Part shown: in pieces, positions 1 to 64,000 of the stretch
Layout: every line of letters starts with the position of its first letter
How positions within the stretch are numbered: the stretch's first letter is position 1
Assembly (NCBI GenBank): GCA_046483985.1
Contig: JAWOCD010000005.1
Coordinates: forward strand, 52,655-116,654
Direction of reading: 5' to 3'
DNA from: Promethearchaeia archaeon
GTDB lineage: Archaea; Asgardarchaeota; Lokiarchaeia; Sigyniarchaeales; SOKP01
Length of the DNA: 64,000 bases
The notes under the pieces: generated by a model
Told to the model about the DNA's origin: nothing
The model's database searches: none
Seen by the model: the letters and a program-made list of their open reading frames with translations, nothing else
Made by a program: the position numbers and the translations under genes

Positions 1-210
1 GAAGAAAATCCGAGTTAATCCAAAAAATAAAGTAAAAACCGCATAACCAAAAAAAACCATTTTACTGCTTTTCAAATCGATTTCTCTTCCCTTCATTAAA
101 AACAAGAAGAACGCAAGAAATAAAAGCCCAATTGATATAATCCAGAGAATAAGAGAAGGACCTTCGTAATATTCGATTCCTTGAAATGAGTCTGGTAATT
201 CTAATATCAT
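1..210 (-). CDS. Multi-pass membrane protein, N-terminal part (runs off the window edge)
   Basis: ATG at 210 gives MILELPDSFQGIEYYEGPSLILWIISIGLLFLAFFLFLMKGREIDLKSSKMVFFGYAVFTLFFGLTRIFF, open to position 1, with two hydrophobic helices; absent from the ORF track. Confidence 0.75.
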   Translation of the reverse strand, partial: MILELPDSFQGIEYYEGPSLILWIISIGLLFLAFFLFLMKGREIDLKSSKMVFFGYAVFTLFFGLTRIFF

Positions 211-265
211 TAATATCTAGATTAAGAAAGTATATACTTTTTTAAAAATTATTTTAATTTAGAAA

Positions 266-688
266 TTATTTAATGATTTCAGTTATGAAACACGTCTCGA
301 TTATTTTGACACCTTCAATAGGAGATATCTTTGATTCTATTAGCGGATTAAAGTCTTGTATATCCGAAATTTCTACAATGGCAAAGATCCCACAATCCCC
401 CGATAATCTCCAAATATCCGTGATCTCCTCAACAGATCGTAATTTTTTTAAGATCCTTTTGATTTCTTTATAATTCGGTTCAATTTTAATGGTTGCCTGG
501 ATTTTGGGCTCTGAATCAATTTCATATTCGATTGTAAATTTTTCAATAACTCCCTCTTCAACTAAGTTTTTAACTCTCCTTCTAACCGTTGCATTTGTCC
601 TATCTACAACTTTCGCAATATCACTATAGGACTGTCTTCCATCTCGTTCTAATTCTTCTAAAATTTTTTTATCGATAATATCTACCAT
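266..688 (-). CDS. Lrp/AsnC family transcriptional regulator
   Basis: N-terminal D..D.KIL.ELE.DGR.SYS.IAK...TVRRRV..L.E.GVI HTH and C-terminal RAM domain (LSGD). Confidence 0.93.
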   Translation of the reverse strand: MVDIIDKKILEELERDGRQSYSDIAKVVDRTNATVRRRVKNLVEEGVIEKFTIEYEIDSEPKIQATIKIEPNYKEIKRILKKLRSVEEITDIWRLSGDCGIFAIVEISDIQDFNPLIESKISPIEGVKIIETCFITEIIK

Positions 689-1019
689 TTTTTTCTCATC
701 CTATAATACATTATTCTAATATGATCACTTATTTATGAAAAAAGTGAGATTTCTTATATAATTTGTTTAAAATTTTAAATCTATATTTAGGAACTGGATA
801 GTTGTGTTTTTCATTTCTTAAATAATAATTAAATATTTTCCCTTAGTATATAGAAAAATTCCTTAAATAGGTTGGTTTTAATGTGTTTTCCTTGAATTCT
901 CTCACTCCACTCATACTTGTGTTAACTTCAACGTTTTTAATAACTTTACTTTCTGTATCTTAGTAGGAAATAAGAGAAAGGAACGAGATTTTTTAAGAAA
1001 ATTTGTATTATAATACAAG

Positions 1020-2336
1020 ATGGAATTAAGAATTTCGTTAAACAAGTGGATATTAAGAGCATTTATCTTATCCATTTTGATCCGTTTATTTTTGGCTTCC
1101 TTGAATATCTTCCCATTGATGGATGATATAATCAACCCTTTTTTAGAACTTGAACTGATTCAAAATCTTGAACTTTTTTCTGATTATCATTTTTATTATA
1201 AGGAATTCGCGAAAGAATTTGTGTCCGGCAATTGGATACCGTATTTGGAAGATGCGAAAATTCACTCTATTGAGTATCCCTTGCTTTATCCTCCCTTCTT
1301 TTTGTACGCTATTAGTTTTCCGGCGTTAATTCATCCAGATTTAACGTTTGTTCTCCTGTTATTCGCGGATTGTTTACTTCCCTTAATGGTCTATAAATTT
1401 CTTCGGGAATTTCAAACAAAAAAGGTTGCAGAATGGGGGTTGTTGGCAACTGCATACTCTCCCTTTCTCCTAATTTATACGGGCGCTTTATTTTTGAATA
1501 CGTCTTTAGTTAACTTATTTTTTATAAGTACTCTCTATTATGTTGCGAAGCGGAAATATAATTTAGCTACGCTTCTTCTGGGAATCTCATTTTTATTTAA
1601 ACAGATTATTCTTTTTTTTATAATCCCTCTCGTGCTATATATGACTCTTGATTCTACACAGAGTGAGAATGGAAAAAAAGATTCATTTAAATTGGCACTT
1701 AAATACTTTGGAATTTTATTTCTTGTGATTTTTCTTGGATCTTTACCGTGGATTATAATTAGTCCGTTTAATTATATCATTTCTCTTTCCGTTGGAGAAC
1801 TACCTAATTTCTTTCCACAATTTCAAAGCTTCAAAAGTTGGTGGGTCAGGCCGATCAAATGGTACGATTTCTTGATTCTTAAGGATGCTCCCTATTGGGT
1901 TATTTATATCGCTGGATTTCTAAACTTTTCTTTATTTGGTATATACCTTGTGCAGATACTTGCCATGTATCTTCTTTATAAATGGCATCACACCGAAGAA
2001 TTAGATTTTAAACACTTTCTCAACTTATTACTCATTATTGCATTTTTATCGCATCTTTGGATGTCTCGTGGAGTATTTAAATATTATTTTACATTTTTTA
2101 TCCCTATTGTAGTACTATGGTTAGGATATTATCAAACGGTTCAAATATCGCAACGAAAATCAAAACGGAACAGACTTTTATTTTTAATGATAGGGATTTC
2201 ATTATTTCTCATACTTCTTAATAGATATATCTATTTACTGATTGTTTGGCTCTTATTTTTTGTTTTTTCTTATAAAATTATAATGAAGGTTAGGATTGAT
2301 GGAATTCCCGAAGAATTCCACCAAGGTGGCTTTTGA
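1020..2336 (+). CDS. GT-C fold integral membrane glycosyltransferase (GT87/PIG-M-like)
   Basis: Many TM helices, luminal loop with D and YPP motif (LLYPPFFLY), and FLFKQ motif typical of GT-C mannosyltransferases. Confidence 0.7.
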   Translation: MELRISLNKWILRAFILSILIRLFLASLNIFPLMDDIINPFLELELIQNLELFSDYHFYYKEFAKEFVSGNWIPYLEDAKIHSIEYPLLYPPFFLYAISFPALIHPDLTFVLLLFADCLLPLMVYKFLREFQTKKVAEWGLLATAYSPFLLIYTGALFLNTSLVNLFFISTLYYVAKRKYNLATLLLGISFLFKQIILFFIIPLVLYMTLDSTQSENGKKDSFKLALKYFGILFLVIFLGSLPWIIISPFNYIISLSVGELPNFFPQFQSFKSWWVRPIKWYDFLILKDAPYWVIYIAGFLNFSLFGIYLVQILAMYLLYKWHHTEELDFKHFLNLLLIIAFLSHLWMSRGVFKYYFTFFIPIVVLWLGYYQTVQISQRKSKRNRLLFLMIGISLFLILLNRYIYLLIVWLLFFVFSYKIIMKVRIDGIPEEFHQGGF

Positions 2337-2431
2337 GGGGGAATGTGGTTATGATTTCCATGTTGATTCCCAAAAACAGCTTTAATGAATACATTTGAGT
2401 GAAATCGCCAGTTAAATGATTCGTCTTAACC
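2288..2431 (+). ncRNA. Putative multibranch structured RNA overlapping the 3' end of the GT-C gene
   Basis: Closing stem GGTTAGGA/TCTTAACC encloses hairpins TGGAATTC-CCGAA-GAATTCCA, GGGAAT...ATTCCC and ATGAAT-A-CATTTGA...TTAAATG-ATTCGT; G-U pairs favour the + strand. Confidence 0.35.
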
Positions 2432-2509
2432 CCTCGATTTTTGAATGCCCTCCTTTTTTACATGACCACCAATTATATAAATTTGTCGCTACTTAAATAT
2501 TTTGAAAGA

Positions 2510-2536
2510 TTAACAAGCTTAACAAGCTTAACAATT
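2510..2536. repeat. Short tandem repeat (TTAACAAGC) x2 plus one degenerate copy
   Basis: ttaacaagc ttaacaagc ttaacaatt. Confidence 0.6.
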
Positions 2537-2566
2537 CTAAACTTAATTTGTTTTTTAGCATCCAGA

Positions 2567-2751
2567 TTAACTAAACACGCCTAAAGGCGTGAGATTCATA
2601 TTCTCTGATACATAATCTTTACATTAGACAAAATATAGGTTGGCTCTCCTACCTTAAATTAAGGTCCTGCTTCTTTTTATGATTACGAAGTAGATTTAGT
2701 GATTTAAACGCAAAATTCATCTCCATCCTAAAGGATGGAGTTTTCTTTTGC
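2567..2751 (-). mobile_element. Non-autonomous IS200/IS605-family miniature element (MITE/PATE-like)
   Basis: Two subterminal hairpins, CACGCCTAAAGGCGTG (2576-2591) and CTCCATCCTAAAGGATGGAG (2721-2740), with the CCTTTAGG core typical of IS200/IS605 ends; no transposase between them. Confidence 0.75.
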
Positions 2752-2848
2752 TTTTTTGATAAAAATTGCTAAGTACAAAAAATTAAATTTCATAAATGTG
2801 TTATTAAGTTAGGTATTGGATATTTTAGTTTTGTGGTAGGATAAGAAT

Positions 2849-3889
2849 ATGAGATTATACTGGACCGTGCTTAAAGATGTTGATGCAATTGAATATGAAT
2901 TTGCACCACTCCATTTCAATCGAAGGGCCCAAATTTTAGAGAGCGTAAAAGCCCCTAAAAATGATAAATGCAACGAAGAGTGGATGAAAGAATCGATTAT
3001 TATTGAGCAGAGCGCGAAATTGTTACCACTTGTAAGGAGATTTCCTGGTCGTATGGTAAAAGCGGTTAAAATCGAATTTAATGGAAAAGAGTTATTAATT
3101 TTTGATGCTGATTATTCCTTTTTACAGAATGGCTGGTATGGGATGACCATTCTAAAGACGCGTAAAGAAGATCTACCTGTGAATCAAGAATTACAGTTGA
3201 GTAGCGAAGTTTATGAGATCGTGAATGATTATCTCTTGGGAAAAATTACTGATCTGAAATCTGGGATACAAAAGGAAATTGAAAAATATAAAAATTCCCA
3301 AGTAGTCTCTTGCTTTAATAAGGCAAGGAAAAAGAAAGGAGAGAAATATTTTTTAGAGGATATTATTGATCCATTGGATACTTCCTCGTCAAAGTGGGAC
3401 ATTTTCCTTATCCACAAAACGGGAGAGCCCGTAACAGACATTTATCGAGTATTTAAAAGCTATTCAAATGGCTCAACCAATTTTATCAAATTAGACATGG
3501 AGCGAAAATATGATTTACCAGGATATGAGAAGGAAATGGAACTTACCAAAATTCATAACCTAAATTGTATGGCTCTTAGTGCAGCATATACACTTTGCGG
3601 GAAAGTGGGCAATTTAATGGGGTATAAACGAGCGAAACTCCGTCATACTACGACTAAACTTCATAAAAACCTAGGAGTTGGATTCACTTTCTTGGAGCAT
3701 GCTGAGATAAAGGGAAAGGAAATAATTTTTTGTTTAGATGTTAAAAATAAACTATCTGCTGGAGATAAACATATCAATAAATTGTTTGGGAACGAACGGA
3801 AAACACTTAAAAAGATAAAAAAAAACATTGTTAAGTCGGGTTCTTTAAAAGCATCAAAAATACGTAAGAGCATTAGAAAAGAGATATAA
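2849..3889 (+). CDS. Hypothetical protein
   Basis: 346-aa ORF with a basic C-terminus; no recognised motif. Confidence 0.75.
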   Translation: MRLYWTVLKDVDAIEYEFAPLHFNRRAQILESVKAPKNDKCNEEWMKESIIIEQSAKLLPLVRRFPGRMVKAVKIEFNGKELLIFDADYSFLQNGWYGMTILKTRKEDLPVNQELQLSSEVYEIVNDYLLGKITDLKSGIQKEIEKYKNSQVVSCFNKARKKKGEKYFLEDIIDPLDTSSSKWDIFLIHKTGEPVTDIYRVFKSYSNGSTNFIKLDMERKYDLPGYEKEMELTKIHNLNCMALSAAYTLCGKVGNLMGYKRAKLRHTTTKLHKNLGVGFTFLEHAEIKGKEIIFCLDVKNKLSAGDKHINKLFGNERKTLKKIKKNIVKSGSLKASKIRKSIRKEI

Positions 3890-4170
3890 TTAAAATAAAG
3901 AAATACTTTTAAGATTCTATTAAGGAAAAAATAGAAGTTTTTAAAAGAGTCTGAATGCTTCTTTCATTTTCTCTATTCGTTTCCTTTATTTCAAATTCGA
4001 TTTCCAAACCCCTTCTCTTTCCTCTTTATTTTCCAATTCCAAGATTCCATTTGGTACTTTAACTTTTTCTTTCCGATTTTCGAATGCAAATTTTCTAAGA
4101 CTGAAAATTTATATGTAGCTTTTTATTTAAAATAACCATTGTAATCATAGATAAAGAAGGTGTAAAACTG

Positions 4171-6228
4171 ATGGGAAATAAATGGAATAAATACTTACGA
4201 TTGAAACGCTATGAAAATCTCCCGAAGATGGTTTTTGATGTCATTCAGAGACATTCGGAAAAACTTGCGATGCGTTGGTTTGAGGACGGCGGAGATTCCA
4301 TACAAAAATTAACATATGCCCAGTTAGGCAAAAAAATCATCGATGTTTTTTATGGATTAAAGCAATTAAATTATGAAAAGGGGGATCATATAGCGATTTG
4401 TTCGGAAACTTCTCAAATGTGGGCGTTTGCAGATTTAGGAGTTCAATGTCTGGGCGGCGTGACCGTTGCAATATATCCCTCTCTAACCCCAAAAGAGATT
4501 CTCTATATTTTGAAGGATTCAGAAACAAAATGTCTCTTTGTTGATTCACAAGAGAACTTGGAGAAGGTGGTTTCCATTTGGAAAGAGATTATAAATTTAA
4601 AAGACGTTATTCTAATGGAAGATATTGATACTGCAACTAAAAAGGAGGTTATTTCTGATTATTCTTCTAATGAGATTATCCCTCTGGATGGTTCATCGAA
4701 ACTTGATCATATTTATAGTTGGGAAGAGTTTTTACGACCCGCACTAGTGAAGAGCATTGAAAGAAAAACTGAATTAGTGGAACAATCAATGGATGCAATT
4801 AAAGAAGAGGATTTGGCAAGCCTAATCTATACTTCGGGTACGACCGGCATCCCAAAAGGAGTTATGCTTACCCATAAAAACTTTCTCAGCGATATCGTTG
4901 CCTCCTCTGCAATTGCTAGTACATTGGAAAAGGACGAAAAACCATGGGCACAAGACACTATTACATATTTACCGTATGCTCATTCGTTTGGAAGGACCGT
5001 GGAAGAGTATAGCATGATCTATAATGGTTCTTGTATCAATTATGTTGGTGGACGTTCCCAAGAGCTATTACAGAAAGCGTTTGAAGAATTCCAACCAACT
5101 ATTATGATCGGAGTACCTTATGTGTTTCAAAAGCTCTATGAAACCATTATGCAAACAGTAGATGAGATGTCTGAGTACGTACAGAATATATTTCATAAAG
5201 CAGTGAAGGCGGGAAAGGAATATTATACGAATAAAATCGAAGGCAAGAAAAATTCATTTGGATTACGTATTAAATATTGGATCCTAAAGAAATTAGTTCT
5301 TGGGCAAATTCAAAAAAAGTTAGGAGGAAGATTGAAAATTATGCTCTCTGGTTCGGCTGCCATATCCCCCTCTTTGATGCTTTTCTTCTTATCGTGCGGA
5401 TTTAATATGTTAGAAGGGTATGGTCTTACAGAGTCTGCGCCAGTCACTCATGTGCTACGAAATGAAGAGAACTCAGACTTTCGTCCCAATTTCAGTAAAA
5501 AAATCCCCTTATATGAGAAATTAGGGTCTATCGGTCCACCGGTCGAGATTCCAAACAATCCCTATGAAAATGTTCAGCAGAAGCTAACTGAAGAAGGAGA
5601 ATTACTGATAAAAGGACCGATGGTTATGAAAGGATACTGGAAAAAACCAAAACTTACAGCAAATGTAGTAGACGAAGATGGTTGGCTCCATACTGGCGAT
5701 TTAGCGGAGATAGATAATGACGGATATGTAAAGATAAAAGGTCGTTTGAAGGCTATTGTGAAATTATCTACGGGCAAAATGGTTAGCCCCGCCGCAGTGG
5801 AAGGGATGATTGTCCCGTATTCTGAAATAGTTGCTCAAATCATCCTTGTGGGCTCAGAAAAAAAGTATCTCACAGCGATAGTAGTTCCTTACCAAGAGCC
5901 GCTAAAAAACTATGCGGAAGAGCATGACATTTCCTATGATACATGGGAAGATATTATCCGCACTCCTGAAATACTACAATTAATAAAAAAAGATATAGAA
6001 GAATATACTGAGGATGTGTCGCATTATTCCGTCCCAAAGAAATTCGCAATAAGCAGTCAACCTTTTGGAAAAGGAGATGGATATTTAACTCCGACCTTGA
6101 AGTTTAAGCGAAATAAGATTTACGAAGATTTTCAAGACGTGATTGACAAACTCTACGAAATTGATGGGGAATTCTATATAATTGAAGAACGGATGACAGA
6201 TTTCTACGATCAGAGCCTACTTACTTAA
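4171..6228 (+). CDS. Long-chain fatty acid-CoA ligase (AMP-binding)
   Basis: YTSGTTGIPKG, GYGLTES and WLHTGD motifs. Confidence 0.93.
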   Translation: MGNKWNKYLRLKRYENLPKMVFDVIQRHSEKLAMRWFEDGGDSIQKLTYAQLGKKIIDVFYGLKQLNYEKGDHIAICSETSQMWAFADLGVQCLGGVTVAIYPSLTPKEILYILKDSETKCLFVDSQENLEKVVSIWKEIINLKDVILMEDIDTATKKEVISDYSSNEIIPLDGSSKLDHIYSWEEFLRPALVKSIERKTELVEQSMDAIKEEDLASLIYTSGTTGIPKGVMLTHKNFLSDIVASSAIASTLEKDEKPWAQDTITYLPYAHSFGRTVEEYSMIYNGSCINYVGGRSQELLQKAFEEFQPTIMIGVPYVFQKLYETIMQTVDEMSEYVQNIFHKAVKAGKEYYTNKIEGKKNSFGLRIKYWILKKLVLGQIQKKLGGRLKIMLSGSAAISPSLMLFFLSCGFNMLEGYGLTESAPVTHVLRNEENSDFRPNFSKKIPLYEKLGSIGPPVEIPNNPYENVQQKLTEEGELLIKGPMVMKGYWKKPKLTANVVDEDGWLHTGDLAEIDNDGYVKIKGRLKAIVKLSTGKMVSPAAVEGMIVPYSEIVAQIILVGSEKKYLTAIVVPYQEPLKNYAEEHDISYDTWEDIIRTPEILQLIKKDIEEYTEDVSHYSVPKKFAISSQPFGKGDGYLTPTLKFKRNKIYEDFQDVIDKLYEIDGEFYIIEERMTDFYDQSLLT

Positions 6229-6362
6229 TTTCTTTCTTTTTCTTATCTTTTTTAATTAACTCTCTCCTCTCTAGTTAAATGAGTAGTGGAATTAATAACG
6301 AAATTTAAAAAACAGTAGTCAATGATATAATATATAGAATTAAAAAAAGAGTATAATTACAG

Positions 6363-7916
6363 ATGTTTGTCGCTGCACTAGATTTAGGCACTACGGGATG
6401 CCGAACATTTATTTTTGACTTAGGAGGCAAAATCATTTCGAGTGCTTATGAAGAATGGGAAAGTTTCTATCCGCGTCCATCATATGTCGAGCAAGATGCG
6501 AATGCATGGTGGGACTCAATTAAAAATACGATTGAATTAGCGCTCAAGAAGAGCGGAATAGATAAGCAAGAACTCGTCTCGCTTTCTGTTACAAACCAGC
6601 GAGAAACTATCGTCCCAGTCAATAAGAAGGGAGAGCCGCTTCATAATGCAATTGTTTGGCAAGACAGACGCACCACAGATCAAGTAGACCTTATCAGAGA
6701 ACGAGTAGGAGAAGAAAAAATATATGAAACCACGGGATTAACTATTGATCCTTATTTTTCGGCAACTAAAATTCTCTGGTTTAAACAGAGAAAACCGGAG
6801 ATTTATAAAAAAACGCATAAATTTCTCTTGGTTTCCGATTTCATTATCCATAAACTGACAGGTAGATTTTGCACAGATTTTTCCAATGCATCGAGAACAA
6901 TGTTATTTGATATTAATAATCTACGTTACTCCGAGAATATTGCCTCCGAATTAGAAATCGATTTAGATAAAATGCCCGAACCAATAGAAAGCGGTGTTGA
7001 TATTGGGGAGATTAAAACAGATGAAACAGAATTTGATGAAAAAACTTTAGTTGTGACTGGCGCTGGAGATCAACAATCTGCTGCTCTGGGTGTGGGGGTT
7101 ATTTCTCCTGGAGAAGTTAAATGCACCACGGGTACTGGGAGTTTTATTCTTTCATATCTCTCTGAGCCCAATTTTGATCCCCAGCGGCGTGTACTATGTA
7201 GTTGTCATGCCATACCTGGGGCATGGGTACAAGAGGCGAGTATCTTTACTTCAGGAGCGATGTTGCGATGGTTTAGAGATGAATTAGGAATCCAAGAATG
7301 CTTAATTGCGGAAGAAAAGGGTATAGATCCCTACGAAGTAATGACTAGTGAGGCGGAAAAGTCAAAAATTGGAGCCAATGGCTTGGTACTTATACCTCAT
7401 TTAGTTGGTGCGGGTGCACCCCATTGGAATCCTTTTGCGAAAGCTGTTTTGTTTGGATTATCGTTAGGTCATCAGCGTAGAGATGTCTACCGGGCGGGTC
7501 TCGAAGGTGTCGCCTTTGAAGTAAGAAAAAATATAGAAGTATTTAAAGAGATTGGGATTGAACCAAAAGAATTAAGGGTTACTGGGGGTGGTTCTCGTTC
7601 AGACCTTTGGAACCAAATTTATGCAGACGTCATAAAAATTACTTGTGTGCGAAATGAAATCGAAGAAGCTACTTCATTGGGAGCAGCAATATTAGCTGCA
7701 GCTGGTGCAGGACTTTTTCCTGATATATCAAAAGCGGCGGAAAAATTATGTAAAGTTGATAAAAAGTGGCTTTCTAATGAGAAAAATCATCAAATTTATA
7801 ACGATTTATACGATTTTTCCAAGAATTTCTATAATACCTTAAACAAGCAAAATATCTATAAGGATTTTAATGAACTTTTGCTTAAGTTGGAAGCCAAGGA
7901 AAAAATGGAAATTTAA
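6363..7916 (+). CDS. FGGY carbohydrate kinase (glycerol kinase/xylulokinase-like)
   Basis: DLGTT, NQRET, WQDRRT, DPYFSATK, SNASRTMLF and GDQQ motifs. Confidence 0.9.
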   Translation: MFVAALDLGTTGCRTFIFDLGGKIISSAYEEWESFYPRPSYVEQDANAWWDSIKNTIELALKKSGIDKQELVSLSVTNQRETIVPVNKKGEPLHNAIVWQDRRTTDQVDLIRERVGEEKIYETTGLTIDPYFSATKILWFKQRKPEIYKKTHKFLLVSDFIIHKLTGRFCTDFSNASRTMLFDINNLRYSENIASELEIDLDKMPEPIESGVDIGEIKTDETEFDEKTLVVTGAGDQQSAALGVGVISPGEVKCTTGTGSFILSYLSEPNFDPQRRVLCSCHAIPGAWVQEASIFTSGAMLRWFRDELGIQECLIAEEKGIDPYEVMTSEAEKSKIGANGLVLIPHLVGAGAPHWNPFAKAVLFGLSLGHQRRDVYRAGLEGVAFEVRKNIEVFKEIGIEPKELRVTGGGSRSDLWNQIYADVIKITCVRNEIEEATSLGAAILAAAGAGLFPDISKAAEKLCKVDKKWLSNEKNHQIYNDLYDFSKNFYNTLNKQNIYKDFNELLLKLEAKEKMEI

Positions 7917-8020
7917 AATTTTTTATACTTTCCTTTTTATTTAATTTTTAAATATAATATTAAAATATGAACTTGTCATATTTCTTACTAGACTTAATTA
8001 TAATTTAATGGGAAAACAAT

Positions 8021-8662
8021 ATGAGTGAAAATAAGTCGAAGGCTACAACCAGTGCAAAGAAAGAGATACTTCCAGATTTTGGAGAGTTTTCGAAAAATCA
8101 GAGGAGAATTGCGTTAATGTTTTATATATCTATTGTAATCGCAGGATTAATTACAATTGGAGGTACAATTTATACAATTGCCGATTTGATAATGGCAACT
8201 GGTAAGATGCAACTTTTTTTAGAACTCAGCCTCGGATTTAAAATTTCAATTATAGGGGGATTATTAGCGGGCCTATTTTTCTTGATAATTTTATTTTATG
8301 GCTTATATAAGAAAGGAGTTAAATCTATCTTGCATACTCTCTTTAAAGAAAGAAAAGTTGCTGAAAGATATCAAAATAAATTATTGGTAAAAATAATTGC
8401 GGGAGCATTAATGGTCAGTGTGTTTACGATCATTGTAGGGATTATATATTCCATATTTCAATACCTCTTAATTGGATTTATTCAGAGTTCTGAGGTTACT
8501 CTTGCCAATATTTTTTCTAATTTCTTACCAGGTCAAATTGTTCTCTTGATTGGGGGGATTGTCTTTCTTATCATTGGACTCAGCTTTTTGTTCAACTATC
8601 TTTGGTACAATGGCTATTACTTTATCATCCACCTCATTTATAGTCTCGAACCCGAAGAATAA
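8021..8662 (+). CDS. Hypothetical membrane protein with an internal two-helix duplication
   Basis: Four TM segments; the halves end similarly (IIGG...LFYGLYKKG and LIGG...LFNYLWYNG). Confidence 0.75.
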   Translation: MSENKSKATTSAKKEILPDFGEFSKNQRRIALMFYISIVIAGLITIGGTIYTIADLIMATGKMQLFLELSLGFKISIIGGLLAGLFFLIILFYGLYKKGVKSILHTLFKERKVAERYQNKLLVKIIAGALMVSVFTIIVGIIYSIFQYLLIGFIQSSEVTLANIFSNFLPGQIVLLIGGIVFLIIGLSFLFNYLWYNGYYFIIHLIYSLEPEE

Positions 8663-8828
8663 ATTTTTCTCTTTTTTTCTCTTTTTTTCTCAGTTTCAAA
8701 CTTCTAGTCTCCAATAATTTCTCTTTTACTGAAAATCGGAAGTCTACCTTTCTTTAAATAGTACTCCCATTTATGTTAATTATAAAGATCTAAGATCGTT
8801 ATAAACAAAAGCAGGCGATTTATCTCAT

Positions 8829-10358
8829 ATGTCGGAAAAAGTAGGTACGGTTTTAAACTATGAAAATTTGCCCGATGTCTCTAAATTCCCGTTTGTCATT
8901 AGTAAACAAAGCAGTTTGGATGTAAAAAAGGGATTATTTGTCTATACGGAGTCCATGGAAGGATTTTTGATTGGCATTGTGGAAAAAATTGTACTCCTGA
9001 ATGAATATTTTTCAGATGCCTTAACCATTAAATCCTACAATACTAACACGAACCCTAATATCTTAAAGGGATTATTTCCTAGTGAAGATTTTGAATTTGC
9101 CATCGCCATCGTGGGCTGCTTGGGTATTGTGCAATTCAGCGATGAGAATAAAAAAGAAATTGAAACGATCAAACGGATGGCTTATCCTGCCACCCCTGGA
9201 AAAGAGGTATTTTTAGTGAGCGAACAAATCTTGAATGCATTTATAGGTTTAGACAACCAGCAAGGCATTAACTTGGGAAACATTAAGGTGTCGGGATATC
9301 CGGCGAAGATCAATATGAATCGCCTTTTAAATAAACATTTTGCCATTTTAGCCATCTCGGGAGCGGGAAAAAGCTATCTAATGTCGGTTCTTATCGAAGA
9401 ATTGTTGGAAAGGGAAGATAAGTACGGTACTCCGCAAGTTGTTTTAATTGATGTCCACGGCGAATATACGTATCTTAATGAGATTCCCGAATTAGTAAAT
9501 CATATTAACGTTCAAAACACTCGCTACTTTCAGATTGCGGTTCCTAAATTAAGTGCATATAAATATCAAAAATTTCAGAGAAATATCTCAAACGTACAAG
9601 TCCGTGAACTTGCGAAATATATTAGGGAATTACGCAAAGATGATGAAAAACATGGGATCTTTTCACTTTCAGATATTATAGATAAGTTGGAATGTGATGA
9701 GGAGATAAGTAAAAGTACACGACAAGCATTAACTCAGTGGTTATTAGATCTGCAGCGTCTTCAGCTATTTGGCCCCCAAGAAAATCCAAAATTAACGAAT
9801 TTAATTAAAGAAAAGAAACTCACTATTTTTGACCTTTCAAATGAAATAAATTTACGGAAAAAACAAATTATAGTCAATTATATCTCCGAGCGTCTATTTA
9901 ACCTCAGAAGGAGGGATAAGATCCCACCATTTTTAATTGTGATCGAAGAAGCCCACCAATTTTGTCCGGAAGCGAAATTGTCAAAAGCGATCTCTAAACC
10001 TATCATAGAAACAATTGCCCGGGAAGGAAGAAAATTTATGTCTTGCCTTGCTCTTATAAGTCAGAGACCTAAAAAATTGAGTGTCACTGCACTTTCCCAG
10101 ATGAATTCAAAACTGGTTTTAAATATTAAGAATCCCTACGATTTAAGGCATTTAATGGATAGTTCTGAAGCAATTACAAAAGAATATGCGGAGATAATTT
10201 CCAGTTTAGGAATTGGGGAAATGCTATTAATGGGGAATGCAGTAAATTTTCCGATTTTTTTAAACGTACGACAAAGACATTTCACATCTAATGAGGATGA
10301 ATTATCTCTTGCGGATGTATGTTTAAAATGGCAAAAAAAACAATTGGAGCAAAAATAA
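8829..10358 (+). CDS. HerA/FtsK-like ATPase (DUF87 family)
   Basis: Walker A-like AISGAGKS, IDVHGEY, IEEAH, REGRKF and SQRP motifs; N-terminal HAS-barrel-like region. Confidence 0.88.
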   Translation: MSEKVGTVLNYENLPDVSKFPFVISKQSSLDVKKGLFVYTESMEGFLIGIVEKIVLLNEYFSDALTIKSYNTNTNPNILKGLFPSEDFEFAIAIVGCLGIVQFSDENKKEIETIKRMAYPATPGKEVFLVSEQILNAFIGLDNQQGINLGNIKVSGYPAKINMNRLLNKHFAILAISGAGKSYLMSVLIEELLEREDKYGTPQVVLIDVHGEYTYLNEIPELVNHINVQNTRYFQIAVPKLSAYKYQKFQRNISNVQVRELAKYIRELRKDDEKHGIFSLSDIIDKLECDEEISKSTRQALTQWLLDLQRLQLFGPQENPKLTNLIKEKKLTIFDLSNEINLRKKQIIVNYISERLFNLRRRDKIPPFLIVIEEAHQFCPEAKLSKAISKPIIETIAREGRKFMSCLALISQRPKKLSVTALSQMNSKLVLNIKNPYDLRHLMDSSEAITKEYAEIISSLGIGEMLLMGNAVNFPIFLNVRQRHFTSNEDELSLADVCLKWQKKQLEQK

Positions 10359-10363
10359 TCCTA

Positions 10364-10636
10364 TTAAGTTAAATCTTTTAAAATATCCTTTTTTAAAGCT
10401 CTAGTTCGTTTGTTTAATACGATCATTTTTTTCCGACGTGAAATTCTGAAAACATTTATAATATTTTGAGACTCTAATTTCATGAAATATTCTTCTAACT
10501 GAATAGGGTTAATAAAGGGATATTCTTTCCGAAGTAATTCTTCCAAACGCCTATCTAGAATCTCACCTCTATTGTCGACTATAATATCTAAAATTTCGTT
10601 TACTATTGGTTTATATACCCATCTCTTTTTACTCAT
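10364..10636 (-). CDS. Small winged-helix-like protein downstream of cdc48
   Basis: 90 aa; helices followed by ...MKLESQNIINV and a wing hairpin. Confidence 0.65.
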   Translation of the reverse strand: MSKKRWVYKPIVNEILDIIVDNRGEILDRRLEELLRKEYPFINPIQLEEYFMKLESQNIINVFRISRRKKMIVLNKRTRALKKDILKDLT

Positions 10637-10757
10637 AACTATTCACCTTTATCATTTTTTTAATCATTTTAGGTAATACATTATATATTTAAGATTATAT
10701 AAAATAAGCTGAACCTTCTATATAGTAAGAAATAACGATGTAATTAAATATTTGTGT

Positions 10758-12977
10758 TTAGACGAACAGTGACTTTTCTTCATCGGAACGATGAGAAGAG
10801 ACTCGACGTTGTTTCAATTTATCTTGATAATCTTCGTACCATTGAACAATATCATCGTTAATACTGGCGCTAACGAATTCTCTTGCTCGCTCAAAATGAT
10901 TCATATTTACCGTTCGTGCTCTAATATTATCTCGTAATGCGATCATCGCTGCTTCCCGGCAGAATGTTTCAATATCTGCTCCTGAAAATCCTTCGGTCAT
11001 TTTTATTACTTTATCTACCTCTACATCTGTGGAGAGTGGCATTGGTTCAGCAAATATTTCAAAAATCTCTTCTCTTTCTTCCTTATTGGGAGCAGGCACC
11101 AATAATATTCGATCAATCCGACCGGGACGAATCAGAGCTGGATCAAGGATATCTGGCCGGTTAGTTGCGGCGATAACTACAATATCCTTATTGACTTCTA
11201 ATCCATCTAATTCTGTGAGAAATTGAGATAATACTTTTTCGGTCACACCCGAGTCTGAAGTATGCCTTCCACGGCTTGGTGCAAGAGAGTCAAATTCGTC
11301 AAAGAAAATAATACATGGTGCTGCCATTTTTGCTTTTCTAAATACTTCCCGAATTGCCTTTTCACTTTCACCTACCCATTTCGAGAGGAGCTCTGGTCCT
11401 TTGATTGAGATGAAATTAGCTTTACTTTCAGTTGCAACCGCGCGTGCTAAGAGTGTCTTGCCGCACCCTGGTGGACCATATAGAAGGATCCCTTTAGGTG
11501 GGGTAATACCCATGCGAGAAAATACTTTCGTATTTGAAATAGGCCAATTTACCGATTCAATTAATTTTTGTTTTAAATCGTCTAGTCCTCCTACTTCATC
11601 CCACGAGACATTCGGAATTTCGACAAATACCTCCCGAATTCCTGAGGGGAGAACTTCCTTTAAAGCTTCCTGAAAGTCTTCCCTCGAAACTTGAATTTGT
11701 TCCAATAATTCTGGATCTATTATCTCGGATTCCAAATTAATTTCCGGAAGATACCTACGTAATGCTGACATCGCCGCTTCACGAGATACTGCCGAAATAT
11801 CTGCCCCTACAAAACCATGTGTTATTTTTGCATACTCTTTAAGGGAGATTTCCTTATCCAAGGGCATATTTCTGGTATGGATCTGAAAAATCTCTAATCT
11901 CCCTTTTTCGTCTGGTACTTTTATTTCAATCTCCCGATCAAATCTCCCAGGGCGGCGTAAAGCAGGATCTAAACTATTAGGACGGTTTGTGGCCCCGATG
12001 ACTATAACTCTTCCTCTACTATGTAATCCGTCCATTAACGCTAATAATTGTGCGACCACGCGACGTTCCACTTCGCCAGTTACATTTTCCCTTTTTGGAG
12101 CGATTGCATCAATCTCATCAATAAAAATTATCGAAGGGCTCTTTTCCTCGGCCTCGACAAAGATATTTCTTAATTTCTTTTCAGATTCTCCATAAAATTT
12201 GCTCATAACTTCTGGGCCATTAATTGAAATAAAATGAGCTTCGCTTTCATTGGCTACAGCTTTTGCTAACAAGGTCTTTCCACATCCTGGGGGCCCTCTT
12301 AAAAGTACACCTTTCGGTGGGTCGATTCCAAGTCTCTTAAATAATGAAGGATGACGGAGAGGTAATTCAACCATTTCCCGAACACGCTGTATTTCTTTAT
12401 CTAGTCCACCAACATCTTCATAGGTGATATAAGTACCCTCATCGATACCTTCCGAGATTCTTTCACTGATATGAAGGTTAGTCTCACTTGTTATAATACA
12501 GACGCCTTTTGGTCTTAAATTCGTTACTTTAAAGGTTAGCTCTCTACTAATCCCAATTGAAATAATAATATAATCGTCCATAGTTATGGGTAATTTGTTT
12601 AATCTTCTCTTGACAAATGATTCAAATTTAGAATTAGTTTTGATAGTAATATTAGAAGCCGAAAGTACTACTGTATCAGCTTCCATTTTTTTAACCTTTT
12701 TTACTTCCACGGTATCATCTATACTAGTCCCAGTATTTTTTCTTAATCGAGAATCAATGCGTGCTATTTGAAGACCGTTATCTTGTGGGTAACTTGGCCA
12801 TGCAATTCCAGCGCTTTTTTTTTTGCCTTCTATTGCAATTATGTCGCCTGTTTCAATATTTAATTTTTCCATTGTTTCTTGATCTATTCGGATGATATTC
12901 CGTCCAACGTCACGCTTTTTCGCTTTTTGAATTCTTAAGGTAACGCTTCTATTGCTATCATCATTATCTGGCGTCAT
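10758..12977 (-). CDS. cdc48: CDC48/VCP (p97) AAA+ ATPase
   Basis: N-domain plus two AAA modules (GPPGCGKT x2, IDEID/FDEFD, RPGRFDR/RPGRIDR). Confidence 0.97.
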
Positions 12978-13070
12978 GTAATCTTCCTTTTTGATTTCTT
13001 TAAAAAATAATTATTCCTTTATTAAAAAAAGAAATTATTTCGTTTTAATTTTTTGCTTTTTCTTAAAATT

Positions 13071-14132
13071 TCATTTAAAGAACGTATCTAACGAGGTTTG
13101 CTTGGAATTTCTTTTCAACTTTTTAAGTCGCTCTAATGCGTTTTTTACCCGTTGAGTTGAAAAATTATGTTGTTCAATCAGCAATTCTTCAACTTTTTCA
13201 TAATTTACACTTTTCCATTTTGGCTTTGGATAATCCTTATTCACATTCGGGTTTAGAAATATATCCTTCACTTGCTCTATGATACTTGAATCGATTTGGA
13301 TTTTTTTTTTTCCAATTGTAATTTCTTGTTCCATCAGATTTTCAATTGATCCGTATTCTTTAATGAGATCATAGGCTTTATGTTGACCAATCCCTTTAAT
13401 ACCTTGAAAAAAATCAGTTCCGATTAAAATCCCCATATCAACTAATTGCTCTTGGGAAATGTCCAAATGCTCTAAAAGTTTTGTTAGATTAATATATTCA
13501 ATGTCTAAAGTAATTGTAGTGTTCTTAACCTTTTTACTCCGCTTCACAGCAAAATTACGGATTAGACGGTCTCCACCAAATAAGAGAGTGTCATAATCTT
13601 GAGATGCTATCCCCCATGCATCCCCTTGTTGTACCATATACGCTGATTGTGCTTCCCCTTCCGAATTCGCTTGAACCACGGGAACTCCAAGATGATCAAT
13701 CAGTTTTTTTCCTTCCTCGATCATATTCGGGGTCAGTTTTGAGGTCTGTTGGGCATATTTTCGGGCTTCTTCGTAATTTTCCGCCTCTTGGGCTTCAATC
13801 ATTTTTTCTTTTGCTTCCTTTTTAATATCCTTTCTTTCTTGGATTGTGTCCAATTTTAATCTGGAGGGTTCTCCGTCAAACACATAAATAGGTTTAATCT
13901 CATTTTCCAGAAAATTAATAGTACGATAAAAGAGCCCTGAAAGATGAGAAGTTATATTTCCTTCATAATCTTTTAAAGGAGTTCCATCTCTTTGGCGGAT
14001 AATTGCCAAAAACTGATAAATGGTATTAAAAGCATCAATTGCTATTTTCTTATTAAAAAGGTTTTCAAACGTAATGGCTTTTTTAACGTCTTTGAGGAGT
14101 TCATTTATTTTTGTTCCCATGATGATCACCAC
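13071..14132 (-). CDS. fen: Flap endonuclease 1
   Basis: IDAFNTIYQFL, EGEAQ, SQDYD and GTDF..GIKGIG motifs; C-terminal PIP box QTSLDTFF. Confidence 0.97.
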   Translation of the reverse strand: MVIIMGTKINELLKDVKKAITFENLFNKKIAIDAFNTIYQFLAIIRQRDGTPLKDYEGNITSHLSGLFYRTINFLENEIKPIYVFDGEPSRLKLDTIQERKDIKKEAKEKMIEAQEAENYEEARKYAQQTSKLTPNMIEEGKKLIDHLGVPVVQANSEGEAQSAYMVQQGDAWGIASQDYDTLLFGGDRLIRNFAVKRSKKVKNTTITLDIEYINLTKLLEHLDISQEQLVDMGILIGTDFFQGIKGIGQHKAYDLIKEYGSIENLMEQEITIGKKKIQIDSSIIEQVKDIFLNPNVNKDYPKPKWKSVNYEKVEELLIEQHNFSTQRVKNALERLKKLKRNSKQTSLDTFFK

Positions 14133-14170
14133 TAAATTTACAACTTAATAATAAGGAATTATCGTTATAA

Positions 14171-14731
14171 TTATTTTTTCATTCTGCGTTTTAACTTTTC
14201 CCCACAGAATTCACAAGGTTCCTCCAAGTGCTCAGCATCATAGACTTTTTTACAAAAGGGACAATAAACCTCCCATTTAATTTTTTTTGTTATCCCTCTT
14301 TTACCTAAAGGAGAATAAGGAATGGCGAGTTCTTGAGAGACATTTTCCATTGAATAATCGTTTGATAACAGGATTATCTTCTCCTTTCCGTGTAACTTAC
14401 TTAAATCGAATGCTAAAGCAATAAGTTCCTTATCAGCCCTACTTAATGCTTTCATATCCCCTGTGTGCTTTGAAATCTTTTCGACATGTTGAAGGGACTC
14501 CTGGGATGGAATTTGAACAATTAACTTTTTGCCTTCAATAGCGGCGTGAATCCGGTTTAAGATATTTCGATTTTTATGATGATAACGTTTTACTTTAATT
14601 TCTTCGATAATAGAAGGAGTTGTATACAACTTCCCTTTGAATAAATTAAAAGAAACCCCTTGTAAAAAGATGTTTGTATCTAAAATGAAGATTGATTTGT
14701 TCATGAATTTTCCGCTCATAAAAATCCTCAA
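14171..14731 (-). CDS. nob1: Nob1 endoribonuclease (PIN domain plus Zn ribbon)
   Basis: ILDTN, LSRAD and SNDYSMEN motifs; CPFC...CEFCG. Confidence 0.9.
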   Translation of the reverse strand: MRIFMSGKFMNKSIFILDTNIFLQGVSFNLFKGKLYTTPSIIEEIKVKRYHHKNRNILNRIHAAIEGKKLIVQIPSQESLQHVEKISKHTGDMKALSRADKELIALAFDLSKLHGKEKIILLSNDYSMENVSQELAIPYSPLGKRGITKKIKWEVYCPFCKKVYDAEHLEEPCEFCGEKLKRRMKK

Positions 14732-14773
14732 TTTGTTTAAGACTTTCCTTAGAGATTAAGGTGACCTCGCAAA

Positions 14774-15688
14774 CTATTCTTCTGGACTATCGTCCAAAGG
14801 AACGTTTACGGTCCCGATTATTTTCTTTCTCAACCTTGTGAAATAACTTGACCGAGAACCATTGTCCGTAAATCGTATGAACTTTACTGATTTTTCAGAT
14901 CCCCTTATAAGTATACGGGAATTAGGAGCAACATCTTTAATTACTTCTTGTCCATCAATTACGACTTTTCCATTTAATCGGGGTCTTAATAATTTGATTT
15001 CTATTTCTGAATCGAGAGGCAAGATGATTGGTTTTAAACCCGATTGGGCATAACTATTTAAGGGTGTAATTTGAATAACGTCTAGATCTGGAGATACTAT
15101 CGCCCCTCCCGCGCTTAAATTATATGCTGTTGAGCCTATAGCCGTCGAGAGGATAATCCCATCTAAATAACTTCTATTCAAGAAGATTCCGTTAACTTTA
15201 ACCGAAATCTGTAAAACCTTGGAGTGTTTTGAAGAAACAATTAGGACCTCATTTAAAGCATTATTAAGTTTAATTTTTTTTCCTTCCTTATTAAATAAAT
15301 AAGGGGTAATTTGAGAACATTTTTCAATCACATAATCTTCATTGAGTAATTTTTCAATATCATCAAAAATTCTATGATCGGTTGATTCATCGAGAAACCC
15401 AATTGAGCCCACGTTAACCCCTAAAATTGGGGGGGGATTTTTATGGGTTAAGCCTTGAGCGACCCTCAATATGCTTCCATCCCCTCCAAAACTGATAAGA
15501 AATTTGATTTCCGAGGAATTCATTTGTGCTAAATCCATTCCATTATGGGGAAAGATTTTCGGGGCAATTCTTGTTTCTAGATAAACAACTTCCCCCTTTT
15601 TAATTAAATATTCAAATATTTTTTTTGCAAGCTTTAACGCTTCTTCGGAGTCCATTCTGGATGCGATTGCAATTGCCTTTTTTGCCAT
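14774..15688 (-). CDS. nadK: NAD(+) kinase
   Basis: GGDGS, LNE and DG...STAIGSTAYNLSAGG motifs. Confidence 0.95.
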   Translation of the reverse strand: MAKKAIAIASRMDSEEALKLAKKIFEYLIKKGEVVYLETRIAPKIFPHNGMDLAQMNSSEIKFLISFGGDGSILRVAQGLTHKNPPPILGVNVGSIGFLDESTDHRIFDDIEKLLNEDYVIEKCSQITPYLFNKEGKKIKLNNALNEVLIVSSKHSKVLQISVKVNGIFLNRSYLDGIILSTAIGSTAYNLSAGGAIVSPDLDVIQITPLNSYAQSGLKPIILPLDSEIEIKLLRPRLNGKVVIDGQEVIKDVAPNSRILIRGSEKSVKFIRFTDNGSRSSYFTRLRKKIIGTVNVPLDDSPEE

Positions 15689-15778
15689 TTAATTTAACTT
15701 GCTCCTTGGTCTTTAAAATTAAAATAATAAGAAAAATTTGTAAAAAAAGAGGATTCGACCCTTCGTCAAGGACTCAGT

Positions 15779-16207
15779 TTAATCAATAATAATACGATGA
15801 ATTAATGTTCTACCTGCAACTTTCCAATACTCTATCCGTGCCGAAGCCATTTCGTCTGGATTTTCACGTAACTCTTCAACTTTCTTTTTCAATTTTTCCT
15901 CACGGGGCCATTTTATATCCAATGATTCATATGACTCTAAATCCATAATGTTAATTACATTATCCTCAATATAATTTATTTGAGCCGAACTTTTAATTAT
16001 TTCGGGGACCATCACAGTTGAACCGCTGGGATACGTCTCACTTCGCTTGTTCTCATCAAACATCCCCTCGCAAATAACTCTTACTTTGGCATGCCCGTGT
16101 TTCCCAGATTTACTTCGCTCAGTGCTCTTAATGATACATGGTTCATCGTCGACCATTAAATAATTCCCCGATTTTAATTTTTGTATCTCCTTTCTAAAAT
16201 AGGACAT
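15779..16207 (-). CDS. eif5a: Translation factor aIF5A
   Basis: Hypusine site SKSGKHGHAK. Confidence 0.96.
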   Translation of the reverse strand: MSYFRKEIQKLKSGNYLMVDDEPCIIKSTERSKSGKHGHAKVRVICEGMFDENKRSETYPSGSTVMVPEIIKSSAQINYIEDNVINIMDLESYESLDIKWPREEKLKKKVEELRENPDEMASARIEYWKVAGRTLIHRIIID

Positions 16208-16458
16208 TAGTTTATTCTTTCCTTTTTCTTTTTTAATAATTAATTAAATTTTAAGCTTATAATTTAATTATTTAAAATCGTAAAAAAATTTTATCTTTTA
16301 AATCTTTTAATCACAAATTTGGCTTTTAATTCTAGAAGTTCTTCCAAAATTTTATTATGCTGATTTTTCTTTTAAGTTATACGAACGAATGTTAAGCAAA
16401 AAAATATTAATTTTTAAGCACAAATAGAATTAGAAAGAAATATTAAATTGATGGTTAT

Positions 16459-17832
16459 ATGGTATTAGAAAACCTCGGTAGATCACTAGAAAAGGTAATG
16501 CGTCGTATCAAACGTCTCCCTAAGGTGGATAAGGAGGCTATTCTTGCTTCGATTCAAGATCTTCAACGTGCCTTAATCCAATCAGATGTAAAGGTTGAAT
16601 TAGTCCTTGATATGACAGAGAAGATCAAAAAGGAGGCTATGAATACAGATTTATCAAAAAGAACAAGGAGAAAGGATTTTGTTATTAAACTCATCCACGA
16701 TGAACTCATTAATGTCTTAGGCGGAGAAAAAGCTCCCTTTCGAATTAAACCAGGTAAAAAGAATGTAATACTGTTGGTGGGTATTCAAGGCTCGGGAAAA
16801 ACTACTACTGTTGGAAAACTTGCGAATTATTATAAAAATAAAGGCTTTAAAATTGCTACTCTTACCACAGATACTTGGAGACCAGGGGCCTACGAACAAT
16901 TGCAACAATTAACCGAAGAGATCGGGGTAAATTGCTATGGGGATCCAAATGGTAAAAGTGCCATTAAAGTCGCCTTGAAAGAAACAAGAAAAGCGATTAA
17001 AGACGGATTTGATTTACTCATCGTGGATACAGCCGGGAGACATAAAGAGGAAAAAGCTCTTATGAAAGAGATGAAACAATTAGAAAATAAGTTGAAACCC
17101 AACGAAGTCATTCTTGTTATTGATGGGACGCTGGGACAAGGCGCCTACTCTCAAGCAGAAGAATTTTCTAAAGCAACGGATTTAGGATCAATCATCGTGA
17201 CAAAATTGGACGGAACAGCAAAAGGGGGTGGTGCTCTTTCTGCTTGTGCCGCTACTGATGTTCCTATACGATTTATCGGCACTGGAGAAAAAATAAATGA
17301 ACTTGAACCATTTAACCCGACATCATTTGTCGGAGAATTATTGGGGATCCCTAATTTGGATGCATTAGTTGAACGAGTGCAAGATGCGGAAGCAATGCCC
17401 GATCAAGACACAGTAAAACGGATGATGCGCGGTAAATTTACTTTAGACGACCTTTATAACCAGTTAAAATCGATGAAAAAGATCGGTAAGTTCAATAAAA
17501 TCATCAGTATGATGGGTGGAGGTAATATCCCAGACGGATTAAAAGATGATGCCCAGAGAAATGTAGAAAAATGGGAAGTCGTGCTTAATTCTATGACGCA
17601 ATATGAAAAAGAAAATCCTAAAGTTATTAAAAAGAGCAGAAAAAGAAGGATTGCCATTGGTAGTGGAACATCCTATACGTTGATAAATAGAATGTTAGAC
17701 CAGTATAACCAAATGAAGAAGATGATGAAACGTGTTATGCAGATGCGCAAAAAAGGAATGAAAGGGCTGGCAGGGAAAAAACTCCCCGGTGGAATGGGGG
17801 ACTTAATGAAAAAATTTGGTAATAAATTTTAA
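16459..17832 (+). CDS. srp54: Signal recognition particle protein SRP54
   Basis: GIQGSGKTTT, DTAGRH and TKLDGTAKGGGALS motifs; Met-rich M domain. Confidence 0.97.
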   Translation: MVLENLGRSLEKVMRRIKRLPKVDKEAILASIQDLQRALIQSDVKVELVLDMTEKIKKEAMNTDLSKRTRRKDFVIKLIHDELINVLGGEKAPFRIKPGKKNVILLVGIQGSGKTTTVGKLANYYKNKGFKIATLTTDTWRPGAYEQLQQLTEEIGVNCYGDPNGKSAIKVALKETRKAIKDGFDLLIVDTAGRHKEEKALMKEMKQLENKLKPNEVILVIDGTLGQGAYSQAEEFSKATDLGSIIVTKLDGTAKGGGALSACAATDVPIRFIGTGEKINELEPFNPTSFVGELLGIPNLDALVERVQDAEAMPDQDTVKRMMRGKFTLDDLYNQLKSMKKIGKFNKIISMMGGGNIPDGLKDDAQRNVEKWEVVLNSMTQYEKENPKVIKKSRKRRIAIGSGTSYTLINRMLDQYNQMKKMMKRVMQMRKKGMKGLAGKKLPGGMGDLMKKFGNKF

Positions 17833-17855
17833 AATAATCTAATACTCTGATCAAT

Positions 17856-18509
17856 GTGGTAAGTTTCTTAATTTTAGTACATCATTTAGAAAAGTATTCG
17901 AAGAAAGATATTAATCACGGAAAAACTCCAAAAAGTATCTATACCTTATGTTGTGCCATTAGAGAGGCATTTTGTCTCTCTTATAATATTCGAAAGGAAA
18001 ATAATGTCTTTCTTTATTTTCAAGATTCTCATATTCTTATTAAATTGGTGGGGAGAAAATTGAGATATTTAGGACCGGATGAACGTTCCCAGACAATTTT
18101 AGTAAATAAAGCGTTAAAATTAGTAAATCCAAAGACCAATAAAAAAGATACAGGATGGATACCCTCAACCCCTGGTTTTTTTATCCGTAAATTTCCCAGT
18201 AATGACTCTTTTTTGCGTTACTTCGAGACCATAGTAGGCGAAATCCCTTTGCTAGTAACAGATAAACCTTTTAAGAAAGTGGATTCTTCAATTGAAGAGA
18301 TCCAACTGAACTCGATAACTAGATATGAATCGTCTTTTTTTATTATTCCTGCTGGAAAGATAGATGATCTTAACCAATTTATTCAAAAAATGTATGATTT
18401 TATTCCCTCCATGAAAAATATTAATTTACCTCAGCTACATTTTTCTTTTGAAAGAATTTTATTCATAAATTATAAAAAAGATAAGAAAAGCCAAACTATA
18501 CAACAATAA
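17856..18509 (+). CDS. trmY: TrmY-like SPOUT protein (tRNA pseudouridine-54 N1-methyltransferase-like, divergent)
   Basis: CAIREAFCLSYNIR and LRYLGPDERS match the TrmY N-half; the C-terminal knot is divergent. Confidence 0.6.
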   Translation: MVSFLILVHHLEKYSKKDINHGKTPKSIYTLCCAIREAFCLSYNIRKENNVFLYFQDSHILIKLVGRKLRYLGPDERSQTILVNKALKLVNPKTNKKDTGWIPSTPGFFIRKFPSNDSFLRYFETIVGEIPLLVTDKPFKKVDSSIEEIQLNSITRYESSFFIIPAGKIDDLNQFIQKMYDFIPSMKNINLPQLHFSFERILFINYKKDKKSQTIQQ

Positions 18510-18524
18510 GAGTGATTAAGAATT

Positions 18525-19925
18525 GTGATTCTCTTTAATGCAAAGATATTCTCTGAGTCAATACTACGAGAAGGTACTATTCTTGTAAAAGATGGAAAGA
18601 TAAAAGATATCCGTTTTAACCCCACCCAAGACGATCTCAAGGATTTAAGGAATCAGAATGGGACCGACCACGAAATTGATTGTCAAAAGAAAATTATCAT
18701 TCCGGGCATTATAGATATCCACGCCCATCTAAGAGATCTCGAGCAAATAGAAAAGGAATCCTTCTCCTCGGGTACAAAAGCAGCAGCTTATTCAGGGATA
18801 ACCACGGTTTTTAATATGCCAAATACCAACCCTCCCGTAATTACGCCCGAACGGGTTGCATCTTGGATGGAAAAGGCGCAGGATAATATATATACAAATG
18901 TGGGATTTATAGCGGGGGTGCCAAGAGGGATTAATATGGATGAAATGAAAGAAATGAAAAAGCAAGGAGTTTTGGGATTTAAAATTTATCCACTTGACTC
19001 GTTAAACGGTATCGACTGGACAAACACCTCTAATATTAGAATTCTTTTCAGAAGGTCTTCTCAGTTACGTACCAGAATCTTTATTCATCCAGATTGGCCA
19101 AAATCTTCAAAAGAAAAATCCATAATTTACAGTAATTATATTACTTGGGGCTGGCCATTGCTAAAATTTCATAATAAACTGTTTTCCGTTGACACGGAAG
19201 AAAAATATGTACAATTTATCTTGAAAAATTACAAAGAATTTATTGAAAATAATGATCTCCCTCCAGAGAAATATCCAATTATCCATTTCTGTCACATAAG
19301 TTCCAAAAATAGTTATCGGAAAATTAATAAGACCTTGAATTCAGTCGATAACGCAAATATTACCTATGAAATTACCCCTCATCATTTATTGCTTTCTAAT
19401 ACATTAGAGCTTAAGAATGAAAACCTTGGAAAGGTTTTACCCCCTCTTCGAGATCCAAAACATTCGGAATTCCTTTTTCAGAAGTTCAGAGATGGTGAGA
19501 TTATGTTAATTGGTACAGATCATGCCCCGCATACTTTACACGAAAAGAATCTGGATTATTTTGACGCTCCCTCTGGTTTTCCTGGCTTCGAAACATACCC
19601 GCTCCTTTTATTAAATAAAATATGTCAATATGAACTTTCTTTGGAAATATTTGTTAAAGCTTCGGCTCAAAGACCAGCTCAGATATTTAATCTTCCTTCA
19701 AAAGGATTTATTAAAGTTGGGTATGATGCAGATCTCCTTATTATAGACAAAATTCCAGAATATTCAATTGATCCTCAGAAATTTCATACAAAAGCCAAAT
19801 ATTCACCCTTTCAAAACTTTCCATCCAAGGTAGAGATTTGGAAAGTATTTTTACGAGGAAAAGAAGTGAATAGGGAGGATATAGAACCCTTAGGGCAAGT
19901 CATTCGAGATCAAAACGATAACTAG
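18525..19925 (+). CDS. pyrC: Dihydroorotase
   Basis: DIHAHLRD, MPNT.P, HISS and GTDHAPH motifs. Confidence 0.88.
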   Translation: MILFNAKIFSESILREGTILVKDGKIKDIRFNPTQDDLKDLRNQNGTDHEIDCQKKIIIPGIIDIHAHLRDLEQIEKESFSSGTKAAAYSGITTVFNMPNTNPPVITPERVASWMEKAQDNIYTNVGFIAGVPRGINMDEMKEMKKQGVLGFKIYPLDSLNGIDWTNTSNIRILFRRSSQLRTRIFIHPDWPKSSKEKSIIYSNYITWGWPLLKFHNKLFSVDTEEKYVQFILKNYKEFIENNDLPPEKYPIIHFCHISSKNSYRKINKTLNSVDNANITYEITPHHLLLSNTLELKNENLGKVLPPLRDPKHSEFLFQKFRDGEIMLIGTDHAPHTLHEKNLDYFDAPSGFPGFETYPLLLLNKICQYELSLEIFVKASAQRPAQIFNLPSKGFIKVGYDADLLIIDKIPEYSIDPQKFHTKAKYSPFQNFPSKVEIWKVFLRGKEVNREDIEPLGQVIRDQNDN

Positions 19926-20005
19926 TTATTTTTTATTGTAAGTATAAATATTATATTATGAAATACATTTTTAATTAAATATTAAAGAACAGAGGATTTG
20001 GAAAA

Positions 20006-20644
20006 ATGTCAAAAGAAAAAGACTTTAGTATTGAAGATGGGAAAATGCTAATAAAATTTGCACGTGAGAATATAGAAAATTATCTCAAAAATGATAAAAG
20101 AATTAGGGTACCAGAAAAAATGAGAGAGATGTTTGGAGATAAATACGGAGCGTTTATTACCTTAAATAAAACCAATAAGTCCGGTAATCCTCTGAGAGGA
20201 TGTATTGGACATGTCGAACCTAAATTCCCGCTCTGTGAAACCGTTCATAGAGTCTCAGTTAGTGCTGCTGTTGAGGATCCACGGTTCTCCTCGGTGTCGA
20301 TTGAGGAAATGGAAAATATAGTAATTGAACTCTCAATTTTGACCCCACCAGAATTAATTGAAGTTGAAGATCCTGAGGAATATTTGGAGAAAATTGAAAT
20401 TGGAAAACACGGCCTTATTGCGGAGCGAGGAATGCGGAGAGGATTATTACTTCCTCAAGTTCCCGTAGATCATGATAGAAACTGGGATGTCAAAACCTTC
20501 TTACAGCATACATGTCAAAAAGCATGGCTCCCAGCAGACGCTTGGAAAGATAAAAAAACAAAATTATATAAATTTCGTGCAATTCTGTTTGAAGAAAAAG
20601 AACCAAACGGTGAAATCAAAAGAAAATATATAAGAAAGAGATAA
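20006..20644 (+). CDS. AMMECR1 domain protein
   Basis: LRGCIG, DPRF, GLLLPQV and CQKA motifs. Confidence 0.93.
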   Translation: MSKEKDFSIEDGKMLIKFARENIENYLKNDKRIRVPEKMREMFGDKYGAFITLNKTNKSGNPLRGCIGHVEPKFPLCETVHRVSVSAAVEDPRFSSVSIEEMENIVIELSILTPPELIEVEDPEEYLEKIEIGKHGLIAERGMRRGLLLPQVPVDHDRNWDVKTFLQHTCQKAWLPADAWKDKKTKLYKFRAILFEEKEPNGEIKRKYIRKR

Positions 20645-20688
20645 AAAATGAATATTTATTTTTTTATTGACAATCTAAATTAATTATT

Positions 20689-21213
20689 TTAAGGTATTTT
20701 TGCGGCTCCAATCAGTCCGATTATTGCACCAGCAGTCCCTATGAAAAATCCATTTCCTAAACGCCATGTATACATTGTTGCTTCTCCGAAAAATATATTA
20801 TACTCCTCACTTCCGGTGATGAAATTAAGGAAATCGATTCCCCATTCCAAACTCTCATTATTTGTAAGAGCAATGCAAAAAAGCGCCAATCCTCCAACCA
20901 TCATGAGTGCGCTCAAAATACCTACTCCTTTTGTCTCTTGTGATGCTGCATAAATAATTAAGACGGATCCTAAAAGATATATTATCCCTGCAACTAATCC
21001 GAGCGTTTCCAAGGCAAGCTCCGATTCCTCTCCACTACTCATACCAAACGCATTTAGATAAAAGGTTGTATTGAACAGATCATTTTCCACTTGCCACCAC
21101 GCGCCCAATGATTCTTCAATAAAAAAGGAAAGGACCGCGAAAATGCCTATAAGGCCAGCTACGATAGCAATTATTTTTGTGTCATTATTTTTTCTTCCCA
21201 TTTCAATCAACAT
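20689..21213 (-). CDS. Four-TM membrane protein (claudin/PMP22-like topology)
   Basis: TM1-WW-loop-TM2-TM3-loop-WRLGNGFFIG-TM4. Confidence 0.7.
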   Translation of the reverse strand: MLIEMGRKNNDTKIIAIVAGLIGIFAVLSFFIEESLGAWWQVENDLFNTTFYLNAFGMSSGEESELALETLGLVAGIIYLLGSVLIIYAASQETKGVGILSALMMVGGLALFCIALTNNESLEWGIDFLNFITGSEEYNIFFGEATMYTWRLGNGFFIGTAGAIIGLIGAAKIP

Positions 21214-21287
21214 TTAATTGTTTTAATAGAAAAAGGATTTAATTTCCTTTTTAAACTTATTCTCTAGTAATAATAAAGTATTTTGAA

Positions 21288-21971
21288 TCATATACAAGAT
21301 GCCAATTTCTGAATTATATACAAGGTGCCAATATAAATATAAGATCCGATCGGGATAAGAAGTAAGGAATAAAAAGCAAACAAATCTGTAGTTAGCGTAC
21401 CCGCAATAATAGCAATGAAAAAAGGTCCTATTACCCAACCCGCAATTCGGGAATATTTTGGACTATGAAAGGAAATGAAATAAAATATTATGACCATTGA
21501 AAATCCCGGTAAATAATAAAAAGGCACGTAAGGCCAAATTGGAATTGGCTGTCCTAAACCTCCCAATACACGGAATGAAGCAAGAGTGGAGTCCCACCAA
21601 TTTCCCGCGGGAAAGGGATATACTCCAGTATCAATCCATTGGCTCATCCAATACATGACATCTTCAAACATGGTCATAAAAAAGAGCCCCATAACTATTT
21701 GTTCAATAGTAAATTTTCCCTTATATCTCGTGGTAATTGCAACACAGAGCACCACCCCGAGATACATAATTGTCCAATTCAAGGTTGGTCCTAATAAATC
21801 GAGCAAACGGGGATAATGATAAACAATAAAGTATTCATAAATCCCATACAAGAATGAATAGAGGAAAGCGGTTAAAAAACCCCTTTTCATAATATTTCTG
21901 TGAACTTCCTTTTCATAAATTCGCAAGGGACGTTTTAGGAAGAAATCTTCTATTCTTTTTATGAGTTTCAT
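21288..21971 (-). CDS. Hypothetical membrane protein
   Basis: 227 aa, multiple TM helices, conserved-looking FEDVMYW. Confidence 0.75.
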   Translation of the reverse strand: MKLIKRIEDFFLKRPLRIYEKEVHRNIMKRGFLTAFLYSFLYGIYEYFIVYHYPRLLDLLGPTLNWTIMYLGVVLCVAITTRYKGKFTIEQIVMGLFFMTMFEDVMYWMSQWIDTGVYPFPAGNWWDSTLASFRVLGGLGQPIPIWPYVPFYYLPGFSMVIIFYFISFHSPKYSRIAGWVIGPFFIAIIAGTLTTDLFAFYSLLLIPIGSYIYIGTLYIIQKLASCI

Positions 21972-22253
21972 AAAAATAATTGATATCCAAAATCTAATAA
22001 ATATTTGTGAAAATTTATCGTTTAATATTGATTTGGCAATTTGAGCAATTCACTGACGGATCGTTTGTTCTGAATTGAATTCTGTGTTTTATATGATCTA
22101 TGATCTTCATAGAGGGGCATTCCCCACTGAGCTCAGTTAATCATCGCGGGTTCTTCCCAAATGTCACGTTTCTGGTTTTTAACAAATTAATAAGGTATTT
22201 TGGATATTATAATATAATGAGTATAACATATGAAGAATCGGATTTGAATTATT

Positions 22254-24344
22254 TTGATTAATGGAGTGGTCGTTCCCGCACTAACCTTTTTTAATAATGA
22301 ATATCGATTAATTAATGAGTTAAATTCACTTTTATACAGACATATTGTTTTAAATGGGGCAAATGGGGTATTTTTATTCGGAACCACCGGTGAAGGGATG
22401 ATGTTTACCGATAAAATTGAACAAAAAATAAATTATATAAACTTAACAATCGAGAGTGAACAAAAAGTTCCCGTTCTTCTTGGAGTTTGGGGAAACGATG
22501 AAGATAAGATAATTGATGAGATTAAAGAACTAGCAATTCAATTTCCTGCATTAAATTTCGTCATTATTCCTCCAATGAATGAAAAAAAATCTATTGCAGA
22601 TTTAAAATCTTATTTTGAAACCATTTTAGGTTCATTAGATATAAAAAATCCGATCTATCTTTATAATAATCCGGATCTTTTTGCTGGAAACAATATAAAT
22701 CAAAATATTCTTAGGTGGCTTTTGACTTTTTCGAATTTAGCGGGTATAATAGACTCCTCGCGAAAAATCAAGACGTATAAAGGTTGTATAGAATTTTTAA
22801 GTGAGGAATTTAGTGTTTACTGTGGACGGGAGAGTAATTTTTCCAATTTTCTACAACTTATCCCACAAGAAAAACGAAAATATGCTGGATTAGCCCCGAG
22901 TATTGGAAATCTATCAAATATATCAAAAAAGTTATATCAAGCGGCATTAGAAAAAGAGCCGTTAAAACTAGTACAGTTGCAAGAAGAACTTAATGATTTT
23001 CGAGATAAAATCTATGATATTAAAGTAAGGAAAGGTAAACAACAAAGGGGGCTAAAATATGCATTTTACAATCTTTATGAAGACATTATTAGTACACCTG
23101 AACAAAAAGCTTTAACAGTTGCACCCAGAAACGAGCGTATTTTAGAAGATACGGTAAAAGACAGAATCACCGCTACCGTTCAATTTTTATTCAATCAATC
23201 TTATATTGATCGATTTTATAAAATCGGGAATCATTTATATGATTTCACGACTCTTGCTTCAAAGATTTCCAAAATCGATAAATTACAAGAACTCGGTGAA
23301 CTAAAAAAAATAAAGGGTCCTTATGGAGGGAGAATAAACAAAATTTATCGAATAAAATTGGGTATCAATTCATATGTGCTCAGAGCACGAACTTCTCAAG
23401 CGTTTCGTTATGAAGGCTTAATAAAAGAAAAAGTATTATTCCCCTTTTTGGATAGCTCTTTACATAAAGAATTACCAGATCTTGGAAATCGGGTTGATAA
23501 GATCTGTGGTGAGAAAAAAGGCTCTTATACATTTGACGAAGACTCTCCATCTGTTATACCTGTTTACGATTTAATATATTATGACGAAACAAAGGAATTA
23601 TTCCCGCATATATATTCCATTCATGAATATCTGCCGGGAAAGACATTATACTCTTTGCTGGAAGATTATAAAATTCTTAAAGAAAGCAGGCTTTTCAAGA
23701 ATTTTTTGGATCTCTTTGAAAACATAGGTAAAATTCTTGGAAAGATTCACGAGATCTCTTTCAACGGATTTTATTACAAAATTGATGAAATTGGACATCA
23801 AGCTAAACAATTAGAGTGGGGAGAACTATTTCAAAAGCAATTAGAAGAGGAACTTTCCCAATTAAATGAAGAGAAATTAGAAATCATCCCGGACATCAAG
23901 CAATATTTCGAAGAACATTCTTCTTTAATTAAAGAGAATGAAGAAGCAGTATTGATTCATAATGATTTTCAAGGACAAAATATAATCGTTAAAGAAGAAG
24001 AATCAACTGGAGCATTTCGTTTAAATGGACTTATTGATTTTGATAATTGGAGAGTGGGTGTGCGAGCTCAAGATTTTGTTAAGATAAATTTTTGGACATT
24101 AAATCCGCTAAATGACCCTCAATTGAAAGAGGCCTTTTATAAGGGATATCAAAACCGATCTGGTATTTTAATAAGTGAAACTTTTGAGAAAAAAATTGAG
24201 ATCTATTCTCTGCTTTGGTTCTTAAAAGTATATAATTTTGAAATGGATAAAATGCAGAAAGGGAAGCAAGGTAAAATTATAGATAAACGATTTCCTCCCC
24301 CAGAACAATACATAAATGAAATAAAAAAAATATTGACCCCTTAA
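22254..24344 (+). CDS. Fusion of a DapA/NAL-family aldolase-like domain and an APH/choline-kinase-like phosphotransferase
   Basis: GTTGE, YLYNNP and GIIDSS in the N-half; HNDFQGQNII and IDFD in the C-half. Confidence 0.85.
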   Translation: MINGVVVPALTFFNNEYRLINELNSLLYRHIVLNGANGVFLFGTTGEGMMFTDKIEQKINYINLTIESEQKVPVLLGVWGNDEDKIIDEIKELAIQFPALNFVIIPPMNEKKSIADLKSYFETILGSLDIKNPIYLYNNPDLFAGNNINQNILRWLLTFSNLAGIIDSSRKIKTYKGCIEFLSEEFSVYCGRESNFSNFLQLIPQEKRKYAGLAPSIGNLSNISKKLYQAALEKEPLKLVQLQEELNDFRDKIYDIKVRKGKQQRGLKYAFYNLYEDIISTPEQKALTVAPRNERILEDTVKDRITATVQFLFNQSYIDRFYKIGNHLYDFTTLASKISKIDKLQELGELKKIKGPYGGRINKIYRIKLGINSYVLRARTSQAFRYEGLIKEKVLFPFLDSSLHKELPDLGNRVDKICGEKKGSYTFDEDSPSVIPVYDLIYYDETKELFPHIYSIHEYLPGKTLYSLLEDYKILKESRLFKNFLDLFENIGKILGKIHEISFNGFYYKIDEIGHQAKQLEWGELFQKQLEEELSQLNEEKLEIIPDIKQYFEEHSSLIKENEEAVLIHNDFQGQNIIVKEEESTGAFRLNGLIDFDNWRVGVRAQDFVKINFWTLNPLNDPQLKEAFYKGYQNRSGILISETFEKKIEIYSLLWFLKVYNFEMDKMQKGKQGKIIDKRFPPPEQYINEIKKILTP

Positions 24345-24721
24345 TTAGGTTCGTATAGTACTGCAACCATTAACGTAAATTCCCACGGGGCGTTTGCCTT
24401 GTCATAAACCAGCGTTTGAATATCTTCTGATGCTTCTCTCTTTGTATGTTTATAAAAGACTTCCCATGCAGTCTGTCCTATTATCTGCGGATCGTTTAAA
24501 ACATCTGAAAATTTTTTATTTATGCCCGCATAATAAATAGCTTTATTATCAATAATTTGTTTTAACTCTGCCAGATCCATAAGTTTTGCTGTTTTTACAA
24601 TATTTTCGGTAATTTGCCCAAAATAATCACTTAATTTCTTAGAAACCTCATTGGGAGCACCTTCTTTGCCATCATACAGAAAAACTATACCAATTGCTTC
24701 CATTTTTTTCTCTTGACTCAT
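24341..24721 (-). CDS. Hypothetical protein, paralog of 24957..25322
   Basis: Shares GIVFL, TEN.V, L..LK.IID.K.IY and APW.FTL with the neighbouring ORF. Confidence 0.85.
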   Translation of the reverse strand: MSQEKKMEAIGIVFLYDGKEGAPNEVSKKLSDYFGQITENIVKTAKLMDLAELKQIIDNKAIYYAGINKKFSDVLNDPQIIGQTAWEVFYKHTKREASEDIQTLVYDKANAPWEFTLMVAVLYEPN

Positions 24722-24956
24722 AATTTCTCACTAATAAAAAAATTTAGAAAATTATACTTATGCTTTATGGTATAAAAAATATTTAAACAATTTCTATTTT
24801 ATTAATTCATTTTCATTTAGGGGTTTATACTTCATAAAACTTTAGAAAAATGTGTTGAAATTTTTTAAGTGGGAATTCTATAACTCCAATTGATTTCAGT
24901 TTTCATTTTTATAAAATAAAAAAAATTATGATTAAGGGGTGAGAAAGAGAATGTAT

Positions 24957-25322
24957 TTATTTATATACAACACAAGCACATAGAGTAAAGTTCCATGGTG
25001 CATCTTCTCCCTTATAGATTAAACAACGGATATCCTCATCAGCCTCTATATTTGTATGTTTTTTAAATAGCTCCCAAGCCAAATCTCCGAGTTTATCCCC
25101 GTTTTCGATGACTTCATTGAATCTTTTTTTAACAGCTCCCCAATAGATCTTTTTCTCATCGATTATCTTCTTAAGATCAACTAATTCCATTAACCCCTCA
25201 CGAACCAAGTTTTCTGTTACCCCAGAAAAATATTTTTTAAATTCTTTAGATACATCTTCTGGTTTACCCTCTTCCATGTTAAATAAGAAGACTATACCCT
25301 GTGCTTTTCCTAAATCAGACAT
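24957..25322 (-). CDS. Hypothetical protein, paralog of 24341..24721
   Basis: Full-length similarity to the neighbouring ORF. Confidence 0.85.
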   Translation of the reverse strand: MSDLGKAQGIVFLFNMEEGKPEDVSKEFKKYFSGVTENLVREGLMELVDLKKIIDEKKIYWGAVKKRFNEVIENGDKLGDLAWELFKKHTNIEADEDIRCLIYKGEDAPWNFTLCACVVYK

Positions 25323-25568
25323 TTAAATCCTATTAAAAAGTTGTTGTTTAATGATTTAATTATAATATATGATCTAATTATAGTATTTATTATTATACCG
25401 TTCATCATAATTTCGGCAGGGAAATTCACACATTTAAAATCATTTAATAATACATTTCTGTTAAGTTATAAGGAACCATGGTTCACAGAAAAACTTGTAA
25501 TTACCAGCAAAAAGCGGATAAAGAAGCGTCAGAATGGATTAAAACTAGAAATCGATTTGTAGAAAAAT

Positions 25569-26621
25569 TTAATCCAGCAATTTTTCTACTACTTTAGTTG
25601 CCTTTCTTGCATTTTCGGCATAACCGTCTGCCCCTACTTTTTTCCAAAGATCGGGAATCATGTTAAAGGCTTTCCCTCCCACCAGTATCTTTATATCCGA
25701 ACACTCGGAAATTCGTATCTTATCAACCAATTGTTTAACTAAATAGATATGATTTATTAAACTACTTGAAATGGCAAGTAAATCCGCGTCTTGCTTTTTT
25801 ATCATATTGAGAATCGAATTACGAGGTGCATTTGCCCCAATATAAAAAACTTTCCAGCCTTCATATTCCAAAAGATTAGAAATCATCTTAATTCCTAATT
25901 CATGCTGTTCTCTTTCAATACATGTAGAGATAATGGTTTTCTTGTCCTTTTCTGGCTTCGATTCGATATTTTTGAATTGACTAATAATTGTATCGGAGAT
26001 TACGGTGCTTAAGTGTTCTCGGGCGACAGAGATTTGGTTAATTTCCCAGAGCCTACCGACTTCATATTGAGCGGGTTGAATAACATTCAAATAGATATCT
26101 ACTAATGGCACCCCTTCTTGTTCTAATTTTTCGATGATTAAAAACGCCTTTTCTCTATATCCCTTAAGGATGAAGTCTAAATAATCTTGTGCTTCTTTAT
26201 TATAAGGATTATCCATCTTAATAAAACTCAGCGGGACTTTAAGTTCCTCTTGAAAGATATTATTTATTCCAGAAAAGAAGCGATTTAAAATGTCGTGAAT
26301 TGTTTTTTCTTTGAATTCTAAATTTAAGATATTTTTGGTCTCTTCCAATGTTATTAAAACTAATTCTCCCGTCAATCCCCGATTTTCTAATACATTTTTT
26401 ATCCACTTAACATATTTTTTAAATAATTCGGGTTGATCTAAAAGAATAGCATGGGAAAGATATTCCAAATGGTATGTAAGGTCTTGAAGGGATTGTTGTT
26501 TTTTTTTTTCACCATAGATATTTTCGAGTGCCGATACTCTTTCAAAGATCCTTTCTAAGATGGATTTTGCTAATTTTTCCTTTTGATTTAATAAAATTTC
26601 TCCAAATTCTTGCTTATCCAT
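25569..26621 (-). CDS. Cobalamin-binding domain protein with an N-terminal globin/phycobiliprotein-like domain
   Basis: LQDLTYHLEYL helix, B12 cap (VGRLWE...SVAREH), EQHELG (ExHxxG) and ILVGG. Confidence 0.85.
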   Translation of the reverse strand: MDKQEFGEILLNQKEKLAKSILERIFERVSALENIYGEKKKQQSLQDLTYHLEYLSHAILLDQPELFKKYVKWIKNVLENRGLTGELVLITLEETKNILNLEFKEKTIHDILNRFFSGINNIFQEELKVPLSFIKMDNPYNKEAQDYLDFILKGYREKAFLIIEKLEQEGVPLVDIYLNVIQPAQYEVGRLWEINQISVAREHLSTVISDTIISQFKNIESKPEKDKKTIISTCIEREQHELGIKMISNLLEYEGWKVFYIGANAPRNSILNMIKKQDADLLAISSSLINHIYLVKQLVDKIRISECSDIKILVGGKAFNMIPDLWKKVGADGYAENARKATKVVEKLLD

Positions 26622-26649
26622 TTATAATCAACAACTACCTGTTTACAAT

Positions 26650-26829
26650 TTAAATGAGCATTAAGTGTGTGATCTTCTTTAGATCAACTAATTCCATTAA
26701 ACCCATACGAACCACGTTTTTTCCTCCCCCCGAGAAATATTCTTTAAACTTTTCTGACAGATCTGAGGGTTTTTCCTCCTCCATATTAAACAAGAAAACT
26801 GTATCTTTTGCTTTCCCTAAATCAGACAT
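26650..26829 (-). pseudogene. Truncated third copy of the 24957..25322 gene
   Basis: MSDLGKAKDTVFLFNMEEEKPSDLSEKFKEYFSGGGKNVVRMGLMELVDLKKITHLMLI*; DNA 26671-26910 is homologous to 25165-25402, including the upstream region. Confidence 0.85.
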
Positions 26830-27080
26830 CTAAAATTCTATTGAAATATTATTGTTTCATTATCTAATTATAATATATGATTCAATCATAGTATTTATTA
26901 TTATACTGTTAGAAAAAATCTGGGCATATCGGGACAAGCCAGACCTCGTTACTTTGGAAAAAATTTGACATTAAAAAAAATTTTTAATGGTTAAAGGTTC
27001 ATTTAAAGTGATTAAAGGATTTTATATATTTATCATGAAGTTAAGATCGCTTAAGTGTATTAAAAATTTCAAGAGAAAAA

Positions 27081-27995
27081 ATGAACTATCAAAAAGAACT
27101 TAAAATTGCAACAAAATTAGTTCGAAATGCTTCTCAGATAACCAGTTGGTTTAAGGAACGAAGCTTTAGAGAGCTACGGAAGCAAGATAAGACTCCCGTG
27201 ACTTTGGCAGATTGGGCTTCCCAAATATATATTATTTCCCAGTTAAAAGAAAGTTTTTCCAATGATCAAATTATTGCTGAAGAGGATAGTTCGGTACTCA
27301 TCTCAACTCTTTCTTCTAATATTCGTAAATGTTACCTTGATTTGAATGTAACAATTGAATCTAATCTTAAAAGCATTTTAAATTATCGAGGTTCAAAGTC
27401 TCAGAGAAAATGGACTATAGACCCTGTGGCGGGAACCAGAGGATTTTGTCTTCCCAATGGAATTTACTGCATTGCTATAGGATTTATGATTGAAAATGAC
27501 CCAAAAGTATGCGCAATACATATACCAAATTATAAGGATGGAACCCCTGCAACCTTTCGTGCAATTAAAAATGCTGGAGCTTATGCCTCTTATAAAGGCG
27601 GAGAATTCCAAAAGATTCATGTAAGTTCTCGTTCTAAATTGGATTCTGCCCGAATGTGTCAATCAAAGCATAATTCCGCTCCCGAGATATATAAGTTTGC
27701 AGATATGGTTGGGATATCTGATAAATTAGTTATTGACAGCATGGCAAAATATTGTAAAATCGCTGAGGGGAGTTATGATTTCTATTTACGCCAGAGCAAT
27801 TTCTACAATGGCTCTTGGGACTTTGTTCCTGGAAATCTCCTTGTTCAAGAGGCTGGAGGTAATATGACAGACTTAAAGAATAATTCTTTGCAATTTCATG
27901 AGGAATGCTGTATTTTATCTGCCCCTGGATTTCTTGCTTCGAATGATATGCTCCATGATAGAATTCTGGAAATTTATAATGATAACTTCCTATAA
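27081..27995 (+). CDS. Inositol monophosphatase / 3'(2'),5'-bisphosphate nucleotidase family protein
   Basis: KQDKTPVTLAD, IIAEE, WTIDPVAGT and WD...G.LLV.EAGG motifs. Confidence 0.88.
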   Translation: MNYQKELKIATKLVRNASQITSWFKERSFRELRKQDKTPVTLADWASQIYIISQLKESFSNDQIIAEEDSSVLISTLSSNIRKCYLDLNVTIESNLKSILNYRGSKSQRKWTIDPVAGTRGFCLPNGIYCIAIGFMIENDPKVCAIHIPNYKDGTPATFRAIKNAGAYASYKGGEFQKIHVSSRSKLDSARMCQSKHNSAPEIYKFADMVGISDKLVIDSMAKYCKIAEGSYDFYLRQSNFYNGSWDFVPGNLLVQEAGGNMTDLKNNSLQFHEECCILSAPGFLASNDMLHDRILEIYNDNFL

Positions 27996-28038
27996 TCTCC
28001 CTATTTTTTCACATAAGTATCCTTTTTGTTTCAAGATT

Positions 28039-29121
28039 TCAGACTTGTATGAAGTTAAGTAAGTTTGTTTGAAAGGTTTCACATTCAGAGAAATTAGAAA
28101 TTTTTACTCCCACTAATCGAATCTTTTTATTAATTTCATGGAATTCCTGATATAATTCTAAAATTTGGTTTAATACTAATTTTTGATTTCTTAAGGGATA
28201 TAAAAAGGAAGAAGATCGAGTAAAAGTTTCAAAATCTTCATTTCGTACTTTTAAAGTGATCGTTCTATAGAATATATTCAAATCTCGTGCTTTCTGATGC
28301 ACCTTGAGGTTTAGCTTTTCCAAGGTGGAAATGATAAGGTTTTTGTTGGTTACATCTTCTCGAAAGGTTCTTTCTTTACTGATGGATTTGCGTTCATGCT
28401 CTTGTTCTAAAGGTCTCTTATCTGATCCGTTAATCACTTTCCAGATCCATTTTGCCGATTTTCCAAATTTCTCAGTCAATTCATATAATTTAAAATCATA
28501 AAAATCAGAGATCTTTTTTATGCCTTCTCGGTGATAAATCTTTTTGGTCTTCTTTCCAATACCCGGGATCCGCGTTATTTCCATATTTTTAAGAAAATCT
28601 TTTATTTTATCCGAAGGCACACATGTGATCCCTTCTGGCTTTTTAAAGTCTGACGCAATTTTTGCAATAGATTTTGTGGAACCAATTCCAATTGATACGG
28701 TAATCCCAACTTTTCTTTTAACTTCTTCTTGAATTTTTTGGGCAATTTTTCTGGCTTCGCATAAATTTGTACATTTTTCTGTAATTTCAATATAAGCCTC
28801 ATCAATACTGACCTTCTGAAAAATGTCTGTGTATCTTTTGAACACTTTCATGACATTCTTAGACACTTTTGAGTATTTCTGATGATTGGGTCTTAAATAA
28901 ATCGCGTGTGGGCATAATTTATATGCTCTTGAGATAGGCATAGCCGAATGTAAGCCATACTCTCTCGCTTCGTAAGAACATGTAGAGACAACACCTCGTC
29001 CCTTTCCTCCTTTTGGGTCTGCCCCAATCACGACCGGTTCCTTTCTATATTCTGGATTATCACGCATTTCAACTGCAGCAAAAAAGCAATCAAGATCGCA
29101 GTGCAGAATAATCCGACTCAT
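28039..29121 (-). CDS. dinB: DNA polymerase IV (Y family)
   Basis: HCDLDCFFAAVE, SYEAR, SIDEAY and AKIASD..KP.G motifs. Confidence 0.96.
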   Translation of the reverse strand: MSRIILHCDLDCFFAAVEMRDNPEYRKEPVVIGADPKGGKGRGVVSTCSYEAREYGLHSAMPISRAYKLCPHAIYLRPNHQKYSKVSKNVMKVFKRYTDIFQKVSIDEAYIEITEKCTNLCEARKIAQKIQEEVKRKVGITVSIGIGSTKSIAKIASDFKKPEGITCVPSDKIKDFLKNMEITRIPGIGKKTKKIYHREGIKKISDFYDFKLYELTEKFGKSAKWIWKVINGSDKRPLEQEHERKSISKERTFREDVTNKNLIISTLEKLNLKVHQKARDLNIFYRTITLKVRNEDFETFTRSSSFLYPLRNQKLVLNQILELYQEFHEINKKIRLVGVKISNFSECETFQTNLLNFIQV

Positions 29122-29284
29122 TTTCTGAAAGTAACATTAAATAGGTTTTTCTTTAAAATTTAAAATTTCAAAATGTATTTAAACAAAGAGGGAGGCTCAG
29201 ATTTCTGTAAATTTTAATAATCGTTGCTTAGACAATTTTTATTTCAAAATAATTTTTTAGCAAATAATAATTACCTTATTTATA

Positions 29285-29935
29285 ATGGCTAAAGAAAAAA
29301 AAATTAGGAATGAAATAATTAATGCGGGGAAAACGCTCTTTGAAAAAGGCGTTGTCGAAAATAACGAGGGAAATATCAGTGTACGATACGGAAGAAAAGA
29401 AGAACTTTTCATTACTCCGACGGCTAATAATTACCAAAAATGCACACCTGAAGAAATTGTGCACATGGACTTTGACGGAACAGCTTTAAGCAAAGGAAAA
29501 CTCCCCTCAACAGAATCAAAATTACATGTTGATCTATATGAGGCACGTAGAAAAGCAAAATGTGTAATTCATACCCATTCACGATATGCTACAATCCTTT
29601 CAGTGGTTCATAAAAGCATCCCCATTATAATGGAAGAACAAATAATCTATTTAGGTGGTTCCATCGATATGGCACCCTATGGCGAAGCCCATACAGAGAA
29701 TATTGGCGAGGCTGCGCTTCAAGCCTTAGGAAAGAAGAATGCCGCTCTCTTAGCCAATCATGGGGTGGTGGTTTGCGGAAAATCAGTTGCTAATGCGGTA
29801 AAAGCGGCCGAACTGGTTGAAAAGTTAGCGCAAGTATATTGGGGGGCACTCCAAGTCGGGGAGCCGAACATTATACCCAAAGACCAAACCGAAAAATTCG
29901 AGAAGATGTTTAATATGTTGTTTCGCGCTAAGTAA
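29285..29935 (+). CDS. Class II aldolase/adducin (fuculose-1-phosphate aldolase-like)
   Basis: GNISVR, PSTE, HTHS and LANHG motifs. Confidence 0.92.
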   Translation: MAKEKKIRNEIINAGKTLFEKGVVENNEGNISVRYGRKEELFITPTANNYQKCTPEEIVHMDFDGTALSKGKLPSTESKLHVDLYEARRKAKCVIHTHSRYATILSVVHKSIPIIMEEQIIYLGGSIDMAPYGEAHTENIGEAALQALGKKNAALLANHGVVVCGKSVANAVKAAELVEKLAQVYWGALQVGEPNIIPKDQTEKFEKMFNMLFRAK

Positions 29936-30023
29936 ACCAATTAACCCATAAAAACAATCTTCTTCTTTTTATTTTAAAAAAGAAAATTTAAGATAACATA
30001 AAAAAAATTTAAAATCAAATAAC

Positions 30024-30869
30024 ATGAATTTAGGAATAAGTTCTTTGGGGCATATTAATCAATATGCCAAAGAAAAGGAATATGACACACTTTTTGACTT
30101 ATTGTATGAGGCAACGAGGGATTGTCTTCTTTATGTGGAAAAACAAAATCTGAATCTCTGTGAGGTTCTCTTGGAGCCGTTGGCTTTGATGAAGGCTCAG
30201 GAAAAACAAGAATTCATTGAATTATGTAATTCTTTCCATTCAATTAAAAAACAAGTCCATGGCCCCTTTATCAGTGTAAGTTTATGTTCGCATAATAAAT
30301 TCATTTCCGACGCATCGATTGAATCCTATGTCCTTGCAGCTGAAGTAGGCGAGCAAATCGGAGCTCAAAATATGACAATTCACCCGGGATTGGTCAGTTT
30401 TTTACCAAAACCTTTGAGAGTTTTCCACCGGGAGAGAATAGAGGCTGCTCTTACAAAATTACTCAAGACGACGAAAAAGTTTGATCTGAAGATCTGTCTG
30501 GAAAATATGCCAAAAGGTGTTGGAATCTGTTTAAAGCCCGAGGAGATACAAAGGTTTTTGGAACATACGGATATTTATAACCTCTTTTTTACATGGGATA
30601 CGAGTCATTCATGGACAAATGATATAGAGGTATCAAAAATTTGGAAGTTACTTCATCAATACATTAAAAATATCCATATTGTGGATAATTTTGAAAGGGA
30701 ATCTGATACGCATCCTGCTTTGGGAACCGGAAAAATAGACTTTCGAGAGATTTTTTCATTTATCCAACAATACGATTACACCGGATCTTTAATTTTAGAA
30801 ATAGGACAAGCAAAGGATTTAGATGAAAGTCTCGATTATATCCAACATTATTTATATTCCCCAGTTTAA
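30024..30869 (+). CDS. Sugar phosphate isomerase/epimerase (AP endonuclease 2 TIM barrel)
   Basis: HGP, IHPG, LENM, DTSH, IHIVDN and H...GTGKID motifs. Confidence 0.88.
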   Translation: MNLGISSLGHINQYAKEKEYDTLFDLLYEATRDCLLYVEKQNLNLCEVLLEPLALMKAQEKQEFIELCNSFHSIKKQVHGPFISVSLCSHNKFISDASIESYVLAAEVGEQIGAQNMTIHPGLVSFLPKPLRVFHRERIEAALTKLLKTTKKFDLKICLENMPKGVGICLKPEEIQRFLEHTDIYNLFFTWDTSHSWTNDIEVSKIWKLLHQYIKNIHIVDNFERESDTHPALGTGKIDFREIFSFIQQYDYTGSLILEIGQAKDLDESLDYIQHYLYSPV

Positions 30870-30911
30870 ATTATATAATATAAAATGATTAACCGAGATA
30901 GAGCATAAAAA

Positions 30912-31307
30912 ATGTCTCCGATAATATCACTTCAAGTCTCCGAAGATCTTCACGAGCGGTTCGAAAAGGTAAGGACTTTAGTGGGGTTTGATTCTAAAAG
31001 TGAGGCGTTACGTGATGCCATCGTAAATTTTATTAAGATCCACGAAGAATTTGAAAATATCGAGGGATATAAGATAATGAATATTAACCTTGTGTATCCC
31101 TTTAAAGAAATTGTGATAGATAGAGTTTCTGAAATCTATACGGAATTTAATAATGTTATCCGAAATGTCTCAGATTGGCGAATCGCTGAAAAAAAAATTG
31201 AGATTGTCCTTGCCGTGGGCGAATTCGGATTAATTCGCGATCTTTATGATAAACTGGCAAAAATTAAACATGTGGTCGTGTCAATTCACGAGATCATTCT
31301 GGATTAG
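30912..31307 (+). CDS. Ribbon-helix-helix regulator, NikR-like
   Basis: IISLQV...SKSEALRDAI RHH domain plus an ACT-like C-domain. Confidence 0.8.
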   Translation: MSPIISLQVSEDLHERFEKVRTLVGFDSKSEALRDAIVNFIKIHEEFENIEGYKIMNINLVYPFKEIVIDRVSEIYTEFNNVIRNVSDWRIAEKKIEIVLAVGEFGLIRDLYDKLAKIKHVVVSIHEIILD

Positions 31308-31325
31308 TCCAAATCATCCGCTAAT

Positions 31326-32732
31326 TTAATAAAAGTGAAGAGATAGATCCACCTCTTCGGACGGAAACTGAGTTAATCTACTTGAACTTATTACATCTGG
31401 TTCTGCTTCCAAATAAGAGGCCAGATTCTCGAAATTAATCCCCCCCGATACCTCAATTAAGACTTTATTACGCAAACCGTGCTCATTAAGTAGATTAATG
31501 GCATTTTTTACCTCTTCTGGATCCATATTATCCAGCATAATTATATCTGCTCCAATTTTTGCAGCTGTTAATAAATTCTCTACTTTCTCAATTTCAATTT
31601 CGATTTTTTTTGTAAAACTCGCTTTTTCTTTAACAGCTCTTAAAAGCACTTCCACATCACCATTATAATAACGTAAATGTGTATCTTTTAAAAGAATCAT
31701 ATCATCTAAGGAAAACCGATGGGGATCACCACCCCCGATTTCAATTGCTGCTTTTTCGAAGATGCGAAGTCCAGGGAGAGTTTTTCGTGTTCCTGCAATT
31801 TTTGTTTTTTTCTTCAATTTTTGAGTAAGATTTACATATTTTCTCGTAGTTGACGAGATAGCACTCATATGCGTAAGAAGATTTAATCCAACACGTTCTA
31901 TTAAAAGAATATCATGAGCATTTCCGGTTAAGTCAACGATATGATCTCCTTTTTCTATAAAATCACCGTCCCGGTTTTGAAGATCTGATTCTACATTACA
32001 CATATCGCATAGAACATTAAAAAATGTTAAACCAGAGATATAACCTTTACTTTTTGCGATAATTTTTGCTTTCACCCTTTCCTCTTCCGGAATAAATGCG
32101 GAGCTTACATCCTTAAATTGGCAATCTTCTTTCAAATATTCTCTAAGTTTTTCTTTAATCAAGATGATATTATAGTTTTTATCAACAGATTCCTTTACTT
32201 CTTTTGGGAGATTTTCAATTATATGGAGTTTGGTTTCTGGAGTAATTAAACAAACACCCTTCGGTTCTAGGTTCGTCACTTTAAATTTCTGTTTTCTACC
32301 TTTCCCCCTCGAAATAATGAGATTATCATCCAAGGTTATTGGAGTATTCTGGGAATTCTTTTTAATGAGGGATTTAACTTGGGAATTACGTTTTATATCG
32401 AAATTTAAAGCAGTAAGACTAACAGATTTGGCATCTTTTGCTTTAGCCTTTCTAATTCTAACAATGTCTCCTTTTTTAGTTTTCGTATTTTTTCTAAGAC
32501 GGGAATCAATCCGAGCAATTTGTAGCCCCTTATCGTCTGGATAATTTGGCCAAACTATTCCCGCACTTTTCTTTTTCCCTTTAATTACAACGATGTCTCC
32601 TGTTTCCAGATTTAAGTTTTTCATTATTTTTTCATCTATTCGAATGATATTTCGACCCTCATCTCGATCTTTAGCGCTTTGAACTTCTAAGATATAAATT
32701 TTTTCATTATGGTTATTATTGTTTTTCTTCAT
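31326..32732 (-). CDS. nadC: Quinolinate phosphoribosyltransferase with an N-terminal CDC48 N-domain
   Basis: C-terminal TRKTLPGLR, HRFSLDD..LLKDTH, DIIMLDN and EVSGGI motifs; residues ~12-172 align with the CDC48 N-domain in this window. Confidence 0.92.
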   Translation of the reverse strand: MKKNNNNHNEKIYILEVQSAKDRDEGRNIIRIDEKIMKNLNLETGDIVVIKGKKKSAGIVWPNYPDDKGLQIARIDSRLRKNTKTKKGDIVRIRKAKAKDAKSVSLTALNFDIKRNSQVKSLIKKNSQNTPITLDDNLIISRGKGRKQKFKVTNLEPKGVCLITPETKLHIIENLPKEVKESVDKNYNIILIKEKLREYLKEDCQFKDVSSAFIPEEERVKAKIIAKSKGYISGLTFFNVLCDMCNVESDLQNRDGDFIEKGDHIVDLTGNAHDILLIERVGLNLLTHMSAISSTTRKYVNLTQKLKKKTKIAGTRKTLPGLRIFEKAAIEIGGGDPHRFSLDDMILLKDTHLRYYNGDVEVLLRAVKEKASFTKKIEIEIEKVENLLTAAKIGADIIMLDNMDPEEVKNAINLLNEHGLRNKVLIEVSGGINFENLASYLEAEPDVISSSRLTQFPSEEVDLSLHFY

Positions 32733-32874
32733 TATCTCTTTTCTCTTTCCATTCTCTTTGAATATTGTTCTTAAATTAAAAAAAAGACATTACTGTATAA
32801 TTATTTATTCTAATCCTTTAAACAATTTATATAGTCCAATTGAATTTAATATTTATCTCCCCTTATTTTTAATT

Positions 32875-33519
32875 ATGGTTGTTCTTAAGGATTTATTTAT
32901 TGATGTTAACGGCATTCAATTAGAAGCCGAATATCTTCATTCCACCACTGATAATGAATTTGCAGTTATTATTTGTCATCCTCATCCGCAATACGGGGGA
33001 AGCATGCACAACAATGTGGTTTCAGCCGTTTTTTCTCGGTTAAAGATGGAAAATATCAATTGTCTTCGTTTTAATTTTAGGGGTGTCGGAAACTCTTCTG
33101 GATCTCCTTCTGACGGAGTAGGAGAATTGGAGGATGTAAAAGCATGTGTCGAGTACTTAGTTGGGGAAAAACATTATGAGAAAATATTAATATGCGGCTA
33201 CTCTTATGGCGCTGCGATTGGTTGTTCTGCAGTTAATTATAGTAAACATATTGTTGGTTTTGTAGCAATCTCTTTTCCATGGGATTTTATGGATGAAAAT
33301 TTCAAGAAATTATCCCAAACTGGGAAACCGAAATTTTTTATTCAAGGAGATGAAGACTCTATAGCTAAATATAATAGATTTCAAGAACATTATGACGATT
33401 ATCAAGAACCGAAGGAATATACTATAATCAAGGGTGCAAACCACTTTTACAGAAGTTATGAACACCAAGTTGCTGAGGAAGTACACAAATTTATTAAAAA
33501 AAATTATTCCCTTGATTAA
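32875..33519 (+). CDS. Alpha/beta hydrolase
   Basis: HPHPQYGGSM.N, RFNFRGVG.S, GYSYG, QGDED and GANHFY motifs; likely start is ATG 32875 (MVVLKD), not 32719. Confidence 0.9.
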   Translation: MVVLKDLFIDVNGIQLEAEYLHSTTDNEFAVIICHPHPQYGGSMHNNVVSAVFSRLKMENINCLRFNFRGVGNSSGSPSDGVGELEDVKACVEYLVGEKHYEKILICGYSYGAAIGCSAVNYSKHIVGFVAISFPWDFMDENFKKLSQTGKPKFFIQGDEDSIAKYNRFQEHYDDYQEPKEYTIIKGANHFYRSYEHQVAEEVHKFIKKNYSLD

Positions 33520-33523
33520 GAAA

Positions 33524-33919
33524 CTAAATTTCTAAAAAATTTCGCAGCAAATTTCTATATTTTTTTAAATTTTCTTTCAAGATATCATAATGCGTAAATC
33601 TGCCTTTTTTCCACCCTCTAATTAATTCAATATTTTCAAGAATTCGGAGATGATGAGAGATTGTCGGTTGTGATTTATCTAAATATGCTTCCAATTCGCA
33701 AACGCAGCGATCCTTTTCCTTTAAGATCTCAAAAATTTTTAAACGATCTTCATTTCCCAATGCATTACAGAATCTCAAAACTTTTTGAAAATCTGTGTCC
33801 TTTGGAATTTTTCTACCTTTTTCTTGGAGATTCTGATAATATTCTACGAGGTCTCTATTTTTTAAATCTATACATCCTTTAAGTGTCTCAATTATCTCTT
33901 GTTTTCTATCTTTTCTCAT
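33524..33919 (-). CDS. arsR: ArsR/SmtB metalloregulator
   Basis: ALGNEDRLKI, RCVCEL (alpha3 As-binding CxC) and SQPTISHHL motifs. Confidence 0.9.
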   Translation of the reverse strand: MRKDRKQEIIETLKGCIDLKNRDLVEYYQNLQEKGRKIPKDTDFQKVLRFCNALGNEDRLKIFEILKEKDRCVCELEAYLDKSQPTISHHLRILENIELIRGWKKGRFTHYDILKENLKKYRNLLRNFLEI

Positions 33920-33997
33920 TTGACAGTCAATTAGTAGTATTTGTTTTTTACTTCTAATATATTATTATATCTTTTAATATTAAATTTATTTTTATCA

Positions 33998-34025
33998 ATT
34001 CAAATCGAAGCACTTAAATCCAAAT
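33998..34025. promoter_or_regulatory. Candidate ArsR operator
   Basis: ATTCAAATCGAAGCACTTAAATCCAAAT aligns with ATTCAAATCGAAACTGATGAATTCAAAT upstream of acr3. Confidence 0.5.
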
Positions 34026-34151
34026 AACAATATCAATGAATTAAAATATATAATACAAAAACAAAAAAATGTTTGAAAATGCCTAAAAGTAAAAAGAATT
34101 ATGAAATTATAATTGAAAAAGAAATTGATAGAGATCATTAGGGTGATAAAT

Positions 34152-34610
34152 GTGAAAAAAATAACCTTTCAAATAACTATGCCGGTGAAGGAGGTAAGTA
34201 AAAATAAGGAATTTATTGTTAAAGTTGATAACCACGCGACATTTGTTAATGCCTTGGCGAAAGTGGATAAATTTGCGATGGCTCATCCCGAAAAGGCCCA
34301 TTTTTCCGATGATCATAATTATATTCGGAGTTATTTACAATTATTTTGGGATCCGAAGGAGAATGAAATTTATTCGGATATACGGGTCTTTGCAGCAAGT
34401 CCCAAAGGATTTATGCCTATAGAGCGTAATATTAATTTTAACTTGCATAATGATAGTGAGATCTCGCTTACCTCTTCCTCATGAGGGTGATGAGGGGGTT
34501 TGGGAAATCGCCCCGGTTATGCAGAATTTAAAAACATTCTCCGGAATAAATACGGAAAAGAAGATGAAACCTTTATCCATTACTTTCAAGCAAATAGAAA
34601 TAATAATTGA
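34152..34610 (+). CDS. Putative three-selenocysteine beta-grasp (MoaD/Urm1-like) protein with a U-G-U-U-G-G motif
   Basis: GGTGA SD before GTG 34152; in-frame TGA at 34482, 34488 and 34491; 38 further sense codons (GGLGNRPGYAEFKNILRNKYGKEDETFIHYFQANRNNN) to TGA 34608-34610; SECIS directly downstream. Confidence 0.75.
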
Positions 34611-34649
34611 ATGATATCCTCCAACAAATGCTAGTGGAGGGTTGACAAT
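34606..34649 (+). ncRNA. Eukaryote-type SECIS element
   Basis: AUGA (34611-14), 8-bp helix AUCCUCCA/UGGAGGGU, AAA at 34626-28 exactly 11 nt after AUGA, and GA at 34644-45 in K-turn register. Confidence 0.8.
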
Positions 34650-34764
34650 GGGATCGCATCCCAATTTTTGATCTAAAATAGATAATCTAATGATATTTAA
34701 CCTTATTAGATTACGTGATATTTGGTTTTGACAAAATGAATAAAAGAATAAGGGAAATTAATTT

Positions 34765-35160
34765 TTAGATTTCTGCCAACTTTTTTAGTTCTGGCTCGGC
34801 ATTTTCTTGGGCCCAATCAAGGAGTTGATCATAATATTTCTCTACGTCCTCCTCTGGCGGAAGGTCCGCTAAGATAGCAAGTATGAACTGCGTATTTTCA
34901 TTAATTATAATATTACGGCAAATGATGAAATCCTCTTTATATTTAATCTTCATGGATTGAAAGGCTGATAAGTCAATCTCCTCTGCAGCTTTATATGCTG
35001 ATTCACTTAGCAGTGATCCCATAGCAGCTACTACCTTTTCATCTACCTCCTCTGCTTTTTGGGATGCTAAAACTAAGCCCGCCTCCGTTGAGAAAAGCGA
35101 GGCCCTGAAATCACCATTTTCCATCAATCCTTTTAATACTCTCTCCAATCGACTAACCAC
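34765..35160 (-). CDS. Roadblock/LC7 domain protein
   Basis: FSTEAGLVLAS...VAAMGSLL helix followed by beta strands, the roadblock pattern. Confidence 0.8.
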   Translation of the reverse strand: MVSRLERVLKGLMENGDFRASLFSTEAGLVLASQKAEEVDEKVVAAMGSLLSESAYKAAEEIDLSAFQSMKIKYKEDFIICRNIIINENTQFILAILADLPPEEDVEKYYDQLLDWAQENAEPELKKLAEI

Positions 35161-35239
35161 GGATTAAATTCACATAAATTTTATTAGTATTAAAGTTAAA
35201 GAAAAACTGATATTTAATTTTATTTGAAATTGGTTTGTT

Positions 35240-35770
35240 CTAAGTTTTTAAATTTACTATAAAGGTTGAAAACATATTGGTATCTTCATCAATTTTTAAG
35301 GTTAAAACAGTTTTTTTAGCTCTTGGTTCATCAAATCCCGTTTTCTTAGGTGCCTTTTTAGGATTGGTCGGTGATCCAGGATTAAGAAGTAATTTATCGT
35401 AAGGAGTTCCTTTTATTAGGGGGTAGTGTGTGTGTCCATGAATTAAGATATCTAGTTCGTTTTGATCGAAAAAATCTTTTAAATGGTCAGGAAGTTGATG
35501 AATTATTCCAATCTTATAGATCCCGGCTTTAATTTTCTTAAATTGTGGTTCGTCCAACCTTTGATCTTCTTCTCCCTTAACACAGATGGTTGGTGCAATT
35601 GTTTCCAATTCTCGGAGTAATTTTTTATCACAAACATCCCCTGCGTGAATTATTCTATCAACGTCTTTAAAACTACTACTCAATTGATCCAAAAGCGACT
35701 TAAATTTTTCTGGGTCTTCCCTTTGGGAAAGATGAGTATCCGCAATAATACCAATCTTCATTCTTCTCAC
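35240..35770 (-). CDS. YfcE/Vps29-like metallophosphoesterase
   Basis: ADTH, HAGD, GHTH and NPGS motifs. Confidence 0.9.
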   Translation of the reverse strand: MRRMKIGIIADTHLSQREDPEKFKSLLDQLSSSFKDVDRIIHAGDVCDKKLLRELETIAPTICVKGEEDQRLDEPQFKKIKAGIYKIGIIHQLPDHLKDFFDQNELDILIHGHTHYPLIKGTPYDKLLLNPGSPTNPKKAPKKTGFDEPRAKKTVLTLKIDEDTNMFSTFIVNLKT

Positions 35771-36843
35771 ACACCCATAGTTAATCCTAAAAATAATATA
35801 AGAAACCCCAAAAACAAGTCAATTCCGATCCGAACAATACGATCTGAATTGGATTCTTTTTGCTTTTTTTCCAAATATTCTTGCTTCTTAAAATAATTCC
35901 CAAATTGTTTGAACCCCGTTTTTAGCGCGTTCTTAATTCTTGAGAATTGCCAAATAAATAAAATAATACTGATACCCAATAAAGGAAGATATAAGGTAAA
36001 TGTGATAAATGAAAAGGGATTTCCTTGCAGATAATTCCATGCTGCATGAGCCGAGACAATATTGTTCAAGAAATGGGCAATTATCACCGGAAATAACCAC
36101 CGCTTATTAATAATAAAAAGAGAAAAAATTATACCCACAAAAAAGGTTTGCAAGAACCAGATAAATGGGAGCCAAAAAGGATAGTTTCTACTTAACGGAT
36201 TTAAATAATAGACAAAATGCATAAGACCAAAATAGAATGAAGAAATAATGACTGCTGAAATTTTATTAAAAATCTGGCTTCCTCTATTTGTGAGAAAGCC
36301 CCTTACTAAAGTTTCTTCATAAAATGAAACACTAAATTGGACAATCAACACGGAAAAGAGGAAGATCAAGTATGATTTTGTAAGATATATATCCTTAGAG
36401 CTGCTTGAGATAGACACCGCAACATATTCCAAAATCTTCGGTTCCAGTAGATAGGTTATATAATCTAATGGTAAAAATATGATAAAAAAGAGCAAAAATC
36501 CATATAATACTTGATATTTTAAATTTGACTTTTTCACTTTAAATAGTTTAATATGTCTTAAAGCGGGTGAAGCATCATCCTCTAAAATAATCTTTTGTTT
36601 TTGAGTATTTAGAATAAGATTTGAAAAATACAGAAATAAAGGGATTCCGATAAGGACGGCAATAATTCGGAGTAAATAAAAGTTTATCCCATAAAAAATA
36701 GAATTAGTTTCTAAAAGTAAAGGCAACGCAAGACTTGGAATCAAGGAAAAAAGAAAAACCCCAAAAAACACTATTGCGATTTCTACAAAAAAGATAAAAC
36801 GTTCAATGATTATTTGTTTTTTTCTATTAGATGTTGACTGCAT
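35767..36843 (-). CDS. CPBP (CAAX/Abi) intramembrane metalloprotease
   Basis: EETLVRG, FGLMH and AHFLNN motifs. Confidence 0.9.
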   Translation of the reverse strand: MQSTSNRKKQIIIERFIFFVEIAIVFFGVFLFSLIPSLALPLLLETNSIFYGINFYLLRIIAVLIGIPLFLYFSNLILNTQKQKIILEDDASPALRHIKLFKVKKSNLKYQVLYGFLLFFIIFLPLDYITYLLEPKILEYVAVSISSSSKDIYLTKSYLIFLFSVLIVQFSVSFYEETLVRGFLTNRGSQIFNKISAVIISSFYFGLMHFVYYLNPLSRNYPFWLPFIWFLQTFFVGIIFSLFIINKRWLFPVIIAHFLNNIVSAHAAWNYLQGNPFSFITFTLYLPLLGISIILFIWQFSRIKNALKTGFKQFGNYFKKQEYLEKKQKESNSDRIVRIGIDLFLGFLILFLGLTMGV

Positions 36844-36919
36844 TAGAGAATAGATCCATATGAATTTATTTTTTAATTAATTTGATAAAAAGATGATATT
36901 TTAATTTTATTAGTATTTT

Positions 36920-37867
36920 TTATATCTTTCTAATGTCTTTTTCATCGGGGATTCCATTCCTTGCTCCAAAATGCTGAATGCAAAGACTTGCCACATAATT
37001 CCCCACCTTAATACACCTTAATAAATTAGTCCAAATGAGCTCGAGATTCGAAATTAATCCACAGATGAACCCCGCAGAGAATGCATCCCCTGCCCCAGTA
37101 GTGTCCACCACCTCGTTTACGGGACATGGCGATACTTTTTTTGATTTTTCCTTGTGTAAAAGGATTGCCCCGTCACTTCCCATTGTAACAATTAAAAATT
37201 TTATTCCAATATCAAAAAGAATCTGGCTCTTCTGGACGAGTATATCTCGCTCTATTTTTTCACTCTGAAGTAATGTTTTATACTCTCTTTTTGAAATAAT
37301 TAGAATATCAATAATTTCTAATAACTGTTTTATTTCTGAGATTCCTTGATCAATAATAAGCATTCCAGGGTTTAATATAACGGGAATCCCATTTCGCTGG
37401 GCAATTTTAGCCGCCTTGATAAAAGGGTTAATATTTTTTAGGCTGCTTAAATACAATATTTTGGCACGTAAAATCTCTTCAGATTTAATATTATCCTTGG
37501 ATAATTTATCGGCAGCCCCGCTATGTGCGTAGATTCTTCGGTCTCCCTTGGAATCAACTGCCACGTATGCAGATCCCGTCCCATAATTTTTGCTCATTTT
37601 TAATAGGTCTAAAAAGACACCAACCTTCCTAAAATCTGCTATGATTTTCTTTCCGAACTGATCCCCTTTCCCGATTTTCCCTAAAAAAGCGGATTTTAGC
37701 CCTAATTTGGCACAAGCATAAGCTGTATTTGCAGCAGCCCCCCCAGATAAGAGATCCAAACGGGCCACGAACACCTCATCATCACTTTTTGGATGTCGCT
37801 TAACCCGAGCTGACATATCTACTAATGCTGCACCCACAGAAATTACATCAAATTGATGATTCTTCAT
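36920..37867 (-). CDS. PfkB family carbohydrate kinase
   Basis: GGAAAN.A...AKLG and DTTGAGDAF motifs. Confidence 0.94.
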   Translation of the reverse strand: MKNHQFDVISVGAALVDMSARVKRHPKSDDEVFVARLDLLSGGAAANTAYACAKLGLKSAFLGKIGKGDQFGKKIIADFRKVGVFLDLLKMSKNYGTGSAYVAVDSKGDRRIYAHSGAADKLSKDNIKSEEILRAKILYLSSLKNINPFIKAAKIAQRNGIPVILNPGMLIIDQGISEIKQLLEIIDILIISKREYKTLLQSEKIERDILVQKSQILFDIGIKFLIVTMGSDGAILLHKEKSKKVSPCPVNEVVDTTGAGDAFSAGFICGLISNLELIWTNLLRCIKVGNYVASLCIQHFGARNGIPDEKDIRKI

Positions 37868-37900
37868 TTTAGATACTTTTTATTCGCTTTTTTAAGTTAA

Positions 37901-39103
37901 TTAAGAATATTCAAATTCTCCATAGTCTGAGTCTATTTTTAAGGAATTTTGCTTAGCCACCTTATTTTTTTCACAATGACCGATGATTTTTGCTTCTAAA
38001 TTAAATTTGTCTGCGTATTTAATTATTTCATTAGCAATATCTTCGTTGCAATAAAATTCAAGCCGGTGACCCATGTTAAATACTTGATACATTTCTCTCC
38101 ACGTTGTATTTGAGGATTTTTGAATGATCCTAAATATTCTAGGGAGTTTGAATAATGAATCTTTAATGTATTTTACTTCTTTTCCAAATTTCAAACATTT
38201 GGTCTGTCCACCTCCCGTATTATGGATAATTCCATGAATTTGATCTCGATATTCTCTTAGTACTTCTAATATTACTGGAGTATATGTTCTCGTGGGAGAT
38301 AATAGGGCACGTCCTATATCCAAATTGTAATTAGATATGGATTCTGTTAATGTGTGATCTCCAAAAAAGGCTAATTCTGGGTCGATATTTTTATCATAAC
38401 ACTCAGGAAACTTTTCGTAATAGGAATGATCTAAGGTACCATGCCGAGCCAATGTTAAGCCGTTGCTTCCAATTCCGCTATTATAATTATCTTCGTACGA
38501 AGTTTGCCCGAAACTGGCTAATCCTACAATCACGTCCGATTTATTGATGTCTCCAGCATTGATGACCTTTTTTCTCTTTAAAGTTGTAAAGGCAGATGCA
38601 TCAACAATTAAGGTTTTTACTAAATCTCCCACATCTGCTGTTTCCCCCCCGCACATAATTACTTCTAACCCCAAATTAGATATTACCTCAGCATACTCAT
38701 GATATCCGCTGATAATGGTATCTATTACCTTGCCGTCGATAAAGTTGCTATTTCTACCAATGTTATTGGAAAAGAAAATTGGACCTGTCGCCCCCACACA
38801 GAGCATATCATCGATGTTCATTACCATAGCATCTTGCACTATTCCTTTAAACACGGAAAGATCGCCTGTTTCTTTATAGTACATATATGCCAAACTAGTT
38901 TTTGTTCCCGCCCCGTCTGAATGAAATACGGAACAATACTTATTCTTATGCCTGATATCTTCTACAATTTTACAAAATGCGCCAGGAAACAAACCTTGAT
39001 CAAGATGTTTTATGACCTCATGCACATCTTCTTTTTGAGACGATACTCCCAATTTTCCGTAGAGATCTTCCTTCTTTCCCGACATTATTTTTTCATATAT
39101 CAT
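37901..39103 (-). CDS. purM: Phosphoribosylformylglycinamidine cyclo-ligase (AIR synthase)
   Basis: DGAGTK, GGETADV, GSNGLT, H.TGGG and VFNMG motifs; adjacent to purB. Confidence 0.92.
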   Translation of the reverse strand: MIYEKIMSGKKEDLYGKLGVSSQKEDVHEVIKHLDQGLFPGAFCKIVEDIRHKNKYCSVFHSDGAGTKTSLAYMYYKETGDLSVFKGIVQDAMVMNIDDMLCVGATGPIFFSNNIGRNSNFIDGKVIDTIISGYHEYAEVISNLGLEVIMCGGETADVGDLVKTLIVDASAFTTLKRKKVINAGDINKSDVIVGLASFGQTSYEDNYNSGIGSNGLTLARHGTLDHSYYEKFPECYDKNIDPELAFFGDHTLTESISNYNLDIGRALLSPTRTYTPVILEVLREYRDQIHGIIHNTGGGQTKCLKFGKEVKYIKDSLFKLPRIFRIIQKSSNTTWREMYQVFNMGHRLEFYCNEDIANEIIKYADKFNLEAKIIGHCEKNKVAKQNSLKIDSDYGEFEYS

Positions 39104-40451
39104 GCTTTTTTTTCAAATGAGATATAGAATATTCCACTTGTTCCACTGCTTTTCCGATATAATTTTCGGGGTTTAACAATTCATTTAATTCCTCGGAGCT
39201 AAAGTTTTCCTTAATCTGTTCATTTTGCATTAAAATTTTTTTCATGTGAATATCTTCTTCTTGCGCTTTAATTGCGGCTTTTCTTAAAATCTCATGTCCA
39301 TCTTGGCGCCCAATTCCACGACCCACCAATTCTACCATAACTTTTTCCGCTAAACATGCCCCTTTTGTGAGATTTAAATTCTTTTTAATATTTTCTTTAT
39401 TAAAGACCACTCCTTTCAAATTTTTATGTAACTGGTTGATCATAAAATCCAAAAAGATAAAATTTTCTGAAAAGAGCACACGTTCAGAGGCAGAATTGGT
39501 GAGGTCTCGTTCATCCTCCAAGATCATATTATCCAAAGCCGGAATAACGTTGGATTTCAAGATACGGGCTAAACTACAAATACGTTCCGACTTGTGCGGA
39601 TTTCTTTTATGAGGCATCGTGGAGCTGCCAACTTGCGATTTCTTAAATGGTTCAAACATCTCTGCAATTTCATTTCGCTGGAGGATCCTTTGTTCTCGAG
39701 CGATTTTTGCTAAAGTTTGTCCGATTAATGCAGTTAAGTTGATAACTTCTGCGTGTCGATCCCTTTGGACCACTTGGTTCGCGATAAGTACCGGATTAAG
39801 TCCAAGTTCCTTCATCGTCATTTCTTGAATCTTTGGTCCTTTTTCTCCAAAACTTGCCATGGTTCCAACCGCTCCGGACATTTTTCCATAGGAAATTTGC
39901 TCTTTAATTTGATCGATTCGTCCCAAGTGCCGACTAATCTCATATGCCCACACGCCGAATTTCATTCCATAGGTGGTTGGGATAGCATGTTGTCCATGAG
40001 TGCGACCGATGCAAACCAATTCTTTGGTTTCCTCCATTAAATTTATGAGAGTGCCTAATAGATTGGTAAGTGAGCTTTTAATATAACTTAATGCTTCAAC
40101 TAATTGTAAAGCAAGCGCGCTATCTTCAATATCATAACTGGTTGCGCCTAAATGGATATATTTCCCTGCATCCCCCTCACATTGCTCGGTCAACCCTTTC
40201 ACCATTGCCATTAAATCATGATGAATCTCTTTATCTATTTCTTTTACCCGCTCTATTTTAACATCGTTTGTATTTGCTTTTTTTGTGATTTCTTTTGCCG
40301 CCGCATCGGGAATATTCCCAACGCTGGCATGTACGCGTGCCAAAGCCGCTTCTACCTTAAGCCAATTCTCCAGCTTTTTCTCTTCGGTAAATAACTCTGC
40401 TATTTCCGTTCTATATCTGGTTTCAACAGGATGAATAAATTTATGCGTCAT
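39093..40451 (-). CDS. purB: Adenylosuccinate lyase
   Basis: HLGATS, GRTHGQHA and GSSTMPHKRNP motifs. Confidence 0.96.
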   Translation of the reverse strand: MTHKFIHPVETRYRTEIAELFTEEKKLENWLKVEAALARVHASVGNIPDAAAKEITKKANTNDVKIERVKEIDKEIHHDLMAMVKGLTEQCEGDAGKYIHLGATSYDIEDSALALQLVEALSYIKSSLTNLLGTLINLMEETKELVCIGRTHGQHAIPTTYGMKFGVWAYEISRHLGRIDQIKEQISYGKMSGAVGTMASFGEKGPKIQEMTMKELGLNPVLIANQVVQRDRHAEVINLTALIGQTLAKIAREQRILQRNEIAEMFEPFKKSQVGSSTMPHKRNPHKSERICSLARILKSNVIPALDNMILEDERDLTNSASERVLFSENFIFLDFMINQLHKNLKGVVFNKENIKKNLNLTKGACLAEKVMVELVGRGIGRQDGHEILRKAAIKAQEEDIHMKKILMQNEQIKENFSSEELNELLNPENYIGKAVEQVEYSISHLKKKHDI

Positions 40452-40633
40452 TTTATTGTTTTTACTTTATTTTATTTATATACATTATATAATATCTTTT
40501 CAAAAAAATAATATCTTCTCTAAATTTATCAACATTTTAACAAAACTCCGTTTATCTTTTTATTTTAAATTTTATATTACAAAAATTAATTACCCCCTTT
40601 TGGCTTATTAATTTCTTTCATTTCTTTTTTAGT

Positions 40634-40885
40634 ATGTACAATAATCTGAAAAAGTTTTATTTCTATAGATGTAGTCATTGTGGGAATTGGCATTACTCCG
40701 ATAAACGTATTAAGGTCAAAAAGTGCCTTTCATGTCACCGTTCCTTTACCTTTGAACATGCTAAAAAGTTTTCGAAGGAATGTACGACCTATGAGGCGAT
40801 ATCTGTAATGAAGGAATTAAAAAAACAAATGTCCAAAGAACAGTTAAATCCCCATCTTTATAAGATCAAAAGTATCTCAGACTAA
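40634..40885 (+). CDS. Small zinc-ribbon protein (DUF1922-like)
   Basis: RCSHCG...KKCLSCH. Confidence 0.7.
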   Translation: MYNNLKKFYFYRCSHCGNWHYSDKRIKVKKCLSCHRSFTFEHAKKFSKECTTYEAISVMKELKKQMSKEQLNPHLYKIKSISD

Positions 40886-40999
40886 ACTCTTTCTTTTATA
40901 ATTTCCTATTTTTTTATGGTTTAAATCTGTTGTAATCATTATAAACCATGCAGCCTAATTTTATTATATACAAGCCAATAATATAATTTAACATTAATT

Positions 41000-42658
41000 A
41001 TGAGAATAAGAACCAGAGAGAAGATTAAAAAGAAAAATGCTGCAATCACGTTATTATTTTTATTACCGCTTATTGGATTCAGTACCTACGCAGCTGGGGC
41101 CTTATATATCCTCGACGACATGACATCCTATACTTTTGACGAAAAAATCAAACCAGACGTCGACCATTTTTATGAAAGGGAGGATATTAACAATACGCTT
41201 TTAGCGGAAATTGCCAAGCAGTTGGAAATCAGGAATAATGAATATCATCTCCCCACGAATCTAAGCGTCAGTCTTTATATGAAGGATTATAATTATGATA
41301 ACGTAAGTAAATATAGAATGAACGAGAATGCTGGCCTCCGCGGAGGAGAGTTACTCTTCTCTGAATGTTTGCGCTATGCTACAGCTAAACGAGAAAATAA
41401 TTCTTGGGCAAAAAACCATTCAATGACTGTCATAAGAAAATTAGTCGATGGTTTTGCTAAGCTTATGGAAGTTCCTAATGGGGGACTGGGACCGGAGTAC
41501 TCGGGAATTCTAGCTCGCTTCTATGCCGCTCCCGAACATAAAGAAATTTTCCCGAAAATGTTTCAATCGCATTATAAACATTTTAATGGCTCTGATCCCG
41601 AGTATAAAAATTGGCGAGTTAGATTGAAAACCTCCAAGGATGAATTGGGAGGATATGCTCTCGGATTGGCTTCAATCCTTAAATTTATTGATCCCGATGA
41701 TTCAAGCGATGCGAGCTGGTGCCATGAAACAGTGAAATTGATTATCGATCAACTCCTAACAGGGTTTTTGAAGAACGATTGGCTTCTTTTAGATGGAGAT
41801 GGATGGCCAGATGGTGTTGATCTTCATCCGTATTTCTTTTCTGGTGGGGCCTGGCAACTCACCTATCTTAAACTAGGTGCTATAGCCTACCCCAAGAAAT
41901 ATGAATCCAAATATAACTACTATGCATCGAAAACGATAAATCATCATATCGCAGGAGGGGGATCTTCGCATAATACGGTAATGGAATTCTTTGCGTACAA
42001 TTTCGCTCAAGCACTAGTATTCGCATTGATCATGTTGGAGGAAGACCCCAATTTACAACAGTTATACATTAAGTTATTCGAAGAGAGCTTCTATAACGTT
42101 CTAAAATATCATAGAAATGCGTGGCATAATGCAGCACATCTTGCCTTTATGACTATGTTGGGAGACCAAAAAAGAAAGCAATTTGAAAATGATAATTATA
42201 AAGATGATACGATTGAGTGGGACGTGCTCGATCAATTATATCGGTTTAAAGATTGGGTCAATCCTAAAGGAATGTCACTGACCAAGAAACAGTGGGGTGT
42301 TAGAGATTATAACCTTACACAGCGCCCGCATTCCACACGAGCAACCAGTAACAATCCTGAGATAAGAAAGATGGTACGAGATCCTACTCCAAAAAGATGG
42401 CGAGAATTTTTCGATAACCATCCATTTGGAAGTCTTTATGCTTGGTTGGAAGAGGATTTATTGGACTTTGAAGATCATTATCTTCTCCCCGTTACTGTTT
42501 CAGAGCAAGGTGGCGCTGCAATAATTTGGAATCGAAATGCGTTCTATACAGAGGGAGGAGACCCCAACAGCAACGGACTTAAGGAAAACCGGGGATTAAG
42601 TTTTCTGTTACCTTACTGGATCGGAAGATATTACGGTTTTATCGACGGTCCCAATTAA
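41000..42658 (+). CDS. Membrane-anchored or secreted hypothetical protein (probably alpha-helical toroid)
   Basis: Basic N-terminus plus a hydrophobic anchor; aromatic-rich helical body ending in LLPYWIGRYYG. Confidence 0.75.
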   Translation: MRIRTREKIKKKNAAITLLFLLPLIGFSTYAAGALYILDDMTSYTFDEKIKPDVDHFYEREDINNTLLAEIAKQLEIRNNEYHLPTNLSVSLYMKDYNYDNVSKYRMNENAGLRGGELLFSECLRYATAKRENNSWAKNHSMTVIRKLVDGFAKLMEVPNGGLGPEYSGILARFYAAPEHKEIFPKMFQSHYKHFNGSDPEYKNWRVRLKTSKDELGGYALGLASILKFIDPDDSSDASWCHETVKLIIDQLLTGFLKNDWLLLDGDGWPDGVDLHPYFFSGGAWQLTYLKLGAIAYPKKYESKYNYYASKTINHHIAGGGSSHNTVMEFFAYNFAQALVFALIMLEEDPNLQQLYIKLFEESFYNVLKYHRNAWHNAAHLAFMTMLGDQKRKQFENDNYKDDTIEWDVLDQLYRFKDWVNPKGMSLTKKQWGVRDYNLTQRPHSTRATSNNPEIRKMVRDPTPKRWREFFDNHPFGSLYAWLEEDLLDFEDHYLLPVTVSEQGGAAIIWNRNAFYTEGGDPNSNGLKENRGLSFLLPYWIGRYYGFIDGPN

Positions 42659-42734
42659 CTCTCTATTTCTTCTTTTTTTTTAGACTTAAATAATAAAATT
42701 CTAATAGTATGTGATAGATTGAAGAATATTAGAG

Positions 42735-44192
42735 ATGAAGTTTTCTGAACAAACGAATGAACAATCTAAATTATTAGACTCCTCTTTGATTAAAAAGTTA
42801 AATAAACTCGCGAAGGATAATATTGATTATTGGGATCTCCGCTGTGAATTGGGTACTGGCTCTTTATTAGAATTTACAGATGGTAAAAGTAAAGAGGTTT
42901 CCGCTTATGATTCTGTTAACCTAGGGATCCGTACATTTAAGAATGGTGGATGGGGTTTTGTTGTTTTAAAAGAAATATCCAAGGAAAAAATAATTGAATC
43001 TTTTTCAAGGGCTATGAAACTTGCTAAGTTTACTGAATCCCTCTGTAAAACAAAATTTCAGATTCGGGAACAAGACCCGATAGAAGATTCTTTTGAAATC
43101 AAGCCCAAAAAGGATTTAATGGATACCGGCATCGATATTAAGATTGATTTGGTCAAGGAACACGAAAAAATGGCTGCAGATTATTCTGACAGGATTAAAA
43201 ACACAAGAACTTTATATATGGACTCCCTAGTCAGAAAATTATTTTTCAACTCTTGGGGCAGTGATATTCGACAAGATATCTCATTACTCCGGTTATATTG
43301 TACTGTATATTCCCAAGAGAATCAAATTCTGCAGAAATCTTCAAATTCTGTGGGAGGATTGGGAGGATTTGAAATAGTTAAAACGCCTAAAGCGAGAAAT
43401 ATCAGTAAAAAATCCGCTAAGGAAGCTATAGAATTGCTCAGCGCAAAATCTCCCTCGGGAGGAAAATTTACGGTAATCATGGATCCAGATTTGACTGGAA
43501 CATTTATACATGAAGCATTTGGTCATGCGGCTGAAGCGGACCATATTTTAAATAAGGAAAGTATCTTAGCAGGTAAAATTGGAAAACAGGTTGCTTTAGA
43601 AAAAGTTAATATAATTGATAATCCAAAAATGGGACGAGGGAAACAATACGGATTGCCTTATGAATTATACGGGAGTTATTTTGTAGATGATGAGGGAATT
43701 CCGGTTCAAGAGACCACTATTATTGAGAACGGAATCTTGAAAAATTTTCTTCATAATCTGGAAACCGCCTCCCGAATGAATGAAACTCCAAATGGTCATG
43801 GCAGAGCTTCATCTGCAGCTACTCGTCCTCAAGTAAGAATGGGAATTACTACCCTACAACCCGGAGATTGGAGTTTAGAAGAAATGATTGAAGACACAAA
43901 AAATGGCATACTGTGTGAAGATTTCCAATACGGATATTGTGACCCCAGTACAGGAAACTTTCAATTCAAATGTAAGTTATCTTATCGGATTGAAAATGGT
44001 GAAAAAAAGGAAATGATGAGAGATGTAGCTTTATCTGGTATGACATTGGAAGTATTGAATAAAATTACTGCCTTTGGAAAAGATCTCGACTTCTCTGATG
44101 GTCATTGCGGAAAAAGAGGGCAGACTGTAAGAGTCTGTGACGGCGGACCCTATTTAAGAGTTAAAAATGTAACTGTGGGGGGATTAAATTAA
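42735..44192 (+). CDS. tldD: TldD metalloprotease subunit
   Basis: HEAFGHAAEAD, DDEG and CGK.GQ...V.DGGP motifs. Confidence 0.93.
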   Translation: MKFSEQTNEQSKLLDSSLIKKLNKLAKDNIDYWDLRCELGTGSLLEFTDGKSKEVSAYDSVNLGIRTFKNGGWGFVVLKEISKEKIIESFSRAMKLAKFTESLCKTKFQIREQDPIEDSFEIKPKKDLMDTGIDIKIDLVKEHEKMAADYSDRIKNTRTLYMDSLVRKLFFNSWGSDIRQDISLLRLYCTVYSQENQILQKSSNSVGGLGGFEIVKTPKARNISKKSAKEAIELLSAKSPSGGKFTVIMDPDLTGTFIHEAFGHAAEADHILNKESILAGKIGKQVALEKVNIIDNPKMGRGKQYGLPYELYGSYFVDDEGIPVQETTIIENGILKNFLHNLETASRMNETPNGHGRASSAATRPQVRMGITTLQPGDWSLEEMIEDTKNGILCEDFQYGYCDPSTGNFQFKCKLSYRIENGEKKEMMRDVALSGMTLEVLNKITAFGKDLDFSDGHCGKRGQTVRVCDGGPYLRVKNVTVGGLN

Positions 44193-45565
44193 TGTTTGAG
44201 AAAAATAGAGTTTTTGATCTGGCGAAATTTACCTTAGATTTAGCGGAAAAGAAAACCACTGCAATTAAATGTGCGGAACTTTATTTTAGTGTAAATAAAT
44301 ACTTGGATGTAGAAATTGAAGAGAATTCCATTAAGAATAGCGAGTTGGGAACAGATTTCGGCACTAGTTTACGATTGATAGATAATCGGGGCTCTTTGGG
44401 ATTTGCATTCACCAATTATATTGAAAAAGACTCCCTACAGAAATTAGTTTCACGCTCCATTAAAATGATGCGGGCGGGTACCCCAGATCCAGACTTCAAA
44501 AATTTACCTAGTCCTCCAGCCAAATATCCAAATATACAGAATTTATACGATAAGAACTTGAAAAATATTGAAATCGAAGAAGGAATTAATTATGTGGAAG
44601 AGATGATCAATCTCTGTAAAAGGGATGAAAAAGCAATTTCCCAATCAGCAGAATTTTCGGTAAATTATTTTGAAGAATATATTTTCAATTCAAACGGAAT
44701 AGAAGCGTCAGGAAAAGGAACAAATGTATCCGTCTCTTCGAATATGATAGCCAAAGATCCTATTTCCAAAGAAACATCTTTCGGATATGATTGGCAATCT
44801 GAACGACAATTAGAAGATATCAAACCCAAAACAGTGGCAGAGACTGCTCTTAAAAAGGCAAAACGTAATTTAAATCGGATCAAGATCAAGAATATGAGGG
44901 CCCCCCTTATTTTAACTCCGACTGGAACAATTAATTTAATATTACGTCCCCTTGCTTCTGCCATTAACGGAGAAACTTTTCAATATAAACGAAGCTTTTT
45001 AGTAGGGAAACGCAAGAAAAAAATTGGAGTGGATGCCCTTTCAATCACTGATGATGCCCTTATTGATGGTGCCGTGGGCTCCGATATTTTCGATGCAGAA
45101 GGGGTACCTGGACAATCTCAAACAATAATCAAGAACGGAAAATTTCTGAAAACAGCCCTTCTTCACAATAGCTATACCGCCCATAAAGCTGGAGTAAAGA
45201 GCACTGGAAATGCGAGCAGAAGTTCTTATAAAGGCATCCCCTCGATCTCCTCGACAAATTTTAAGATGGAGCCCGGGGATTATGGTCAGGAAGAAATTAT
45301 TGAAGAGGTCAAAAAAGGCATTTTGTTGGATTATACCGGAGATTCGCCGAACATCACGACGGGAGATTTTTCGGGGTTGATTCTCCAAGGAAATCTCATT
45401 GAAAATGGTGAGATCAGCAAACCACTTAATGAAACGATGATAGGTGTGAATCTATTGGATTTATTCCAAAAAATTGAAGCTATCTCAGATCAGCAAAAAG
45501 TATACGGTAAATTCTTTGCCCCATGGGTGAAAGTTAGAGAAGTGCAGATTATAGGTTCCAAATAA
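44192..45565 (+). CDS. pmbA: TldE/PmbA subunit
   Basis: FDAEGVP, STGNA and TGDFS motifs; lacks HExxxH; coupled to tldD. Confidence 0.9.
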   Translation: MFEKNRVFDLAKFTLDLAEKKTTAIKCAELYFSVNKYLDVEIEENSIKNSELGTDFGTSLRLIDNRGSLGFAFTNYIEKDSLQKLVSRSIKMMRAGTPDPDFKNLPSPPAKYPNIQNLYDKNLKNIEIEEGINYVEEMINLCKRDEKAISQSAEFSVNYFEEYIFNSNGIEASGKGTNVSVSSNMIAKDPISKETSFGYDWQSERQLEDIKPKTVAETALKKAKRNLNRIKIKNMRAPLILTPTGTINLILRPLASAINGETFQYKRSFLVGKRKKKIGVDALSITDDALIDGAVGSDIFDAEGVPGQSQTIIKNGKFLKTALLHNSYTAHKAGVKSTGNASRSSYKGIPSISSTNFKMEPGDYGQEEIIEEVKKGILLDYTGDSPNITTGDFSGLILQGNLIENGEISKPLNETMIGVNLLDLFQKIEAISDQQKVYGKFFAPWVKVREVQIIGSK

Positions 45566-45596
45566 TTTTCTTTCTATTTTTATTTCTTCTCAATTT

Positions 45597-46282
45597 TTAG
45601 AAATTAAATAAATACGGGATAATTGAATAATTTGAACCAATAACTGCAGTAATATCGGTAATGATATGGATAAAAAAGAGGGGTAACATAGATTTGGTTT
45701 TTTCGTATAGGAAGATATAGCCCAGAACGATGATAAATTGCGAAATAAAAAAGATCTCGTAATAGGGGGATGTTTGTCCGAATTGCATAAGAAATTTATC
45801 CCAGAATAAGGCATGGATCATTCCCACGAAAATAAGGCTCATTACGAGCCCAACTATTCTTAAGAAATTTTTCTTCGCGCCCGAATATTCTTGGTTAGCG
45901 AATGCTTCGAATAGATAGATCCATAGAATTTGTTCCATAAAGGCATTTATTGGCGCCCAAAAAATCAATGTGGAAAAACACCCCATGGATTTGAACTTTC
46001 AAGGTAAACAATATTTTGTAATCCCGCCCATTGGGTAATGATTTGGACGGCAATAAGGATTATAAATAAGGGAAGCGCCCAGTTCTTAGGCGCCCCATAA
46101 TCCAAGGTCTTTTTTCGCCAATATGGCAATCCAATGCATCCTACTCCATATTACAACGATAAAGGGATGAGCGCACCAGTTATTTCAAATAAGAGCGCAC
46201 ATACAAGAGGGAAAAAAAAGCTAAAGCCACTTGCTATCATAATATCGCTGAAATTTGCCCTAAATTGTTTTTCACATCTCAT
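45597..46282 (-). pseudogene. Disrupted membrane protein gene (CPBP-like)
   Basis: ATG 46282 (MRCEKQFRANFSDIMIASG...), premature TAA at 46151-46153, then a frameshift in a T5 run near 45975 joining the frame STLIFWAPINAFMEQILW...IHALFW...IHIITD. Confidence 0.75.
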
Positions 46283-46289
46283 ACTTTCT

Positions 46290-46817
46290 TCAGGCCGTGA
46301 CATTAAAACGTAGATATACAATATCATAAAACTCCTCAGTTTCCTCTCCCGTAACCTCCCAGAGTTCTAAAATGAGGAGTCTATTTGTGCCGTTTTTATG
46401 GTACGAGATGCTGAGTTGTTCAGAAGTCCAATCATTCTCCAATTCTAATGTAGTTTTCTTTACCGTAAAATTTAAGTCTGCGTTTTTAGATCCGTTTGAA
46501 CTAAGTTCCGTTTCCTTGTTATCTTTCAAGACCTTTATTATAAATGTAAACGGACGTTCCAGGTGATTTTCCACGTAGGCATAGAAATGTACATCTTCTC
46601 CGACGGTGATATTGGTTGGATAATCCTCGGCTTTTTTTTCTGAATTAAGAATTCCAAATCCCACAAATCCTGGGTCTGGATTGACTATATAAAAAATAAT
46701 AAATCCGGATACCACAATTATACCTAAAATTAAGCTAATTTTTATGATCTGCCCAAAACTCTGGTAACTGGACTCGTCTTCTTGCGCCTCGCCATTAGGT
46801 GGAAGTTTGTTTTTCAA
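46290..46817 (-). CDS. DUF1616-like membrane-anchored protein
   Basis: One TM helix followed by FGILNSEKKAEDYP and VENH in a beta-rich domain. Confidence 0.75.
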   Translation of the reverse strand: MKNKLPPNGEAQEDESSYQSFGQIIKISLILGIIVVSGFIIFYIVNPDPGFVGFGILNSEKKAEDYPTNITVGEDVHFYAYVENHLERPFTFIIKVLKDNKETELSSNGSKNADLNFTVKKTTLELENDWTSEQLSISYHKNGTNRLLILELWEVTGEETEEFYDIVYLRFNVTA

Positions 46818-46932
46818 AATCTTTAAACCATACTATTGTTTTTTTTAATCCTTCTTTTAAATCTGGGGGATTTATTCCCAATTGAGAATCTCTTTCGCCT
46901 GAATATAATACTTCAATATACATGTCCTTGAT

Positions 46933-48000
46933 TTATCGTTGAATAACCCCTTTCATCCATTCCAGAGTCTTTGATATTCCTTCTTCAATTTCTATTGTTG
47001 GCGTCCAACCCACAATTCTTTTTATTCTACTCAAGTCTGGACACCTTCTTTGTGGATCTCCTTCTGGTAATTCACGATAAACTAACTCAGATTTTGAATT
47101 AGCTAATTCTTTAATAGTTTTTGCTAAATTCAAAATAGACATCTCATTGTCATTCCCTAAATTCATAACCTTACCAATGGCTTCTTTAGTTGAAATCATT
47201 CTTAAAAATCCTTCGATTTCATCAACAACATAAGTAAATGAACGGGTTTGGTTTCCCGTACCGAATATTTCAATGGGCTTATCCAAGAGGGCGGAATGGC
47301 AGAAATTACTTACAGCTCTCCCCCATAAAGGACCCCATTTCATCCTAGGTCCATAGGTATTAAAAATTCTCACGATTGATACTTTAACCTTATGACGAAG
47401 CTCGTAAGCTTTGCAGAATGCTTCGCCGGTCCTCTTACTTTCATCATAAGGAGCTCTAATTGATAGAGGATCTACATTTCCGTTATATTCTTCACTCGTT
47501 GGAATGTGCTCAGAAGGAACATCCCCGTATATTTCCGATGTAGATGTAAAAAACAGAAGCGCGTTATGAGCTTTAGCAATTCCTAAAGCGTTCATCGTAC
47601 CTATTGTATTACTTTTTAATATTGAAATTGGATGCGCCTCGAACTCAAATGGTGAAGCTCGGCTTGCCATATGCATAACAATATCAATATTGGGAATGTC
47701 TGCTACGGATGCACCTCGAGAATGTTGACTGAATCCAAAAAAGATAGGTTTTGAAATATCGTAATGGATAAACCGAAAATTATCTTTTCCAATATTATGG
47801 TTTATGTTTTGATAACTTCCAGAAGTGAGGTTATCAAGACATATGCAGTACGCACCTTGAGATACAAGAACATCACAAACCCATGATCCTAAAAATCCCG
47901 CTCCACCGGTTACTAAAACAACCTTATCTTCGAATGAGATATTGTTTTCTTCTAATCTTCGATTAATCTCTTTAATATCATTAGTTATAAGATCCTTCAT
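46933..48000 (-). CDS. UDP-glucuronate decarboxylase-like NAD-dependent epimerase/dehydratase
   Basis: VTGGAGFLGS, ASRASP, TSTSEIYGD, YDESKR and RIFNTYGPRM motifs. Confidence 0.92.
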   Translation of the reverse strand: MKDLITNDIKEINRRLEENNISFEDKVVLVTGGAGFLGSWVCDVLVSQGAYCICLDNLTSGSYQNINHNIGKDNFRFIHYDISKPIFFGFSQHSRGASVADIPNIDIVMHMASRASPFEFEAHPISILKSNTIGTMNALGIAKAHNALLFFTSTSEIYGDVPSEHIPTSEEYNGNVDPLSIRAPYDESKRTGEAFCKAYELRHKVKVSIVRIFNTYGPRMKWGPLWGRAVSNFCHSALLDKPIEIFGTGNQTRSFTYVVDEIEGFLRMISTKEAIGKVMNLGNDNEMSILNLAKTIKELANSKSELVYRELPEGDPQRRCPDLSRIKRIVGWTPTIEIEEGISKTLEWMKGVIQR

Positions 48001-48105
48001 TGAGATTATAAATAAACAAAAAAATAAAAAGATTTCAAAAAAGATTAGGAGTAGAAAAGTTTTCTTTGTCTGCGGAATTCTTTTGTTATGAATTTTACCA
48101 CTAAA

Positions 48106-48275
48106 GTGCGAGAAAGCATCGTCCTTTAGGGCGGTGATGAATCGTACATATATTTATACGGGGGCGCTACTATAATGTAATTGATGGACTACAACCAAGT
48201 TCATCTTCAACCGTAGGGACTCCGGGGCTGGGGTTTGGAGAAGATGTCAGACTGATGGTATGTCAGCAAATTGTC
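48106..48275 (+). mobile_element. IS200/IS605 remnant: left-end hairpin plus a fragment resembling the tnpB 3' end/reRNA
   Basis: GAAAGCATCGTCCTTTAGGGCGGTGATGAAT hairpin; downstream CCGTAGGGACTCCGGG...GGAGAAGATGTCAGAC resembles tnpB right-end sequences. Confidence 0.65.
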
Positions 48276-48468
48276 TCATTTTTAACGTCAATAAACAGTT
48301 CCAGACGGAATGTTTCCTCAAAACAACTGGATCTGAAAAACAGTAATAACCCTCATCCGCTTACGTAAAAAAGTTCATCAATTTTGGGTTGTATTTCCTT
48401 AATGCATTAAGGAAAACTAATTATTTTGGAATAAAACTTAGTTTAGACTAAGAAAAGGATTTTAGAAA

Positions 48469-49077
48469 TTATTCTGTCTTCTGCCCGCAATATTGGCAGA
48501 ACTTAAGTTCAGTAGGGTATAATTTTCCACAATTGGGACATAGTCTTAATGAATTTTTTAAAATTTCACTTCCCAACATTTCAAAGGCCTCCTCTACGTT
48601 TTTACCGGTCTTTGCGGACGTATTGATAATTTCGCCTTTAAAATTATATTGATCAAATATCTTTTGCGCATCCTCCTCTGTAACTCTTCGTTGCTCTTCC
48701 AAATCCGCTTTTGCTTCTACCAATAATTTTGTACGTGGAGGATTTGGTACCCCTTCAATAACCGATATCCACTCATGAATTTCTTTCAAGGATTTCTTAC
48801 TTGTGATGTCATAGAGAAGCATCGCTCCCGAGGCACCAGATACATAACTCGGAAATAAGACTCGGAACCTCTTCTCACCGCCAAAATCCCAAAGGTTCAA
48901 GAGGATATCAATCTTCTCGTCTCCTTCTGGTTTATTTATCTTTAGCTTTTTTGTTTCAAAATCCACTCCGATTGTGGATAATGTGGATTTCTGAAATTTT
49001 CCAGTTGCATATCGGCGTAACAATGAGGTTTTACCAACGTTTTTTGCTCCTCCGATGACAACTTTAAATTTGATCAT
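48469..49077 (-). CDS. Rab-like small GTPase with a C-terminal zinc ribbon
   Basis: GAKNVGKTS, STIGVDF, WDFGG, AKAD and TSAKTG motifs; C-terminal CPNC...CQYC. Confidence 0.93.
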   Translation of the reverse strand: MIKFKVVIGGAKNVGKTSLLRRYATGKFQKSTLSTIGVDFETKKLKINKPEGDEKIDILLNLWDFGGEKRFRVLFPSYVSGASGAMLLYDITSKKSLKEIHEWISVIEGVPNPPRTKLLVEAKADLEEQRRVTEEDAQKIFDQYNFKGEIINTSAKTGKNVEEAFEMLGSEILKNSLRLCPNCGKLYPTELKFCQYCGQKTE

Positions 49078-49229
49078 TTTTTACACCTTTAAAAACTTAG
49101 TTTCCTTTATTCCTTTTCTTTTGATATAAATAAAGTCCCCAAGTTTCATTAATTTAATTATAATTAATATTATTCCTGTTAGTTAAAAATTTTATTTCTC
49201 TTGGAATTTACTGAAAATGAGCTGAGAAA

Positions 49230-51602
49230 TTATGTTTTTTCGTCATCATATTTATATCTGCTCAGTTTATAAATCTCTTGAGCGATCTTTCTTCCTATTC
49301 CATCAATTTCCATCAGATTTCCGATATCTGAATTAAATACGGTTTGGAGAGTTCTCATAGATTTTAATAAACTTTTTGCGCGAGAACTATTGATCCCCGG
49401 TATCCCAGATACGATATATTCTAATAGATGAGAATTTTCAATAGGCGCTTTTTCGAACCGTAAATTAATATTGGTTTTTGATTTTGTTTGTTCCTTTTTT
49501 GCTAATTGATAGATGAACATTGCAGTCTCCCGACTGTTTACAGTCTTATACACTGTTATTCCCATGTTTAAAATAATGGAGGATATAGCCCCATACAAGG
49601 AATTGTGATTTATATTGGTATTTTTAAAAGGGTTTCCTTCCAATATCAAGATGGCTCGTTCAAATTCCTTTTTGAGGTTAATTAATTCTTCAAACAATCT
49701 GCCGTCCATAAGAGAATCATTAAAATCTTGGGCGCCTTTCCGTTCAATACCGACCCGATTGGAGATTACATAATCCCCCACTTTTAATTGTTCTAATTCA
49801 AGAAAAACACCCATGATCGATAATGCTCTAACTACGGATCCCGATGTTTCCCGATTGTCACAAATCACTGTGTATTCTTCGGCACCCTCTATTTGCTCAA
49901 TATTTTTCATCAGAGCATCATTGTTTTCCTCGTCTTGAGAAGATTTAGACTTACTCTTTTTTTCCTTCTTACTCTCCTTCCCTACGAATCTCATGATATC
50001 AGACTGTGCAGAATCATTGTCAATCTCGTCTTTCTTTAATTTCTTTAGATTTTCTTTCATCTGCTTTTCTTTATGCTTTTCTGCCCAGTAGTATCCTTCA
50101 TCTCGGGTCCCTTTTGCCATTAAAATGTATACTTTTCCCTCCTTGTTTCTTCCGGTCCTTCCCCGTCTCTGTATGGAGCGGACTGCACTGGGGACTACAT
50201 CGTAAAAAACGACTAGATCACACTCTGCGATATCTAATCCTTCTTCTGCCACACTTGTTCCGATTAGGGTGTTGTATTTCCCGGCTTTAAAGTCTTCCAG
50301 AATCTCTATTTGTCTTTTTTGACTTAACCCCTTATCAGATCCTCGATTGGCTTGTCCGACAAATTTATGAACTTTAATTACATCATCATCTTGAAAATTT
50401 TTTACGATATTATTCACAGAATCCCGATAATGGCAGAAGACCAAAATTCTGGAGTCTTTATTCTCGTCCAACTGCCGATGGATGATCTGATCCAACTTTT
50501 CAATTTTTGGATGAATTAATCCTTCGGATTGGAGTTTATAGGTGAGGTTTTTCATATTCTTGATTTCGGGATCGCTCATGAGTTCTTTTAGGGATTTATT
50601 AGCCTTATTTTTTAGTATCTTTTTTTCATTTTTCGCTAAATAGTCTTTTAAGGCATTAATTCCTTGGGTTTCGATTAACTCCGTCATATGCGAGAGCCGG
50701 AGTGCATTTGCTGCTAACTTTTTAGCATAGAACATTTCGTATTTCTCATCATTATTACGAGCATTTGCGATCCGGTTATTTATTTTTTTATTGAGTTTGA
50801 GTAGATCTCGCCGATTTATCTTACTTATGTCGTAAGAATTAAGCAATTCCTTTTTTTTTAGGTGCTTATAGATATTCTTAAGTTTTTTTTCTAAGATATT
50901 CTTAATTTGTTGGAATCTTTTTGGTAAATCAATTTTAATCCATTCGTTATCGACTTTATGTACATAAGGTTTAACATCCCTATCTTTTTCCGTCCGAATC
51001 TCAATATGGTTAATATATAAATTCTGTTTTATCTCTTGGATTTTTTCTTTTGAAGATCCTGGGCTGGCTGTAAGCCCCAAAATTTGCGGTGTGTTTGCTA
51101 TGTCTATGTATTTCTTTGCGATAAAACAATAGGAGTAATCGCCCACCGCACGATGACATTCATCAAAAATGATTAAGGAGACATCCTCGATGGAATATTG
51201 TCCTGCAATGATATCATTTTGTAATACTTGCGGTGTCATAAATGCAACTGTAGTATTGCCCCATATTTCCTCTCTGTTTTCAGGAGGAATGTCTCCTGTG
51301 ACAGATTGCAGTTCTTCTTCTGGGATATTTGTTAGATTCTTGAAAGATTCAAAATGTTGATTTACCAACGGCTTCGTAGGGGCAAGAAAAATAACCGTTG
51401 ATTCCTCTTCATCTGAAAGCCGATATACAGCTAACATTAATGCGATTATCGTCTTTCCTAATCCTGTAGGGATTACAACAAGCGAATTTTTATTTAAACA
51501 ATTGATAAAAATATTCTCTTGATATTCTCTTCGCTTTATAACTTCATCCTTTATTAGGGGATGCGAAATAAACTGCTCGCTTTTTGAAACTTTGCTCACC
51601 AT
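49230..51602 (-). CDS. hef: Hef (FANCM-like) helicase/ERCC4 nuclease
   Basis: PTGLGKT, DECH and QRRGRTGR motifs; ERCC4 GDY...ERK; HhH. Confidence 0.94.
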   Translation of the reverse strand: MVSKVSKSEQFISHPLIKDEVIKRREYQENIFINCLNKNSLVVIPTGLGKTIIALMLAVYRLSDEEESTVIFLAPTKPLVNQHFESFKNLTNIPEEELQSVTGDIPPENREEIWGNTTVAFMTPQVLQNDIIAGQYSIEDVSLIIFDECHRAVGDYSYCFIAKKYIDIANTPQILGLTASPGSSKEKIQEIKQNLYINHIEIRTEKDRDVKPYVHKVDNEWIKIDLPKRFQQIKNILEKKLKNIYKHLKKKELLNSYDISKINRRDLLKLNKKINNRIANARNNDEKYEMFYAKKLAANALRLSHMTELIETQGINALKDYLAKNEKKILKNKANKSLKELMSDPEIKNMKNLTYKLQSEGLIHPKIEKLDQIIHRQLDENKDSRILVFCHYRDSVNNIVKNFQDDDVIKVHKFVGQANRGSDKGLSQKRQIEILEDFKAGKYNTLIGTSVAEEGLDIAECDLVVFYDVVPSAVRSIQRRGRTGRNKEGKVYILMAKGTRDEGYYWAEKHKEKQMKENLKKLKKDEIDNDSAQSDIMRFVGKESKKEKKSKSKSSQDEENNDALMKNIEQIEGAEEYTVICDNRETSGSVVRALSIMGVFLELEQLKVGDYVISNRVGIERKGAQDFNDSLMDGRLFEELINLKKEFERAILILEGNPFKNTNINHNSLYGAISSIILNMGITVYKTVNSRETAMFIYQLAKKEQTKSKTNINLRFEKAPIENSHLLEYIVSGIPGINSSRAKSLLKSMRTLQTVFNSDIGNLMEIDGIGRKIAQEIYKLSRYKYDDEKT

Positions 51603-51773
51603 CTTGAAGAGGTTAAATTCAGAATATGATCGTTGTTGTAATTATGTTAGACACTTATTTAAAAAAATAGACTCTAATTAATTTCTTATTAATAGAAGTT
51701 TAATAATTTCATTTAGCTTCTTTGTCGATGGAAAAGTTTATTTTTCATTTAGGACTATTTCAATCACAAATTT

Positions 51774-51848
51774 GCGCGAGTAGTTTAGCTCGGTTATAAC
51801 GACACGTTCACACCGTGTAGAGCAGGGGTTCAAATCCCCTCTTGCGCA
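51774..51848 (+). tRNA. tRNA-Val(CAC)
   Basis: Acceptor GCGCGAG/CTTGCGC; anticodon arm ACACG-TTCACAC-CGTGT; T arm AGGGG-TTCAAAT-CCCCT; no intron. Confidence 0.95.
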
Positions 51849-52097
51849 TCCAACTCACGATTAAATACTTCTGATTTATCAAATGGAACGAGCAGATTCT
51901 CCAAAATAATTTCTCTCTTTTTTTCCTTACTATTGTGATTATTATCACAAGTTTGACTTCTTAAGAAGAACCAAAAATCTATCGTCTAAGAAGCCTTTTT
52001 TATTTATTTTTTCAATTTGAAGTCAATTAGTATTTGAAGTCAATTATTATTTTGATTTTTTTATATATAAATGACAATATTATATTTATAAAAATAT

Positions 52098-52128
52098 ATT
52101 CAAATCGAAACTGATGAATTCAAATCGA
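52098..52128. promoter_or_regulatory. Candidate ArsR operator upstream of acr3
   Basis: ATTCAAATCGA direct repeat with a 20-bp period, and an ATTCA-N12-TGAAT inverted repeat. Confidence 0.55.
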
Positions 52129-52185
52129 TAAATTTTAATATATCTAAATCTTATTTTAAATATAAGTCAAAATAAGTGGAATAAC

Positions 52186-53334
52186 GTGAATGATCATAAT
52201 AATAAAAAAAAATGGACTTGTCCTGAATGCGGACATGTAGCGTATTATGTAGGAGCGCCACCAGATCAATGTCCCCTATGTGGTGAGGAATTGAGTTTTT
52301 TCGATAAATTCCTTCCGTTATGGATCGCAATCTGTATAATAATTGGGCTTCTACTTTCTCAATTTGTCCCTAACATCGCCGAAGCAATTGATTCTTGGCA
52401 AATTGCCGGAATTTCCGTTCCAATCGGAATTTGTTTATTTCTAATGATGTATCCCGCAATGTTAAATCTTAAAGGTTCCGAAATTAAAAAATTGGGCCGC
52501 AATCCAAAACCCATAATACTTTCTCTTTTATCTAACTGGTTTGTTGCTCCTTTAGTGGGTCTGTTAATGGCGATTACATTTCTAGGAGGTAATCCGCAAT
52601 TAGTACTTGCTATAATATTACTGTCTAGTAGTCCATGTACTGCAATGGTTTTGGTATGGGGATGGATGGCAAAAGGAAATCAAGAGCAAAATGTTATAAC
52701 AACAAGTTTGAACACAGTTACCATCATCTTCTTTTATGTGCCGATGGTTTATTTATTAGTTTCATTGGCAAATCTTACATTAACAGAACCTATACCCTTA
52801 GATATTTTTCAATTACTGATTTCACTAGTGGTCTTTATCGGTCTACCACTTATAGTGGGATTAATAAGTAGAAAAACTCTAACGGATACAAAAGGGAAAG
52901 AATGGTTTGATGAAAAATATCGCCCCGCAGTCGGAAAAGTTGCGATCCTAGCACTTTTGATGACATTAATTATTCTATTCTCCTTAAATGGGGTTGTTCT
53001 AATTAAAAACCCTACCCTATTACTTCTAGTAACAATCCCATTGCTTCTTGGATTTGCCATTGTCGTAGGATATAATATTTTAGTTACAAAACTACTAAAA
53101 TTAAGATACAGGCAAGCTATCATTACGGTAATTATCGGATCATCCAGTCACTTTGAAATTGCTATTGCTGTAGCCGTTGCAATGCATGGTGTCGGTTCGA
53201 TCGCTGCCTTAGGTACTACTATGGGTTTGTTTTGGGAAGTGCCCGTGATGGTTTCGTTAGTATATTTGGGGAGATATCTTGGAAGACGTGGTTATTGGAA
53301 AGGTTACAAAGAAGCAATTACAAAATATACATAA
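52186..53334 (+). CDS. acr3: ACR3 arsenite efflux permease with an N-terminal rubredoxin-like domain
   Basis: FFDKFLPLWI, MMYP, SPCTAMVLVW, HFEIAIAVA and EVPVM motifs; N-terminal WTCPECG...PDQCPLCG. Confidence 0.93.
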   Translation: MNDHNNKKKWTCPECGHVAYYVGAPPDQCPLCGEELSFFDKFLPLWIAICIIIGLLLSQFVPNIAEAIDSWQIAGISVPIGICLFLMMYPAMLNLKGSEIKKLGRNPKPIILSLLSNWFVAPLVGLLMAITFLGGNPQLVLAIILLSSSPCTAMVLVWGWMAKGNQEQNVITTSLNTVTIIFFYVPMVYLLVSLANLTLTEPIPLDIFQLLISLVVFIGLPLIVGLISRKTLTDTKGKEWFDEKYRPAVGKVAILALLMTLIILFSLNGVVLIKNPTLLLLVTIPLLLGFAIVVGYNILVTKLLKLRYRQAIITVIIGSSSHFEIAIAVAVAMHGVGSIAALGTTMGLFWEVPVMVSLVYLGRYLGRRGYWKGYKEAITKYT

Positions 53335-53675
53335 ATTTCTTTTTTTTATAATTATAATACACAAATCGGATTTTTAGAATTTAAAATGAGGCAACAAAGA
53401 AAACAAGACGCTTAAGGACCCCGCCTCCACAAGTTGAGAGTTAATTTCAGAATAGTGTTGAACTTAATAACTGATTGTGACATTTATTAGGATTATCTTA
53501 TAAAATCACAGCTTAGACTTATGAAAAAAGTAATATGTTAAGCCCCTTAAATATTAATTTTCAGAAAAAAAGATTTCTCATCCTTTATCCATCAAATTTT
53601 TTATTCAACCCCAAAGATTAAATTTTATGATTAACTAAATCAATCATAATTACTCTTTTTTAGTTTTGAATACCT

Positions 53676-53981
53676 ATGTCTAGCTACTTAGAATCAAAAG
53701 AATTAAGAAAAAAGTATAAGGAAGTTAATGAGTATGTTAAAATCGGGCCTATATTCCTCACACGATACGAAAAAGCCCGGATTGTGGGTGCACGTGCCTT
53801 ACAAATAAGTTATGGAGCCCCTATTCTTGTTGAAAAACCAAAAGAAGTAATCGATCCAATTAAAATTGCATTGTTGGAATTAAAATCCAAGATACTTCCA
53901 TTAACTATAAGAAGAACGAAGCCCAGTTCTGAAGAATTCCAAGATATCCCGATTAACAAATTAATTTTGAAGAAAGATTAA
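53676..53981 (+). CDS. rpoK: RNA polymerase subunit K (Rpo6)
   Basis: [22 protein letters not shown]. Confidence 0.96.
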
Positions 53982-54039
53982 GTATTTTCTCTTTTTTTCT
54001 CTTTTCCATATCACAATCTCTAATTTCTCCAAAAATATT

Positions 54040-54501
54040 TTATTGAACTCGATATTTTCCTCTTTCGGTTAGAAAATAAACCTCTTTTCCTTCCACAGTT
54101 TCGGAGTCGACATATCCTTTCTCCATTAAACTCGCTAAAATCTCCTTCAAGTCTGCTTTCTTGAACGGTTCAATACCCAGGGGCACACGGCTCTGATTCA
54201 CAATAATTGCAATACGGGAAAGAAATAAACGCCGCCCCATAAATGTTTCTAATACGGTTATTTCGTCATTGCTGAGTCGTTCGAAATGATCATGGGTAAG
54301 CATCTGTTCCTTTAACGATCTTGCTAGGTCCTTTGCGTCTCCCCTCATTTTCTGCTTTTGGGTCTCGACATGCTCTAGTTTGACTTTGTCTTTTGCCGAT
54401 TCTGATTTTTTCTTTCTGGTGTTTTGAAAAAGATCACTTAGTTCTTCCTTTTTCCCTTTTTCCTTCTCTTCATGATCATGATTTGTTTCTTTTTTAACCA
54501 T
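54040..54501 (-). CDS. Hypothetical protein with a C-terminal winged helix
   Basis: Charged N-terminus; ...LASLMEKGYV...YFLTERGK. Confidence 0.75.
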   Translation of the reverse strand: MVKKETNHDHEEKEKGKKEELSDLFQNTRKKKSESAKDKVKLEHVETQKQKMRGDAKDLARSLKEQMLTHDHFERLSNDEITVLETFMGRRLFLSRIAIIVNQSRVPLGIEPFKKADLKEILASLMEKGYVDSETVEGKEVYFLTERGKYRVQ

Positions 54502-54538
54502 AATAAAGAATAATAAACAATTTTAATATTAAAAAATA

Positions 54539-55099
54539 ATGAAACCGCGGTCGTTCAAGTTAGATAACAAAGAAAAAATCATCATTCGCAATGTAAAACG
54601 CTCTGATATTGAAGGAATTTGGGAGAATTTCAACCAAGTCATAGAAGAAGGCGAATATCTTCCCGTTTTCTCTCCCGTGGTTTCCGAATTTGAGAAAAAG
54701 GGATGGTACAATACACTGAAAGATGCCCATGAGATTTGTATTATTGCCGAAAATCCGAAGTCGGATTCCCCCAAAAATATCGTGGGGCAATGTGAAATTT
54801 CTGATCTTGAGTGGGAAGCAGCAGCCCATGTAGGACAGTTGGGTATCATCGTAAAGCAAAAATACCGAGATAGTGGTATTGGTGAACAATTGATAGATGG
54901 GGCAATCCGAGAGTCAAAAAAGGTCAATAATAAGAAAAAGATAATCCTTAGTTGTTTTGAACAAAATAAACGTGCGCTCCATTTATACAAAAAATTTGGC
55001 TTCACTACCGTGGGAATACGGAAAAATCAGTTTTATATGAATGAGAAGTACTACAATGAAGTCCTGATGGAATTATGGATCAAGGATTATTTGGATTAA
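54539..55099 (+). CDS. GNAT acetyltransferase
   Basis: V.QKYRDSGIG and N.RALHLYKKFGF motifs. Confidence 0.92.
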   Translation: MKPRSFKLDNKEKIIIRNVKRSDIEGIWENFNQVIEEGEYLPVFSPVVSEFEKKGWYNTLKDAHEICIIAENPKSDSPKNIVGQCEISDLEWEAAAHVGQLGIIVKQKYRDSGIGEQLIDGAIRESKKVNNKKKIILSCFEQNKRALHLYKKFGFTTVGIRKNQFYMNEKYYNEVLMELWIKDYLD

Positions 55100-55122
55100 C
55101 CATAATACTTAGGAATTCTAAA

Positions 55123-56571
55123 TTATTTTCTCCAATAATTTTTAAATTTCCGATAGGCACGGAAACTCTGCTCGGACAAGGGGTTATCATTTAGGAAGAA
55201 CCGATCTAAGCTTTTGAGTTTTTCCACTTTAGCAGCACTAAACTCTTGAATCTCATTTTGTTCTAAAAAAAGAATGATTAAATTCTCTAAAGCCTCCACC
55301 CCCTCAAGGTTTTCTATTTTATTTTTATCCAAATATAATTCTTGTAATTCCCGATTTTGGGAAAGCCCTTCTATTTTAGTAATCTGGTTTTCCGAGAGTT
55401 CCAATTTTCTTAAATTTTTTAAATCCTCTAAACCCTCAATGGTTTTGATATCATTATTTGATAAAAATAACCCTCTTAATTTTTTTAACAATCCAAGTCC
55501 TTCTATTTTTTCAATCTGATTATCATTTAGATAAAGCCAAATTAAATTTGGTAATACTTTAATATTTTCCAATTTCTCAATTCGGTTATAAGACAAGTTG
55601 AGCTTTTTAAGGTGGATTATTCCATTTAGCTGCTCAATGGCTTCAATCTGGTTATTACTGAGGTTTAGATACTTCAGAGTTTTTAGATGGGTGAGATTTT
55701 GAATTTTGGAGATCTCATTATAGCTTAAATCGAGGGTTTTAAGGTTATGTTGATGGGTTAAATTAGCAATGGATTTAATTTGATTATGGGAGAGATTTAT
55801 ATCCTCCAAGGCGGTTTGATTTTCTAGATGGGCGATGGTTTGGATTTGGTTATGGGACACATCGATGTTGATAAGCTTTCGTAGGTTAGGAATTCCCTTT
55901 AGACTGGATAATTCGTTCCGTTTCAAGGAAAGATATTGTAAATGGTGTAATTCTTGAAGATGGGAAATTTCATTAATGGATTTCAGATTTCCTCCCTCAC
56001 AATCTAATAAGATAATAAATCCGTTTCGCATTGTAACATTATAGCCGCATTTTTCCTTGTAGTGCTTATATAAGGTAATATTCAAACAAATATCAAATAC
56101 GTTCTCGGTGAATCTCTCATAAGGAGCACAAAGCGGAAGAGGGGTTGGAAGTTGTGAGGCGTTATGAGGGCTAATGGATCTAATTAATTTTTTTAAAAAA
56201 TCAGTCAGAATGCTTCGTGCTTGATAACCCCCCATTTCCCATAAAGTCTGCATGCCAAAGAGGGTAATGTCAATGTGAGTGGGTTGATTTAGGCAATATT
56301 GTAATAAGTTTAGAAAATCGGGATGTTTACTATATTTATCCCTCAAGATCTTTCCTGCAGTAATACCTACGGAAATATCGTTGTCAGAAATGAATAATTG
56401 CTCATAAAACGGAAAATGAGTACCTTCGTCTATTTTTCCCATTACTCTGAGGGATCCTTTTCTTATATGGGACTTCTGTGAGTTTTCAATCCATTTTTTT
56501 AAAAGACGGAATGCTTCCTTTCTTCCCAATTTCTCCAAATTCTTTTGTATATAATCGGGACTTAAATCCAT
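55123..56571 (-). CDS. Leucine-rich repeat protein (SDS22-like) with a helical N-terminus
   Basis: About 12 repeats of LxxLxLxxNxIxxIExL. Confidence 0.93.
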   Translation of the reverse strand: MDLSPDYIQKNLEKLGRKEAFRLLKKWIENSQKSHIRKGSLRVMGKIDEGTHFPFYEQLFISDNDISVGITAGKILRDKYSKHPDFLNLLQYCLNQPTHIDITLFGMQTLWEMGGYQARSILTDFLKKLIRSISPHNASQLPTPLPLCAPYERFTENVFDICLNITLYKHYKEKCGYNVTMRNGFIILLDCEGGNLKSINEISHLQELHHLQYLSLKRNELSSLKGIPNLRKLINIDVSHNQIQTIAHLENQTALEDINLSHNQIKSIANLTHQHNLKTLDLSYNEISKIQNLTHLKTLKYLNLSNNQIEAIEQLNGIIHLKKLNLSYNRIEKLENIKVLPNLIWLYLNDNQIEKIEGLGLLKKLRGLFLSNNDIKTIEGLEDLKNLRKLELSENQITKIEGLSQNRELQELYLDKNKIENLEGVEALENLIILFLEQNEIQEFSAAKVEKLKSLDRFFLNDNPLSEQSFRAYRKFKNYWRK

Positions 56572-56660
56572 TATACTTACTCCAATATGCCTTATAGTAA
56601 TAGAATTTCCATTTTGGGGGAAAATATTCCCGTATTTGAAGAGAAAAACTGAAGAATGTC

Positions 56661-57773
56661 TTAGGAATAGATATATTCTTTTACGCTATGGTCCTTATCT
56701 TTCAGTTTTACCAAGGCTTTATTGAAATGTTCTTGTGTAATCTCCGTTTTTCCCTCTCTTAAACACAGCATTCCTGCCTCAGTGCAAAGAGATTTTAGGT
56801 GCGCGCCACTAAACCGATCAGTCCCCTTTGCAATAGACTTAAGATTCGTATCTTCATGTAAATTGAGGTCACGTGTGTGGATTTGTAAAATTTTATATCG
56901 GGCATCTTTATCTGGGAGATCAAATCTAATAACTCTATCAAATCGCCCAGGGCGTAAGATTGCAGGGTCTAGAACGTCCTCTCTGTTAGTTGCAGCCACA
57001 AACATTATCCCCTCCGTATTAGCAAATCCATCTAATTCCGAAAGAAGCTGCATAAAGGTTCTCTGAACTTCTCGATCCCCTTTATATACTTCACTTGTTC
57101 GCTTTATTGCAATAGCGTCAATTTCATCGATAAAGATAATTGCCGGAAGGTTTTTTTTTGCTAAGGCAAAGACTTCGCGTACCATCCGGGACCCTTCTCC
57201 AATAAATTTTTGTACCAAATCAGACCCAACTAAATGAATAAATCGTACGTTCGTGCTATTTGCTACCGCTTTTGCTAATAAGGTCTTGCCTGTACCTGGT
57301 GGACCAGATAACAGAGCCCCGCTCGGGGCTTCTATTCCTATTTTCTCAAATAATTCGGGCTGCAGTAGAGGTAATTCAACTACTTCTCTTATTGCTTGAA
57401 TTTGCTCATCGAGCCCCCCAATATCTTCATAGGTTTCATCGGGTGTCTCCATAAGTTCCATTGCTGCAACATGTCCTCTGATATCCTTTGAGAGCACTTC
57501 TAATACTTGGAAACTTTTGGGATGTAAGACCACAGTGTCTCCTGGTTGAAAATCTAGCAGATCATTTTTGGGAATAATCATCCTATTGCCTGGTGTGTGT
57601 GAAATGATTGCTCGACCATCTTTGAGGACTCGTTCCACTGACCCGATCACCATGGGCTGGTCTTTGAAGCCATCCAGGAGTTCTTCATATGATTTTACTT
57701 TTTCTCTCAATCGACTATTTTCTTTCTCTAAATTTCGCTTTTTAGTCATATTCTCTCTAAAAGCATTTTTCAT
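56661..57773 (-). CDS. pan: Proteasome-activating nucleotidase (PAN)-like AAA ATPase
   Basis: Coiled coil, OB domain, [14 protein letters not shown] and EVQRT..QLL.ELDGF motifs; C-terminal HbYX (IYS). Confidence 0.9.
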
Positions 57774-57954
57774 GTTTCCTTTAAATAGTATAATTAAAGA
57801 TTAAAAATATAATTTTCCACGATAAATTTCCTTTTTGGTCCATTTTTCTAATCTTGGCATCATTTTTCCAATCATTTTATTTGCTTCAACGTTCTTCCGA
57901 TTTCTGTTGAAGGACGTTTAAGGTTCAAAAAGACTATATTTGCCAAATATCAAA

Positions 57955-58503
57955 TTAGAAAAAAATTTGCGCAATCTGAGCAGCTCGATCCCGGATATCT
58001 TTTACTGAGTCGTTGATGGCATTGATCACTTTTGTCTGGTTCTTATAGCCGAAGTTTTCGAATTGAATGAGGAGGATATCCGCGATGATTTCATCGACGG
58101 TATCCTCAATTATGTCATAGATTTCGCTGGAAAAAACATTTAGTACTTTCTCAAGCCCTTCCCTTTTTGGATCGTCCTTGCTTAGCCCTTCTGGTTCCTT
58201 AGTGGGAAAATGCTCGGGTAAAATCTTTTGGGACTTAAGCTGCGACAAAAACCCGAAGCCTTTTTCTGAGAGCTTAATTTTAAATTGGGCCCCACCCGAC
58301 CCCTCCCGTTTGATGGGTAATTTATGAATGTATTCCTCCCGCTCGAGTTTGCTAAGAATGGAATACAACTCTCTTTCTGCTTTGCTCAAATCGGATTTAT
58401 GGTCTATTCCTAAGAAATCTCGAATTTCTGGGGCTTCACAGTAAGGATTGGACACAATAAAGCCCATTACCCGAAAAATCTTTCCTAATTTCTCTAAATT
58501 CAT
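57955..58503 (-). CDS. Winged-helix DNA-binding protein
   Basis: LYSILSKLEREEYI...IKLSEKG wHTH pattern. Confidence 0.65.
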   Translation of the reverse strand: MNLEKLGKIFRVMGFIVSNPYCEAPEIRDFLGIDHKSDLSKAERELYSILSKLEREEYIHKLPIKREGSGGAQFKIKLSEKGFGFLSQLKSQKILPEHFPTKEPEGLSKDDPKREGLEKVLNVFSSEIYDIIEDTVDEIIADILLIQFENFGYKNQTKVINAINDSVKDIRDRAAQIAQIFF

Positions 58504-58981
58504 TGTATTGAAATTTTAGCTAATTAAATTACTTAGATTATAGTAATTAATCCTTTTATATTTATCGCTCTTCCTTTAGATATGACTTACAAAAATTTTG
58601 ATCTCACCCTTTTAAATAGGAATAACTTTTTTGCCCAATTTTTTTGATAAAAAGGTGGTAATATGGCTTGAGTTTCAATTTTTTTAAAGTCAATATTTAT
58701 TTGAATATTCACTTATTTTGGGTATTTTTGAGAATTTCTAACACAGATACTTCCCCAATTTATAATTTTTTATGTAATCCTTTTGGTATTTTCTCATTTC
58801 TGCACGCAACATGCCTCATTTTCAAGTTCCCGTAATTTTTTTAATTGTAAAAGTTTAAAAGATCATAACGAAATATTATATATATTACAAGTTGTCACTT
58901 TCTATAGTAAAAAATAGAATAGTTGATATTTATACTGTATTTAAACAAAATAACTAATAATAAACTGAGCTGAATAAAGAT

Positions 58982-60124
58982 ATGTCAGAAGAAGATTTCT
59001 TGAACGCAAAAGCGTTAGTAGTTGATAACGGTACTGGTATCTCGAAAAACGGTTTCGCAGGTGAAGATCAACCTCGGTCGGTCTTTCCCACGTTAATCGG
59101 ATACCCAAAATACGAGTCCATCATGACCGACGTTGAGCACTACACACGAGAGTATTACATCGGCGAAGAAGCGATGCAACTTAAAGGTGTGTTGAAATTA
59201 ATGTTTCCGGTTGAACACGGAGTTATTGAGGATTGGACCGCTATGGAAAAGATTTGGCACTATACTTTCTATACAGACTTACGAATTGACCCAAGTGAAC
59301 ATCCGGTCCTCTTAACCGAAGCGCCATTAAACCCACGACCAAATCGTGAAAAGATGGCTGAAATAATGTTTGAAACATTTAATACACCAGCCTTGTATGT
59401 CGCTATGCAAGCAGTACTTTCACTTTATGCTTCTGGTCGTACTACTGGGTGCGTCATCGATATTGGAGACGGTGTATCTCACGTTGTCCCCATTTTTGAA
59501 GGTTTCGCGTTGAGCCACGCAATTCAAAGAATTGACTTGGCAGGACGTGATATTACCACTTATCTACAGAGGCTCCTACGACAAAAGGGTTACTCCTTTA
59601 CCACATCTGCGGAAAAAGAGATTGTGCGAGATATTAAAGAAAAACTCTGCTATGTGGCGGTCGATCCTGAAAAGGAAATGATGCTTTCCAAGAAAGTTGC
59701 GGGTATGGAAAAGAGTTACATGCTCCCCGATGGTGAGACTATCAGTGTCGGTGTTGAGCGATTCCTTGCTCCCGAATGCTTCTTTAACCCAAGTGTCATT
59801 GGAAAAGAATTAGAACCGCTGGATGATGTGATTGTCGGAGCGATCTCGGAATGCGATGTTGATCTCAGAAGAGACCTTTATAGTAATATTGTTCTGTCCG
59901 GTGGGTCTACGATGTTCCCCGGTATAAAGGAGAGATTGACCAAAGAGATAAAAGAACAGATAGCGGAGTCGGTCGATGTTAAGATCATCGCACCTCCGGA
60001 GCGGATGTACTCAGTGTGGATTGGCGGCTCCATCTTGAGCTCGCTGAAAACCTTCCACAGAATGTGGGTCACCCGACGTGAATATAAAGAGATGGGACCA
60101 CAAGTCATCCACAGATGCTTCTAA
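58982..60124 (+). CDS. Actin (Lokiactin)
   Basis: [32 protein letters not shown] and SVWIGGSIL motifs; C-terminal HRCF. Confidence 0.97.
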
Positions 60125-60337
60125 AGTAAGCAACTAAAAAACCTCATAATTTTTTTTCATTTTTTTCTTGTTCTCTATTTTTCATTTCCCGAGTTTGCAA
60201 ATTTCCACTTCAAAATAGAAATTTCTGTAAAAAATTCGCTCATCCGTACGGGCGGGCTTGACATCCAGACCCTCACACGCATCCCTGAAGCCGCCTTTGA
60301 TCCGGAAAACCCGTTCTTTATATCGCCCTTACACCAC

Positions 60338-61369
60338 TTGAAAACCACCAAACGGCGCAAGCTTTCCAAGCAAGTTACCGATATCATGCCCACCTATCGG
60401 ACTCATCACATCGAAAACTACAAAGAGGTAATCCAAAAAAAGATGGAAGGCGGCAAGGAAGATGTAGCGCAAATGCTCGAAGGACTCATTGAAGACGAGG
60501 AAACGCCCACGCCGAAGGCAATACACGGCGAAATCAGGGAGACACACCTCAGTGCAGAGGTATGGGAGGGCTTACTCAGAGAATACGAGGATCATTGGTC
60601 CGGCGACGAGTATTCCCATTACCGATTCCGCCTCACCGAGCGCATCCTCCAAGCCCTCCGCGACCGCACCGAGACCGACTATATCCGAGTCCTTCAAGAC
60701 GCCGTCCGCGCCGAGCATGAGTTCTCCAAGGAGCGCATCCAAGACGAATACGGCAAGGCATCCAGAGTCGCCGAAGACCTCGTACGCCAGTTCGAGAGGG
60801 ACTTCCTCATCGGCTGGCGATATGCCTACAGGCTGGAAAAAGAGATAGAAAAGGAACAATTAGACGTATTTCTGGGCGAATATCAAGCTGGTTCAAAAGA
60901 GCTCGTTGATCTCCTAAATTTCATCGAGGAACACTTCAATAGAAAAGATGTTACCGATACACTCCAAAGCGAACACAAGGGCGTTCCAAATCTCTACGAG
61001 GACCTCGATGAGTGGCTTAAAAAAAATTACGAAGTTCTCTACCAGAAAGTGGAGAACTTGGTGGAAAACCATCCAAAAATTGAGAAAATAGGGGAAGGCA
61101 AGATCGTCGCCTCCCTCCTCCGCTACGCCTTTACCAAGAAGATGCTGATGGGCGACAGAGAGACGTGGCTGGCGTGCGGGCTCAAGCACCACTACGAAAA
61201 GGGCAGTTATCCCTCAGCCTTCGAACGCCTTCTCCCGAGCCAAAAGGCTTCCAGTTTCTACTGGGCGAGGTTAAATGAACATGCGGCGGACAATATTGAG
61301 TGGGGGGAAGCAGACATCGCGAAGGACTTTTCCAGCAACCAGTTGCAAGAGAAGAAAGACAAAAACTGA
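60338..61369 (+). CDS. Hypothetical helical protein in the GC-rich patch (start uncertain; ATG 60386 possible)
   Basis: 343-aa ORF with GC-rich codon usage. Confidence 0.7.
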   Translation: MKTTKRRKLSKQVTDIMPTYRTHHIENYKEVIQKKMEGGKEDVAQMLEGLIEDEETPTPKAIHGEIRETHLSAEVWEGLLREYEDHWSGDEYSHYRFRLTERILQALRDRTETDYIRVLQDAVRAEHEFSKERIQDEYGKASRVAEDLVRQFERDFLIGWRYAYRLEKEIEKEQLDVFLGEYQAGSKELVDLLNFIEEHFNRKDVTDTLQSEHKGVPNLYEDLDEWLKKNYEVLYQKVENLVENHPKIEKIGEGKIVASLLRYAFTKKMLMGDRETWLACGLKHHYEKGSYPSAFERLLPSQKASSFYWARLNEHAADNIEWGEADIAKDFSSNQLQEKKDKN

Positions 61370-61454
61370 GCCCCCCGGTGACGCCAGCGGCACCCATAGA
61401 TTTAAATACCGCCGCCCCCTCTAAAAGAGTAGGGAGAAAAAAAAAACTAAATGT

Positions 61455-61531
61455 AAAATATAAAATACAAAATACAAAATACAAAATACAAAATACAAAA
61501 TACAAAATACAAAATACAAAATACAAAATAC
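61455..61531. repeat. Heptanucleotide tandem repeat (AAAATAC)x10
   Basis: Ten perfect copies at 61462-61531, preceded by AAAATAT. Confidence 0.95.
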
Positions 61532-61564
61532 CGAACAAAAAAAAAGAGTGTGAAGAATCCAGCA

Positions 61565-62872
61565 ATGAAACTCGGACGCGTCATCGAGCACCGCCACCCG
61601 CTCATCCGCAACCTCTGCTACACCTTAAGAGAGGTATTGAGAACCGCGTGCTTCGAGAAGGGGTTGGAAATCGAAGAAGAAGCCTCACGTATTATCCATG
61701 AGGCATATGAATTTCCACGGGGAAGCGAAGAGCGTGAAAGATTGAGAGAAAAAGGTCACAAAGTTAAAAAGCGCGCCAATCATTGGAAGAACACCTTCCG
61801 CGGCACCATCTGCGCGTGCGGCTCGTGCGGCCTTACCAAGCAGACTATGATCTACACCAAAGGCCTATATCTCGAAGGGTTAGACCATCAATTCCCGGAT
61901 CGGTGGATTTGCATTCACTGCTACAACAAGCGTCAAGAGGTGGAAGATTTTATCATCAACGACCACTTGTCCCTCCGCGCCGATGGCGCACAAATAAATA
62001 TCTACGTGGACGGCGAAGAGTTCAAGACTTGCAAGTTTCTACCCATCATGATCGAGCTCAACGACGAGGAGCAGATGCAAACCCAAGCCGAAGCCGGCTC
62101 GATCGACGAGTTGGAGGGCAGCTTCGGAGGCGAAGACCAAAAACTCCCGCTCCCGCTATTCATACGGGACGAAATGCAAGCCCACGCCTCCAACCTTCAA
62201 GTCTGGGCGGAGCATGACTACGACACAACCCTCTTACATCGCTCGCTTGCCTTCCCGTTGCTCAAGGAACTCACGAAGGCGGGCGATGAGAAGGCAGCCC
62301 GCGTGTTTCGCCGGGAAATCAAAAAGCGTTTCCTCAGCGGTTACCCGCCGGTCCAAGAATTCCTCCGCGAGGAGGGATACCTTAAATTTCTTTCGGCGGA
62401 GGATTTAAAAGACTTGCGCCAAAGGTTCGATGAGGAAATTAACTTTATAGACATAGAGCTATTTTTAAAAAGACCCCAACTGGAGAGGGGCGTTCCGGAA
62501 GCCAGAAAGGAATTGATTGAAAACATTCGGCTTAGATTTCAAGAAAACGACTATCAAACAGTTGAGCATTTCCTGAAATATGATTATTTAGAGTATCTAA
62601 CGCAAGACGAAATCGACTCCGTTCCCGAACTTAAACGATTAAGCGCGTTAAGCGAAAGAATGTCCGATTTGCAGTTGTTAATAAATTGGGCCAACTCGGG
62701 AAACCAAGAAGGCAAAGAGAGGCTGAAAGAGGTGGTGAGCGCGGCATTCGCCGATGGAAAGTTTTATATAAAAACATTCTTCATAAAAAAGGGATGTTTG
62801 GATTTTTTCACGGAAGACGAGCGAAAGGCTCTTACAGAACGCGAAGAGCTTACCATTAGAAAGGAATGTTAG
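61565..62872 (+). CDS. Hypothetical protein: Zn-finger plus a Lokiarchaeal expanded domain (HxSNLQxWxEx.YDT.LLH..LAFPLL)
   Basis: CGSC...CIHC; the motif recalls a domain I associate with many Lokiarchaeal proteins (from memory, not searched); degenerate helical repeats at the C-terminus. Confidence 0.75.
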   Translation: MKLGRVIEHRHPLIRNLCYTLREVLRTACFEKGLEIEEEASRIIHEAYEFPRGSEERERLREKGHKVKKRANHWKNTFRGTICACGSCGLTKQTMIYTKGLYLEGLDHQFPDRWICIHCYNKRQEVEDFIINDHLSLRADGAQINIYVDGEEFKTCKFLPIMIELNDEEQMQTQAEAGSIDELEGSFGGEDQKLPLPLFIRDEMQAHASNLQVWAEHDYDTTLLHRSLAFPLLKELTKAGDEKAARVFRREIKKRFLSGYPPVQEFLREEGYLKFLSAEDLKDLRQRFDEEINFIDIELFLKRPQLERGVPEARKELIENIRLRFQENDYQTVEHFLKYDYLEYLTQDEIDSVPELKRLSALSERMSDLQLLINWANSGNQEGKERLKEVVSAAFADGKFYIKTFFIKKGCLDFFTEDERKALTEREELTIRKEC

Positions 62873-62994
62873 ATAAAGTTTCAAATTTTCTAATTTTAAA
62901 AAATTAGATATAAGATAGATAATATCGTAAAATTAAGGACTAAATTGCAAGTTCGGAAAATTAATAAAAGATTAAATGAAAAGGATGTGATAAT

Positions 62995-63141
62995 ATGCAC
63001 TCCAGAGGAAATGGTATATTAAAGGAAGAGAAAACACTGGAAGAGATTCATAAGATAAGAGAAAAGCTCTCCAAAATGGATGAAGAGGAAAAAAAGAAGC
63101 TCCTTAAAAAAGTTAGAGAAAAGTATAAGGAACTCTTCTGA
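62995..63141 (+). CDS. Small charged helical protein (48 aa)
   Basis: MHSRGNGILKEEKTLEEIHKIREKLSKMDEEEKKKLLKKVREKYKELF, preceded by an SD-like GATGTGA. Confidence 0.5.
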   Translation: MHSRGNGILKEEKTLEEIHKIREKLSKMDEEEKKKLLKKVREKYKELF

Positions 63142-63294
63142 ATAGAAATTAGTAGTACGACATTAGGATGCCGACCCTTCCCATGTTTCTGCTCTTTTTG
63201 TTCGATGTGAAGTCTCTCTCCCCTATGTCTTTTTATAGCCCTAATCCATATTGGCCATATGAATTATATGTATAGCCCAAAGTGATGAGTCAGT

Positions 63295-63495
63295 ATGAAA
63301 ATAGATATCGATACTCTCACGATCATTAACGATGAGACGATTCGGATGGAGGCGAACCCGCCCCGCCAGGAGGTCAATGTAGGTCGGGATAAATTAGAAC
63401 AGTTAGGGTGGGAAATAATTGAGCCGCCTTCCGAAAGCAGCGAAGATAGGGAGAAATGGATACTGGAGAAAAAAATCTCAAAGAAAATGTATTAA
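63295..63495 (+). CDS. Small hypothetical protein
   Basis: 66-aa ORF with protein-like composition. Confidence 0.5.
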   Translation: MKIDIDTLTIINDETIRMEANPPRQEVNVGRDKLEQLGWEIIEPPSESSEDREKWILEKKISKKMY

Positions 63496-63585
63496 CTTTA
63501 GTCGGAAATTTATATAACTAAAAAAGAAATAATAATATATTTTAATTTGTATATTGTAAAATAGGTAAAAAAGAGTCAAATAAGG

Positions 63586-63831
63586 ATGTCAGAAGAGAAA
63601 ATATTAAGATTCAAAAATATCATCTTGTGTAAATTGGAAATAACCTTTGAAGAAAATCTAATAAATCCTCCAGATATAATTGGAGAAATAAATGTAAATA
63701 ATTTGATGGGGATTTCAACAATTTTTTTGGATAATATTGGGAAGGATGATATCACATTCATTTTAACTTCAAAAAATAATCGAGAAACGGACAATAAAAA
63801 AAAAAAAAAAAAAAAAAAAAATATCTATTGA
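63586..63831 (+). pseudogene. ORF broken at an A26 tract
   Basis: Poly-A at 63796-63821; coding-like sequence continues in another frame (ISIESTTESIIKINKKYISY...). Confidence 0.45.
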
Positions 63832-64000
63832 ATCCACAACTGAATCAATAATAAAAATTAATAAAAAGTATATTAGTTACATCACTCCTCCCTTCAAGGA
63901 GATTAAGTATGAAAAAATTATTGATAATTTATCAGGAAATAGTAAAATCAGATAATTATCTGATTTTAAATGATTTCTTTGAGAATATTAATCAAAAAAA

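Follow-up and report, generated by a model that had tools for sequence, protein, structure and literature searches.

What is the N-domain of the unfoldase Cdc48 doing at the front of a quinolinate phosphoribosyltransferase (NadC), where did it come from, and what has kept it there? The gene that raises these questions lies in a window of 64,000 nucleotides (the whole stretch of DNA that was analysed), and the positions of its parts and neighbors are collected in Table 1. It is a single open reading frame of 468 amino acids plus a stop codon. All four of its Pfam domains, the two lobes of the Cdc48 N-domain (CDC48_N and CDC48_2) as well as QRPTase_N (residues 211–290, E-value 3.5e-17) and QRPTase_C (residues 292–465, E-value 1e-48), exceeded the gathering cut-offs. 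With four Pfam domains in one reading frame, the first-pass annotation of an N-domain copy joined in frame to an intact NadC was borne out, and the peptide pairs that it quoted are all present in the fusion and in Cdc48. No AAA domain (D1 or D2) was detected in the fusion protein by Pfam, nor any match to the UFD1 family at E ≤ 0.01. The NCBIfam model TIGR01243 reached 93 bits on the N part against a cut-off of 802.65, and as this match, far below the cut-off, is confined to model positions 4–171, the fusion contains no ATPase. Judged from its sequence, the protein is not a Cdc48 and carries the Cdc48 head only.

Table 1. Positions in the window of the fusion gene, its parts, the parent cdc48 and the genes flanking nadC.
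Feature	Position	Strand	Evidence
Whole fusion gene (Cdc48-type N-domain, linker, NadC)	31326..32732	(-)	ORF list, Pfam, NCBIfam nadC equivalog
Nn subdomain (CDC48_N double-psi barrel), residues 15–97	32442..32690	(-)	Pfam PF02359, 1.2e-23
Nc subdomain (CDC48_2), residues 122–171	32220..32369	(-)	Pfam PF02933, 2.1e-6
Junction and flexible linker, residues 174–188	32169..32213	(-)	AF2 pLDDT; junction common to P0002 and P0003
AAA (Lys185), position of the ancestral nadC ATG	32178..32180	(-)	DNA; unfused relatives
NadC (quinolinate phosphoribosyltransferase) part, residues 186–468	31329..32177	(-)	Pfam, TIGR00078, PDB 1o4u, Foldseek
Parent cdc48, 739 aa (N-domain and two AAA domains)	10758..12977	(-)	Pfam, BLASTP, tree
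Source of the copy, cdc48 codons 1 to ~182	12432-12977	(-)	
Alpha/beta-hydrolase gene, divergent neighbor upstream of nadC, marking the upstream side of the insertion site	32875..33519	(+)	Pfam
131-aa NikR-fold (RHH plus ACT-like) protein, convergent downstream neighbor of nadC	30912..31307	(+)	

The architecture is not confined to this contig. A word-indexed search of 5.8 billion clustered proteins retrieved two further proteins, P0002 (464 aa) and P0003 (465 aa), which are ~64% identical to the fusion of the window and have the same four domains and the same junction. The combination of CDC48_N, CDC48_2, and QRPTase, for which a search of other genomes had been proposed in the first-pass annotation, is therefore represented by two orthologous fusions. 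P0002 corresponds to the MAG proteins MGV9199800.1 and MGV9205560.1 of NCBI, annotated as NadC only, and is also present in Logan, while P0003 was found on three contigs from Logan and ENA; together, the two provide five further contigs. The recurrence of the same junction in independent assemblies indicates that it is not an assembly artefact, and we consider it practically certain that the gene is a genuine fusion encoding a single polypeptide. Public annotation lists the fusion proteins as plain NadC, and the extra domain has been overlooked.

Beyond this one cluster, HMMER found no other protein matching both halves among 1.84 billion representatives at 50% identity. A fused nadC was absent from 40 close relatives and from 399 other Asgard species genomes, of which 134 belong to the same family, and when 185,579 species genomes were scanned with P0002 as the query, every locus returned was an unfused nadC. 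When the N part alone was compared with short proteins, the only match was P0121, a Cdc48 fragment. No paper joining a CDC48 N-domain with quinolinate phosphoribosyltransferase was found, and broader literature searches gave nothing specific. The fusion is very rare and restricted to one small Asgard (Loki-type) lineage.

The NadC part scored 282.6 bits with the nadC equivalog model TIGR00078 (cut-off 198.4), 62.8 bits with PF02749 (cut-off 27), and 165.7 bits with PF01729 (cut-off 23.1). It matched the Thermotoga maritima QPRTase 1o4u with an E-value of 1e-47, and the TRK, GGGDPHR, KD.H, E.E, LDN, and SGG motifs were aligned; we take these to have the substrate- and PRPP-binding roles that they have in the Mycobacterium tuberculosis QPRTase. 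When the NadC part of the AF2 model was compared by Foldseek with solved QPRTases, TM values of 0.86–0.93 were obtained. These matches make it very likely that the NadC part is catalytically active. No other NadC match was obtained in the 4.06-Mb, 97%-complete genome, where NadA was found twice and NadB once (578.9 bits, above the cut-off); aspartate dehydrogenase was not found in the genome. As the only NadC, in a genome that has both NadA and NadB, the fusion protein is what the de novo NAD pathway depends on. The C-terminal 283 residues would represent an ordinary NadC within a complete NadB-NadA-NadC pathway.

The origin of the N part can be traced to a gene in the same window. BLASTP aligned residues 1–187 of the fusion with the first 186 residues of Cdc48 with 101/187 identities (54%), one gap, and an E-value of 6e-60, confirming the resemblance to the N-domain of the cdc48 20 kb away that had been noticed at first pass. 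The two genes are on the same strand with their starts 19,755 nt apart. Of the three Cdc48 paralogues encoded in the genome, that of the window is by far the most similar to the fused copy (55% vs. 33–34% identity). In a maximum-likelihood tree of N-domains, the three fused copies form one clade (support 91/91), nested in a 100/100 clade together with the Cdc48 of the window, P0272, and P0121. The latter two are 92–95% identical to the Cdc48 of the window. In addition, the fused copies and the Cdc48s of this lineage have the sequence GLQIARIDS, and all other genera have GLGIVRIDS. The nested position of the clade and the lineage-specific residues indicate that the cdc48 of the window was duplicated once, within this lineage. 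The proposal of a lineage-specific domain shuffle thus holds, since the fusion is confined to three related proteins in a clade of single origin. The nearest relatives of both NadC and Cdc48 are found in MAGs of Promethearchaeota/Lokiarchaeia.

The neighborhood of the gene shows where the copy was inserted. The hydrolase gene adjoins nadC in 63 of 80 related loci and the gene of the NikR-fold protein, to which the NikR models of NCBIfam match only under their cut-offs, does so in 74 of the 80; in many relatives cdc48 is also on the same contig, ~10–20 kb from nadC. The same neighbors flank the fusion, which places the insertion of the N-domain segment precisely at the 5′ end of nadC. In relatives, ~30–60 nt lie between the hydrolase and nadC starts, which in the window are separated by 142 nt and, in addition, by the N-domain segment of 555 nt; the longer spacer suggests that extra upstream DNA probably came along with the insertion. 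Homology to Cdc48 extends to the start of the N-D1 linker (~codon 182) and is followed by two codons and then by K-N-Y-N. Unfused NadC relatives open with MSYN.. or MNYN.., and K-N-Y-N is present at the junction in all three fusions. As lysine occupies the position of the former methionine in each of them, the loss of the start codon predates their divergence. In the fusion of the window the ancestral start reads AAA, two residues ahead of it the codon is GTT, and the use of the next methionine downstream would cost ~57 residues of QRPTase_N. A TTG codon (Leu191, 32160-32162) could in principle serve as the start of a near-full NadC, and P0003 retains a methionine two residues before the junction. 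The selection acting on the N part, described below, indicates that the long form is made. A separate candidate, co-duplication of the promoter, was rejected: local alignment of the 110 nt upstream of the fusion with those of cdc48 gave a non-significant score of 28, which 282 of 2000 dinucleotide shuffles and 17% of AT-rich control windows also attained.

The course of events can be reconstructed as follows. The 5′ portion of the neighboring cdc48, from codon 1 to ~182, was duplicated in the organism ancestral to a narrow group of Lokiarchaeia; this piece covers the N-domain precisely and stops at the N-D1 linker. The copy landed two codons upstream of the nadC start, between nadC and the divergent hydrolase gene, whereafter the nadC ATG changed to AAA. 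As a consequence, the sole quinolinate phosphoribosyltransferase would now be translated from a cdc48-derived start.

To what extent the copied domain has been maintained was assessed by codon comparison of the fused copy with cdc48 of the same genome. Identities at the three codon positions were 0.73, 0.78, and 0.46, respectively, and dN/dS was 0.07–0.25 depending on the method. Nearly all amino-acid change has taken place on the fused branch, and we infer that its own omega is roughly double the pairwise value, about 0.15–0.4. Synonymous sites are saturated, the 97 identical residues having 47 identical codons vs. 43.7 expected, which rules out a recent copy or gene conversion as the source of the similarity. 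A short block at residues 27–45 shows a third-position identity of 0.8, which may be due to chance. Residues 52–82 are 80–93% identical to cdc48 at the amino-acid level with randomised third codon positions (0.40–0.47). In simulations of neutral drift to the same divergence, 6.5–8.4 stop codons arose and the probability of none was ≤ 0.002. The three orthologues differ by only one single-amino-acid indel inside the fold. Across 21 Cdc48 N-domains, 87 columns are near-invariant; all three fusions conserve the residue in 34 of these columns and two of the three do so in 32, with charged residues retained as often as hydrophobic ones. We conclude with good confidence that the N-domain is under purifying selection; neutral evolution of the domain, an eventuality for which the first-pass annotation had allowed, is contradicted by both the dN/dS of 0.07–0.25 and the stop-codon simulation. 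Selection maintains the fold and the core block of the N-domain and leaves most of its surface free to vary.

The structure of the fusion was modeled by AF2 from a 25-row alignment of the three fusions, N-domains, and NadCs. The mean pLDDT was 85.7 and the pTM 0.66. Values of pLDDT below 50 were limited to residues 1–9 and 175–184, and those of the Nn subdomain were mostly 82–93. The model consists of a folded N-domain (residues 13–173), a flexible linker, and the first NadC helix (residues 189–203), and the pTM fits two modeled domains without a fixed mutual orientation. The junction itself is made up of the remnant of the Cdc48 N-D1 linker, the two extra codons, and the former nadC start. 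According to the model, the N-terminal 173 residues would form a folded Cdc48-type N-domain tethered by a disordered linker of ~10–15 residues, and each subunit of the NadC oligomer would present one N-domain.

Constraint on the domain has, on the other hand, been relaxed. The terminal branches of the fused N copies measure 1.0–1.4 substitutions per site vs. 0.02–0.04 for the Cdc48 N-domains of the lineage, while the stem of the fused clade is only 0.23; in every lineage, the branches of the fused N-domain are thus ~30 times longer than those of the parent. Among the three fusions the N part is 47–53% identical and the NadC part 73–77%, and the Nc subdomain is less conserved (44–49%) than Nn. 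The net charge of the fused N-domain is +18 in the window and −2 and +10 in the orthologues, and that of Cdc48 N-domains +3 to +10. The copy of the window has a pI of 10.1. The earlier observation that the copy has become more basic holds for this genome, in which the N-domain of its own Cdc48 has a charge of +7, but not for the orthologues. Substitutions fixed across the fusions are few (A60V, V123I, and IS to LP in the linker), which gives no indication that a new functional site has become fixed. The SIGISRE loop is invariant in Cdc48 and aligns with the VRGGMR loop of yeast Cdc48, which we take to be the region of R155/R159 in p97, where N and D1 meet. In the fusions the SIGISRE loop is variable, as expected once D1 is gone. 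The fast evolution and the unconstrained D1-facing loop together argue against a conserved Cdc48-type partner surface, without excluding one.

How should the role of the N-domain then be understood? The reading that we prefer, although only tentatively, is that of a loosely constrained accessory module that would serve NadC by stability, assembly, or generic polypeptide binding, the last of which is known for VAT-N. The N-domain would be unlikely to act as a faithful mimic of the cofactor-binding head of Cdc48. However, the ongoing fast evolution and the scarcity of fusion-specific conserved substitutions fit a functionless passenger equally well, and the many charged Cdc48-N positions that are kept could mean that a Cdc48-type ligand site has been retained. 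The possible NadC start at the Leu191 TTG and the methionine before the junction of P0003 also count against the preferred reading.

A possible but rather doubtful alternative is that the domain is a frozen accident that has no function of its own and is kept as the supplier of the start codon, and perhaps of the promoter, for the sole nadC. Selection would then preserve the reading frame and the fold only, because partial deletion or misfolding of the remnant would be detrimental to the enzyme. The ~30 times longer branches agree with this, as does the acceleration that is ongoing in three lineages without a burst on the stem, and so do the unconserved charge, the near absence of fusion-specific conserved residues, and the loss of the nadC ATG. 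Moreover, the architecture arose once and has no other occurrence among 1.84 billion representatives, so it has not been repeatedly selected. Prokaryotic genomes tend to delete useless DNA, however, and here ~170 codons have been kept with a single one-amino-acid indel despite saturated synonymous sites. It is also difficult to reconcile the absence of a function with a dN/dS well below 1, with residues 52–82 remaining 80–93% identical to Cdc48 where synonymous sites are saturated, and with invariant charged positions that are kept as well as the core hydrophobic ones.

The retained charges would be explained if the N-domains, carried on a NadC dimer or hexamer, bound Cdc48 adaptors or substrates as a decoy or recruiter and coupled NAD synthesis to the Cdc48-proteasome network. 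This idea of the first-pass annotation we consider unlikely, and the chaperone role that was also suggested there is speculative. Indeed, the fused copies retain 70% of the charged positions that are invariant in Cdc48-N, both lobes of the domain (Nn and Nc) are still present and confidently folded in the model, and the flexible linker would permit multivalent display on an enzyme whose relatives in the PDB are oligomeric (e.g., human QPRT 2jbm with 12 chains). A shared partner should nevertheless fix the surface, whereas the Cdc48 N-domain of the lineage is 92–95% conserved and the fused copies only 47–53%, with a charge that swings from +18 to −2. In addition, no partner is encoded beside the gene, and the literature search found no paper combining the two domains.

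It is highly improbable that the basic N-domain makes NadC moonlight on DNA or RNA. The net charge of +18 and the pI of 10.1 of the copy in the window would suit a nucleic-acid binder, and AbrB-type DNA binders are distant relatives of double-psi barrels. However, Cdc48 N-domains are themselves basic (+3 to +10), P0002 has a charge of −2, and the basic patches named in the first-pass annotation are not shared by the orthologues; the suggestion of nucleic-acid binding made there is unsupported, as the shift to a more basic domain is private to this genome. Finally, even with an assembly fragmented into 128 contigs, hardly any credence can be given to an assembly chimera or to a pseudogene remnant decaying in front of a normal nadC, given that three sequences that have diverged from one another, on at least six contigs of different provenance, have the junction in common, that the frame is open where neutrality predicts 6–8 stop codons, that no ATG is left at the nadC start, and that the 116-kb contig shows conserved synteny on both sides.

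The locus provides a clean and datable case of domain capture among the archaea most closely related to eukaryotes, with the donor still 20 kb away. The breakpoint is exactly at the domain boundary, the recipient has lost its start codon, and the domain has long been kept under relaxed but real selection. The case indicates that the N-domain of Cdc48 can be separated from the motor and put to new use, the type of event that is thought to underlie Ufd1-type adaptors as well. If the N-domain binds Cdc48 partners, cofactor metabolism would be linked to protein quality control; if it binds none, the gene would be a useful natural case of passenger-domain retention. A bolder and rather improbable extension is that the N-domains presented by the NadC oligomer have kept the ability to recognise Cdc48 adaptors or clients and physically tie NAD synthesis to the unfoldase-proteasome system, in which case the gene would be a living snapshot of a Ufd1-like origin by partial duplication of cdc48.

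When compared with known systems, the NadC part follows the NadC/QPRTase family (TIGR00078; 1o4u, 2jbm) closely. It is 59–66% identical to the 284-aa unfused NadC of Lokiarchaeia, with which it shares the fold, the motifs, and the genomic neighbors. The fusion differs from an ordinary NadC by the 185-residue N-terminal Cdc48-type N-domain and by the loss of its own start codon. The other NadC fusions that turned up in the searches join partners of the same pathway, namely NadB-NadC (P0191) and NadC-aspartate dehydrogenase (P0187). The N part has the same two lobes as the N-domains of Cdc48, p97, and VAT (1cz4 VAT-N, 5g4f), with a match to 1cz4 at 7e-14, and is a direct, recent paralogue of the Cdc48 N-domain of its own genome (54–57% identity). 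Unlike Cdc48, p97, and VAT, the fusion is without the AAA D1/D2 rings, evolves ~30 times faster, and has an unconstrained D1-facing loop. An N-domain detached from the motor is likewise found in ATPase-less proteins, i.e., in Ufd1, the UT3 domain of which shares the Cdc48 N-domain fold, and in Asgard proteins with CDC48_N and CDC48_2 only. The latter include L039 (289 aa), L040 (456 aa, with a C-terminal N-domain), and L042 (268 aa), and the representative library contains further ATPase-less N-domain proteins, P0128 (with tandem N-domains) and P0214. These families are older and diverged and have non-enzymatic partners, whereas the fusion carries a young copy of a housekeeping Cdc48 on a metabolic enzyme and resembles Ufd1-type adaptors in architecture only. 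Both the modules and domain shuffling are known from these systems; their combination with NadC is new.

The N-domain joined to NadC belongs to a module that was also encountered elsewhere in ATPase-less form. Proteins carrying CDC48_N and CDC48_2 were found in other Asgard genomes and in the representative library (table below), and their architectures varied. The L039 protein possesses an additional C-terminal part of about 110 aa, while in the L040 protein the N-domain is situated at the C-terminus and the part preceding it is probably membrane-bound. In Asgards the Cdc48 N-domain seems to recur as a mobile module. The ORF at L038, a locus of another genome, showed a strong match to CDC48_N, but its CDC48_2 was truncated and no in-frame AAA domain followed; it could represent either a cdc48 with a frameshift or a short protein of the N-domain type.

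At the other end of the fusion, the window protein and its two orthologues all terminate in Tyr (..FY). Among the 117 closest unfused NadCs the final residue was mostly Asp (..LRFD) and never Tyr, and on this comparison the C-terminal Tyr is a shared derived change. An HbYX motif was ruled out, because the Tyr stands last. The source genome carries two full-length NadA genes versus a single NadC, the fused form.

Coordinates of the features discussed
Feature	Location	Strand	Remark
NikR-fold protein, 131 aa	window 30912-31307	+	RHH + ACT-like; convergent with nadC
Last codon of fusion, Tyr	window 31329-31331	-	protein end ..FY
Alpha/beta-hydrolase gene	window 32875-33519	+	divergent pair with nadC
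NadA (quinolinate synthase) gene	G000:C9:49875-50783		full-length; source genome
NadA (quinolinate synthase) gene	G000:C127:2445-3356		full-length; source genome
L038 ORF, 226 aa	L038:921-1598	+	G033, closed genome
L039 protein, 289 aa	L039:940-1806	+	CDC48_N + CDC48_2; Asgard genome
L040 protein, 456 aa	L040:137-1504	+	CDC48_N + CDC48_2; Asgard genome
L042 protein, 268 aa	L042:702-1505	-	CDC48_N + CDC48_2; Asgard genome
P0128, 347 aa			tandem N-domains (CDC48_N + CDC48_2); ATPase-less
P0214, 316 aa			CDC48_N + CDC48_2; ATPase-less

The neighbourhood of nadC was largely conserved among the 80 related Lokiarchaeial loci. The hydrolase gene and nadC were divergently paired in 63 of them, with starts only ~30-60 nt apart, a very compact shared promoter region, which the N-domain insertion has split in the window. 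On the 3' side, 74 of the 80 loci carried the NikR-fold gene in convergent orientation, ~10-20 nt beyond the end of nadC. Against NikR models the 131-aa protein scored far under the cut-offs (56 bits versus 111). It is possibly a conserved regulator linked to nadC, with a ligand other than nickel.

Follow-up and report, generated by a model that had tools for sequence, protein, structure and literature searches.

In a 64,000-nt stretch of an Asgard (Loki-type) archaeal genome (hereafter the window), an arsR gene (arsR1) and a selenoprotein gene (sel1) are separated by a spacer (locus A), parts of which recur upstream of the arsenite efflux gene acr3 (locus B). This raises the question of whether the two loci belong to one split arsenic regulon, as the original prediction for this region held. 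Judging from sequence comparison, the shared sequence is probably a cis-regulatory element of ars genes, most likely the operator of CVC-type ArsR repressors, and the scattered pieces of a former arsenic operon are probably still switched together in this archaeon.

The prediction drew on two sequence blocks said to lie in the same order at both loci, and all four strings quoted for them were found where it had placed them. Block 1 (whose first copy at locus B spans 52013-52036) is built around the exact common 12-mer AGTCAATTAGTA (33925-33936 and 52021-52032); at locus B an extra copy with one mismatch forms a tandem pair with it, 17 nt apart. Block 2 (33998-34025 at locus A, corresponding to 52098-52125 at locus B) contains the exact common 12-mer ATTCAAATCGAA (33998-34009 and 52098-52109), with a further copy, ATTCAAATCGAT, at 52118-52129, and the expected inverted repeat ATTCA-N12-TGAAT is present at 52098-52119. 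The distance from AGTCAATTAGTA to ATTCAAATCGAA is 73 nt at one locus and 77 nt at the other. With up to one mismatch, the window holds three copies of AGTCAATTAGTA (0.35 expected) and five of ATTCAAATCGAA (2.2 expected); in the whole 4.06-Mb genome, AGTCAATTAGTA occurs at loci A and B only and ATTCAAATCGAA five times. An Rfam search of both spacers and of the other element-bearing loci described below found nothing.

Two AT-rich spacers may resemble each other by chance. As single local alignments the blocks are unexceptional for AT-rich DNA: many genome alignments of spacer A, 18-33 nt long, outscore them, and blastn-short with spacer A against the genome did not rank spacer B high. Since AT-rich low-complexity matches dominate such a search, we adopted a collinear two-block test over the whole 4.06-Mb genome, in which pairs of 12-mers matching the arsR1-sel1 spacer had to keep their spacing within 10 nt. 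Depending on the filter, one or two other sites had such a pair, i.e. about 1e-4 per 300-nt bin, so that a match upstream of the genome's only acr3 is unexpected by chance. Three more ars-linked loci and a dozen relatives have the same core as well, and we regard a chance similarity as highly improbable.

Block 2 is part of a longer element of about 26 nt (the ars element), which reads cAGATTTAWAnnTWTCGATTTGRAT in the arsR direction. Read toward a target gene it becomes ATYCAAATCGA-WA-N4-TAAAT and lies 45-130 nt before the start codon. Its conserved core consists of TCGATTT and, 6 nt upstream, RATTTA; ArsR binding would be expected to depend on the stretch TCGATTTG. In relatives (Promethearchaeia / Lokiarchaeia) the element precedes arsR by 55-105 nt, invariably with the orientation of that gene and sometimes in tandem, and it is kept across genera whose flanks cannot be aligned. 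We built a matrix from 12 sites, all of them from relatives, and scanned all 8.1 million positions of this genome. The four best matches were found (i) before sel3, at a distance of 80 nt (C18:75790, 31.5 bits), (ii) before arsR2, beside an acr3 relic (C82:57329, 24.5 bits), (iii) before acr3 (window position 52117, 23.4 bits), and (iv) before a cpaM-hgcA-like gene (C74:59560, 23.3 bits). The reversed matrix reached 16.1 bits at most, and each of five column-permuted matrices gave at most one match above 20 bits. The simple pattern RATTTA-N6-TCGATTT has five matches in this genome (four of them ars-linked) versus none for its reversed control, and 63 versus 24 in 16 same-family genomes; arsR|acr3 spacers outside the training set (L020, L023, L030 and L019) match the matrix as well. 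A motif common at unrelated promoters genome-wide would have told against the prediction, but the top four sites of the relatives-only matrix are all ars-linked; the element recurs upstream of a regulator and its targets and is rare elsewhere, as an operator would. The notion of a split arsenic regulon fits these data and can be widened, as the four matrix sites and the pattern match at locus A make at least five loci.

The sites are not equally strong. At locus A, 78 nt separate the end of the element from the arsR1 ATG, and on its other side the sel1 GTG follows after 130 nt; a weaker copy on the opposite strand overlaps the element (33981-34006). Its matrix scores (12.3 and 15.8 bits) are weak and within the range of the control matrices; its orientation and distance to arsR are those of the orthologous sites in relatives. 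At locus B, 44 nt separate the end of the element array from the acr3 GTG. Further copies of ATTCAAATCGA at C74:9726, C74:92401, C18:116739 and C123:2560 lie inside ORFs, and a site at C87:35174, before an ABC ATPase gene, has differently spaced halves; all were treated as chance or unclear. The third Sel paralog (C95, adjoining msrB) has no ars element. ArsR/SmtB repressors have operators at the promoter that are inverted repeats of an imperfect 12-2-12 or shorter form. The ars element does not form a clean 12-2-12 dyad; its symmetry varies from a perfect 10-6-10 in L013 through 9-12-9 in L031 to only 5-12-5 at locus B, and is slight in several relatives.

Table 1. Genes and sequence features at loci A and B (positions within the window)
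Feature	Position	Strand	Remarks
arsR1, ArsR/SmtB metalloregulator, 131 aa	33524..33919	-	metal box DRCVCEL; conserved N-terminal Cys16
Block 1, locus A	33917..33943	.	abuts/overlaps arsR1 start codon (CAT 33917-33919)
ars element, locus A (block 2)	33997..34022	-	reads tGGATTTAAGTGCTTCGATTTGAATt in arsR direction; RATTTA-N6-TCGATTT match
sel1, 152-aa beta-grasp selenoprotein	34152..34610	+	GTG start after Shine-Dalgarno-like GGGTGAT; stop TGA 34608-34610
SECIS, eukaryote-like, ATGA-stem-AAA loop-stem-TGAC	34611-34646	+	second hairpin 34650-34662
Block 1, locus B	52013..52049	.	two tandem copies, 52021-52032 and 52038-52049
ars element, locus B (block 2)	52097..52142	-	tandem, 52117-52142 and 52097-52122, 20 nt apart
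acr3, ACR3 arsenite efflux permease	52186..53334	+	N-terminal CxxC...CxxC zinc-ribbon

The presumed regulator and the efflux pump both score as members of their families. ArsR1 matches Pfam HTH_5 (PF01022; 59 bits versus a cut-off of 22, 4e-16) and NCBIfam NF033788 (74.2 versus 55), with SmtB, CzrA and CadC as its closest solved relatives. Its residues 68-75 (DRCVCELE) form a metal box of the As(III) type-1 kind, a site described as ELCV(C/G)D in helix alpha-3 (PMC5658604). A third As(III) ligand is absent from the box, and Cys16 is a candidate for it on the grounds of its conservation. CVCELE is found in 14 of 15 ArsR orthologs (CICELN in the remaining one), and across the 15 the recognition helix SQ(P/S)TISHHLR is almost invariant and the N-terminal Cys is conserved; box and helix together are consistent with one shared operator. 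ACR3 exceeds the cut-off of its equivalog model (TIGR00832, 293.8 bits versus 282.8, model positions 1-326 of 327), also matches Pfam SBF (4e-39), and is the only full-length tblastn match in the genome, the relic beside arsR2 being a C-terminal piece. The queries used for arsM and for LMW-PTP-type arsC found neither in this genome. Four salt-lake metatranscriptome runs yielded contigs over the Roadblock gene (34769-35146) with 100% identity and diverged pieces of acr3 (52292-52803), which differ by about 8-10% and therefore come from relatives; arsR, sel and the two spacers are not represented among the contigs.

Common descent could explain the similarity without any shared regulation. Both spacers would then stem from a duplicated divergent arsR|acr3 region, and would have in common basal promoter elements (BRE/TATA, leader) together with the trace of a deleted arsR, rather than a site for a repressor. 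Block 1 lends itself to this explanation. On the minus strand of locus B it can be lined up with the leader of arsR1 and its start codon (ATT replacing ATG), and is possibly the relic of the 5' end of a deleted divergent arsR, the alignment covering about 40 nt only; translating the minus strand to the left of it revealed, by eye, no convincing ArsR N-terminus. A related string, CATGTGAGAATCAATTA, is located at the same position upstream of arsR2, and this locus, with its acr3 relic, shows that such deletions have happened. Block 1 was not found in the arsR leaders of relatives; it is lineage-specific and maybe only a scar. Its core TCAATTA, considered as a signal upstream of the relatives' sel genes, was dropped because its count (about 7 of 24 regions) falls within the chance range of 2.5-6, roughly estimated by hand for AT-rich DNA.

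The archaeal TATA box has the consensus TTTAWA, which the A/T half of the ars element fits, and this half may be no more than such a box. The TCGATTTGRAT half, by contrast, is not a feature of promoters in general, being found almost exclusively at ars loci in this genome and being conserved between genera with unalignable flanks. Moreover, the strongest pairwise similarity (39 nt, 92% identity, E = 3e-9) is that between the regions upstream of acr3 and of sel3, where no arsR is left to be transcribed. As the Sel1 and Sel3 proteins are only 36% identical, this similarity speaks for selection and against a recent copying event. The three sites that have no arsR next to them (locus B, C18 and C74) also outscore the arsR-adjacent site of locus A, which argues that the element is not just an arsR core promoter. 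Descent without shared regulation thus seems unlikely to us, and an ArsR operator remains the preferred reading.

Gene order in relatives agrees with an operator shared by these genes. Homologs of the UGUU protein encoded by sel1 do co-occur with ars genes, as the prediction would have it: 17 of 20 loci have acr3 and/or a close ortholog of ArsR no more than about 6 kb away, often in one operon with sel (e.g. arsR|acr3-sel, acr3-arsM-sel, acr3-sel-arsC). One intergenic region, with one or two copies of the element, separates arsR from the acr3-containing operon, whose variable members are DUF166, arsM, a CpaM-HgcA-like corrinoid protein, an HgcB-like ferredoxin, a Cys-rich ArsD/thioredoxin-like protein, arsC and the tandem-Sec beta-grasp protein. 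Given this linkage, the present genome appears to contain a fragmented ars cluster that has retained its operator. In L013 and L018, the nearest relatives with divergent arsR|sel, the element stands near arsR, with 440 nt or more between it and sel; control of acr3 and sel3 can therefore be assumed with more certainty than control of sel1 from the site at locus A.

The UGUU gene does encode a selenoprotein. Three in-frame TGA codons (34482-34484, 34488-34490 and 34491-34493) specify U111, U113 and U114 of the motif U-G-U-U. Of 24 genomes of the same family, 23 keep the frame through two to three TGA codons, and six-frame matches in 30 other genomes run through two to three such codons to residue ~150. 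In the family alignment the UU pair is invariant, variants being UU, CUU and UGUU, and the C-terminal helix and HYF motif downstream of the Sec codons are conserved. The SECIS directly follows the stop codon in 23 family members, with invariant ATGA and GAC and compensatory changes in 8 of 12 predicted pairs, and the genome encodes a tRNA-SeC (tca) (ARAGORN). A search of 1.84 billion representatives for Cys-for-Sec homologs revealed none, the matches to the family all ending at TGA or being called with TGA=W. Neither the seven Asgard selenoprotein families of PMC11227280 nor the 2026 catalogue (PMC13188914) include this family. It shares with the Lokiarchaeial genes for HdrA, VhuD, VhuU, SelD and a Prx-like protein (PMC11227280 and references therein) a 3'-UTR SECIS of the ATGA...AAA...GA kink-turn type and a tRNA-Sec in the genome, and differs from them in its adjacent Sec-Sec pair and in having no detected Cys-for-Sec homolog.

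The AF2 model of Sel1 (pLDDT 88.9, pTM 0.86) resembles beta-grasp proteins: VIA-align matched it with SAMP1 (Z 7.0, 83 aligned, rmsd 3.1), CysO (6.8) and MoaD-like proteins (6.0), and Foldseek with Urm1 and SAMP1 (E 0.01-0.06). These moderate scores suggest a common fold only. In the model, the reactive residues lie on a flexible segment after the last strand, in the place of the Gly-Gly thiocarboxylate tail of the MoaD/ThiS/CysO/Urm1/SAMP sulfur carriers, which belong to the same fold class (Z 5.7-7.0). Unlike these carriers, the family has no conserved C-terminal Gly-Gly (a GG after UU is restricted to the window protein and its closest ortholog, and is internal), and an extra conserved helix, FK..(I/L)R.K(Y/F)GK....F.HYF, follows the Sec loop; the gene surroundings showed no E1-like activating enzyme. 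A functional counterpart may be ArsD, an As(III) metallochaperone with vicinal cysteines (Cys12-Cys13-Cys18) and a thioredoxin-like fold. Both are small soluble ars-operon proteins with an adjacent pair of chalcogen residues and a third nearby, an arrangement suited to three-coordinate As(III). Sel1 differs from ArsD in its modelled beta-grasp fold and selenocysteine ligands; Pfam and NCBIfam gave no ArsD match, which places it outside that family, and no ArsA partner was seen. Any resemblance would be functional only.

It could also be that the regulon is real and answers to another sensor or signal, e.g. an ELCGCEL-type ArsR-like protein (C74), or Hg(II), Sb(III) or thiol/selenol stress, with the Sec-Sec protein serving HgcAB-like corrinoid methylation rather than arsenite efflux. 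The element precedes the cpaM-hgcA-like and hgcB-like genes on C74; the sel family adjoins HgcAB-like genes as often as ars genes (in at least eight relatives sel comes just after hgcA-like, hgcB-like and Cys-rich protein genes), which would suit Hg(II) or another soft metal. The fold search with Sel1 also listed cobalamin-binding beta domains of transcobalamin and intrinsic factor (Z 6.1-6.7), and ArsR-like control of hgcAB has been published for bacteria. That published regulator, of Pseudodesulfovibrio mercurii ND132, whose ars genes lie beside hgcAB, is itself arsenic-responsive, however (10.1101/2022.10.17.512643; PMC10349881). Furthermore, the constant neighbour of the element in relatives is a CVC-type arsR beside acr3, the pump scores as an arsenite efflux protein, and minimal arsR|acr3-sel and acr3-sel-arsC clusters occur without any hgcA-like gene. 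We therefore consider another signal distinctly unlikely, and arsenic sensed by ArsR the better account.

The archaeal system resembles that of ND132 in tying an ars-type repressor to an HgcA-type corrinoid protein and an HgcB-type ferredoxin, and in the proximity of ars genes to genes of the hgcAB type. It differs in the corrinoid protein, since the C74 product is by its profile scores HgcA-like, a CpaM-methyltransferase/HgcA-like fusion and not HgcA: it stays below the equivalog cut-off of NF040863 (HgcA; 182.9 bits versus 275), and below those of NF043039 (HgcAB-like; 179.3 versus 285) and the N-terminal CpaM model (127.6 versus 180). In a survey without Asgard archaea, arsR adjoined hgcA in only one archaeal methylator (PMC10349881).

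If the element is the ArsR operator, the switch may work as follows. ArsR dimers would occupy the element, whose TATA-like half directly adjoins the TCGATTTGRAT half, so that binding would hinder TBP/TFB or RNA polymerase. The repressor would come off when As(III) binds to the CVC pair together with the conserved N-terminal Cys, and this would jointly derepress all the fragments, each of which has kept the element in the same orientation relative to its target gene: arsR1 and sel1 (locus A), acr3 (locus B, tandem), sel3 (C18, tandem), arsR2 (C82:56863-57258) with the acr3 relic, and the cpaM-hgcA-like and hgcB-like genes (C74). The Sec cluster might then serve as a selenol-based carrier for As(III); that selenols chelate or reduce arsenic, as originally suggested, is plausible on chemical grounds. 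A complete one-operator ArsR regulon, combining the ACR3 pump, Sec-Sec As(III) carriers (through As-Se bonds) and metalloid methylation by the CpaM-HgcA-like protein, is a tentative proposal, possible but rather doubtful in its entirety.

The closest bacterial model, ArsR of E. coli (R773 and chromosomal), is an As(III)/Sb(III)-responsive autorepressor with an ELCVCD metal box. It is of the same family (HTH_5, NF033788), with the CVC pair just before the recognition helix, a repressor gene adjoining the efflux gene, and an operator-like element upstream of the repressor itself. In contrast to the E. coli system, the archaeal element lies in a TATA/BRE rather than a -35/-10 context, is unrelated in sequence and weakly dyadic, and has its targets spread over at least five loci; ArsR1 has a conserved N-terminal Cys instead of a third Cys in the box. 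The imperfect repeats to which ArsR/SmtB repressors bind lie on the basal promoter elements or next to them, and these repressors can control dispersed ars genes (PMC5658604, PMC8790569). TtSmtB of Thermus thermophilus HB27 represses chromosomally interspersed ars genes, as demonstrated by EMSA and footprinting (PMC5658604). Here too, one ArsR/SmtB repressor is proposed for arsenic genes outside an operon, via related sites overlapping basal promoters, but the evidence is comparative and the putative targets are acr3, Sec-Sec proteins and an HgcA-like protein.

ArsR switches are in themselves ordinary, and in the literature searched we found no operator of this kind in Asgard archaea. The outcome of this study is a defined sequence of ~26 nt with a short list of target promoters. 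It provides regulatory evidence, independent of gene neighbourhood, that links an uncatalogued family of tandem-Sec proteins to arsenic handling: sel3 has no adjoining ars gene, yet carries the genome's best operator match. The predicted regulon of this archaeon also includes an HgcA-like corrinoid methyltransferase, which bears on the original role of HgcAB-type proteins. The complete one-operator proposal would, if true, represent a selenium-dependent, partly corrinoid-dependent pathway of arsenic detoxification that has no described counterpart.

Two sequence blocks recur at locus A (the spacer between arsR1 and the selenoprotein gene sel1) and at locus B (upstream of acr3), 18 kb away. The window belongs to an assembly assigned to a Promethearchaeia (Lokiarchaeia, Asgard) archaeon from the source names given for its closest database proteins. 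The four strings quoted in the original prediction are all present where it placed them, and the observation of recurring blocks is confirmed. Genome-wide (4.06 Mb, 35% G+C), the block 1 12-mer is found at A and B only, and that of block 2 five times; within the window, with up to one mismatch, three copies of the former were observed against 0.35 expected, and five of the latter against 2.2 (window-level shuffles). The spacing between the blocks is 73 nt at A and 77 nt at B, and no more than one or two further genome sites share a collinear pair of 12-mers with spacer A. Aligned locally one at a time, the A-B blocks do not stand out for AT-rich DNA; the case is therefore made by collinearity, by the gene behind B (the sole full acr3 match in a search of the genome) and by comparative data.

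Coordinates of the features at loci A and B and elsewhere in the genome (C, contigs; L, fetched loci)
Feature	Position	Strand	Remarks
arsR1 (ArsR/SmtB regulator, 131 aa)	window 33524-33919	minus	Pfam HTH_5 4e-16; NCBIfam NF033788 over cut-off
sel1	window 34152 (GTG start)	plus	divergent from arsR1
Roadblock/LC7 gene	window 34769-35146
tRNA-Val	window 51773-51852		precedes locus B
Palindrome CTTCTTAAGAAG, 12 nt	window ~51959-51970		between tRNA-Val and block 1 (51853-52012), which also holds a T-rich run
acr3	window 52186 (start)		TIGR00832 equivalog, 293.8 bits vs cut-off 282.8
ACR3 N-terminus	window 52186-52300		CPEC...CPLC zinc-ribbon; weak rubredoxin-like Pfam match
Block 1 12-mer AGTCAATTAGTA	window 33925-33936; 52021-52032		extra copy with one mismatch, 52038-52049
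Block 2 12-mer ATTCAAATCGAA	window 33998-34009; 52098-52109		ATTCAAATCGAT once more, 52118-52129
Matrix rank 1	C18:75790		31.5 bits; 80 nt before sel paralog (sel3)
Matrix rank 2	C82:57329		24.5 bits; before arsR2, then C-terminal acr3 relic
Matrix rank 3	window 52117-52142		23.4 bits; before acr3
Matrix rank 4	C74:59560		23.3 bits; ~90 nt before CpaM-methyltransferase/HgcA-like fusion gene
Matrix rank 5	C82:57313		18.0 bits; arsR2 spacer, as rank 2
arsR2	C82:56863-57500 (L034)		span of the arsR2 locus; arsR2 60% identical to arsR1, own element copy
Fusion gene	C74:59560-61763 (L035:5555-7763)		CpaM-type SAM methyltransferase fused to HgcA-like corrinoid domain; span given for the locus, ars element included
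Third Sec-Sec paralog, CUU type	C95:48669-49130 (L033:5667-6128)		just 3' of msrB-like gene
Cys-rich 129-aa protein (P0038)	L028:7549-7938		SCC...SCC (N-terminal), DACACEW motif
Homolog of Cys-rich protein	C74:65733-65987		after ArsR-like gene with ELCGCEL box
~125-nt repeat	C87:35021-35165; C82:~57590-57700; at least 40 other places		74-80% identity

Homologs of sel in related genomes were located by six-frame search, about 16 kb was fetched around 20 of them, and ArsR and Acr3 were mapped there. Acr3 and/or a close ArsR ortholog lies within about 6 kb at 17 of the 20 loci, and two of the three others are short contigs or contig ends. In the relatives the ars and sel genes are contiguous, in the arrangements arsR | acr3-sel (L022, L026, L030), sel | acr3-arsR (L019, L021), acr3-arsM-sel (L024), acr3-sel-arsC (L009), or arsR | DUF166-acr3-arsM-(CpaM-HgcA-like)-(HgcB-like)-(Cys-rich 129-aa protein)-sel (L028). 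Their equivalents here are spread across four contigs (C101, twice, C18, C82 and C74).

The arsR-adjoining spacers of the relatives contain a ~26-nt ars element, single or in two copies (consensus cAGATTTAWAnnTWTCGATTTGRAT, alignment A4), always in the orientation of arsR and 55-105 nt upstream of its start codon. Block 2 at A, read on the minus strand, is tGGATTTAAGTGCTTCGATTTGAATt; measured from the arsR1 ATG, the TCGATT core begins 90 nt upstream and the 26-mer ends 78 nt upstream, a position orthologous to that of the relatives' sites. The symmetry of the element, a possible member of the 12-2-12 class, varies, from a perfect 10-6-10 in L013 to only ATTCA-N12-TGAAT at B. The simple pattern RATTTA-N6-TCGATTT gave 63 matches in 16 same-family genomes versus 24 in the control, many of them on contigs bearing ars clusters.

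Both strands of the whole genome were scanned with a position matrix derived from 12 sites of the relatives only. The four best matches are all ars-linked; the reversed matrix reached at most 16.1 bits, and five column-permuted matrices each gave no more than one match above 20 bits. The locus A site scores 12.3 bits and an overlapping opposite-strand copy 15.8, both within the control range. Of the five matches to the simple pattern in this genome, locus A among them, four are ars-linked; its reversed control has none. The elements before acr3 and sel3 are both tandem, spaced 20 nt, and share 92% identity across 39 nt (E = 3e-9), despite only 36% identity between the Sel1 and Sel3 proteins. 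Moreover, the element is retained at B, C18 and C74 though no arsR adjoins, and at all five loci it is oriented identically with respect to the gene that follows. Taken together, these features favour a regulatory site under selection over a recent copy or the core promoter of arsR. The proposal of a split arsenic regulon thus fits, through element specificity and gene linkage, and the predicted regulon is broader than the window alone could reveal.

Block 1 is absent from the relatives' spacers, and a related string occurs at the equivalent position before arsR2. At A it adjoins the arsR1 start codon; at B, its minus-strand reading aligns with the arsR1 leader and start codon, with ATT replacing ATG. 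We read block 1 as an arsR leader, which at B would be what remains of a divergent arsR since lost. A second operator is possible, because a TTCAAAT core is present in inverted orientation, and the block 1 similarity is best explained by descent.

ArsR1 carries the metal box DRCVCELE. Three features have been kept in its orthologs and ArsR2 (CVCELE, a Cys at about residue 16, and SQ(P/S)TISHHLR as recognition helix), a pattern compatible with a common operator and with an As(III) site formed by the CVC pair and an N-terminal thiol. The metal box of the ArsR/SmtB family and the binding of its members to imperfect repeats at or beside basal promoter elements are on record (PMC5658604, PMC8790569), and a single repressor for dispersed ars genes is documented (PMC5658604). 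Within the element, the A/T half (TTTAWA) resembles a TATA box of archaea; the other half, TCGATTTGRAT, follows it closely when read towards arsR and closely precedes it when read towards the target. An ArsR dimer on the element would probably impede TBP/TFB or RNA polymerase, and arsenite would free it.

Sel1 is a real selenoprotein. Its frame runs through TGA at 34482, 34488 and 34491 to a stop at 34608 (U111, U113 and U114, i.e. U-G-U-U), and matches in 30 other genomes read through TGA codons to residue ~150. The family comprises three subtypes (UGUU, GCUU and (A/H)DUU) with an invariant UU pair, followed C-terminally by a conserved helix and HYF motif. A eukaryote-like SECIS lies immediately 3' of the stop in 23 members (ATGA and GAC invariant; compensatory changes in 8 of 12 pairs), and tRNA-Sec is present in the genome. 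Database entries are all truncated at TGA or called with TGA as W, are unnamed and have no Pfam domain; the database homolog search gave no Cys-for-Sec form. The AF2 model, a confident one, is a beta-grasp (pLDDT 88.9, pTM 0.86) moderately similar to its closest folds, SAMP1, CysO, MoaD-like and Urm1 (Z 5.7-7.0), and in the model the Sec loop occupies the site of the C-terminal tail of these carriers. The family is missing from the seven Asgard selenoprotein families (PMC11227280) and from a 2026 catalogue (PMC13188914); the latter includes Sec versions of ArsM, an ArsC-like protein, HgcA and HgcB from bacteria, which gives selenium in metalloid handling a precedent. The C95 paralog has no ars element upstream, so the predicted regulon does not take in all paralogs.

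The neighbourhoods show several further features. The N-terminal zinc-ribbon of ACR3 is shared with L019 and L021 (86% identical over full length) and missing in most other relatives; the location of acr3 beside a tRNA gene may point to rearrangement or integration there. Downstream of arsR2 lie the apparent last ~40 codons of an acr3 gene, the remainder of which is missing. The Cys-rich protein, ArsD/thioredoxin-like in sequence pattern and lacking any Pfam or NCBIfam match, is encoded directly 5' of sel in at least eight relatives. The ~125-nt dispersed repeat (at least 42 copies, several at contig ends) is a candidate MITE-like element or small RNA family; loci holding the C82 copy gave no Rfam match. 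The Roadblock/LC7 gene is 100% identical to contigs from salt-lake metatranscriptome runs, and RNA libraries from a salt lake therefore contain this organism or a strain nearly identical to it. Public RNA contigs gave no coverage of arsR or sel.

Three-coordinate As(III), as bound by ArsD or ArsR, is well matched by two or three selenols side by side. Position in ars operons and predicted co-regulation support Sel as an ars accessory protein, perhaps a carrier. Genes for HgcA-like and HgcB-like proteins precede sel just as often, and Hg(II) transfer is also served by vicinal chalcogen pairs, so a role with the corrinoid methyltransferase or with mercury instead is a live rival. In the relatives the HgcA-like/HgcB-like pair lies within the ars operon, with arsM on one side and sel on the other. 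On C74, the HgcA-like domain has a cap-helix-like NVWCAARGG and is followed by an HgcB-like 2x[4Fe-4S] ferredoxin with a KCC end, both proteins scoring under the HgcA/HgcB equivalog cut-offs. We found no description in the literature searched of the element sequence, the Asgard host or the targets (tandem-Sec proteins and an HgcA-like enzyme), and the type of switch is ordinary. The predicted regulon of five loci is supported by each computable test.

Follow-up and report, generated by a model that had tools for sequence, protein, structure and literature searches.

One gene in the window, by which we mean the whole stretch of 64,000 nucleotides that was analyzed, encodes a genuine selenoprotein whose three selenocysteines (Sec) stand next to the last strand of a predicted beta-grasp fold and include a vicinal Sec-Sec pair that is invariant in its family. 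Judged from sequence and gene order, the protein is a predicted component of an arsenic-resistance (ars) operon and of an ArsR regulon, and we see an even chance that it is an ArsR-controlled carrier of As(III), or of a similar soft metalloid, which works through its selenolate cluster and not as a ubiquitin-like tag. The source genome is a Promethearchaeota (Lokiarchaeia-type) MAG of 4.06 Mb with 35% G+C.

The features of the locus are collected in Table 1. Translation of positions 34113-34613 with TGA read as Sec contains every one of the peptide blocks in which an earlier note on this DNA had seen the strand order of MoaD and its relatives (KKITFQITMP, KEFIVKVD, ATFVNALAKVD, IRVFA and LHNDSEISL), and it reads TSSS-U-G-U-U-G-G, then the 36-residue tail, then a fourth TGA, so that the SSSUGUUGG and 36-aa tail claimed for read-through of 34152-34610 on the forward strand are present as described. 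The GTG was taken as the start because KKITFQ is conserved in orthologs upstream of the internal ATG. Individual Sec codons lie at 34482-34484, 34488-34490 and 34491-34493, and the chain is laid out as a beta-grasp body (residues 1-110), the Sec loop and a C-terminal helix, the tail (LGNRPGYAEF...ANRNNN) being an integral part of the protein. The fourth TGA was considered as a further Sec codon and rejected, as orthologs have a TAA or TAG stop there and the codon lies 1 nt from the core of the SECIS element; UGA stops that escape recoding beside a SECIS core, as at 34608, are described for Loki genes (Mariotti et al., PMC4989117).

Table 1. Features of the selenoprotein locus and of the acr3 gene; positions are those of the window.
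Feature	Position	Strand	Remarks
ArsR/SmtB metalloregulator, divergent from the selenoprotein gene	33524..33919	-	C-V-C motif ahead of the recognition helix
Two operator-like boxes, arsR-selenoprotein intergenic region	33925..34009	.	AGTCAATTAGTA at 33925-33936; ATTCAAATCGAA at 33998-34009
Selenoprotein CDS	34152..34610	+	152 residues; GTG start, TGA stop at 34608-34610; from translation and ortholog alignment
Sec cluster U-G-U-U (TGA GGG TGA TGA)	34482..34493	+	vicinal Sec-Sec pair, invariant in the family, encoded by the final two TGA
Gly-Gly after the Sec cluster	34494..34499	+	lineage-specific; unconserved as a processing site
C-terminal tail, 36 residues	34500..34607	+	conserved; helix at protein residues 123-134
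SECIS, Loki-type (eukaryote-like)	34611..34645	+	AUGA core at 34611-34614; GA at 34644-34645
Second short hairpin (UGGGA...UCCCA), just 3' of the SECIS	34649..34663	+	conserved; five pairs
ACR3 arsenite efflux transporter	52186..53334	+	TIGR00832, 293.8 bits (cut-off 282.8); 18 kb downstream of the selenoprotein gene

A protein search returned 16 clusters of database homologs, all of them unannotated and all ending at the same TGA as the window gene. When read on, the frame runs through two or three TGA into a conserved tail at nine loci in other genomes and in the two paralogs of the window's own genome; in all 48 non-redundant gene copies that were read through, frame, TGA-TGA pair and conserved tail are retained. 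Gene callers that take TGA as Trp had given some full-length homologs, written ...W-G-W-W.... Over the 31 codons that follow the cluster, seven orthologs show 151, 144 and 361 substitutions at codon positions 1, 2 and 3, respectively, and 212 synonymous versus 232 non-synonymous codon differences; from the excess at third positions and these counts it follows that the tail is translated and under purifying selection. The genome also has a tRNA-Sec gene (contig C17, positions 67637-67729), which adjoins a gene for SepSecS (390 bits).

The SECIS element starts 1 nt past the stop and has a stem of 8 bp (34616-34623 with 34635-34642) and an A-rich loop of 11 nt. In an alignment of 15 3'UTRs, 98% of the stem cells are paired and six of the eight pairs show compensatory changes, a degree of pairing that none of 500 shuffles reached, with slid controls pairing at about 50%; in the second hairpin 89% of the cells are paired, with compensatory changes in two pairs. 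A covariance model of the SECIS (R1) matched the three gene copies of the genome and, after these, the 3' ends of two VhuD genes in which the known Sec sites are present, one of them preceded by HdrA. In form, the element agrees with the lokiSECIS that Mariotti et al. described (PMC4989117) and with the eSECIS-like model, type I, of Huang et al. (PMC11227280); an Rfam search gave no SECIS match, the Rfam models not covering the Loki type. A single Loki-type SECIS in the 3'UTR recodes all three UGA codons, and the fourth is the stop. At one locus (L007) a U-G-U-U gene and a G-C-U-U gene lie 12 nt apart with a SECIS only after the second, which the first apparently shares. In four salt-lake metatranscriptome runs, the contigs identical to the window span only the neighboring gene at 34769-35146 and not the selenoprotein gene.

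The opposite reading, in which translation stops at the first TGA after 110 residues and downstream conservation is that of an RNA element only, agrees with gene callers, which all terminate there. It is contradicted by the coding signature of the codons after the cluster, by the retention of frame and TGA-TGA across the class, and by a SECIS that matches known selenoprotein genes in a genome equipped with the Sec machinery, and we regard it as hardly credible. The selenoprotein call of the earlier note is therefore upheld by covariation in the SECIS, by the coding signature of the tail and by the presence of tRNA-Sec and SepSecS.

For the fold, an AlphaFold2 model computed from an 11-sequence alignment with U entered as C reached a pLDDT of 86 and a pTM of 0.84, with its elements in the order strand, strand, helix, short helix, strand, strand, helix; confidence drops to 65 over the Sec loop and stands at pLDDT 93-94 over the C-terminal helix (residues 123-134). 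The top ranks of a Foldseek search against the PDB were taken by SAMP1, Urm1 (mouse, trypanosome and yeast), HVO_2177 and ubiquitin variants, with E of about 0.01 and target TM of about 0.6. VIA-align, which is independent of Foldseek, gave Z values of 7.1 for SAMP1 (4hro), 6.9 for CysO (4n6e), about 6 for the MoaD-type structures 1v8c and 1vjk, and about 7 for the beta domain of transcobalamin/intrinsic factor, and all 50 matches listed were beta-grasp domains aligned over model residues 1 to about 115. The same families were matched by the ESM Atlas's own model, which covers only the 110-residue database form. The predicted beta-grasp assignment is thus firm, and the ubiquitin/MoaD-like fold proposed beforehand agrees with it, SAMP1, CysO, MoaD and Urm1 being the best matches. 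A specific evolutionary tie to MoaD/ThiS, given the moderate Z values of these model comparisons, is only a lead. The Pfam ThiS and Urm1 models (PF02597, PF09138) gave no match to the selenoprotein at E up to 10; searches of Pfam, NCBIfam and PDB sequences likewise returned none, and neither Pfam nor NCBIfam matched its distant relatives.

The Sec cluster follows the last strand directly, at the spot where MoaD, ThiS, CysO, SAMP and Urm1 carriers have their C-terminal Gly-Gly, and the earlier note had proposed that the protein is a precursor cut after its Gly-Gly by a JAMM protease, leaving a mature form that ends in ...UGUUGG; on this reading the product would then be adenylated by an E1 and conjugated or (seleno)carboxylated. 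Besides the fold and its best matches, the presence of a Gly-Gly in the window gene and at one other locus (L001) speaks for it, as do the E1-like and JAB proteins encoded in the genome. Conservation of the Gly-Gly among homologs had been named beforehand as the point on which the proposal would fall: after the cluster, the pair is found in two of the nine U-G-U-U copies, six others having Ala-Lys and one Gly-Asn-Gly-Gly, and in none of the 39 paralogs, that is, neither in the 36 G-C-U-U copies, which mostly have Glu-Lys, nor in the three D-U-U copies. The tail, for which a variable pro-peptide had been expected, is as conserved as the body, with K, K and H-Y-F invariant and R, F, R and G nearly so in the ortholog alignment, and it carries the confidently modeled helix. 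Among the conserved neighbors of the selenoprotein loci there is no E1, JAMM, MoaE or ThiG gene; the genome has five ThiF-type E1 genes and ten JAB genes, all of them either on other contigs or some 44 kb away from the paralog on contig C95. With the Gly-Gly unconserved, the tail conserved, under purifying selection and folded, no E1 or JAMM linkage, and no ThiS or Urm1 HMM match, the processed-precursor reading fails, and we consider it very improbable. The selenoprotein is instead predicted to work at its full length, with the Sec loop inside the chain, neither cut at Gly-Gly nor activated by an E1.

The invariant feature of the family is the vicinal Sec-Sec pair, which is never seen as Cys in the 48 non-redundant copies (U-G-U-U in nine, G-C-U-U in 36, D-U-U in three). 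A third soft ligand stands just before it, as Sec in U-G-U-U and as Cys one residue nearer in G-C-U-U, so that the two are offset by one residue when the copies are aligned on U-U. A G-C-U-U gene comes after a U-G-U-U gene at a distance of about 100 nt in several genomes. A profile run against 400 genomes of the phylum found the family in 137, among them 117 of 134 genomes of the taxonomic family to which the window belongs, as well as in most sampled genomes of six other taxonomic families of the same order and class; it was absent from every other taxonomic family sampled. The protein family is confined to Lokiarchaeia. Every match listed in the 137 genomes has two or three in-frame TGA, and three single-contig genomes of the same order (4.3-6.0 Mb) have the ...C-U-U form. 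In other archaea, more distant relatives with a length of about 130 residues, which belong to no Pfam family, have one Cys at or near the same spot and no Sec. The gene contexts of five of them revealed no consistent neighborhood, one adjoining an HMA-thioredoxin gene and a P-type ATPase and the others standing beside ribosomal or housekeeping genes; as these relatives have a single Cys and housekeeping neighborhoods, the ancestral role probably lay outside arsenic handling.

At least one arsenic-type gene was found at 31 of 40 non-redundant loci (mostly with 1.5 kb flanks), a count that, like those that follow, comes from short flanks of related, non-independent genomes. An ACR3 gene (TIGR00832; above cut-off in the window copy and at L035) is a neighbor at 19 of the 40 loci, a gene for a small protein with an invariant C-x-C and no Pfam family at 14, arsR at 12, a methyltransferase-HgcA-like fusion with an HgcB-like ferredoxin at six, and an ArsC-like reductase at five. 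The operons are co-directional and tightly spaced, typically in the order acr3-(arsM)-(CxC)-selenoprotein-(arsC), and acr3-selenoprotein pairs stand alone at L035, L036, L038 and L052; no ars gene lies within 1.5 kb of the closed-genome members L055-L058. The C-x-C protein is predicted to be a thioredoxin/glutaredoxin domain (pLDDT 85), and two genomes encode it as a C-terminal fusion to a bona fide arsenite methyltransferase (ArsM; NF008823, 357 bits, cut-off 263). The HgcA-like fusion has the cap-helix motif N-V-W-C-A-A-R-G, and its best NCBIfam matches were the HgcAB-like fusion, HgcA and CpaM models, all below their cut-offs (153-183 bits against 275 for HgcA); the HgcB-like ferredoxin ends in Cys-Cys. 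Elsewhere in the genome of the window, contig C74 carries an HgcAB-like island with a second ArsR and a CxC protein, and contig C95 a G-C-U-U paralog directly downstream of MsrB.

Within the window, the divergent regulator gene matches PF01022 (E 4e-16) and NF033788 (74 bits with a cut-off of 55), and ArsR orthologs are present at related selenoprotein loci. The two boxes of the arsR-selenoprotein intergenic region recur upstream of acr3, where boxes were found at 52021-52032, 52038-52049 and 52098-52109. AGTCAATTAGTA occurs only twice in the 4.06-Mb genome, namely at these two places, and at both it is followed by ATTCAAATCGAA in the same order, with a spacing of 73 versus 77 nt, which fits a candidate ArsR operator common to both.

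We infer the carrier role from gene context and from the coordination chemistry of As(III), for which ArsR, ArsD and ArsA supply three soft ligands; vicinal Cys pairs are a hallmark of ArsD and HgcB. In the proposed mechanism, ArsR would derepress the selenoprotein gene when As(III) is present, and the vicinal selenolates with the third Sec or Cys would bind As(III), or a soft metalloid or metal like Hg(II), more tightly than thiols. The protein would then pass As(III) by ligand exchange to ACR3 for export, alternative recipients being an arsenite methyltransferase or the HgcAB-like corrinoid methylase, and the thioredoxin-fold CxC protein, often encoded adjacent, may assist. Selenoproteins with links to the handling of Hg and As are on record from bacteria (PMC13188914). 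Of the roles offered earlier (carrier, metalloid chaperone or conjugatable tag), the metalloid chaperone fits the gene neighborhood, while the tag is disfavored by the unconserved Gly-Gly and by the absence of E1 or JAMM genes from the conserved neighbors. Several observations count against a carrier: three residues in a row or almost so may, for steric reasons, make a poor single As(III) site, a subgroup has no more than D-U-U, L055-L058 have no nearby ars gene, and the distant Cys-only relatives have a single Cys amid housekeeping genes.

The main rival is a redox function, to which the paralog behind MsrB and the resemblance between G-C-U-U and the thioredoxin reductase tail, G-C-U-G, point: the Cys-Sec-Sec or Sec-x-Sec-Sec loop would cycle between selenolate and selenenylsulfide or diselenide and would deliver reducing equivalents to the CxC partner, to MsrB, to arsenate reductase or to the ArsM disulfide cascade. 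That G-C-U-U is the commonest form of the family, that the neighbors include the ArsC-like reductase, of thioredoxin type, and the thioredoxin-fold CxC protein with its two ArsM fusions, and that most known selenoproteins are redox proteins (PMC4989117) all accord with such a function. ACR3, however, a transporter without a redox requirement, is the most frequent and often the sole neighbor, a reductase dedicated to the selenoprotein is missing from the nearby genes, and the MsrB linkage is seen at one of 40 loci, so that we judge a redox carrier unlikely, if a serious alternative; the redox and carrier roles are compatible and not mutually exclusive. In another proposal, the selenolates would capture Hg(II), or another methyl acceptor, for the CpaM-HgcA-like corrinoid protein and its HgcB-like ferredoxin. 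The genes for these two proteins stand directly ahead of the UGUU and CUU genes at L002-L005 and L031, and bacteria have Sec forms of both HgcA and HgcB (PMC13188914). Yet the HgcA-like gene is found at only six of the 40 loci, scores below the HgcA cut-off and lies on another contig in the genome of the window, and ACR3 and ArsR are commoner partners, which makes a mercury or organometal partner quite improbable. Building on the As(III) carrier, we offer more tentatively, as possible and still doubtful, that a beta-grasp of the sulfur-carrier type was recast in Lokiarchaeia as a Sec-based As(III) carrier that feeds ACR3 and corrinoid/SAM methylases.

Within the literature searched, the family and its ars linkage look undescribed. 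The family is in none of the selenoprotein surveys of 2016 (Loki, five families), 2024 (Asgard, seven) and 2026 (a review, 11 archaeal), a text search for adjacent or consecutive selenocysteines yielded nothing relevant, and neither Pfam nor NCBIfam has a model for it; Asgard acr3 and arsM genes have been reported without mention of selenium (PMC10060404). If the assignments are right, this is an unlisted archaeal selenoprotein family, the first arsenic-operon selenoprotein of archaea and a natural protein built around adjacent selenocysteines, and the archaeal selenoproteome would gain a widespread family that homology-driven surveys overlooked. With two adjacent UGA recoded by one eukaryote-like SECIS, the family would lend itself naturally to testing processive Sec insertion, and this in the lineage that stands closest to eukaryotes. 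The gene contexts point to an unrecognized accessory module of Asgard ars operons in which the beta-grasp selenoprotein goes with the thioredoxin-fold CxC protein and, for part of the genomes, with an HgcAB-like corrinoid methylase; through it, the use of selenium would be tied to the handling of arsenic or mercury in anoxic sediments. The ubiquitin/MoaD fold would here present a reactive chalcogen at the same topological spot through side chains and not through a modified C-terminus.

The known Asgard selenoproteins (SelD, FrhA/VhuU, HdrA, FrhD/VhuD, Prx-like, AhpF-N-like and DsbA-like; PMC11227280, PMC4989117) share with the protein the Loki-type SECIS, several Sec per SECIS and a UGA stop next to the core; the present family is a different one, outside those lists, with three Sec within four residues. 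Among bacterial selenoproteins of metal and organometal handling, namely the Sec forms of HgcA and HgcB, SaoC, MbdU and the ArsM double selenoproteins (PMC13188914), Sec is likewise proposed as a ligand of Hg or As and the genes stand beside methylation or transport genes, whereas none of them has a beta-grasp fold, their listed motifs contain no Sec-Sec and their SECIS is bacterial. The G-C-U-G tail of thioredoxin reductase resembles the paralog G-C-U-U in its adjacent Cys-Sec on a flexible segment with a Gly before it, and differs in that the selenoprotein has a second Sec, a chain that runs on into a helix, no flavoprotein domain and an arsenic-gene context.

With the sulfur carriers MoaD, ThiS, CysO, SAMP and Urm1 (PF02597, PF09138), the selenoprotein has in common the predicted fold and a reactive chalcogen on a flexible segment right after the last strand. 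In the carriers this chalcogen is a C-terminal thiocarboxylate, whereas here it belongs to genetically encoded Sec or Cys side chains inside the chain, followed by a conserved helix, and sequence match, conserved C-terminal Gly-Gly and linkage to E1, JAMM, MoaE or ThiG are all lacking. ArsD (PF06953) is the arsenic metallochaperone of bacterial ars operons, with a thioredoxin-like fold and ArsA as its partner. Homology with it is not indicated, since the selenoprotein had no match to the Pfam model and its fold is a beta-grasp. Both are small accessory proteins of ars operons with vicinal pairs of soft ligands and a proposed role of binding As(III) for hand-over to an efflux system, the selenoprotein having Sec in place of Cys, ACR3 or a methylase as the presumed partner, and an archaeal distribution restricted to Lokiarchaeia. 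By this analogy, we infer that it would be a functional counterpart of ArsD, built on a different fold and armed with Sec.

The region upstream of the bona fide ACR3 arsenite efflux gene (window 52021-52129) repeats both operator-like boxes of the arsR-selenoprotein intergenic region, and the box AGTCAATTAGTA has no further copy in the 4.06-Mb genome beyond these two regions. The coordinates of the genes considered here are collected below.

Genes of the arsenic-related neighborhoods (L, homologue-locus sequences, L017 being from the window's own genome; C, contigs of that genome)
Feature	Location	Remarks
ACR3 arsenite efflux gene, bona fide	window 52186-53334	
Small C-x-C protein	L017:11050-11331; L004:5546-5974; L040:1156-1452	
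C-x-C protein, fused form	L045:2004-3125	
ArsC-like low-molecular-weight phosphatase-type arsenate reductase genes	L044:975-1442; L050:1864-2235; also L007, L043, L046	
CpaM-type SAM methyltransferase + HgcA-like corrinoid/transmembrane domain fusion	L004:3509-5173	554-560 residues across copies
Own-genome copy of this fusion	C74:59660-61348 = L017:5013-6695	

Usually located directly upstream of the selenoprotein gene is a gene for a small protein of a family with no Pfam model, in which a C-x-C motif positioned after the first strand is invariant and for which a thioredoxin/glutaredoxin fold is predicted (pLDDT 85); in two genomes this protein forms the C-terminal part of a fusion with ArsM. 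The ArsC-like genes sit within ars operons of Lokiarchaeia and reach 122 bits against TIGR02691, below its cut-off of 174; Asgard lineages have been reported to lack arsC (PMC10060404).

The methyltransferase/corrinoid fusion, also present in L002, L003, L005 and L031, carries the cap-helix motif N-V-W-C-A-A-R-G in its HgcA-like domain and is followed by a gene for an HgcB-like 2x[4Fe-4S] ferredoxin ending in Cys-Cys, within an ArsR/DUF166/ACR3-like operon. Because both proteins score under the NCBIfam HgcA and HgcB cut-offs, we regard the pair as a paralogous system.

Four metatranscriptome runs of salt-lake material, from two studies, contain contigs that match window 34769-35146 with full identity over the Roadblock/LC7-type gene on the minus strand, which places either the organism itself or a very closely related strain in that habitat.

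Elsewhere in the genome, the tRNA-Sec gene lies directly upstream of the SepSecS gene (C17:67637-69118), and the SECIS covariance model gave a further match at C8:27196-27253 with 33 bits. A short ORF precedes this match; it is predicted to be membrane-anchored, includes an acidic segment and a single in-frame TGA (...D-D-G-G-U-S-T...), and may encode another unlisted selenoprotein.

On contig C95 (L016:4331-4753 and 5004 onward), the own-genome G-C-U-U paralogue has an MsrB (SelR) gene directly upstream on the same strand, a linkage found in only 1 of the 40 loci surveyed. At locus L007, 12 nt separate the end of the U-G-U-U gene from the G-C-U-U gene (L007:6379-6395); the former lacks a SECIS of its own, and both genes would have to rely on the single element 3' of the latter, an arrangement like that described for HdrA-VhuD in Lokiarchaeota, where one SECIS serves two genes.
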